Below are positions 1 to 24,545 of a stretch of DNA of 24,545 nucleotides, one piece after another. Where the stretch lies: positions 1 to 24,545 of the forward strand of contig DATKFO010000656.1 of NCBI GenBank assembly GCA_035544355.1, in the 5' to 3' direction. The DNA is from Thermoanaerobaculia bacterium (GTDB lineage: Bacteria > Acidobacteriota > Thermoanaerobaculia > Gp7-AA8). The position numbers and the translations under genes were made by a program. Below the pieces are notes generated by a model, which was not told the DNA's origin, made no database searches, and was given only the letters and a program-made list of their open reading frames with translations. The number at the start of each line of letters is the position of its first letter. Positions within the stretch are counted from its first letter, which is position 1.

Positions 1-2897
1 TCGACGTCGGTTGTAGTCGCGACGATCGTTGGCACACCGGCGATCAGAAACGCCGCGGCGAGGTTCTGGACGCCGTCGCTGGCACGTGTCGGAAGCCCGG
101 AGCGACACGCCGACAGAAAGACGAGGCGCGTTCGATGGAGGTCGAGACGTGAGATCTCACTGGCGGAAATCTCGTCGGTGATGCCGTCGGAGGCCAGAAC
201 CAGCACGGAGTCGAGCGGCCGCTCGGGCCGTGCCAACGCGTGGCCGGCGAAATGGATGATTGATGCGCTGGGCAATTCGAGTCGCAGCCGCTGCGGCGTT
301 GCTTTCCGATCGGTGAGAACCCGCGATCGCGTGTAGCTCGCCGCTACACTGCGCGCTTCGGAGGCGGCGCGGGGCAACGGACTAATTCGCGGGTGCCGGT
401 TCGAATCGAATGATGTCGCTGCGATCACTAGTGTCGAACGTTGTTCGATCACTCGCGCTTGCTTGGAACACATGATTGCGATGCTCGCGCTCGGAGCGAG
501 CGTGACCGAATAATCGTCGATCAAGCGCCGGTTGCTCGCCATGCTGCGCAGCGCGATGAATGACACTCCCGCGATACGGGGATCGGCAACGACCGCAAGG
601 TGCCGAATGCCTCGAAGCGACGGAAGCACGGGCTCGACGAGCGCTCGCCAGTCGTCGCCGGTTGCGAGTTGGACGACGTGGAGGTTCTCACGCGTCAGGA
701 CGAACGCAGCCATCCTGTCGTTGGACGCGACATATTGGACAATGGCGGCGTCCGGTGCGAGCGCCGCGGCAATGGCATCTCGCGTAAGTGTTGCCGGTTC
801 GCGCGCTGTTCGCTCGCTGATGCCGTCGAGAAGCGCCCTGGCGCGAGAACGCTCAGTAAGCGAGAACGCTTCGTCGTTGTTTCCGGTAGCGAGAGCGAGG
901 TCGATTGCCGCGCGGAAGAGGTCAACTGCCGTCGAGAGCAAGTCTGCGCGCTGCTGAATATCGATAACGTTCGCGCGCTGCTGCTCGATCACAGAAAGTC
1001 CCGTTGCGAAGTCGGTACGTGCTGCATTCGCGTCACCGCGGCGGCGGTGGATTCGCCCGCGATCGAGAAGAATCTGTGCAGCGTACACGCTGCGATCCGA
1101 TTGCTTCACGATCGACAAAGCCCGCGTCAACAACTCGATTGCACGCGATGGGTCGGTGCTCGCGAGTGCGAACGCTTCTGCGTACAACACTTCGGATTCG
1201 AGCGACTGCCGCTGACCTGCATCGGAGATCTCTCTGACCCAGCGTCGCATCTCCGCGACGTCTCTGCTGGCCCCTTCGGCGTCTCCGACGGACGCGCGAA
1301 CGATGGATCGTTGCAGCAAGGCTTCCGCGGCGCGTGTGGGATCTTTTCTTATGGCGGAGCCAGCGACCGCGAGATCGAGCAGCGGATGCGCGTGCTTCCA
1401 CTGTCCTCGCATCACCATCGATCGCGTCGCCGTCTCGAGAGCCGTCAGTTTGCGAAGATCTGCTCCGGTCCGCGAATATATGACGAGAGCTCGGCGTCGT
1501 GCACGCCACGCGTTCTCGTCGTCGCCCATGTAGTCGAGCGTTGCGGCGACGAACTCATCGAACGTTGCTGCGATTAACGGCTCGTTGAGATGCTCGAAAT
1601 GGCGCCGTGATTCTTCGAAGATATCCAGCGCCGAGGAAAAGGAGCCACGAACGAGGGCGCATAATCCGCGCTCCCATCCGATTTGGCCCGCGAGCGCCAC
1701 GTAGCCTTGTCGCTCGAAATGTCGCGCAGCCAGCTCGTCGAGAAGCGCAGCGGCCTCGGGAATCCGCGACTGCGCGTGCAGCGCGCTTGCGACGAAGTAG
1801 CGCGCGAGAAACTGCATCGGACTCGCGGCGTGGGTGAAATCTCGCACGGCTTCGCTCAGGAAGCGCTCAGCATCCGCCGGTGCGGCATTTCCGTGAGCGA
1901 TCCGCCCGTCGCGATACGCGAGGTAGGCGCGGGCGAGCATCAAGCGCCGCGATTTGTCAGCGTTGTCAATCGTGCGAACCGAATCTGCGAGCAAGTTTTC
2001 GCCCGCAATGTCGTGAAGCGCGACGCCGATTGCACGCGCGACGGCCAGCGCTCTTTCTGCGTCTGCGCGATCGCCGCGTTGCGCGGCCGTCGCCCAACTC
2101 GCTGTAAACACGCCTTCGCCCCATGCGCGAGCGTCGCGCGGATGGAGCGCCACGATTCGGAGAACTTCAGCAGCATCGTTGCGTGTGACCGCGCGTTGAA
2201 GCGCACTGACCTGCGTCGACCATAGATCGCCGCGGTTGATCTCATTGCCGATGCGGCTTGCCGCGCGCGCTGCTTCTTCCGCCCACGGTGACCCAGCCTC
2301 AGGCCAGTCGCTGTACTCCGCTTTCGCCTCCGTCAGAAGACCCAGCGCTTCCAACGCGAGTGCGCGATTGAAATGTGCGCCGAGATGGCTCGGATCGATC
2401 CGCAACGCTTCGGCGGAAGCCGCGAGGCTATCGATTACCGGTAGGAGTGTATTCTGTTCATCCGATCTTGCTAGGAGCGCGGCAGCATAGTCGTTCCACG
2501 CATCGCTGGTCCGCAGCATCGTTGCTGCACGGAGTAGTCGACTCGCTGCGCCTTCAATGTCGCCGCTGATGAGCAGCGCAACGCCCGCCGCGTGCTCTGT
2601 GCGAGGCGTGCCGTCGTCGTGTGCTACGAGTTCCTGGGCTGCGGCGCGAACATCGAGCGGCAATTCGTCGGTCCTCTGCCCCGCTGAGATTCGCATACGG
2701 CGAAAAGTCTTGTGCACGAACGGCGCAGACAGACGCGCACGAATCAGACGGAATGACATCGTCCGCATCGCCTCTGCAAGTTTGGTGAGTAGGGGTTCGC
2801 TCCGATGCTTTGCTGCTACGCGCGTCCTGTGCACAGTGAACAGCGCTACGCCGACAGCGATGCCAATGCCGAGCAACACCAGAGAACGTCTTTTCAT
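1..2897 (-). CDS. N-terminally anchored TPR + CHAT (caspase-like) protease, partial: 3' end lies beyond the left edge
   Basis: Manually translated open frame, absent from the ORF track because there is no stop in the window. Begins MKRRSLVLLGIGIAVGVALF (alternative ATG at 2912). TPR-like helices follow (AWNDYAAALL, HFNRALALEALGL, EAFSLTERSRARALLD), then the CHAT motifs IIHFAGH (His codon 240-242), FLSACRSG (Cys codon 105-107) and GVQNLAAAFLIAGVPTIVA. Confidence 0.87.
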   Translation of the reverse strand, partial: MKRRSLVLLGIGIAVGVALFTVHRTRVAAKHRSEPLLTKLAEAMRTMSFRLIRARLSAPFVHKTFRRMRISAGQRTDELPLDVRAAAQELVAHDDGTPRTEHAAGVALLISGDIEGAASRLLRAATMLRTSDAWNDYAAALLARSDEQNTLLPVIDSLAASAEALRIDPSHLGAHFNRALALEALGLLTEAKAEYSDWPEAGSPWAEEAARAASRIGNEINRGDLWSTQVSALQRAVTRNDAAEVLRIVALHPRDARAWGEGVFTASWATAAQRGDRADAERALAVARAIGVALHDIAGENLLADSVRTIDNADKSRRLMLARAYLAYRDGRIAHGNAAPADAERFLSEAVRDFTHAASPMQFLARYFVASALHAQSRIPEAAALLDELAARHFERQGYVALAGQIGWERGLCALVRGSFSSALDIFEESRRHFEHLNEPLIAATFDEFVAATLDYMGDDENAWRARRRALVIYSRTGADLRKLTALETATRSMVMRGQWKHAHPLLDLAVAGSAIRKDPTRAAEALLQRSIVRASVGDAEGASRDVAEMRRWVREISDAGQRQSLESEVLYAEAFALASTDPSRAIELLTRALSIVKQSDRSVYAAQILLDRGRIHRRRGDANAARTDFATGLSVIEQQRANVIDIQQRADLLSTAVDLFRAAIDLALATGNNDEAFSLTERSRARALLDGISERTAREPATLTRDAIAAALAPDAAIVQYVASNDRMAAFVLTRENLHVVQLATGDDWRALVEPVLPSLRGIRHLAVVADPRIAGVSFIALRSMASNRRLIDDYSVTLAPSASIAIMCSKQARVIEQRSTLVIAATSFDSNRHPRISPLPRAASEARSVAASYTRSRVLTDRKATPQRLRLELPSASIIHFAGHALARPERPLDSVLVLASDGITDEISASEISRLDLHRTRLVFLSACRSGLPTRASDGVQNLAAAFLIAGVPTIVATTTDV

Positions 2898-3008
2898 CAG
2901 GACTCTCGCCATTGTGACGGGTCGTGCTAGCGATGTCAGCGGGAACTTGTTTCGCGAACAGAGTCCGCTGAGCGCCGTCAACCTCTGCCGATTCCCCTCC
3001 ACCACCGG

Positions 3009-3182
3009 ATGCGCACTCGCGCCCGACGCCATTCCACGTCAGCCGCCGTGCTCGCCGTGCTCTTCTTCTCGATCGCCGTGCACTGCATCCGCCATCGCCA
3101 TCTCTTCCTCGAGATGACGAACCTGCGCGAGCTCCTCGACTCACGCTCGCGCACGATCGGCCACGTCGCCTTCGATTCGTAG
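3009..3182 (+). CDS. Possible small (57 aa) hypothetical protein with one hydrophobic segment
   Basis: ATG..TAG frame MRTRARRHSTSAAVLAVLFFSIAVHCIRHRHLFLEMTNLRELLDSRSRTIGHVAFDS. Third positions are strongly G/C, as in the host genes. Below the ORF-track cutoff; no clear RBS. Confidence 0.35.
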   Translation: MRTRARRHSTSAAVLAVLFFSIAVHCIRHRHLFLEMTNLRELLDSRSRTIGHVAFDS

Positions 3183-3184
3183 TG

Positions 3185-3403
3185 TGGCGTGCGCGCGGCC
3201 ATGCCGCCGCTTTGGGTCGCGTGATCTGGGTTGCAAGGTTGCGCGGTGAACCTTGGATGGCGGACTTATAGTCCGCCGGTTTTTGCGCGAGGCGGCGGAC
3301 TGTAAGTCCGCCGTCCAGGAGCCGTGATTCAGACCGCGCAACCGCGCAACTCCGCAACCCGAAATACGATACCCAAAGCGGCGGCATGGCCGCGCGCACT
3401 CCA
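3185..3403. repeat. Nested REP/BIME-like inverted-repeat composite
   Basis: Outer arms 3185-3217 and 3371-3403 (33 bp, 1 mismatch). Middle arms of octamer units GGGT-TGCAAGGT-TGCGCGGT (3228-3247) versus ACCGCGCA-ACCGCGCA-ACTCCGCA-ACCC (3333-3360). Inner arms 3253-3278 and 3293-3318 (26 bp, 3 mismatches), each containing a GGCGGACT-nnn-AGTCCGCC palindrome. Confidence 0.85.
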
Positions 3404-3405
3404 AA

Positions 3406-4851
3406 TCAAGGACACGCTGCGGCGCGCGCGATCAACTCCGCGCGATGTTCCTCCACCGCTGCGTGTGCGCGTGAGCGTGCGAGGTTCCATGCGCGCCAGT
3501 TGTGCGGGCGGTGTGCGTCCGCCGTGAGCAGGCTGCGTGCGATGCAGGGATCGTTCAGCTTCACGAGCTCCGGCGCGGCGTCCGCGCTTAGTGTCTTCGC
3601 ATATTTCACATCGAATGCGCGATGCGTGAGGCGCGCGTTCGTGCGAACGATGAGTGCGTGCGGATCGATTGCGTGCACGGAGACGAGCGCGATCAGGCCG
3701 GTGACGAGGAGGCCGATTGCGAATTGCGCGCGATGTCCGGTCAGCACGGTCGCGGCGAGCCACAGCAGCAGTACCAGCATCCAGAGCATGAACGCGGTCG
3801 CGTAGACGCGCAGCTGGGTGAGGCCGAATTCGTCGCGATAGAGGCGCATGCGCTGATATGCGGACGCGGCGATCACGAGCACGAGCGCGATCTGTAGCGA
3901 GGCGAGGATGCGGAACGTGCGCAGCGCGTGCGGGTCACTCTTGTCGACGATCCACTCGACCGCGAGCAGCATTGGCACGACGAGCACGGTCACGACGACG
4001 AGCTCGAAGAAGCCGCTGCGCGCGTATTCGGCGTACGTCATGTTGGCCGTGACTTTGACCAGGGACGATCCGCCGAAGAGATAGCGGAACTGCACGCCGA
4101 CGAACAGTGCGAACAGCAGATCGACGAGCGCGATCGCGACGTTCGTGTCGCCGGCCCGCAGTTTCTTGATCTCGAACGTCCACGGCGGCATCCACGCGTC
4201 ACTCATGAGGATGCTGCGGAAGAATCCGGCGCACGCGGCGGCGATCACGATCGTGACGATGATGTCGATCATCGTGTCGGTGAGATCGATGAAGAAGACG
4301 TCGCGCACCAGCGACGCGAATGCTTCGTCGGCGGACATGAGCAGCGCGCCGAAGATCAGCAGCGCCGGAATCGCAATCACCGTTCCGCGCAGCAGCGTGC
4401 CCGCGGTGCGCGATGCGCGGCCGACCGGGACCTGTTTCCATGTCAGATCGAACGGCAGTTTGAACACGCCCGCGATCGATTGCGCGGCGGTGACGAACAG
4501 CGCGACGACGATGCGCACGATGCCTGTCGCCCACAGGCGCACGTCGCGCGGGCCGAGGGCGAGGAGGGCGAGGAGGGGGACGATGAGGAGGCCATCGATC
4601 GCGTTGAGCTCAGGCGCGTCACGCCAGAAGATGCCGAACGCGGCCGCGATCGCGCCGATCGCGGGAAGCAGCACGGAAGTCCACGGCTGTTTGCGCGTGG
4701 TCTGCAGCAGTGTGACCGCGATGATCGCGAATGACGTCGTCCAGAGCAGTGCGTTGATGCCCCACGGGATGTTGCGCAGGAGGAAGTTGCCTGCGAGGCC
4801 GAGTGCGAAGGACGTGATGAAGATGGCGACGGCGGTGCGATGCGTGTTCAT
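3406..4851 (-). CDS. DUF4153 (DUF4173)-like polytopic membrane protein
   Basis: 481 aa with many TM segments. Motifs LLMSADEAF, FVGVQFRYLFGG, TYAEYARSGFFEL, RMRLYRDEFGLTQLRVY, LSADAAP and WRAWN match my recollection of this family. Confidence 0.8.
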   Translation of the reverse strand: MNTHRTAVAIFITSFALGLAGNFLLRNIPWGINALLWTTSFAIIAVTLLQTTRKQPWTSVLLPAIGAIAAAFGIFWRDAPELNAIDGLLIVPLLALLALGPRDVRLWATGIVRIVVALFVTAAQSIAGVFKLPFDLTWKQVPVGRASRTAGTLLRGTVIAIPALLIFGALLMSADEAFASLVRDVFFIDLTDTMIDIIVTIVIAAACAGFFRSILMSDAWMPPWTFEIKKLRAGDTNVAIALVDLLFALFVGVQFRYLFGGSSLVKVTANMTYAEYARSGFFELVVVTVLVVPMLLAVEWIVDKSDPHALRTFRILASLQIALVLVIAASAYQRMRLYRDEFGLTQLRVYATAFMLWMLVLLLWLAATVLTGHRAQFAIGLLVTGLIALVSVHAIDPHALIVRTNARLTHRAFDVKYAKTLSADAAPELVKLNDPCIARSLLTADAHRPHNWRAWNLARSRAHAAVEEHRAELIARAAACP

Positions 4852-4868
4852 GCTTTGTATTGTAAAGT
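4852..4868 (-). promoter_or_regulatory. Putative leaderless -10 (TACAAT) inside a CTTT-N7-AAAG inverted repeat
   Basis: Minus strand reads AAAGTACTTTACAATACAAAGC-ATG. TACAAT (4859-4864) lies 7 nt before the ATG at 4851. Confidence 0.5.
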
Positions 4869-4885
4869 ACTTTCTGCGCTAGAAC

Positions 4886-4911
4886 CGGCGGACTATAAGT
4901 CCGCCGTCCAA
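4886..4911. repeat. Single REP-like palindrome, same family as the inner arms at 3253/3293
   Basis: CGGCGGACTATAAGTCCGCCGTCCAA differs by 1 nt from the reverse complement of 3253-3278. It sits 3 nt past the kinase stop codon. Confidence 0.85.
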
Positions 4912-4914
4912 CGA

Positions 4915-7497
4915 CTAGAACCGCCAGCCGCGCGAGACGAACAGGTTCGACAGGTTGCGCATCACGCCGTATGCGTACGCGCTGCCGTCCGGCGTTACGA
5001 CCACGTCCATGATGCGGTACACGCCCGACGGATCGCCGGGCATGAGCTCGCGCACGAGCGTCAGCTGGCCCGTGGCGATGTTCGCCCGGAACATGCGCGC
5101 GGGCAATTCTTCTTCGCGGTAGACGAACAGCTCTTTGCCGTCCGCGCTCCACGCGACGGGTTTGTAGCCGCGCTCGATCGGCGCTTTGCGCGGCGCGGTG
5201 CCGTCGAGCGGCACGAGATGAATGAGTCCGTCTTCGTCGCCACTCACGACGATCATCGATCCGTCGGGCGATGCGGGACGCGACGCCTGCGCAATCCGAA
5301 AACCGGGATCGCCGATCGTCGACGGGTCGCCGCGGAACACGTCCTGACGATAGAGCCGCATGCGTCCGTTCGCCGCGCGTCCGTTGAACACGATCGTGTG
5401 TCCGTCGGGCAGCCACGCGCCGAACTCGTAATCTTCAATGACACCGCGCGGCAGATAGCGCGTCTCGCCCGCGCCGAGCGGCACGATCGCGAGCCGCGCA
5501 GGGAGAGTGCGGCGGCCGGGCACGATGACGAGCGCCGACTTTCCGTCGGGCGAGAGCGACACGCCGTAGCCGTCGCCGAGGCGTACGGCGGGCTCGCCGG
5601 TCGTCGGACGCGTGAAGACCGAGTAGCGCTCGCCGCCCGCTTCGCCGAATTCGCTGAACAGCAGCAGACGTCCGTCGGGCGAGATGTCGGACGTGCCGGA
5701 GCCGTCGAACCACGACAGATCGCGCTCGCGTTCCGCGCCGGCCGCGCGCGCCATCACCCCTTCGCGATAGTCGTCGCGCGTGAGCAGCAACTCGCCGTCG
5801 CGGGAAACATCGTGCAGTTTCACGACGCCATCGAGGCGGCCGATGAGCCGCTCGCTGCCGCCGAGATCGACCGCGTGCAATTCCGTCGAGCCGTTGCCGC
5901 CGCTCGTTCCGAACACGATGCGACGGCCGTTCGCGGCCCACGCCAGTCCCTTCGCGTTCGTCCACTCGCCGAGCTTGCGCGGCTTGCGCACGGCGACGTC
6001 GAGCACGAACAGCGCGAATGATTTGCCGAGGCGTGCTTCGCGGAGGCGGAAGGCGATGCGCTTGCCGTCGGGGGAGACGCGCAGATCGCGCACGCGCGTT
6101 GGACTCTGATAGACGATCGTGCGGATCGGATACTCGATTTGAAATCCGCTGCCTTCGAGCCTGCGCACGATCGCGAGCTGCTTGCCGTCGGGCGACCAAT
6201 CCGCAGCGACGACGTCGTCCGCGATTTCGCGCGGCGCGCCGCCCGCGAGCGACACGACAGCGAGCGTCCCCGAAGTCTCCGACGAATTCACGAGCAGCGC
6301 GAGATTGCCCGTGCTGCTGACTGCAAGCAATTCACGGCTGCGAATGCCGAGCGGGCGCGACTCGATCGAGTCGTTGCGCCCGGAGTAGATTTCGTAGCCG
6401 CTTCCTTCCCACGACGCGGAATAGAGGATCGAGCCGTCGGACGCGAAGCGCGCACCGGTGATGTCGCCGCGCCGGAATGTGAGTTGCCGATACGTCGGCA
6501 ACGGATTCGGCGCGACGCGTTCCCAGACGAGAATCGACGCGACGATGATCGCGAGCAGCGCGGCGGCGGCGAGAAATTTGTAGCGATGCCGCCGCACGCG
6601 CGAGCGCCAAACACTGAACGGCATCGACAGCGTGTCGGTCGCGCTGCCGAGCGCTTCGAGCGAGAACGCGAGATCGTGCGCGGTCTGGAATCGCTCTTCT
6701 TTGCGTTTCTCGAGACAGCGCTGAATCACGAGCTCGACGCCGGGCGAGACATTGACGCCGGATGCGTGCAGATCGACGGGATCGTCTTTGAGAATCGCGC
6801 TGAGGATCTCGACCGGCGTGCCGCCCTGAAACGCCTGACGCCCCGTGAGCATCTCGTAGAGGATCGCGCCGAACGCGAAGATGTCGGTCCGGCCGTCGAT
6901 CGGCTCCGCGCGCAATTGCTCCGGCGCGATGTAGCCGACGGTGCCCATCACGATGCCGGGATGCGTCTCGCCGACGAGCGTCGGGGAATCGTCGCCCGCG
7001 CCGATCGCGGCGAGCTCCGGATTCATCTTCGCCAGTCCGAAGTCGAGGATCTTCAGGCGCCCGTCTTTCGTGAGGAAAATATTTTCGGGCTTGAGATCGC
7101 GATGGATGATGCTGCGCTCGTGCGCCGCGTCCATGCCGCGCGCGATCTGCAGCGCGTACTGAATCGACTTGCGTTGCGAGAGCGGGCCTTCGCGCAAGCG
7201 CGCGCGCAGCGTCTCGCCTTCGAGCAGCTCGAGCACGATGTAGAACGAATCGCCGTGCGTGCCGAAGTCGAAGACGGTGACGAGGTTCGGATGATTGAGC
7301 AGGCCGAGCGCTTTCGCTTCCTGCTGGAACCGCGCGACGACTTGCGCCTTGCCCACGAAGGCGGAGGGAAGGATCTTCACCGCGACGTCGCGGCCGAGCT
7401 GCTCGTCACGCGCGCGATAGACCTGCCCCATGCCTCCCGCGCCGATGAACGAGAGGATCTCGTAGCGACCGAGTGTTTCGCCGGGCTCGAGGTGCAT
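4915..7497 (-). CDS. Hanks-type Ser/Thr protein kinase with TM segment and C-terminal TolB/PD40-like beta-propeller
   Basis: GAGGMGQVY, VAVK, HRDLKPEN, DFG and GTVGYIAPE motifs; TM LAAAALLAIIVASILVW; repeated WSPDG/SPDG blades. Confidence 0.95.
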   Translation of the reverse strand: MHLEPGETLGRYEILSFIGAGGMGQVYRARDEQLGRDVAVKILPSAFVGKAQVVARFQQEAKALGLLNHPNLVTVFDFGTHGDSFYIVLELLEGETLRARLREGPLSQRKSIQYALQIARGMDAAHERSIIHRDLKPENIFLTKDGRLKILDFGLAKMNPELAAIGAGDDSPTLVGETHPGIVMGTVGYIAPEQLRAEPIDGRTDIFAFGAILYEMLTGRQAFQGGTPVEILSAILKDDPVDLHASGVNVSPGVELVIQRCLEKRKEERFQTAHDLAFSLEALGSATDTLSMPFSVWRSRVRRHRYKFLAAAALLAIIVASILVWERVAPNPLPTYRQLTFRRGDITGARFASDGSILYSASWEGSGYEIYSGRNDSIESRPLGIRSRELLAVSSTGNLALLVNSSETSGTLAVVSLAGGAPREIADDVVAADWSPDGKQLAIVRRLEGSGFQIEYPIRTIVYQSPTRVRDLRVSPDGKRIAFRLREARLGKSFALFVLDVAVRKPRKLGEWTNAKGLAWAANGRRIVFGTSGGNGSTELHAVDLGGSERLIGRLDGVVKLHDVSRDGELLLTRDDYREGVMARAAGAERERDLSWFDGSGTSDISPDGRLLLFSEFGEAGGERYSVFTRPTTGEPAVRLGDGYGVSLSPDGKSALVIVPGRRTLPARLAIVPLGAGETRYLPRGVIEDYEFGAWLPDGHTIVFNGRAANGRMRLYRQDVFRGDPSTIGDPGFRIAQASRPASPDGSMIVVSGDEDGLIHLVPLDGTAPRKAPIERGYKPVAWSADGKELFVYREEELPARMFRANIATGQLTLVRELMPGDPSGVYRIMDVVVTPDGSAYAYGVMRNLSNLFVSRGWRF

Positions 7498-7521
7498 TTT
7501 GCGCCTGACCGAAGTTTGCGA

Positions 7522-7527
7522 ATTCTA
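7522..7527 (-). promoter_or_regulatory. Candidate -10 element (TAGAAT) for the kinase gene
   Basis: TAGAAT on the minus strand, 24 nt upstream of the ATG at 7497, in a divergent intergenic region. Confidence 0.35.
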
Positions 7528-7540
7528 ACTGCGTTGCTTG

Positions 7541-7571
7541 TTGGCCGTTGCCGGTTGCCCGTTGCCCGTTG
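7541..7571. repeat. Heptamer tandem repeat (TTGCCCG-like x4)
   Basis: TTGGCCG TTGCCGG TTGCCCG TTGCCCG TTG. Confidence 0.6.
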
Positions 7572-7585
7572 TTTGAAGTGTTGTC

Positions 7586-7636
7586 GGTGATCGGTGATCG
7601 AGGGGAGTCTGCGAGCCGCCTCGATCACCGATCACC
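7586..7636. repeat. Perfect 18-bp inverted repeat built of GGTGATC heptamers
   Basis: GGTGATCGGTGATCGAGG (7586-7603) pairs with CCTCGATCACCGATCACC (7619-7636); 15-nt loop. Confidence 0.8.
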
Positions 7637-7642
7637 TACACT
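7637..7642 (+). promoter_or_regulatory. Putative leaderless -10 (TACACT)
   Basis: TACACT followed by 7 nt, then the ATG at 7650. Confidence 0.5.
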
Positions 7643-7649
7643 CACATCA

Positions 7650-9380
7650 ATGTTGGCTGCGATCATCATCGCCGCACTCGCGCTTCCCTCCGGTTACGTT
7701 CCGGATGCCGAATGCACCAGCTGCCACAGCGGAATCGCGCGCTCGTATCAAAACGTCGGGATGTCGCGCTCGTTTTATCGTCCGCGTCCCGAGACGAACA
7801 TCGAAGACTTCGACGCGCCGCCGTTTCATCACGAGAAATCGAAGCAGTGGATGGAGCTGAAGTGGCGTGACGGCAAGTTGGTGTTTCGCCGCTGGACCGA
7901 TCCCTCCACCGTCTTCGAACAACCCGTCGACTGGATCCTCGGATCCGGCAATCACGCGCGGACGTATCTCTACGCAACGCCGAGCGGCGAGCTCTTTCAA
8001 TTGCCGATCGCGTGGTACACGCAGACGAAGAGCTGGGGGATGGCGCCGGGCTACGACCGCGCCGATCACGAGGGTGTGCTGCGGCGCGTGCGGCACGAGT
8101 GCATGTTCTGCCACAACGCGTATGCTGGCGTCGCGGAGAACACGAGCGACGGCTACTGGCGCGATCAGAGTTTTCCCGCGCATTTGCCCGAAGGCATCGG
8201 ATGCCAGCGCTGCCACGGTCCCGGCGCGGAGCACGTGCGCCGCGCGAATGAAAGTGCCGCAGTTGCACGCGCGACGATCGTCCGTCCGACGCGGCTCGAT
8301 GCGAAGAAGCGCAACGACGTTTGCTACGAATGCCACATGCAGGCATCCGTTGCGATCGCGGGTGTTCGCCGCTTCGGTCGCGACATCACGTCGTTTCGTC
8401 CAGGCCAACCGCTCGGCGATTACCTGCTGCACACCGACATCAGCGAAAACGATCTGCCGCGCACCGATCGCTTCGAGATCAATCACCATCCGTATCGCCT
8501 CGAACAGAGCCGCTGCTTCCGCGAGAGCAAGGGCCGACTCAGTTGCCTCAGCTGCCACGATCCGCATCGCAAGCTCGTAGTCGCGGACGTGCGTGTCGTA
8601 TGTCGCAACTGTCACCTGCGGCGGCGGGACGCCGCCGGGCCAGCCGCCGAGACGGCGGCGCTCCACGTCTCCGCGGACACCGATTGCGTGTCGTGCCACA
8701 TGCCGAAGCGGCGCACGCAGGACGTCGTGCGCGTCGTGATGACGGACCATCGCATTCAGATCAAACCGTCCGGCGATCTCGTCGCGCCGCGCGAGGAGCG
8801 CGAGACGCATGTGAGCGATGTGACCTTTCTCGATCGCGACGTGAAAGACGCGGAGATCTATCGCGTGATCGCAATCCTGCGCGCGCATGGCGGACGTCAC
8901 GCGGCGTCGCTGCAGCGGCTCGAAACGCTGCTCGCCACGACAAAGCCGAAAGAGATCGAACCGTACCTCGATCTCGCATCGGGGCAGTTGATCCAGAAGC
9001 GCTACGCCGATCTCGAGAAAACCGCGCGCTCGATTCTCGAGCGCGCGCCGCAACATCCGCTCGCACTCGAATGGCTCGGCGTCGCGCGGATCGCGCACGG
9101 CCATCGCGACGAAGGGCTGGCGTTGCTGCGCGGACTCACGCGTCCCGAGGCTCGGTTCAATCTCGCGTTGCTGCTGCGGGAGCCGAGCGAAGCGATCGCG
9201 CAACTCGAGCTCGTGGTGAAAGAGCGGCCGAATCTCGCGGCGGCGTGGTTTTATCTCGGCGAAAACAGCGCTGCACTCGGGGACCGCGAGAGAGCGATGG
9301 AGTGTTATCGCAGGGCGCTGAGCATCGATCCGAACTTCGTGCGCGCTGCGAACGCGCTCGCGTCACTCCAAGCGCGATGA
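7650..9380 (+). CDS. Exported heptaheme cytochrome c with C-terminal TPRs
   Basis: Start revised from 7548 to ATG 7650, giving the signal-like MLAAIIIAALAL. Seven CxxCH motifs (CTSCH, CMFCH, CQRCH, CYECH, CLSCH, CRNCH, CVSCH). TPR-like C-terminus (ARFNLALLL, AWFYLGENSAALG, YRRALSIDP). Confidence 0.9.
   Translation: MLAAIIIAALALPSGYVPDAECTSCHSGIARSYQNVGMSRSFYRPRPETNIEDFDAPPFHHEKSKQWMELKWRDGKLVFRRWTDPSTVFEQPVDWILGSGNHARTYLYATPSGELFQLPIAWYTQTKSWGMAPGYDRADHEGVLRRVRHECMFCHNAYAGVAENTSDGYWRDQSFPAHLPEGIGCQRCHGPGAEHVRRANESAAVARATIVRPTRLDAKKRNDVCYECHMQASVAIAGVRRFGRDITSFRPGQPLGDYLLHTDISENDLPRTDRFEINHHPYRLEQSRCFRESKGRLSCLSCHDPHRKLVVADVRVVCRNCHLRRRDAAGPAAETAALHVSADTDCVSCHMPKRRTQDVVRVVMTDHRIQIKPSGDLVAPREERETHVSDVTFLDRDVKDAEIYRVIAILRAHGGRHAASLQRLETLLATTKPKEIEPYLDLASGQLIQKRYADLEKTARSILERAPQHPLALEWLGVARIAHGHRDEGLALLRGLTRPEARFNLALLLREPSEAIAQLELVVKERPNLAAAWFYLGENSAALGDRERAMECYRRALSIDPNFVRAANALASLQAR
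8619..8665. repeat. In-frame REP-like double hairpin inside the cytochrome CDS
   Basis: CGGCGGCG-GGA-CGCCGCCG (8619-8637) and GCCGCCG-AGA-CGGCGGC (8643-8659), followed by GCTCCA. Encodes RRRDAAGPAAETAAL. Confidence 0.6.
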
Positions 9381-9440
9381 CGCTCCTCTGGATACAATCG
9401 CGAACTACCGCCAAATCGAAGATGGAGCTGCGCACTTCCC

Positions 9441-10373
9441 ATGTCCGAAGCGCCTGAAGACGCCGTGCTCGTCGGAGCGGCACCGGCAGATGTGACGACG
9501 ATCGCCGGCTGGATCCGCCAGAAGAGATGCGTGTTGTTTCTCGGGGCGGGCGTGCATTCGCTGCCGCCTCCCGAGTCCCATTATCAATACGCGGACAGCG
9601 AGCGGCCGCGCGGTGCGAGCGAGTTGATCAAACACCTCGCGGAAATGAGCCGGTACGCCGACGATTACCCGGACGAAGTGCCCAACAACCTCGGGAGAAT
9701 CTCGCTCTACTTCGAGACCAAGAGGCCGACGCTCGATCGCAGCGCCCTCATCACCGAAGTTCGGAAGCTCGTCCAGACGGGGAAGCGTCCTTCCTCCGTG
9801 GTTCGTGGACTCGCTGCTCTCGATTTCCCGCTCATCGCGACGACGAACTACGACCAGCTGATCGAAGACGCGCTGCGAGAGCACAGAAAGCGTCCGGTCA
9901 TCTCTGTTTACAAGCGAAAGTCGAAGGAGAGCACCGATACGTACGCCGGATCGGAGGTTGAGCCGACGCCGGAGGAGCCGTTCGTGCTCAAGATTCACGG
10001 CGACATCAACAAAGAGGACTCGATCGTCATCACGGACGAGGACTACATCCATTTCATGCTGCGCATGAGAGACGCGGGGCAGTTTGATCCGGTACCGCCG
10101 GTCTTTCGCTATCAATTCACGACCTACGCGACGCTGTTCATCGGCTACAGCCTTCTCGACTACAACCTGAGGCTTCTGTTCAAAGCGCTGCGCTGGGAAG
10201 TCGAAGGCGGCCCGGTGCGGCCGCCGTCATACGCCGTCGATCCGAAGCCGGATCGTCTGATCCGCGATGTGTATGGCGATCAGCATCGATTCGTTCATTT
10301 CATCGTCAGAGACGTGTGGTCCTTCGTTCCGATGCTGTACCGCGAGCTCAAAGGCACCGAGATGCCGGAGTGA
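9441..10373 (+). CDS. Stand-alone SIR2-like (SIR2_2-type) protein, putative NADase
   Basis: CVLFLGAGV, IATTNYDQLIE, VLKIHGD, IVITDEDY and LFIGYSLLDYN motifs. Confidence 0.9.
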   Translation: MSEAPEDAVLVGAAPADVTTIAGWIRQKRCVLFLGAGVHSLPPPESHYQYADSERPRGASELIKHLAEMSRYADDYPDEVPNNLGRISLYFETKRPTLDRSALITEVRKLVQTGKRPSSVVRGLAALDFPLIATTNYDQLIEDALREHRKRPVISVYKRKSKESTDTYAGSEVEPTPEEPFVLKIHGDINKEDSIVITDEDYIHFMLRMRDAGQFDPVPPVFRYQFTTYATLFIGYSLLDYNLRLLFKALRWEVEGGPVRPPSYAVDPKPDRLIRDVYGDQHRFVHFIVRDVWSFVPMLYRELKGTEMPE

Positions 10374-12205
10374 CGTCGATGTCCATGTTGCCGACCGAAA
10401 GTTCCGCCATGTCATCCACAGACTCGCAGCGGATTGCGACGCCTTTGCCGAAAGCGCCGTATCGCGGGATCGAGGAGTTCCGCTGCATCGACTCCGCCAT
10501 CTTTTTCGGGCGCGACAGCGAAGGAAAGACGCTGCTGCGGCTCATCACCATGTATCGCGGCGTGCTCCTTTACGGCGATTCCGGCGCCGGCAAGTCGTCG
10601 CTCATCAACGCGAAGCTCATTCCGATGGCGATGGCCGAGCAGTTCGCGCCGGAACGCGTCCGCGTGCAGCCGAAACTCGGAGAGGAGTTCATCGTCGAGC
10701 GCATCGCGATCGCGGAAGAGGGGAGTGCGCTGCTGCCGACGATCTTCAGCGACGGCGATGGTTCGCCGCGGATCAGTTTCTCGGCTGCGGCATTCGTGCA
10801 GCGCGTGATCGAACGCTGCCACGCGCGGATCGACGGCGACGGGATCCCGCAACTACCGGCGCAGTTTCCGCTCCTCGTCTTCGACCAGTTCGAAGAGCTC
10901 GTCACACTGTCCGAACAGTTCGCGAGGGAGACGCGAAGCACGGTCGCGTATGAAGCGTATGCGTCGATCACACGCGCGTTGCTCGAGCTGCTGCAAGACG
11001 AATCGCTTTGCCTGAAGATGCTGTTCGTTTTTCGCGAGGACTATTACGCGAAGCTGAGCAAGTTCTTCGCGCTTCATCCCGGCCTGACGAATCATTTTCT
11101 GCGGATCGAGCCGCTGCACACTTCGCAGTTGCACACGATCATCGCCGGTCCGTTCGAGACGATCGCCTTCGATCACGTGCTTCCCGCGAACGTGATCGCG
11201 AGTCTGGAGCGCGAGCTCCGCGAGCGCAGCGACTCGGATCTCATCAACCTCTCGGAGGTACAGATCGCGTCATTGCGGCTCTGGAATTCGAGCGAGCCGA
11301 TGAAGCTGCTCGAGGAGCAGCACGTAGCGGGACTGCTCGAATCGTATTTTTCCGCGGCCATCGATGCATTGCCGCCGCTGCATCAGCAGATCGCGTACGT
11401 CCTGTTGGGAAGGATGGTCACTGACTCGGGGACGCGGAACGTCGTTTCCACTGAGGATCTCGTGGCCAGCGTCGAGGGAGAGAGGGTCGACCGGAGAATC
11501 GCGTTCGAAGTGCTGGATGCGCTCACGAAGAGCGCGCGCGTGATTCGCCGCGAGCGAAGAAGCGACGTGCTCGTCTACGAGATCGTGAGCGAGTATCTCG
11601 TGCCGTGGATTCGCCGGCGCAAGCTGGAGGAACAGGCGGCGCGCGAACGCCGGGCGGAGTACGAGCGGGAGCTGCAATCGAGGAAGCGGCGCTGGAAATG
11701 GATCGCGGTCAGCATGCTCGTCGTGTCGCTGCTCGTCGTCGGAGCGATGGCCATCGAGATCTACCGGCGCTCGAGCACGGAATTGTTCCGCAGTCGTGAA
11801 GAAGCGGTGGCCACTGCGAAACGGCTCACGAGTCAGCAAAAAGATCTGCTGCGAATCCAGGAGTCGCTTCGCGAGGAGCTGACGAATACAAAGGCTTCGG
11901 TCACTCGCACGCAACGCGCGCTCGAGAACGCCTTGTTCAACATGGTGGAGGAGCGCCAGCGAGCGGACACGAATCAGCGACTGCTCGCCGGGGCACGCGC
12001 GCGGATCGTAGTGTTGGACCGAGAGCTCGCAATGATTCGTACGCAGCTCGAGCACTCCGAGGGAGAATCCCAGACTCTGAAGAAAGACATCGATGCGCTG
12101 AAGAAAGAAAACGACTCGCTCAAGAAAGAAAACGAGTCGCTGAAGAAGCGTGTCGAGGCGCTACAGCAAACGCCGTTCGTCAACACCGGGACCTACGGTC
12201 CCTGA
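10370..12205 (+). CDS. STAND-family (nSTAND1-like) ATPase with winged-helix region, TM helix and C-terminal coiled coil
   Basis: PYRGIEEF..DSAIFFGR N-terminus, Walker A GDSGAGKSS, Walker B LLVFDQFEEL, FVFREDY, INLSEVQI, YEIVSEYL; TM WIAVSMLVVSLLVVGAMAIEIY. GTG at 10370 overlaps the SIR2 TGA (GTGA); alternative ATGs at 10379 and 10385. Confidence 0.88.
   Translation: MTSMSMLPTESSAMSSTDSQRIATPLPKAPYRGIEEFRCIDSAIFFGRDSEGKTLLRLITMYRGVLLYGDSGAGKSSLINAKLIPMAMAEQFAPERVRVQPKLGEEFIVERIAIAEEGSALLPTIFSDGDGSPRISFSAAAFVQRVIERCHARIDGDGIPQLPAQFPLLVFDQFEELVTLSEQFARETRSTVAYEAYASITRALLELLQDESLCLKMLFVFREDYYAKLSKFFALHPGLTNHFLRIEPLHTSQLHTIIAGPFETIAFDHVLPANVIASLERELRERSDSDLINLSEVQIASLRLWNSSEPMKLLEEQHVAGLLESYFSAAIDALPPLHQQIAYVLLGRMVTDSGTRNVVSTEDLVASVEGERVDRRIAFEVLDALTKSARVIRRERRSDVLVYEIVSEYLVPWIRRRKLEEQAARERRAEYERELQSRKRRWKWIAVSMLVVSLLVVGAMAIEIYRRSSTELFRSREEAVATAKRLTSQQKDLLRIQESLREELTNTKASVTRTQRALENALFNMVEERQRADTNQRLLAGARARIVVLDRELAMIRTQLEHSEGESQTLKKDIDALKKENDSLKKENESLKKRVEALQQTPFVNTGTYGP
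12077..12160 (+). repeat. Four tandem 21-bp units encoding leucine heptads
   Basis: LKKDIDA LKKENDS LKKENES LKKRVEA; units 2 and 3 differ at only 2 nt. Confidence 0.8.
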
Positions 12206-12531
12206 TTGTTCCCGCTCACTCCTGCAATCTCCATCGTCGTCCGGCTGATCGCCGATCACGGCACGGTGGAGGCTTGTCTCGAGTCGTGGACGCGCCAGAC
12301 GCGCACGATCGCATGCAGCTGGTTGTTGTCGATCACGGTGTCGATGCGGCGACGGCGTCGCGTTTGCGCGCGCGATTGCAATCGCATGATCTTTGGATCG
12401 ATGTTGCGACGTCCGAGGAGAGCCGGGCGATCTCTGCTGTGAAGACGGGCAACAGGAACTTGTCCTCACCTGTCGCGCGTTCCGAGAGGGTGCGAGACGA
12501 CTCGGAATCGCGCTCTGCACGATTCGCGTGA
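12206..12531 (+). pseudogene. Frameshifted, truncated glycosyltransferase family 2 N-terminal fragment
   Basis: Frame 1 (PAISIVVRLIADHGTVEACLESWTRQT) joins frame 2 (HDRMQLVVVDHGVDAATASRL) across an apparent 1-nt deletion at ~12302. This reproduces the GT2 pattern ISIVV..CL.S...QT....VVVD.G.D. Confidence 0.55.
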
Positions 12532-12548
12532 TCGAATCCGCGTTCGTT

Positions 12549-12554
12549 TAGAAT
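12549..12554 (+). promoter_or_regulatory. Candidate -10 element (TAGAAT) for dnaE
   Basis: TAGAAT lies 12 nt before the ATG at 12567; no SD between them. Confidence 0.4.
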
Positions 12555-12566
12555 CCAAACTGCCCC

Positions 12567-15500
12567 ATGTCCTTCGTTCACCTCCACCTCCACACGGAAT
12601 ACTCCCTGCTCGACGGCGCCACTCGACCGGACGCGCTCGCCAAGCGCGTCGCGCAGCTCGGGATGCCCGCGTGCGCGATCACCGATCACGGCAACATGTT
12701 CGGCGCGGTCGAGTTCTACAACGCGATGAAGAGCGTCGGCGTGAAGCCCATCATCGGGTGCGAGATGTACATGGCGTACGGCTCGCGGCACGACAAGACG
12801 TCCGTCGAAGATCAGCAGGCCGACGCCGGATCGAACAATCACCTCATCGTCCTCGCGTCGAACGACACCGGCTACAAGAATCTCGTCAAGCTCGTGAGCG
12901 CCGGCTACACCGAGGGCTTCTATTACAAGCCGCGCATCGACAAGGAAATCCTGCGCGAGCATCGCGAAGGACTCATCGTTCTCTCGTCGTGCTTGAAAGG
13001 CGAGGTCTCGCAGAATCTCGCGCAGGGAAATTACACGCGCGCAAAAGACGCCGCGCTGCAGTTCAAGGAGATCCTCGGGCCCGACAACTTCTTTCTGGAG
13101 ATCCAGGACCACGGCATTCCGGATCAGCAGAAGATCGTCCCGATGATGGCGCGCCTCGGCGAAGAGGTCGGCCTGCCGCTCATCGCCACGAACGACTCGC
13201 ACTACCTCAACAAAGACGACGCGTTCGCACACGAAGTGCTGCTCTGCATCGGCACGGGCAAAACGCTCAACGACGAAAAGCGGATGAAGTTCTACTCGGA
13301 CGACTTCTACGTGAAGGGTCCGGACGAGATGCGCCGCATTTTCTCCGCGTATCCCGAGGCGCTCGCGAACACGGTGCGCATCGCCGAGCGCGTGCATATG
13401 TCGCTCGACGTGAAGGGCCACCATCTCCCGAAATTTCCGGTGCCCGAGGGCTATGACCTCAATACGTACTTCGCGGAGATCGTGCGCGCGGGTTTGAAGA
13501 AACGCCTGAGCGCCGCCACGCGGAGAAAGCACGAGCCGCAGGAGTATTGGGATCGCCTCGAGCGCGAGATCGACATCATCAACAACATGGGATTCCCGGG
13601 CTACTTCCTCGTGGTCTGGGACTTCATCAAATACGCGAAAGACAGCGGCATCCCGGTCGGTCCGGGGCGCGGTTCCGCGGCGGGCTCGCTCGTCGCGTAC
13701 TCGATGGGCATCACCGACGTCGATCCGCTCGAGTACGACCTGCTGTTCGAGCGCTTCCTCAATCCCGAGCGTATCTCGATGCCCGACATCGACATCGACT
13801 TCTGCATGAACAATCGCGGGCGCGTGATCGAGTACGTGCGCAAGAAATACGGGAAAGAGAACGTCGCGCAGATCATCACGTTCGGAACGATGGCCGCGAA
13901 GTCGGTCGTGCGCGACGTCGGCCGCGTGATCGGCTTGCCGTACGGGCTCGTCGACAAAGTCGCGAAGACGATTCCCACGGGCCCGGATGTCACGCTCGAA
14001 AACGCTCCGAAGGATTCGCCCGCGCTCGCGGAAGCGATGAAGAACGATGCGGAAGTCGCGCGCATCGTCGAGATCGGCGCGCGGCTCGAAGGACTCTCGC
14101 GCCACGCGGGGATGCACGCGGCCGGCGTCGTCATCACGCCTGAGCCGGTGACGAATTACGTTCCGCTCTACCTCACGAACCGCGATGAAATCGTGACGCA
14201 GTACGACATGCGCGTCGTCGAGAAGATGGGTCTTCTCAAGATGGACTTCCTCGGCCTGCGCACGCTGACGGTCATCGACGACGCGCTGAAGTCCGCTGCG
14301 CGCGAGACCGGCACGAAGATCGAGATCGAGGCGATTCCGCTCGACGATCCCGACGTCTTCCGCCATTTTCAGGAAGGGCGCACGAAGGGCGTGTTCCAGT
14401 TCGAGTCGGGCGGCATGGTCGATCTGCTGCGCAAATCGCGGCCGACAAAATTCGAAGATCTCGCGGCGTTGAACGCGCTTTATCGCCCCGGTGCGCTCGA
14501 TGCCGGCATGGTCGACGAGTACGTCCGGCGCAAGAACGGGCAGTCGAAGGCGAAGTACCTCGTCCCCGAGATGAAGGAGATTCTCGAAGAGACGTACGGC
14601 GTCATCGTCTATCAGGAGCAGGTGATGCAGATCGCGCAGCGCGTGGCCGGCTACTCCCTCGGCCAGGCGGATCTGCTGCGCAAGGCGATGGGCAAGAAAG
14701 ACGCCGCGATGATGGCCGCGGAGCGCGACAAGTTCGTCGCCGGCGCCGTCGCGAACGGCTACGAGAAGAAGAAAGCGAACGAGGTCTTCGACTACATCGA
14801 GCCGTTCGCGCGCTACGGCTTCAACAAGTCACACTCCGTCGCGTACGCGCTCGTCGCGTATCAGACGGCGTGGCTGAAGGTGCATCACCCGCGGCACTTC
14901 ATGGCCGCGCTCATGAGCTCGGAGATGGACAAGACCGAAGCGGTCGTGAAGTTCATCAACGAAGCGAAGTCGATGGGCATCGAGGTGATGCCGCCCGATA
15001 TCAACGAATCGAATTACTGGTTCACCGTCGTCGGCCAGAACATCCGCTTCGGCCTCGGCGCAGTGAAAGGCGTCGGCGAAAGCGCGATCGAATCGATCCT
15101 CGCCGGGCGCCAGAAGATCGGGCGCTTCACGTCGCTGCTGCAGTTCTGCGAGGAGGTCGATCTCCGCGCGTGCAACAAGAAAGTGCTCGAAGCGCTGATC
15201 AAATCGGGCTCGTTCGATTTTCTCGGCGGCTCGCGCAAGGCGCTGTTCGATCAGATCGAGCCGATCTCCGATTCCGCGCAGCGCACGAAGGATGAGAAGG
15301 AGCGCGGACAGAGCTCGCTGTTCGGCAATGTGGCACAGACACTCTTGTCTGTGCCGAAGGGTGCACAGACAGGAGTGTCTGTGCCACAGAAAGCCGAATG
15401 GCCTGAAGACGAGAAGCTCCGCAACGAAAAAGAAACGCTCGGCTTCTACATCACCGGCCATCCGCTCACGCGTTACGCGAACGAGCTGAAGATGTTCGCC

Positions 15501-16373
15501 AATGCGACGACCGAAACGCTCTACCGTTTCATCGACCAGACCGCGAACATCGGCGGCATCGTCTCGCAGATCAAGAAATCGAAAATCAAGAAGGGTCCGA
15601 ACGAAGGGAAGTTGATGGCGAAGTTCGTCCTCGACGATCAATTCGGATCCGTCGACGTCGTCGTCTTCAGCGATCTCTACGCGAAGTACGCGCGCTGGCT
15701 CGACAACGGCGTCGCGGTGCTCATCACGGGAGCGGTGAAAGACACGGGCGGCATGACCACGGGACGCAGCGCTTCGCTCCAATCGGCGGAGCAGTCCGCG
15801 CAGCACATCGATGATGAATACGGCGGACATCCGGAGACGTCACGCGCGCGCGTGTCTGCGTATGAAGTGCGCATCGACGATGCGGAAGAAGACGATCGCG
15901 ATCCGAAAGAGATCGAGCGCGATCGCATCGGTGCCGATGTCGACAAGTTCAACCTCGGACTCTTCGGCGAGCCCGCAGCCGCGGAGCCCGAGGACGCGAT
16001 CGTTGAAGAGCCGGTCACGTTCAAAGAACATGCGGCTGCATTTCACGAAGCGCCGATCACGCCGGAGCTCTCCGCGCTGGAGATCGTGCCGCTCGACGGC
16101 ATCCGCGACAAGAAGGTGAAAGAGATCGCGCTCGAAGTACCGTATCCGCGCATGAGCGAAGACACGGTGAAGCGCATTCGCGAGATCGTCGAAGAGCACG
16201 CGGGCGAGATTCCGCTGAGCATTACGATCGTCGAACTGCCCGCGGACGTCGCGCAAAACGTCGGCCGCGCGGACATGCGTCTGCGCATCAATCATCACTT
16301 CCGCGTGCAACCGGGTGCGGCACTCACGCAGGCGCTCGGGCGTGTATATGCACATGCGCGATACGTCTTCTGA
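12567..16373 (+). CDS. dnaE: DNA polymerase III alpha subunit
   Basis: PHP domain (HLHLHTEYSLLDG, TDHG, NDSHY), GPGRGSAAGS, FERFLNPER.SMPDIDIDF, GLLKMDFLGL, YGFNKSHS, clamp motif QSSLF, EKETLGFYITGHP, OB fold. Confidence 0.99.
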   Translation: MSFVHLHLHTEYSLLDGATRPDALAKRVAQLGMPACAITDHGNMFGAVEFYNAMKSVGVKPIIGCEMYMAYGSRHDKTSVEDQQADAGSNNHLIVLASNDTGYKNLVKLVSAGYTEGFYYKPRIDKEILREHREGLIVLSSCLKGEVSQNLAQGNYTRAKDAALQFKEILGPDNFFLEIQDHGIPDQQKIVPMMARLGEEVGLPLIATNDSHYLNKDDAFAHEVLLCIGTGKTLNDEKRMKFYSDDFYVKGPDEMRRIFSAYPEALANTVRIAERVHMSLDVKGHHLPKFPVPEGYDLNTYFAEIVRAGLKKRLSAATRRKHEPQEYWDRLEREIDIINNMGFPGYFLVVWDFIKYAKDSGIPVGPGRGSAAGSLVAYSMGITDVDPLEYDLLFERFLNPERISMPDIDIDFCMNNRGRVIEYVRKKYGKENVAQIITFGTMAAKSVVRDVGRVIGLPYGLVDKVAKTIPTGPDVTLENAPKDSPALAEAMKNDAEVARIVEIGARLEGLSRHAGMHAAGVVITPEPVTNYVPLYLTNRDEIVTQYDMRVVEKMGLLKMDFLGLRTLTVIDDALKSAARETGTKIEIEAIPLDDPDVFRHFQEGRTKGVFQFESGGMVDLLRKSRPTKFEDLAALNALYRPGALDAGMVDEYVRRKNGQSKAKYLVPEMKEILEETYGVIVYQEQVMQIAQRVAGYSLGQADLLRKAMGKKDAAMMAAERDKFVAGAVANGYEKKKANEVFDYIEPFARYGFNKSHSVAYALVAYQTAWLKVHHPRHFMAALMSSEMDKTEAVVKFINEAKSMGIEVMPPDINESNYWFTVVGQNIRFGLGAVKGVGESAIESILAGRQKIGRFTSLLQFCEEVDLRACNKKVLEALIKSGSFDFLGGSRKALFDQIEPISDSAQRTKDEKERGQSSLFGNVAQTLLSVPKGAQTGVSVPQKAEWPEDEKLRNEKETLGFYITGHPLTRYANELKMFANATTETLYRFIDQTANIGGIVSQIKKSKIKKGPNEGKLMAKFVLDDQFGSVDVVVFSDLYAKYARWLDNGVAVLITGAVKDTGGMTTGRSASLQSAEQSAQHIDDEYGGHPETSRARVSAYEVRIDDAEEDDRDPKEIERDRIGADVDKFNLGLFGEPAAAEPEDAIVEEPVTFKEHAAAFHEAPITPELSALEIVPLDGIRDKKVKEIALEVPYPRMSEDTVKRIREIVEEHAGEIPLSITIVELPADVAQNVGRADMRLRINHHFRVQPGAALTQALGRVYAHARYVF
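15329..15388. repeat. 60-bp REP doublet in frame within dnaE
   Basis: Arms 15329-15354 and 15363-15388 (26 bp, 1 mismatch). Each arm is GTGG-led on its own strand and contains a GCACAGACA-nnnn-TGTCTGTGC hairpin. Confidence 0.9.
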
Positions 16374-16375
16374 CA

Positions 16376-16392
16376 ACTTCCGGAAGTAGACT
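16376..16392 (+). promoter_or_regulatory. 12-bp palindrome ACTTCCGGAAGT overlapping a putative leaderless -10 (TAGACT)
   Basis: Palindrome 16376-16387; TAGACT 16387-16392; then 6 nt and GTG at 16399. Confidence 0.45.
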
Positions 16393-16398
16393 ACGCCC

Positions 16399-19300
16399 GT
16401 GGCCCCGCTCGTTCTTGCGCTGTTGATGGCGACTGCGCCTGTGTCGAGTGCGCCGGCGCCTGAAGCCGTCGCGTCGTCGTTCGTGCAGGCGCTCGCGTTC
16501 GATCAGATGGAGGCGTTCGAGAAGATCGCCACCGCGGAAGCCATCGCATCCCCTGACTGGCAGCTGCTCCGCAATCGCGTGGAAAAGTATCAGTGCGTGT
16601 CGGTCGCGTCGCACGAAGTTCGCGTTGTGAGCATGACCGGCGACCACATGCTCCTGCTGCTGCAACTGCACGGAACCGCCCGAAGTCGCGGCGCGGTTTC
16701 GGTCGAGAGTCCGCTGCACGATCGCTTCGAGATCGAAGCGCAGCTCGTCGACAACACGTGGAAACTGAAATCCGCGGTGTTGTACGAGCACCGTCTCGCA
16801 CAGCGAATCGCGGAGCAGCGTCCGGTCACGATCGCGTCGATCCTCGAGCACTCCACCGACGCCGATCTGCCGTCGGTTCTCATCGAGCTCGCGGATGTGC
16901 TCATCGGCGAGCCCGCGGTGGAGAAGCGGGTGCCGTCTTACGAAGCGATCATCGGCCTCGCGTGGAACATCGGCGAGCCGGCGACGGCGGTCGAGTGCAT
17001 GCGCCTCTGGTCGTCGGCCGAGGTCTCGGTGAATTCGGACGACGCGATCCCGCGCGCGTACGAGACGCTCCGGCTGGCGAACGAATTGGGCGATCCGCGG
17101 CTGATCTCCGCGGCGCATCACGCGACCGGAATCGCGGAATGGATTCACGCCAAGAACATCCCGCGCGCGGTCGAAGAGTTGCGGAAGGCTGCGGACCTGA
17201 TCGAGCGCGTTCCCGACGCGCGCGGCCCGATGAAGAGCCGCTACATGGCTTCGTATCTCCTCTCGCTGCTGGGAAATCTTCGCGGCGCGCTCGACGACAC
17301 CGAGCTGTTGTCTGCGGCTGCGGAACGATTCGACTGGACGGAAGGGCGATGCATCACCGCGTTTCGTCTGATGGTGCTTCACTGGCAGTTCGGCAACCTG
17401 GAAATCTCGAATGCCTACGCCGAAGAGGCGTATCGCATGGCGCTGCGCATGGGCGATCAGGCGTTCATCGCCATGGCGTTGCACAATCTGACGTCGGCGA
17501 CGGAGCTCGAGGACTTCAGCGCGGTGGCGCCGGTCGATCTGGCGATGAGACTGGCTGCAGCGCGAAGGGCGCTGCGGAGCGTCGGCGAGCTCGGTCGCGA
17601 GGTCCCGGTTCGCCACGGAATCGCCGAGATCCTGATCGCGCAGGGAAACGTGGCCGAAGCGGAGACCGAGCTCTCGCAGGCCCTGTCGATCGCGCACACG
17701 TACGGCGACAAAGAAAATGCATCGCTGATCCTGCTCACGCTCGCGAAACTGCGCTTGTCGCAGAAGCGATATGACGAAGCGCTGCAGTTCGCGACGGAAG
17801 CGGACCAGCTTTCGGTCGCAGTTCGGACCGTGCGCATGTCGCTCATCGCGACCGACGCGCTCCCCCAAACGTTCATCGGCGAAGCGCTGCGTGCGCTCGG
17901 CCGGCGCGACGAAGCGATCGAAGCCTTCCGCCGCGCCATCGAGATCGTCGAGCTCGGGCGGGACAGCGTCTCCGATGACCCGGCGTCGCTCTCGCTCTAC
18001 TTCGACACCAAGGCCGCGCCGTATCAGGGGCTCGTGGCGATGCTCGTCGAGCAGGGGAAGTTCGAAGAAGCGCTCGTCATCGCCGAGCAACTGAAAGGCC
18101 GCACCCTCGGCGATGTGCTCGACGGCGCGCGCATCGATCGATCGCCGACGATGTCGGACGAGGAAAAACAACAGGAGCAGGCGCTCAACGAGAGCATCTC
18201 CGCGCTCAACCGGCAGCTGCTCGCGAATCCCGCGACCAGCAACGAAGTGCGGGGTCAGCTCGCGGAGAAGCGGCTGCAGTTGCGCCGTTTTCTCGCCGAC
18301 ATCTATCTGCGGCGGCCGACGCTGCACACGGCGCGTCCCGAGGCATTTGCATCGCTCGAGCACGACGCGCCGGCGCTGCTGCACGACGACTCCGCGGCCG
18401 TGCTCGTGTACTCGGTTCACGACAGCGAGACGTTTGCCTTTCTGCTTCGCAAGCGCGGCGACGACGTGAAGCTCACGGTGTGCCGCATCGCCGCAGGACG
18501 GCGCGATCTCGAGTCGCGCGTGCTCGCGCTCGTGCACTCGATCGAAACGCGCGATCTGCAATATCGCCGCAAGGCGCGGCAGATCGACAAGCTGCTCGTC
18601 GAGCCGTTCGATCGCGAGCTCGCCGGTGTGCAGCGGCTCTGCATCATTCCCGATCGTGCGCTGTGGCGGCTGCCGTTCGAAGTGCTCGTCGCGTCCGATG
18701 GAAAGCATCTCGTCGAGCGCCGATCGATGATGTACGGGCCGTCGCTCGCGCTGCTGCGCGTTGCTCACAATCTGCCGAAGCGAAGCTCGACTCAGATGTC
18801 GATCCTCGCCGTCGGCGATCCGACGATTCGCGGCGCGACACGCTCGACGGTGCGCACGCTGCGCGATTTTCAATTGAGTCCGCTGCCCGAAGCGCGCGTG
18901 GAAGCGAATGAGATCGCGCGTTTGTACGGCTCGTCCGCGCGCGTGCTCGTCGGCGATTCGGCGACGGAGACTGCGGTGAAGCAGTCCGCCGGCAAGGTCT
19001 CGATTCTTCATCTCGCGACGCACGGCCTGATCGACGATCACGCGCAGTTGTATTCCGCGCTCGTGCTGACACCGTCCGTCGGCGACGACGGCTTGCTCGA
19101 AGCGCGCGAGATCGCGTCGCTACCGCTGCAGGCGGATCTCGTCGTGCTGTCGGCGTGCGACACTGCGGGCGGGCAGGTCGTGAGCGGCGAGGGATTGATG
19201 GGGATGGCGTGGGCAGTGATGGCGGCTGGATGTCCGCGCATGATCGGCACGCAATGGCGCGTCGACTCCGCCGCGGCGGCGCGATTGATGGTCGCGTTTC

Positions 19301-19440
19301 ACAAGCGATTGTCGCGAAGCAACTCGGTCGCCGCGGTGTCCGATCATCTGCGCGGCGCGCAGCTCGAGCTGCTGCACAGCGCGGACTACAGCCATCCGTA
19401 CTACTGGGCGGGATTCGTCTTCATCGGCCGCAACGACTGA
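16399..19440 (+). CDS. Exported TPR + CHAT (caspase-like) protease
   Basis: Signal-like MAPLVLALLMATAPVSSA, TPR helices, EQLKGRTLGD, IIPDRALWRLPFEVL, HLATHG (His 19021-19023), VVLSACDT (Cys 19156-19158), HPYYWAGF. Confidence 0.92.
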   Translation: MAPLVLALLMATAPVSSAPAPEAVASSFVQALAFDQMEAFEKIATAEAIASPDWQLLRNRVEKYQCVSVASHEVRVVSMTGDHMLLLLQLHGTARSRGAVSVESPLHDRFEIEAQLVDNTWKLKSAVLYEHRLAQRIAEQRPVTIASILEHSTDADLPSVLIELADVLIGEPAVEKRVPSYEAIIGLAWNIGEPATAVECMRLWSSAEVSVNSDDAIPRAYETLRLANELGDPRLISAAHHATGIAEWIHAKNIPRAVEELRKAADLIERVPDARGPMKSRYMASYLLSLLGNLRGALDDTELLSAAAERFDWTEGRCITAFRLMVLHWQFGNLEISNAYAEEAYRMALRMGDQAFIAMALHNLTSATELEDFSAVAPVDLAMRLAAARRALRSVGELGREVPVRHGIAEILIAQGNVAEAETELSQALSIAHTYGDKENASLILLTLAKLRLSQKRYDEALQFATEADQLSVAVRTVRMSLIATDALPQTFIGEALRALGRRDEAIEAFRRAIEIVELGRDSVSDDPASLSLYFDTKAAPYQGLVAMLVEQGKFEEALVIAEQLKGRTLGDVLDGARIDRSPTMSDEEKQQEQALNESISALNRQLLANPATSNEVRGQLAEKRLQLRRFLADIYLRRPTLHTARPEAFASLEHDAPALLHDDSAAVLVYSVHDSETFAFLLRKRGDDVKLTVCRIAAGRRDLESRVLALVHSIETRDLQYRRKARQIDKLLVEPFDRELAGVQRLCIIPDRALWRLPFEVLVASDGKHLVERRSMMYGPSLALLRVAHNLPKRSSTQMSILAVGDPTIRGATRSTVRTLRDFQLSPLPEARVEANEIARLYGSSARVLVGDSATETAVKQSAGKVSILHLATHGLIDDHAQLYSALVLTPSVGDDGLLEAREIASLPLQADLVVLSACDTAGGQVVSGEGLMGMAWAVMAAGCPRMIGTQWRVDSAAAARLMVAFHKRLSRSNSVAAVSDHLRGAQLELLHSADYSHPYYWAGFVFIGRND

Positions 19441-20306
19441 AGCAGGCGTTTAGCTTCGGGCAATTTCGATTTCTCGAATTGCGCGGCCGCCGCGGATTCC
19501 ATTCCTTCACGTGCGTAGATCAATCCGGCAACGAGCGGATCATCGTGGCGCTTCACTTCCTTGAGCTCGGCGAGCGCCTTTGCATCGAGGATCTGGAAGC
19601 GTGCGGGTGGAGTGGGCGGGCTGGGCGCGGTGATCTCTTCGCCACCTTTGCGCACGAGGATCTGCCACGTGAGGATCTCGCCGCGCGGCAGCGGCTTGCT
19701 CGGCTGCCACGATGACACGTGCAGCCACGAGCTCGACGCGACGCTGTGAAACTTGCGGTCGTAGATCTCGACCTTCACCGCGTCGCCGTCGTAGGTCCAA
19801 CGAAACTCGGGACGAGCGTCTTCGACGACGATGCCGACGGGCTCGTTCAGCGCGTTCTTTTCCGGCGCAGGAACATCACCGCTGCGAACGCGTCCCGCAG
19901 TCGGATTGAGCAGCGCGAGGATTGCTGCCCGTTTCTCCGAGAGAATTTCGCGCACGAGCGGCTGCCACTTCGGATCGAGCGTCGCGACGGGCGCCGGCGG
20001 TTTGATCGTGTGGTGAACGATCGCCGGAACGTGCGTCGGTTGTTCGTTGCGCCGATTGAGCAGAAGCGTGCCTGCGACGATCGCGATTGCCGCGGCCACG
20101 GTCAGCGGCACGAACCAGCGCGTGGGCTGCGGTTGCAGCGTCTCGCGCCACGCATCGGTCGCGCGTCGCAGTGATTCCGGAGTCGCGATCTTCGCGCGGC
20201 ATTCTGCGCAATCCGTGATGTGCGCATCGACGGCGATCCATTCTTCGGCCGCGAGCGTGCCTGCCCGATACTTCTCGATCGTCTCGGCGGAAATGTGTTC
20301 GCTCAT
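19401..20306 (-). CDS. Zinc-binding anti-sigma factor (zf-HC2/ZAS), one TM segment, extracytoplasmic domain
   Basis: Start revised to ATG 20306 (MSEHISAE), which overlaps the sigma stop (ATGA). HITDCAEC is HxxxCxxC; TM WFVPLTVAAAIAIVAGTLLL; 301 aa. Confidence 0.85.
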   Translation of the reverse strand: MSEHISAETIEKYRAGTLAAEEWIAVDAHITDCAECRAKIATPESLRRATDAWRETLQPQPTRWFVPLTVAAAIAIVAGTLLLNRRNEQPTHVPAIVHHTIKPPAPVATLDPKWQPLVREILSEKRAAILALLNPTAGRVRSGDVPAPEKNALNEPVGIVVEDARPEFRWTYDGDAVKVEIYDRKFHSVASSSWLHVSSWQPSKPLPRGEILTWQILVRKGGEEITAPSPPTPPARFQILDAKALAELKEVKRHDDPLVAGLIYAREGMESAAAAQFEKSKLPEAKRLLQSLRPMKTNPAQ

Positions 20307-21301
20307 CGCTTCGGCCTCGCCTTCGCGCGCATTCTTCGCTCGAGACGATCGCGCGCCGATCTTCGTAGATTGATCACCTGCTGTCGTTGCATGCCGAGTT
20401 GGTCGGCGATGCGCAGATCGTCGAACGGCAGCTCGTTCCATTGCTGCGCGAGCTCGGTCGCGCTCATCTCCAGCGTCCTTGCGAGCTCGTGCAACGTGGC
20501 GATGCCGGTCGCGGGCAACAGATGCGTGATCGATTCGCCCGACGCATCGCGCGCGTGCAGCAGGAGCGCGATGCGCTGGCGAAGCGGCAGCTCGCCGATC
20601 TCGCTCCAGAGCAGGCGGAGATACTGGCTGTTCTCGAGCTCATCGCCGATCGACGGCGTCTGCGCAGTCGTCTGTTCCGGCAGCTCACGAGGCTCTCCGG
20701 TGATTCCGGTGGCTGCTGCGACGAGGACGACGAGCGCTTCGAACGAAACGGGGAATCCGATCTCGCGCAACGTCGCGACGACCGAATCGGCGAGATCGCG
20801 CGCGTGCCAGTGCTCGACAGTCGCAGGGATCTCGTGTGCAGCGCGGCCGTGCCACTCGCGCAAGCCGCAGGCGAGTTGCCGCGCATCGCCCCAGATCGCG
20901 AGGCGCGGATCGTTTTCGAATGCATAGCGAAGACGATTCTTGAGCCGCGCGCGCTCCGGATTCTTGCGCTGCATGAAATCGTCGAAGGCGTTGAAGGTGA
21001 CGACGGCGACATAGTCGGAAAAGCTCTCGATCGGATCGGCGCCGCCCGATTCGAGCAGACGGTCGATTCGCTTGATCAAACGGACGGCGACGTCGGCGCG
21101 GATGTCTTCCGCATCGGGGTCGTGCAACCGCTGACGGAAACGCGATGCGAGGATCGCATCGATGGCCGGATAGGCGTGCTGCTGAAAAAGCGCGGCCATG
21201 GCTACCTCTCGATCGGTGTCGTTCAATGCCCCGAGGACTTCGTGCAGGACCGGATCGTTTCCGCGGGTGCTATTCGTTGAGACCGTCCGATCGCTGCTCA
21301 T
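20303..21301 (-). CDS. Atypical long ECF-type sigma-70 factor
   Basis: Region-2-like AEDIRADVAVRL..FSDYVAVVTFNAFDDFMQR. Region-4-like LWSEIGELPLRQRIALLL..IADQLGMQRQQVINLRRSARDRL. Coupled to a ZAS anti-sigma gene. Confidence 0.8.
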   Translation of the reverse strand: MSSDRTVSTNSTRGNDPVLHEVLGALNDTDREVAMAALFQQHAYPAIDAILASRFRQRLHDPDAEDIRADVAVRLIKRIDRLLESGGADPIESFSDYVAVVTFNAFDDFMQRKNPERARLKNRLRYAFENDPRLAIWGDARQLACGLREWHGRAAHEIPATVEHWHARDLADSVVATLREIGFPVSFEALVVLVAAATGITGEPRELPEQTTAQTPSIGDELENSQYLRLLWSEIGELPLRQRIALLLHARDASGESITHLLPATGIATLHELARTLEMSATELAQQWNELPFDDLRIADQLGMQRQQVINLRRSARDRLERRMRAKARPKR

Positions 21302-21440
21302 ATTGGCAGTCGCCCAGCCACGGGCCCGACGATATCAGACGACGCCGACACGATCAGCCAGCCAACGCCGCTTTCCCGCTATACTCGCCGCGGTCACTTT
21401 GTAAATAACTTCCATTTTCGGGTCGTGAAGGCGGGTTTCG

Positions 21441-22886
21441 ATGGGCTTCTCGAGCAGGTTCTTGCGCGCCGCGGCGATTGCTGCGCTCATCAACGGCAGT
21501 GCGGGGGTCGCGCATGCGGCCGACTGTAACTCCTTCGTCCGCCTATTCTCACAGCGCGCCTCGACGCCGAATTTCGTCGCGTCGCCCGTCGCGTGGACCG
21601 GCACGACGTTCGGCATTGCCAAGACCGATTCGTTCTCGGTATCGGAGGCGATCTACTTTGCCGTCTACGACAGCGAGATGGCGCCGCTCTCGCCCGATCG
21701 CCTCGTCGCCGACAGCTCGCTGAAGGGGCCGACCGCGCTGCTCTGGACCGGATCGGAGTTCGGCCTCTTCTATCAAACGCCGAACCTGCAGCTCGTGCTG
21801 CAGCGCATTTCGTCGGTCGGCGTGCCGATCGGCGGACCGATCGAGATCGCGAAACATCACGCCACCGCGACGGACGACGAGTTCGACGTCGTTTGGGATC
21901 CGTTCCGCAATGCGTACGCCGTTGCGCGCACGATCGCGCAGACGTCCGATCGCGGCGTGTGGCTGATGATCGTCGGCACCGACGGCACGCTGCGCAAAGA
22001 CGTGGTCGTGAATTTCTTCCAGGCGCGGCCCGCGAAGGTGCGTGTCGCGGCGACGACGACCGGCACGATCGGCATCACGTTTCTGCGCTCGACGAATAAC
22101 GCGCTGCAGCTCGTGCGCGTGACGAGCACGGATGCGGTGCAGTTGCCGCAGACCGCGTCGACGACGGCCGAAGACGCGCGCATCGCGCCGCGCGACGCGG
22201 GCTTCGTGATCGTTTCGTCGACGCATGATTCGGGTACGGGGCGTGGCGTGATGAATTGGGCGCGCGTCGATGCGGACGGAAAGATCTCTGCGGAGTCGAC
22301 GCTGTTCAACGCGATCGGCATCGACGTCGCGCCGGTGTCGCTCGCATGGAACGCGCAGCGCAACGAATGGGCGCTCGCGTATCTCTCGTCGCAACTCGGA
22401 TTCCGAGTGTTTCCCGGCGAATATCGCCTGCGCCGTTTCCGCGCGACCGGCTCGCTGATCAGCGACACGCTGTTCTCGCCCGATCCGCTGCGCAACACCG
22501 CATCGACGAGCTATCCGATCGTCTCGACCGGCACCGCGTACTTCAGCTCGATCGAGTTGTTCGTCTCGCGGCAGGAGGGCAGCGATTCGTATGTCGTGCG
22601 CCATTGCCCGCTGACTGCGACCGCGACGGCGAGCACCGCATTCCCGCGCCCGTTCGACACCATCACATTCACCGCAACCGTGAGCGGCGGTACGCCGGAG
22701 TTTTCCTATGTGTGGGACTTCGGCGACCTCTCGAACCTCGAGAAAACCCCGACGATCACGCACCGCTTCGACCGCGAAGGCACCTTCGTCGTCACGCTCA
22801 CCGTGACCGACGCCGCCGGCGGCAAGTCGGTGACGACGACGACGGTGAAGGTCGCTGCCGGCAAGCGACGGGTGGGGCGGCGGTAG
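21441..22886 (+). CDS. Secreted protein with repeat-containing N-terminal domain and C-terminal PKD domain
   Basis: Signal peptide ending AHA. PKD motif FSYVWDFGD..PTITHRFDREGTFVVTLTVTD. Basic tail GKRRVGRR. Confidence 0.85.
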   Translation: MGFSSRFLRAAAIAALINGSAGVAHAADCNSFVRLFSQRASTPNFVASPVAWTGTTFGIAKTDSFSVSEAIYFAVYDSEMAPLSPDRLVADSSLKGPTALLWTGSEFGLFYQTPNLQLVLQRISSVGVPIGGPIEIAKHHATATDDEFDVVWDPFRNAYAVARTIAQTSDRGVWLMIVGTDGTLRKDVVVNFFQARPAKVRVAATTTGTIGITFLRSTNNALQLVRVTSTDAVQLPQTASTTAEDARIAPRDAGFVIVSSTHDSGTGRGVMNWARVDADGKISAESTLFNAIGIDVAPVSLAWNAQRNEWALAYLSSQLGFRVFPGEYRLRRFRATGSLISDTLFSPDPLRNTASTSYPIVSTGTAYFSSIELFVSRQEGSDSYVVRHCPLTATATASTAFPRPFDTITFTATVSGGTPEFSYVWDFGDLSNLEKTPTITHRFDREGTFVVTLTVTDAAGGKSVTTTTVKVAAGKRRVGRR

Positions 22887-22890
22887 TTTC

Positions 22891-22960
22891 GGAGTGCGGC
22901 GGTAGGGAAGGGCCTTCTTCGTGGGAGAAGGTGGCGCGCGAAAGGTGCGCCGGATGACGG
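22891..22960. repeat. Degenerate REP-like remnants and hairpins
   Basis: GGAGTGCGGCGG resembles the GGAG-led outer REP at 3371-3403. Hairpins CCTTCT/AGAAGG (22913-22931) and GGCGCGC/GTGCGCC (22933-22951). Confidence 0.4.
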
Positions 22961-22969
22961 TGAGCGCAG

Positions 22970-23323
22970 ATGAATCTCGCTGACCTCGTGCATGCTGTTC
23001 TCACCGGCGATCTGCTCGCCGCGCGTCAGTGGATCGCGGACGCGAATCGCGAGCACGTGCGCTGGGATCATTTCGAACGTCCCTCCGAACTCGATGATCG
23101 CGAGCTAACTGTTGCCGCCGCGCTCGCGGAGCTGCTCGCCGCGCGTGCCGGTACATCCGCGCCGCGATGGACTGCAACGATCGGCGCGCACGACGAGCCG
23201 CTGTTTCTCGATCGCGATCTCGAACAGATGTCGCGCACACGCGCGCATGCAATCGCCGATGCGCCGGAGCCGCTTCGCAAGCGCAATCTGTTCGCGCTGC
23301 CGGATTTTCTCGACGTGAGGTAG
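22970..23323 (+). CDS. Hypothetical helical protein (117 aa) with C-terminal PEPLRKRNLF motif
   Basis: Host-like codon usage and protein-like sequence; function not assignable. Confidence 0.75.
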   Translation: MNLADLVHAVLTGDLLAARQWIADANREHVRWDHFERPSELDDRELTVAAALAELLAARAGTSAPRWTATIGAHDEPLFLDRDLEQMSRTRAHAIADAPEPLRKRNLFALPDFLDVR

Positions 23324-23326
23324 CGG

Positions 23327-23538
23327 CTACAAATCCTCAGGCGTCAGCCCGGTGCGCTTCGCGATCTTCGCGAGCATTCTTGGGCCGATCTCGTCGCGCT
23401 CGTGAAACGCGAATACGTAATCAGGCCAGCCGGATCGTTGAAGGACTTTGTGCGAGCCGCCCTTTCACGTTTGATCGACCACCCGATGCGACGCAACGCA
23501 GCGAGAACCTGATTCGCCTTTGTCGCCGAGAAGCTCAT
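23327..23538 (-). pseudogene. hicA: HicA-family mRNase toxin with a frameshift
   Basis: Frame A (MSFSATKANQVLAALRRIGWSIKRE) switches at ~23457-23465 to frame B (GSHKVLQRSGWPDYVFAFHERDEIGPRMLAKIAKRTGLTPEDL, TAG at 23327). Span is 212 nt, not a multiple of 3. Confidence 0.85.
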
Positions 23539-23744
23539 TCGTGAACGGCGAAGACGCCTTCGATCTCGGGAATCGCTTCGCCATGTTCGAGGCGATCGGC
23601 GAGCACGCGAAACGCCAGCGCTTTCGCTTTCGCGACCGCTTCGTCACGGCTCTCGCCGTACACGAGCACACCCGGAAGCTCGGGAACTTCGCCGATCCAG
23701 CGGCCGTCAGTTTCGCGCTCGACATCAACGGTGAAGTCGCTCAT
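23535..23744 (-). CDS. hicB: Short HicB-family antitoxin (69 aa, no DNA-binding domain)
   Basis: MSDFTVDVERETDGRWIGEVPELPGVLVYGESRDEAVAKAKALA is the classic HicB N-terminal pattern. True start is 23744, within track ORF 23535..24320. ATGA overlap with hicA. Confidence 0.9.
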   Translation of the reverse strand: MSDFTVDVERETDGRWIGEVPELPGVLVYGESRDEAVAKAKALAFRVLADRLEHGEAIPEIEGVFAVHE

Positions 23745-23751
23745 GTGAAGA

Positions 23752-23757
23752 ATCGTA
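23752..23757 (-). promoter_or_regulatory. Putative leaderless -10 (TACGAT) for hicB
   Basis: TACGAT followed by 7 nt, then the ATG at 23744. Confidence 0.5.
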
Positions 23758-23764
23758 CAACGAG

Positions 23765-24545
23765 TTACAACGACAAGAACGCCTCGAACTCGGGCGCGGC
23801 CACTGGTGGTTTGATCAGGTATCCCTGCATTTGATCGCACGCGTGCCGTCGCAGGAAGTTTGCTTGTTCCGTGAACTCCACTCCCTCCGCGATTACTTTC
23901 AGTCGCAGCGAGTGGGCCATCGCGATGATGGCGGTCACGATTGCGGCGGTGTCGGGGTCGGTCACGATGTCCTGCACGAACGACTGATCGATTTTCAGTG
24001 TGTCGATTGGGAATCGTTTCAGGTACGCGAGCGACGAGTGGCCGGTGCCGAAGTCGTCGAGCGAGATGCGGATGCCGAGTTTCTTGAGGTCGTAGAGCAT
24101 GCGGATGCTCGTCTCGGGGCTCTGCATCGCGCTGCTTTCGGTGATCTCGAGCTCGAGCAGGCGCGCCGGCAGCGCAGTTTCGCGCAGCGTGTCGGCGACG
24201 CGGTCGACGAGATCGACTTGTTGCAATTGCGTGAGCGAGAGATTCACGGCGAGCGAGAGGCTGCGGAATCCCGCTTCGTGCCACGCCTTGGCCTGATGAC
24301 ATGCGGTGCGAAGCGCCCACGCGCCGATCGGTCCCATCACACCGGTCGATTCGGCGAGCGGGATGAACACCGCGGGCGGGATCGATCCGAGCTCGGGATG
24401 CTGCCAGCGCAGCAGCGCTTCCATGCCGCTGATGTTGCCGGAGCGCAGATCGAAGATCGGCTGGTAGTGCACCGCGAGCTCCTGGTTCGCGAGCGCCTTG
24501 CGCAGTCCGTGCTCGAGTTGAATGCGCTGCAACGCCTTCTGATTG
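23765..24545 (-). CDS. EAL-domain c-di-GMP phosphodiesterase, partial: 5' end lies beyond the right edge
   Basis: EALLRW, AVNLS, LELEITES, DDFGTGHSS, LKID, AEGVE and MQG motifs are all intact. The frame stays open to the window end. Confidence 0.95.
   Translation of the reverse strand, partial: NQKALQRIQLEHGLRKALANQELAVHYQPIFDLRSGNISGMEALLRWQHPELGSIPPAVFIPLAESTGVMGPIGAWALRTACHQAKAWHEAGFRSLSLAVNLSLTQLQQVDLVDRVADTLRETALPARLLELEITESSAMQSPETSIRMLYDLKKLGIRISLDDFGTGHSSLAYLKRFPIDTLKIDQSFVQDIVTDPDTAAIVTAIIAMAHSLRLKVIAEGVEFTEQANFLRRHACDQMQGYLIKPPVAAPEFEAFLSL

Follow-up and report, generated by a model that had tools for sequence, protein, structure and literature searches.

Introduction

REPs lying in frame inside genes have been known since 2013, dnaE and dnaE2 included. 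The GTAG- and CGTC-tagged REPs, as defined by Di Nocera, De Gregorio and Rocco (2013; BMC Genomics 14:522; PMC3733652), are mostly intergenic, and a minority of them lie wholly inside ORFs, in frame. Dimers that encode 20-30 amino acids make up more than half of the intragenic inserts, and intragenic REPs are enriched in replication and repair genes (PMC3733652). Among polymerase genes, in-frame REPs were described in dnaE2 of O. terrae (amino acids 934-971 of 1116) and of S. wittichii, as well as in dnaE of R. conorii (amino acids 853-861). In addition, different REPs were found at about the same site of recB in Xanthomonas (PMC3733652). The classic case of palindromic repeats within genes is that of the Rickettsia palindromic elements (RPEs; Ogata et al., 2000, 2002, as cited in PMC3733652).

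Here, we describe a palindromic element within dnaE of a member of the Thermoanaerobaculia (Acidobacteriota). The window, that is the whole stretch of DNA analysed, is 24,545 nucleotides long. It belongs to a 4.5-Mb soil MAG of 916 contigs and 76% completeness (G000).

The dnaE gene and its clamp-binding region

The dnaE ORF is intact and encodes a DNA polymerase III alpha subunit of 1268 aa, as seen from the ORF list and the translation. Pfam domains are PHP (5-182), DNA_pol3_alpha (301-563), finger (566-731), HHH_6 (804-893) and OB fold (995-1062). The protein shows what defines a replicative Pol III alpha, namely PHP, palm/fingers, HhH, internal QxxLF clamp motif and OB fold with their order kept, an assignment based on the Pfam domains and on alignment to 5fku, 7pu7 and 2hpi. 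Orthologs were present in 29 of the 30 relatives searched. A second, DnaE2-like paralog (33% identity) is encoded elsewhere in the same genome (G000:C587). The features of the region are as follows.

12567..16373, plus strand: dnaE, DNA polymerase III alpha subunit (ORF and translation, Pfam, orthologs)
15309..15323, plus strand: internal beta-clamp-binding motif QSSLF, aa 915-919 (structure alignment, conservation)
15329..15388, no strand assigned: REPIN-like doublet of 60 nt, two inverted family-A REP hairpins (arms, fold, termini)
15330..15354, plus strand: left REP, GTGG head and 22-nt core (stem 9, loop CTCT), encoding VAQTLLSV (core 15333-15354 is an exact family match)
15355..15362, plus strand: spacer CGAAGGGT, encoding part of P-K-G (spacer list of all doublets)
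15363..15387, plus strand: right REP, 22-nt core (loop GGAG) and CCAC tail, encoding AQTGVSVP (core 15363-15384 is an exact family match)
15330..15389, plus strand: 20 in-frame codons from the element, aa 922-941, 20 of the 24 linker residues (translation, linker alignments)
15396..15419, plus strand: EWPEDEKL helix, which starts the segment toward the OB domain (conservation)

QSSLF falls opposite the QxxLF clamp motif when the protein is aligned to E. coli Pol III alpha (5fku_A, 920-924) and M. tuberculosis DnaE1 (7pu7), and its Q..LF residues are conserved among relatives. The E-W of the EWPEDEKL helix is invariant in 29 aligned homologs and likewise conserved among relatives. In terms of Pfam domains, the 60-nt element comes after HHH_6 and before the OB fold. 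Another tolerant site of DnaE is located at about aa 315-335, where family A is found in P0005 and family B in P0017.

An inverted pair of hairpins

The initial annotation described an exact, doubly palindromic 60-bp element encoding 20 codons at 15329-15388. The double palindrome is present and near-perfect. A repeat search returned two arms of 26 nt each (15329-15354 and 15363-15388), 96% complementary and 8 nt apart, and each arm contains a 22-nt hairpin core (15333-15354 and 15363-15384, respectively) that pairs perfectly, with a 9-bp stem. It is not exact, however, in that a single loop position differs between the arms and the 8-nt spacer lacks palindromic symmetry. The coordinates are those of the palindrome; since dnaE starts at 12567, the codons run one base further on, from 15330 to 15389. 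Their translation, VAQTLLSVPKGAQTGVSVPQ, lies between QSSLFGN and KAEWPEDEKL, in agreement with the annotation. The two hairpins of the doublet can alternatively pair as one long hairpin, and it is as a single hairpin that the dnaE copy folds.

The palindromic structure at 15329-15388 goes far beyond chance. The RNA fold of 15319-15398 reaches -61.7 kcal/mol versus -24.0 +/- 3.3 in shuffled sequences (z -11.5, none of 200 shuffles being as good), and the element region gives the strongest fold among 120 windows of the same size along dnaE (z -7.4). Moreover, GGCACAGACA is found four times inside these 60 nt, for 0.9 matches expected in the whole window. Inspection of its letters shows the family-A hairpin to be devoid of stop codons in all six frames.

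The commonest REP family of the genome

The hairpin GCACAGACA-N4-TGTCTGTGC, which defines family A, occurs in 246 copies on 129 contigs of G000 (at most 2 substitutions). These copies group as 104 inverted doublets and 38 singles, hence 142 elements, nearly all of which are extragenic, 8 of the 142 lying inside confirmed genes. At no more than 1 mismatch, 237 hairpins are counted, nearly all outside genes, versus none with a reversed-pattern control; the proposal that the element is a REP doublet of a high-copy family is thereby borne out. Its 8-mer stem, CACAGACA, is that of the genome's commonest perfect hairpin, with 228 copies versus 89 for the next family. Genome-wide, the doublets end in A-T-GTGGCAC...GTGCCAC-A-T, a consensus that the dnaE copy matches. 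Two classes can be told apart among them: short doublets (57-74 nt), whose spacers vary, and long ones (about 100 nt), whose inner module is conserved. The spacer of the dnaE copy (8 nt) is below the 16-19 nt usual among short-class doublets.

No target-site duplication of at least 3 nt was found at 93 doublets. With ends placed at GTGG, matching flanks of 3-8 nt were seen in 0 of 93 cases (control 0.1) and, with ends placed at ATGTGG, in no more than 1 of 93 (control about 1); the AT..AT conserved at the doublet ends is itself a component of the inverted repeat. The family therefore has the features of GTAG-type REPs/REPINs, namely a short (20-40 bp) imperfect palindrome with a 9-bp stem, a 4-nt loop and, in G000, a GTGG (GTAG-like) head, high copy number, dispersed and mainly extragenic location, inverted doublets and lack of target-site duplication. 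The dnaE element is a GTAG-type REP/REPIN of the commonest REP family of this MAG. A MITE derived from an IS with a DDE transposase was also considered and was rejected on the lack of target-site duplication; no full-length element with the same ends, which would be the parent IS, was seen in the loci read.

Among the 30 relatives, the distribution of family A is patchy: four genomes of the same family have 225, 200, 30 and 12 copies, and the remaining 26 have none. When species genomes were scanned, it turned up mainly in soil Thermoanaerobaculia MAGs, one complete chromosome included. In this chromosome (G031, OY970284.1), a 167-aa ORF (L194:1324-1827) scores 83.2 bits, for a cut-off of 80, with NF047646, the NCBIfam equivalog model of the REP-associated tyrosine transposase (RAYT), and carries HUH and Y..NP motifs. 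Family-A hairpins flank it at 1111 and 1243 upstream and at 1837, 10 nt past the stop codon. This related genome thus has the arrangement that defines a REPtron, a RAYT flanked by the same REP. In G000, G009, G014, G016 and G017, segments of about 6 kb (shorter at contig ends) around every Y1_Tnp match contained no RAYT with family-A hairpins at its sides. In G000, which is 76% complete, the RAYT homologs on C104, C357 and C250 each adjoin a different GTAG-headed REP family. The lack of a family-A RAYT there may simply mean that the cognate transposase was not recovered in the incomplete MAG.

Other in-frame copies

Counting DnaE, at least 8 family-A copies lie in frame inside Pfam-confirmed genes. 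The others are listed below, each supported by Pfam.

C38: GT2 glycosyltransferase
C63: MurD
C120: tandem rhodanese, in the linker
C246: CCA/poly(A) polymerase
C443: citrate synthase, long-class doublet, 34 aa
C511: beta-lactamase-fold protein
C407: second GT2

The parallel that had been drawn with the Rickettsia palindromic elements holds, as these copies show. Six of the eight use the frame giving AQT(L/G)(L/V)SVP. The MurD hairpin stands in for a loop of the same size (14 aa in 9 of 9 orthologs). The citrate synthase copy, in contrast, is a net insertion, and relative G002 carries a distinct insert in that loop. One copy, on C623, was left uncounted, being located between the domains of a possibly fused ORF. 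Candidates from a GC3-based screen of element-spanning ORFs on C12, C759, C534, C48 and C566 proved false, with no Pfam support, and the C286 candidate is probably intergenic, upstream of a Sir2 gene.

Reality of the insertion

A high-copy repeat spliced into dnaE by the metagenome assembler would produce the same picture. Such an artefact could be feared since the MAG is fragmented into 916 contigs, 18 contig ends fall within 60 nt of a family-A core, and the element exceeds its flanks about 200-fold in summed depth. The initial annotation had itself called for this check. The source is one soil run (94% of sampled words), whose Logan contigs constitute an independent assembly. They cover 15161-15354 and 15328-15577 with no mismatch, and both junctions are matched exactly; one contig spans the whole element together with its unique spacer. 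Moreover, both flanks belong to the same gene, in frame, and many independent assemblies show REP linkers at the same site (see below). An assembly artefact is consequently held to be highly improbable. No joint skipping the element was found in the Logan contigs of the source run, although such contigs may miss rare excision alleles. In another run, a relative has 87 different letters in place of 15328-15423.

The element makes up the linker

Linkers were compared in 29 relatives, in a set of 120 listed proteins including P0001 (115 linkers measurable) and in 12 further genomes with family A. The linker is 16-31 aa long in all of the approximately 135 related DnaE genes, and the solved enzymes of E. 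coli and M. tuberculosis have 19-23 residues between the clamp motif and the conserved Trp. Among relatives, the linker sequence is highly variable and both flanks are strongly conserved. In the window, the only linker residues that do not come from the element are G, K, A and part of N, in line with the estimate that about three residues would otherwise separate the clamp motif from EW. With four native residues left, for 16-31 aa in relatives, the native linker has in effect been replaced, as the initial annotation supposed. A linker of about 40 aa, which would combine an old linker with a new element, was found in none of the sequences examined. Thus, a simple route of insertion followed by deletion has left no intermediates. 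An AlphaFold model of aa 790-1100 is poor (pLDDT 55) and renders the linker as coil at low confidence, so it lends weak support to disorder of the peptide. G024, an unpublished relative, entered only the DnaE alignment, where it is a distant row, and the tree, where it is one of the two outgroups; no conclusion rests on it.

Recurrent occupancy of the linker by REPs

The element had been treated as an isolated event. This does not hold, since families A, B, C, D and F, as well as decayed doublets, are found at the same linker in related DnaE genes. Family-A linkers are present in P0002, P0003/4, P0014, P0024 and G045 and at loci L184-L186 and L207, and decayed versions in P0005, P0007, P0013, P0019, P0025, P0027 and P0059. 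Family B (GTAGGACAGGCA) occupies the linker in P0011, P0017, P0032, P0066 and others and at locus L224; at the DNA level, the P0017 linker is a perfect doublet folding at -61 kcal/mol. Family C (GTAGGACGGGC) is found in G004 (L008), whose 74 copies of this family are the most among relatives, family D in G016 and G017 (L010/L011), and family F (GTAGGTCGGACT) in G034 and G044 (L198/L206). The P0012 linker is of a decayed 'PLSP..GARG' type. By peptide pattern, an approximate typing that DNA-level data confirm for families A, B, C, D and F, at least one third of the approximately 135 linkers are recognisably repeat-derived, from at least five REP families.

In a DnaE tree built with the linker left out, linker types are scattered, and family A requires at least 10 changes for 12 rows. 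Sisters only 3-5% apart have unrelated linkers (P0002, A; P0048, E; P0003, A). Likewise, P0024 (A) stands beside P0064 (E), again with unrelated linkers, and P0013 (A-like) beside L005, whose 17-aa linker is not a repeat. The proteins of L184 and L185 are 94% identical, yet their spacers differ, and so do their heads and tails in a paired manner (GTGG..CCAC versus GTAG..CTAC, the latter in L185). These spacer and head/tail differences suggest separate source elements. Judging from these linker sequences, the site appears to have been refilled again and again by different REP families. Insertion there is not automatic, since G009, G014 and G031, all rich in family A, have dnaE linkers without it.

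One may alternatively imagine a single ancient REP insertion in the ancestor of the bacterial family, inherited vertically, kept similar to the genomic REP pool through gene conversion (concerted evolution) and decayed where the REP family was lost. Such a history would account for the identical position and reading frame across families, and the flanks bear no sign of recent transfer. Moreover, L184 and L186, in distant DnaE clades, both encode PAEK in the spacer, although their codons differ at three third positions. The value of PAEK as a sign of common ancestry is weakened, however, because common REPIN spacers have a similar 3' part (...GCGAGAAA), from which it is possibly a parallel derivative. 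The N-V start shared by the linkers was also envisaged as the mark of one ancestral insertion; this was rejected, A[CT]GT[AG]G being part of the REP consensus rather than a common junction. Finally, linker types are scattered, with close sisters having unrelated, non-REP linkers (for instance P0013 versus L005), and conversion between families with differing stems is hard to conceive given 22-nt cores. A single ancient insertion therefore seems to us a quite improbable explanation.

Origin of the linker and persistence of the hairpin

It can be proposed that a REPIN, an inverted pair of family-A REP hairpins, came into the segment of dnaE that tethers the clamp motif to the OB domain. Having no stop in any frame and adding a length that is a multiple of three, it would simply have been translated. 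The tether seems to demand a certain length (16-31 aa) rather than a particular sequence; in that case, a repeat peptide would suffice and the earlier linker codons could be lost. The element would be a tolerated passenger that is now itself the linker, and in related lineages the site would have been refilled by whichever REP family was active. We regard this scenario, with its tolerated passenger turned linker and its repeatedly refilled site, as the probable one. Within it, we infer mobilization by a RAYT in G000, the order of insertion and deletion, and the neutrality of peptide and hairpin.

Under the tolerated-passenger scenario, near-perfect symmetry would denote a young copy. The initial annotation had offered either a recent event or selection on DNA or RNA structure. 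Four genes with family-A linkers bear on this choice. Their proteins are 78-83% identical to that of the window and their four-fold sites 52-65% identical, while the 22-nt cores are nearly identical; the stems are the same at third codon positions in the four lineages, whereas the spacers differ. Taken alone, this stem identity would suggest constraint on the stems. Given the turnover seen on the tree, it is a simpler reading that each family-A copy is young. Because linker turnover is fast, recent arrival is most likely what the perfect symmetry reflects, selection on a hairpin being the less likely alternative.

Selection of the hairpin itself would mean that a strong stem-loop of the dnaE mRNA or DNA, at the boundary between clamp-binding domain and OB domain, serves a function, for instance as a translational pause for folding, in the control of mRNA decay or as a protein-binding site, REP families being recruited and replaced so as to preserve it. 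In addition to the stems intact at synonymous positions in four diverged genes, this idea draws on the fact that hairpins unrelated in sequence fill the linker, with z values of -7.4 here, -4.3 in G004, -4.4 in G016 and -3.4 in G017, and that the linkers of L198, L206 and L224 fold at -48 to -61 kcal/mol. However, the majority of relatives lack a hairpin at this place, z being about 0 in approximately half of the 29 relatives and in all sequences outside the family, and decayed REP linkers are common. Furthermore, unrelated genes carry the same elements in frame, and the intact stems need no explanation beyond fast turnover. A terminator scan found nothing, a terminator-like tail being absent, and Rfam returned no family, with only sub-threshold matches to miRNA precursors, which are those of generic long hairpins. 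A selected hairpin is thus considered unlikely. It would be a rather doubtful step further to view the segment as a programmed nucleic-acid hairpin, its structure conserved through sequence replacement as successive REP families are recruited, and acting, for example, in a co-translational pause or as a site for a REP-binding protein that links replication to REPIN activity.

Significance

This locus provides a clean natural case of selfish palindromic DNA giving rise to a working linker of an essential enzyme. Repeated refilling at fixed length makes REPIN target choice and turnover speed testable, as well as the cost or use of a hairpin of about -60 kcal/mol within an ORF. As regards annotation, where a conserved protein from a REP-rich phylum has a hypervariable segment of 20 aa, this segment may often be a translated repeat; 'motifs' noted there at the peptide level mirror DNA palindromes, not protein function.

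Comparison with known systems

REPIN-RAYT systems were reportedly also treated by Ton-Hoang et al. in 2012. As in the systems of Bertels and Rainey and of Nunvar et al. (2010; PMC2817692), inverted REPs and a spacer form one long hairpin, near-identical copies number in the hundreds, no target duplication is seen and a single-copy RAYT is flanked by REPs. In contrast, the cognate RAYT was found here only in a relative and not in the incomplete MAG, and about 6% of the copies are translated, whereas REPINs are described as extragenic.

With RPEs, the resemblance is one of behaviour: palindromic repeats are found in frame within functional genes, which tolerate them at surface or linker sites. 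At about 100-150 bp, RPE-1 exceeds the present element in length, and homology is not expected. Moreover, RPE hosts have reduced intracellular genomes, whereas the present host is a REP-rich, free-living soil bacterium. RPE-1 is not known to be linked to a RAYT.

The closest match is with the REPs of Di Nocera et al. (2013), which share the short palindromes, the GTAG-type head and the in-frame dimers in replication genes. Presence in an essential replicase had been put forward as the distinctive point; dnaE is indeed essential, but R. conorii dnaE and several dnaE2 genes are precedents (PMC3733652). The present case differs by its host, an Acidobacteriota (Thermoanaerobaculia) MAG, and by the GTGG head in G000. 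It also differs in that the dimer is not an added segment: it is nearly the whole clamp-OB linker of a replicative DnaE. Finally, at least five REP families occupy one site across one bacterial family, with linker length conserved. What is new here is thus the phylum, the exact site, where a dimer makes up nearly the whole clamp-OB tether of a replicative polymerase, and the scale of this recurrent occupancy.

Repeats and insertions in coding sequences

Family A is the commonest REP hairpin family of the genome that holds the window (G000), and one of its inverted doublets encodes the linker of dnaE. Besides dnaE, seven Pfam-confirmed genes of this genome contain an in-frame family-A copy. These are located on contigs C38, C63, C120, C246, C443, C511, and C407 (loci L035-L040 and L222), and their host genes encode two GT2 glycosyltransferases, MurD, a rhodanese, a CCA/poly(A) polymerase, citrate synthase and a beta-lactamase-fold protein. 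The family-A hairpin of MurD stands in for a loop of the same length. At the loop that holds a 34-aa family-A doublet in G000, the citrate synthase of the relative G002 (L210, contig C28) has another insert, and the match there includes a TAG.

In DnaE, a second repeat-tolerant site lies between the PHP domain and the palm, as seen in three related proteins:

L224:6954-6997 (P0017, aa about 318-332), REP of family B, another family that also occupies the linker of this protein
P0005, aa about 325-335, family-A REP
P0053, aa about 325-350, another repeat-like insert

The C-terminal region of the DnaE encoded in the window also contains a long acidic insertion (15744-16058). Its start, DTGG..GRSASLQSAEQ..IDDEYGGHPE, is conserved across 29 aligned homologs and, to judge from this conservation, is a signature of the clade, not specific to G000. 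In the ORF 10316-12205, four tandem units of 21 nt (12064-12168), close to the 3' end, have heptad-like, Lys/Glu-rich codons.

Repeat families and RAYT-like genes

An inner module, actcgggaggccggagc...catcccgcgcggg, is common to the family-A doublets of about 100 nt in G000 (for instance C469:4717-4810) and occurs in both orientations. Half of these doublets are additionally bordered on the outside by the inverted sequences cgtctcaaa / tttgagacg, suggesting that they are nested in a larger palindromic unit. Exact family-A hairpins are also found on contigs of MAGs labeled Eisenbacteria, Acidiferrales/Acidoferrales, Angelobacter, and Kapaibacterium (L083, L106, L113, L114, L124, and L136), where they could result from mis-binning or from lateral spread.

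At least six hairpin families are abundant in G000. The intergenic DNA of the window contains inverted pairs of a second REP family, with core GGCGGACTTATAGTCCGCC:

3253-3317, inverted pair
4876-4911, inverted pair

A copy of this core is located about 80 nt away from a RAYT-like gene on contig C250. Two REPtrons of GTAG families other than family A are found at C357:1203-1836 and C104:2565-3397. Their RAYT homologs, flanked by the hairpins ACGTAGGACAGGC... and ACGTAGGACAACC..., are 54% and 46% identical, respectively, to the RAYT that family A flanks in the relative G031.

Follow-up and report, generated by a model that had tools for sequence, protein, structure and literature searches.

Does a caspase-like protease encoded beside a sigma/anti-sigma pair take part in releasing the sigma factor? 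The question is raised by a locus in the window, a stretch of 24,545 nucleotides from a Thermoanaerobaculia bacterium, in which the first-pass annotation had seen a sigma/anti-sigma operon converging on a TPR-CHAT protease gene. The three genes were found where it had placed them (Table 1). The stop codon of the sigma gene and the start codon of the anti-sigma gene share an ATGA, which points to translational coupling, and a longer anti-sigma reading frame starting at 20441 is probably over-extended. The CHAT gene begins 25 bp past dnaE and lies outside the operon, tail-to-tail with it; comparable 3' overlaps of 48–66 bp occur in four other loci (L009, L011, L012 and L058). A gene for a secreted PKD-domain protein is divergent from the sigma gene.

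Table 1. Features of the locus (positions in the window; residues where a protein is described).
Feature	Position	Strand	Details
TPR-CHAT caspase-like protease gene	16399..19440	+	1013 aa; predicted export
CHAT protein layout			signal-peptide-like 1-20; NTF2-like alpha+beta 22-128; TPR superhelix 129-650; CHAT ~660-1013
Signal-peptide-like N-terminus of CHAT	16399..16458	+	MAPLVLALLMATAPVSSA/PAPE; h-region, then small-x-small site
Catalytic dyad of CHAT	19021..19158	+	His875 codon 19021-19023; Cys920 codon 19156-19158
Convergent 3' overlap, CHAT/anti-sigma, 40 bp	19401..19440	.	ORF coordinates
Single-pass ZAS anti-sigma gene	19401..20306	-	301 aa, start MSEHISA
Anti-sigma sensor/docking part, predicted periplasmic	19431..19850	-	Ig/FN3-like beta-sandwich 153-239; four TPR-like helices 242-292
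Anti-sigma juxtamembrane helices 105-133 and flexible linker 134-152	19851..19994	-	column conservation
Anti-sigma TM helix, residues 66-86	20049..20111	-	AF2 helix; conserved Ala/Leu/Val-rich column block
ZAS motif H29-x3-C33-x2-C36	20199..20222	-	invariant in 55 sequences
ATGA overlap, sigma stop/anti-sigma start	20303..20306	-	direct sequence reading
Divergent long ECF-like sigma factor gene	20303..21301	-	332 aa; family alignment A1
Divergent intergenic region, sigma gene/PKD-domain gene	21302..21440	.	sequence
Secreted PKD-domain protein gene	21441..22886	+	Pfam PKD 1e-11 to 2e-12

The protease was matched by the Pfam CHAT model with 227 bits against a cut-off of 24, together with several TPR matches. 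When its AF2 model (pLDDT 87.7, pTM 0.86) was searched with Foldseek, the best structural match was Csx29 (E = 1e-16), followed by DdvA (2.7e-15) and separase (7.6e-14), and the predicted fold is of the craspase/separase/DdvA TPR-CHAT type. The His/Cys dyad, earlier described as intact, is indeed so: neither His875 nor Cys920 varies among 46 CHAT orthologues (alignment A3). Although hydrophobic, the N-terminus (MAPLVLALLMATAPVSSA/PAPE) lacks a basic n-region, and it is modelled with low pLDDT; by itself it is weak evidence for export. A signal-peptide-like N-terminus is present at the same position in 45 of 48 full-length CHAT orthologues, as called by a hydrophobicity heuristic rather than by SignalP.

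The anti-sigma factor carries an HxxxCxxC motif that is present in 73 of 74 orthologues. With the zf-HC2 model the window protein reaches just 15.6 bits, but the model is listed at E ≤ 1 in all 55 relatives (best 4e-16), and a ChrR-type N-terminus was matched at 6.7e-5. The AF2 model (pLDDT 84.8) contains a single TM helix, an outer Ig-like domain and then TPR-like helices, so that motif and model agree with the first-pass description of a ZAS domain, one TM segment and an outer domain. The outer part is modelled with a pLDDT of 92–98 and found only generic Ig/FN3 matches in the PDB; Big_10, Ig_Rha78A_N and TPR matches occur among the relatives. Low pLDDT marks the linker (residues 134-152), which is flanked by two confidently modelled parts. 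The family motif L-[R/L/M]-G falls within this linker, where the window protein has VRS (in RVRSG), and the region is a candidate site of regulated cleavage. By its modelled topology the C-terminal domain would be extracytoplasmic, which, together with the conserved signal peptides, fits the earlier proposal that protease and anti-sigma ectodomain share a compartment.

In the sigma protein the TIGR02937 match (E = 1.9e-8, 34.1 bits) lies under the cut-off of 42.9, Sigma70_r2 is matched in five of eight relatives, and the ESM Atlas gave ECF sigma factors as structural neighbours; the protein is therefore a divergent, unusually long member of the sigma-70 family. A search of the PDB with the family profile gave no match at E ≤ 0.1. 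The protein, earlier designated an ECF sigma factor, is atypical at 332 aa and with a score under the ECF model cut-off, and its assignment as a textbook ECF sigma factor was rejected.

The linkage of the three genes was followed across genomes. Sigma homologues in 60 related genomes adjoin an anti-sigma gene and a CHAT gene in seven of seven cases. The best 80 of 304 relatives from GTDB genomes, all acidobacterial, gave 65 evaluable loci, and the flank contains a CHAT gene in 58 of these (within ~200 bp in about 48); none was found nearby in the other seven. Conservation of the set, which had been named beforehand as a check, was thus observed. The CHAT gene is convergent with the pair in 33 loci, co-directional downstream in 17, upstream in 5 and divergent in 3. 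These genomes hold ~15 CHAT genes per 4.5–6 Mb, so that a CHAT gene would be expected in ~7% of random 20-kb stretches; because the linkage is conserved across loci, chance adjacency is excluded. No gene families beyond sigma, anti-sigma and CHAT were found in common in the flanks, in keeping with the proposal of a CRISPR-independent module. The source genome contains a second sigma/anti-sigma pair (C92), behind which lies another TPR gene of this type, cut off by the contig end.

The genes also diverge together. The correlations between distance matrices are r = 0.87 for sigma and anti-sigma, 0.71 for sigma and CHAT, and 0.76 for anti-sigma and CHAT, values that are inflated by shared ancestry in these Mantel comparisons; sigma and CHAT agree on the nearest neighbour at 19 of 46 loci. 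The CHAT proteins of the triads group in a single clade (51 tips, support 0.83), three members of which do not adjoin a sigma gene. The block might be merely mobile or co-inherited, or the 'sigma' might not work as a sigma factor, in which case the genes would have no direct functional link. The unconserved flanks and the two to four copies in several genomes are compatible with mobility, and the sub-cut-off sigma scores and unmatched family profile fit a non-functional sigma. Against this, the linkage outlasts repeated rearrangement of order and orientation and divergence to ~30% identity, which speaks for selection to keep the genes together; the flanks show no recurring transposase or integrase family; and the sigma gene, whose product has ECF sigma factors as structural neighbours, is always paired with a clear ZAS anti-sigma gene, often with overlapping stop and start. 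We consider a lack of functional connection very improbable: the sigma, anti-sigma and CHAT genes are a real module, kept together across Acidobacteriota.

A promoter-like motif, GGTAATA-N16-CGTC, was found upstream of the sigma or anti-sigma gene and is presumably the promoter of the cassette sigma. A PWM gave 220 matches against 78 in shuffled sequence; since it was seeded from sites near the cassettes, these counts are biased upward and the strand asymmetry is not. Matches lie directly upstream of the anti-sigma gene (39) and the sigma gene (21), or face away from the sigma gene (16) or from the CHAT start (18), with two, both weak, facing into CHAT. The flanking targets mostly encode proteins with signal peptides (OmpA-like, PQQ-propeller, RHS, Kelch/galactose-oxidase, HlyD and S8 proteins), and they differ from genome to genome.

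This pattern bears on whether CHAT is an output, that is, an exported protease under sigma control that serves in the maturation or degradation of envelope or secreted proteins or in defence against them, while the sigma/anti-sigma pair senses an unrelated envelope cue. In 22 of 58 loci the CHAT gene is co-directional with the pair at small gaps, most below ~100 bp, and is probably co-transcribed with it, so that CHAT could also be an output there; moreover, the motif-bearing neighbours are secreted and include another protease, of the S8 family. In the 36 separately transcribed loci, by contrast, the motif points away from CHAT 18 times and towards it only in the two weak cases, and CHAT is constant while the regulon neighbours vary. 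Fused ZAS-TM-TPR-CHAT genes, moreover, lie directly downstream of sigma-70-family (ECF-like) genes in three acidobacterial genomes, and such recurrent fusion to an anti-sigma factor, known also from DdvA, is easier to reconcile with regulation than with an effector function. In the tree the fused CHATs do not group as the sister of the triad CHATs, so the argument concerns architecture rather than orthology. An output role therefore appears improbable, and the near absence of the motif in front of separately transcribed CHAT genes argues for placing CHAT on the input side of the switch.

At the window locus the family PWM gave no match of at least 9 bits in the divergent intergenic region. The sigma strand of this region contains CGTCGTCT, a -10-like element; the nearest relatives have CGTCT behind GCA(C/A)ATAT-like -35 boxes. 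Since the PWM finds nothing there at that threshold, the assignment of CGTCGTCT to the window sigma gene is weak. At other loci the gene divergent from sigma often follows the family motif, and the PKD-domain protein gene is, by position only, a possible regulon member.

We propose that the three genes form an envelope-signalling cassette, a split counterpart of DdvA/DdvS in which CHAT acts on the input side, most likely by a site-1 cut followed by RseP-type release, and assign this reading a probability of about 0.4. The cytoplasmic, zinc-binding ZAS domain of the anti-sigma factor would tether the long ECF-like sigma factor to the membrane, and the anti-sigma factor would expose a short helical stalk, the flexible linker and the Ig-like/TPR-like module to the periplasm. 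The NTF2-TPR-CHAT protein, exported by Sec to the same compartment, would most likely dock on this ectodomain and, activated by a periplasmic cue, would cut the linker, after which an RseP-type site-2 protease would release sigma. Free sigma would then read GGTAATA-N16-CGTC-type promoters both at the sigma/anti-sigma operon, where the anti-sigma factor would provide feedback, and at flanking genes for secreted or envelope proteins. Both the physical contact and the involvement of RseP are what we infer, and cleavage of the anti-sigma factor by CHAT is tentative.

CHAT could instead be a periplasmic partner that does not cut the anti-sigma factor, the Ig/TPR ectodomain docking or monitoring a protease that in reality acts on some other periplasmic or secreted protein (a signal precursor, foreign protein or cargo, for example). 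Sigma would then be freed by loss or gain of contact or by a conventional site-1 protease. This reading accounts equally well for the linkage, the co-divergence, the common compartment and the conserved dyad; the ectodomain is a generic protein-binding module of Ig-like sandwich and TPR-like helices, the extra NTF2-like domain and long TPR array of CHAT could bind other ligands, and even in DdvA cleavage of the anti-sigma part is undemonstrated. Such an arrangement nevertheless leaves the conserved flexible linker, with its L-[RLM]-G motif between stalk and Ig domain, without a role, and no fourth conserved gene offers a dedicated substrate. We regard it as a serious alternative, if on balance unlikely.

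The proposed cleavage cascade recalls regulated intramembrane proteolysis of anti-sigma factors, as in DegS/RseP-RseA-RpoE and PrsW/RasP-RsiW-SigW. These share a single-pass anti-sigma factor with a cytoplasmic sigma-binding domain, and an extracytoplasmic site-1 event followed by an M50 site-2 protease, one of which is encoded in the source genome. The canonical site-1 enzymes are serine or metalloproteases encoded elsewhere, whereas the candidate here is a caspase-family cysteine protease encoded beside the pair. In the craspase of type III-E CRISPR, which comprises the TPR-CHAT protease Csx29, Csx30 and CASP-sigma (PMC10028731; PDB 8eey), the protein cut by a TPR-CHAT protease is likewise an inhibitor bound to an ECF-like sigma factor. 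Craspase is cytoplasmic, RNA-activated through Cas7-11 and encoded in a CRISPR locus, whereas the acidobacterial loci have no conserved cas gene, a predicted exported protease and a membrane ZAS anti-sigma factor as the inhibitor. CHAT-domain proteins are also reported from the conserved neighbourhood of ECF54 in Actinobacteria (PMC8999054), together with carboxypeptidase and subtilase genes; this group was described without an anti-sigma factor, and it belongs to another phylum and another sigma group. CHAT is absent from the main text of the 2021 ECF reclassification.

The closest precedent is Myxococcus xanthus DdvA, a ZAS anti-sigma factor fused to a periplasmic TPR-CHAT (PMC11506125; PDB 8rot, 8rw5). 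DdvA is processed by RseP after removal of its periplasmic TPR-CHAT domain; a site-1 or autoproteolytic role of CHAT was proposed, not demonstrated, and in the absence of stimulation mutating the dyad produced no phenotype (PMC11506125). Both systems have a single-pass ZAS-type anti-sigma factor with an ECF-type sigma factor, a periplasmic TPR-CHAT module bearing a His/Cys dyad, and the same proposed logic of a CHAT site-1 cut and then RseP. The DdvA TPR-CHAT is fused, dimeric and possibly trans-cutting, whereas the window CHAT is separate, predicted to be Sec-exported, has an extra NTF2-like domain and is only ~14% identical in sequence. The window anti-sigma factor, unlike DdvA, has its own Ig/TPR ectodomain, and the window sigma factor, at 332 aa, is atypical. 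DdvS controls a CBASS/CRISPR defence island, whereas the acidobacterial motif-bearing neighbours encode varied secreted or envelope proteins. An extracytoplasmic CHAT tied to a ZAS anti-sigma factor is thus already in print as fused DdvA/DdvS (PMC11506125), and the window locus is therefore a split form of a concept that is not wholly new; its separate protease and anti-sigma factor make the idea of CHAT-type sigma release testable in trans.

The sigma, anti-sigma and CHAT genes lie together in the window (see the table). ORF coordinates and domain matches confirmed the first-pass annotation of a sigma/anti-sigma operon converging on a TPR-CHAT gene. The sigma stop codon and the anti-sigma start codon overlap as ATGA in the window sequence, and the CHAT and anti-sigma genes, on opposite strands, share 40 bp at their 3' ends (19401-19440). 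Being convergent with the anti-sigma gene, the CHAT gene is a neighbour of the operon and not a member of it, and the two units could be coupled in expression by convergent transcription through the shared 3' stretch. Such overlaps measure 48-66 bp at four related loci (L009, L011, L012 and L058). The product of the second TPR-CHAT gene of the window has an N-terminal membrane anchor and carries no ZAS motif; a tree of CHAT domains places it outside the clade of the triad, beside a fused anti-sigma-CHAT protein of a related genome.

Positions of the genes, predicted protein segments and related features (L, G and C numbers denote loci, genomes and contigs of the survey)
Feature	Position	Strand	Remark
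Second large TPR-CHAT gene	3-3032	-	1010+ aa; runs off window end; not next to a sigma gene
TPR-CHAT gene	16399-19440	+	1013 aa; starts 25 bp past dnaE
Anti-sigma gene	19401-20306	-	301 aa; directly downstream of sigma gene
Sigma gene	20303-21301	-	332 aa; first of two-gene operon
Secreted PKD-domain protein gene	21441-22886		divergent
CHAT protein, N-terminal helix	residues 1-20		AF2 model; low confidence
CHAT protein, NTF2-like alpha+beta domain	residues 22-128		AF2 model
CHAT protein, TPR superhelix	residues 129-650		AF2 model
CHAT protein, CHAT domain	after TPR superhelix		AF2 model
Anti-sigma, four-helix ZAS domain	residues 7-57		model
Anti-sigma, single TM helix	residues 66-86		model
Anti-sigma, disordered stretch	between TM helix and short helices		model
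Anti-sigma, three conserved short helices	residues 105-133		model
Anti-sigma, flexible linker	residues 134-152		model
Anti-sigma, Ig/FN3-like sandwich	residues 153-239		model; confident
Anti-sigma, four TPR-like helices	residues 242-292		model
Fused zf-HC2/TM/TPR/CHAT gene	L088:4103-7441	+	
Fused zf-HC2/TM/TPR/CHAT gene	L089:4355-7588	+	
Fused zf-HC2/TM/TPR/CHAT gene	L090:2595-6086	-	
Triad-clade CHAT gene	G000 C119:~2030-5023	+	neither sigma nor anti-sigma nearby
Triad-clade CHAT gene	G020:C71:80764-81621		neither sigma nor anti-sigma nearby
Motif site at a related locus	L048:6261	-	
Motif site at a related locus	L048:7369	+	
Motif site at a related locus	L048:11861	+	

The source genome, a 76%-complete MAG in 916 contigs, has about 15 CHAT matches, so that adjacency alone means little and the three genes might have met by chance. 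Among 60 related genomes, six contain sigma homologues (32-42% identity), at seven loci in total, and all seven have an adjoining anti-sigma homologue and a CHAT gene at 0.1-7 kb. When GTDB was scanned with each species represented by one genome, 304 relatives were found; the best 80 all belong to Acidobacteriota (Thermoanaerobaculia, Blastocatellia/Pyrinomonadaceae, Vicinamibacteria and Bryobacteraceae/Solibacter). A CHAT gene is present at 58 of the 65 acidobacterial loci with sufficient flanking sequence, about 48 times at ≤200 bp from the pair, while the chance of meeting one in a random 20-kb stretch is ~7% (~15 CHAT genes per 4.5-6 Mb). It is convergent and downstream of the anti-sigma gene, as in the window, at 33 loci, co-directional and downstream at 17, directly upstream of the sigma gene at 5 and divergent at 3. 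All-against-all ORF clustering of 85 loci revealed only three common families, sigma (82), anti-sigma (78) and CHAT (62), with sigma and anti-sigma paired at 78 of 82 loci and no defence family conserved in the flanks; the module is thus independent of CRISPR, as had been supposed. Conservation across loci rules out chance adjacency. A lack of any functional link between the genes is very improbable, and we are confident that they constitute one functional cassette.

Several genomes contain 2-4 copies. On another contig (C92) of the source genome lies a further sigma/anti-sigma pair, and the gene immediately after it, cut off by the end of the contig, is a TPR gene of the same type. No obvious replacement protease was found at the seven loci without a CHAT gene; five of the seven genomes concerned were searched, and all five encode triad-type CHAT proteins elsewhere (750-980 bits).

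The window sigma is a putative, ECF-like sigma factor. Its resemblance to the sigma-70 family is supported by Sigma70_r2 matches in 5 of 8 relatives, but its own match to TIGR02937 (E 1.9e-8, 34.1 bits) lies under the curated cut-off of 42.9, and the protein has no Pfam match of its own. The structural neighbours in the ESM Atlas are ECF sigmas (TM ~0.5), and a profile of the family found no match in the PDB. The family alignment revealed ~100 extra conserved residues between the conserved sigma-2 and sigma-4 blocks, and a second insert within sigma-4. The ESM Atlas clusters of this sigma consist of acidobacterial proteins automatically named 'hypothetical protein'; given these names and scores under the Pfam/NCBIfam cut-offs, ECF censuses may have missed such sigmas.

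For the anti-sigma, the predicted structure (pLDDT 84.8) agrees with the proposed cytoplasmic ZAS domain, single TM segment and outer domain. The alignment and model place an HxxxCxxC motif in the N-terminal helical domain, as in class I ZAS proteins, with H29, C33 and C36 invariant among the relatives. The window protein scores 15.6 bits against zf-HC2, under the 22.2 cut-off, and all 55 relatives match this model at E ≤ 1 (best 4e-16). A family motif, L-[R/L/M]-G, marks the junction of the short helices and the linker, and reads RVRSG in the window. Structural matches of the sandwich are limited to generic Ig/FN3 domains. The alternative assignment of the outer domain to DUF928 (PF06051) has at most a very weak signal: the window protein has no match at E ≤ 10, 2 of 55 relatives match with a best E of 0.01, and no paper linking DUF928 with CHAT was found. 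In many orthologues (e.g. L009, L010, L012) the TM helix is preceded by a tandem pair of ZAS-like segments, compared with a single one in the window anti-sigma.

The CHAT protein scores 227 bits with Pfam CHAT (PF12770; cut-off 24) over residues 724-1010 and also matches several TPR models, and the His/Cys dyad noted in the first-pass annotation is intact, His875 and Cys920 being invariant in 46 orthologues. In the AF2 model (pLDDT 87.7, pTM 0.86) a TPR scaffold precedes the CHAT fold in one chain, the architecture of separase, Csx29 and DdvA. Foldseek ranked Csx29 first (1e-16), then DdvA (2.7e-15) and then separases (separase 7.6e-14). With phmmer, designed TPR proteins were the sole matches among PDB sequences; the link to DdvA suggested by the model is structural only. 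A hydrophobic N-terminal stretch followed by a small-x-small site was found in 45 of 48 full-length orthologues, as judged by a heuristic and not a dedicated signal-peptide predictor. Because this signal-like N-terminus is so common, predicted export is regarded as a trait of the family; the signal peptide originally proposed is predicted at that level, although the window copy is without basic residues.

Pairwise distance matrices of the three families are strongly correlated (r = 0.87 for sigma and anti-sigma, 0.71 for sigma and CHAT, 0.76 for anti-sigma and CHAT, and 0.80 for the anti-sigma ectodomain and the N-terminal part of CHAT), values that none of 500 permutations reached; since they are inflated by shared ancestry, they show co-inheritance of the three genes rather than contact. 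Sigma and CHAT nearest neighbours agree at 19 of 46 loci. In a 77-sequence CHAT-domain tree, the triad-linked CHATs all fall in one clade (51 tips, support 0.83), separate from the other CHAT paralogues of the same genomes. The clade includes three members without known linkage to a sigma gene. A few CHAT genes of the clade, among them the closest paralogue of the window CHAT, are near neither a sigma nor an anti-sigma gene and might be orphans or act in trans.

A search for dyads in the sequence preceding the sigma genes identified GGTAATA-N16-CGTC, which has the typical layout of an ECF promoter. A weight matrix seeded from cassette-near sites gave 220 matches in the loci and 78 in block-shuffled sequence, with 39 in the short spacer that precedes the anti-sigma gene, 21 before the sigma gene, 16 beside the sigma start and pointing away, 18 beside the CHAT start and pointing away, and 6 just past the anti-sigma gene and pointing onward. 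The motif recurs 2-3 times per cassette (L013-L087). We infer that it is the promoter of the triad sigma, which likely exerts feedback on its own operon and turns on the flanking secreted-protein genes. Two matches, both weak, point into a CHAT gene; where CHAT forms a transcription unit of its own, it is likely not a sigma target. That the CHAT protein is a mere output of the system, turned on by the sigma, we consider improbable.

Because the motif points outward at both ends, the regulon of the cassette seems to lie in its flanks. The genes behind the outward sites are diverse, mostly with signal peptides, and encode OmpA-like, PQQ/BamB-like propeller, RHS and Kelch/galactose-oxidase-like proteins, as well as two HlyD proteins and a 1396-aa S8 subtilase. 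No weight-matrix match was found near the window triad, and a generic promoter and terminator scan of the window was uninformative; its closest relatives have a CGTCT -10-like box in common and a different -35. By position, the divergent PKD-domain protein gene is the candidate sigma target in the window.

The most economical account, since it requires no fourth component, is that the exported CHAT would cut the flexible linker of the anti-sigma as the site-1 step, after which RseP would complete the release of sigma. It fits the conserved flexible linker where such a cut would be needed, and the presence of an M50 site-2 protease in the source genome (PF02163, 223 bits, 441-aa frame on contig C251). 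We hold this step to be plausible at somewhat less than even odds. The main rival, that CHAT binds the anti-sigma ectodomain but cuts something else, would keep the two proteins as partners and leave the linker uncut; we rate it as about equally likely or slightly less so. A periplasmic role of CHAT in the input to the sigma switch is probable. Taken as a whole, we hypothesize that the exported CHAT is a signal-activated site-1 protease acting in trans on the ZAS anti-sigma, within a multiplied cassette that drives flanking secreted-protein genes, and give this a probability of roughly 0.3. The cascade of CHAT protease and anti-sigma put forward in the first-pass annotation is supported in part, by the conserved triad, the dyad and the export-like N-termini; a fused form, DdvA/DdvS, had already been published (PMC11506125).

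If the hypothesis is true, this would be the first demonstrated case of a caspase-family enzyme initiating regulated intramembrane proteolysis of an inhibitor of a sigma factor. In DdvA/DdvS the obstacle to such a demonstration is that protease and substrate reside in one polypeptide (PMC11506125). Here, the protease and the anti-sigma, with its 215-residue ectodomain, are separate proteins, so that the idea of a caspase-like site-1 protease is directly testable in trans. The motif is a candidate promoter usable as a reporter, and the many natural paralogues allow specificity swaps. The cassette also offers a handle on signalling in Acidobacteriota, a dominant yet poorly studied soil phylum.

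[quoted passage not shown] Degradation of DdvA without its periplasmic domain depends on RseP, and self-cleavage by CHAT as the site-1 step was proposed by the authors but not demonstrated (PMC11506125). The parts are the same in both systems, but here the protease and the anti-sigma are encoded by two genes on opposite strands instead of a single polypeptide, and since it lacks the DdvA-type fusion the system is classed as a split variant rather than a true DdvA/DdvS-type system. The periplasmic location of CHAT is here predicted from the signal-like N-termini of 45 of 48 orthologues (a heuristic). Whereas the CBASS/CRISPR defence island next to the Myxococcus sigma gene is under the control of that sigma, the motif-bearing neighbours here are varied (OmpA-like, PQQ-propeller, RHS, Kelch, HlyD and S8 proteins).

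In Craspase, Csx29 cuts Csx30 and thereby frees CASP-sigma (PMC10028731). Fold and logic are common to both systems, but Craspase is cytoplasmic and CRISPR-bound; in contrast to the gRAMP/Cas7-11 and CRISPR array of type III-E loci, the triad families alone recur at the 85 loci. ECF54 sigmas have CHAT neighbours but no anti-sigma (PMC8999054), and the 2021 reclassification of ECF sigmas makes no mention of CHAT in its main text. The split sigma/anti-sigma/CHAT cassette is widespread in Acidobacteriota and absent from the literature searched.

DdvA-type fusions have been reported only in Myxococcota and one Comamonas (PMC11506125). A search of 301 acidobacterial genomes with the anti-sigma profile recovered three proteins of 1077-1163 aa with ZAS, TM, TPR and CHAT parts fused in this order, all of them encoded directly after a sigma-70-family (ECF-like) gene; fused DdvA-like anti-sigmas therefore exist beyond Myxococcota, in Acidobacteriota. 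One of these genomes (G068) has no CHAT gene other than the fused one. A small tree had suggested the fused CHATs as the sister group of the triad CHATs, but the 77-sequence tree scatters them among the paralogues and does not place them as nearest relatives of the triad. Kinship of the fused-pair sigmas with the triad sigma was likewise rejected, their similarity being marginal at most. Together, these two results argue that periplasmic TPR-CHAT proteins have been recurrently paired with ZAS anti-sigmas, rather than having arisen by simple fission.
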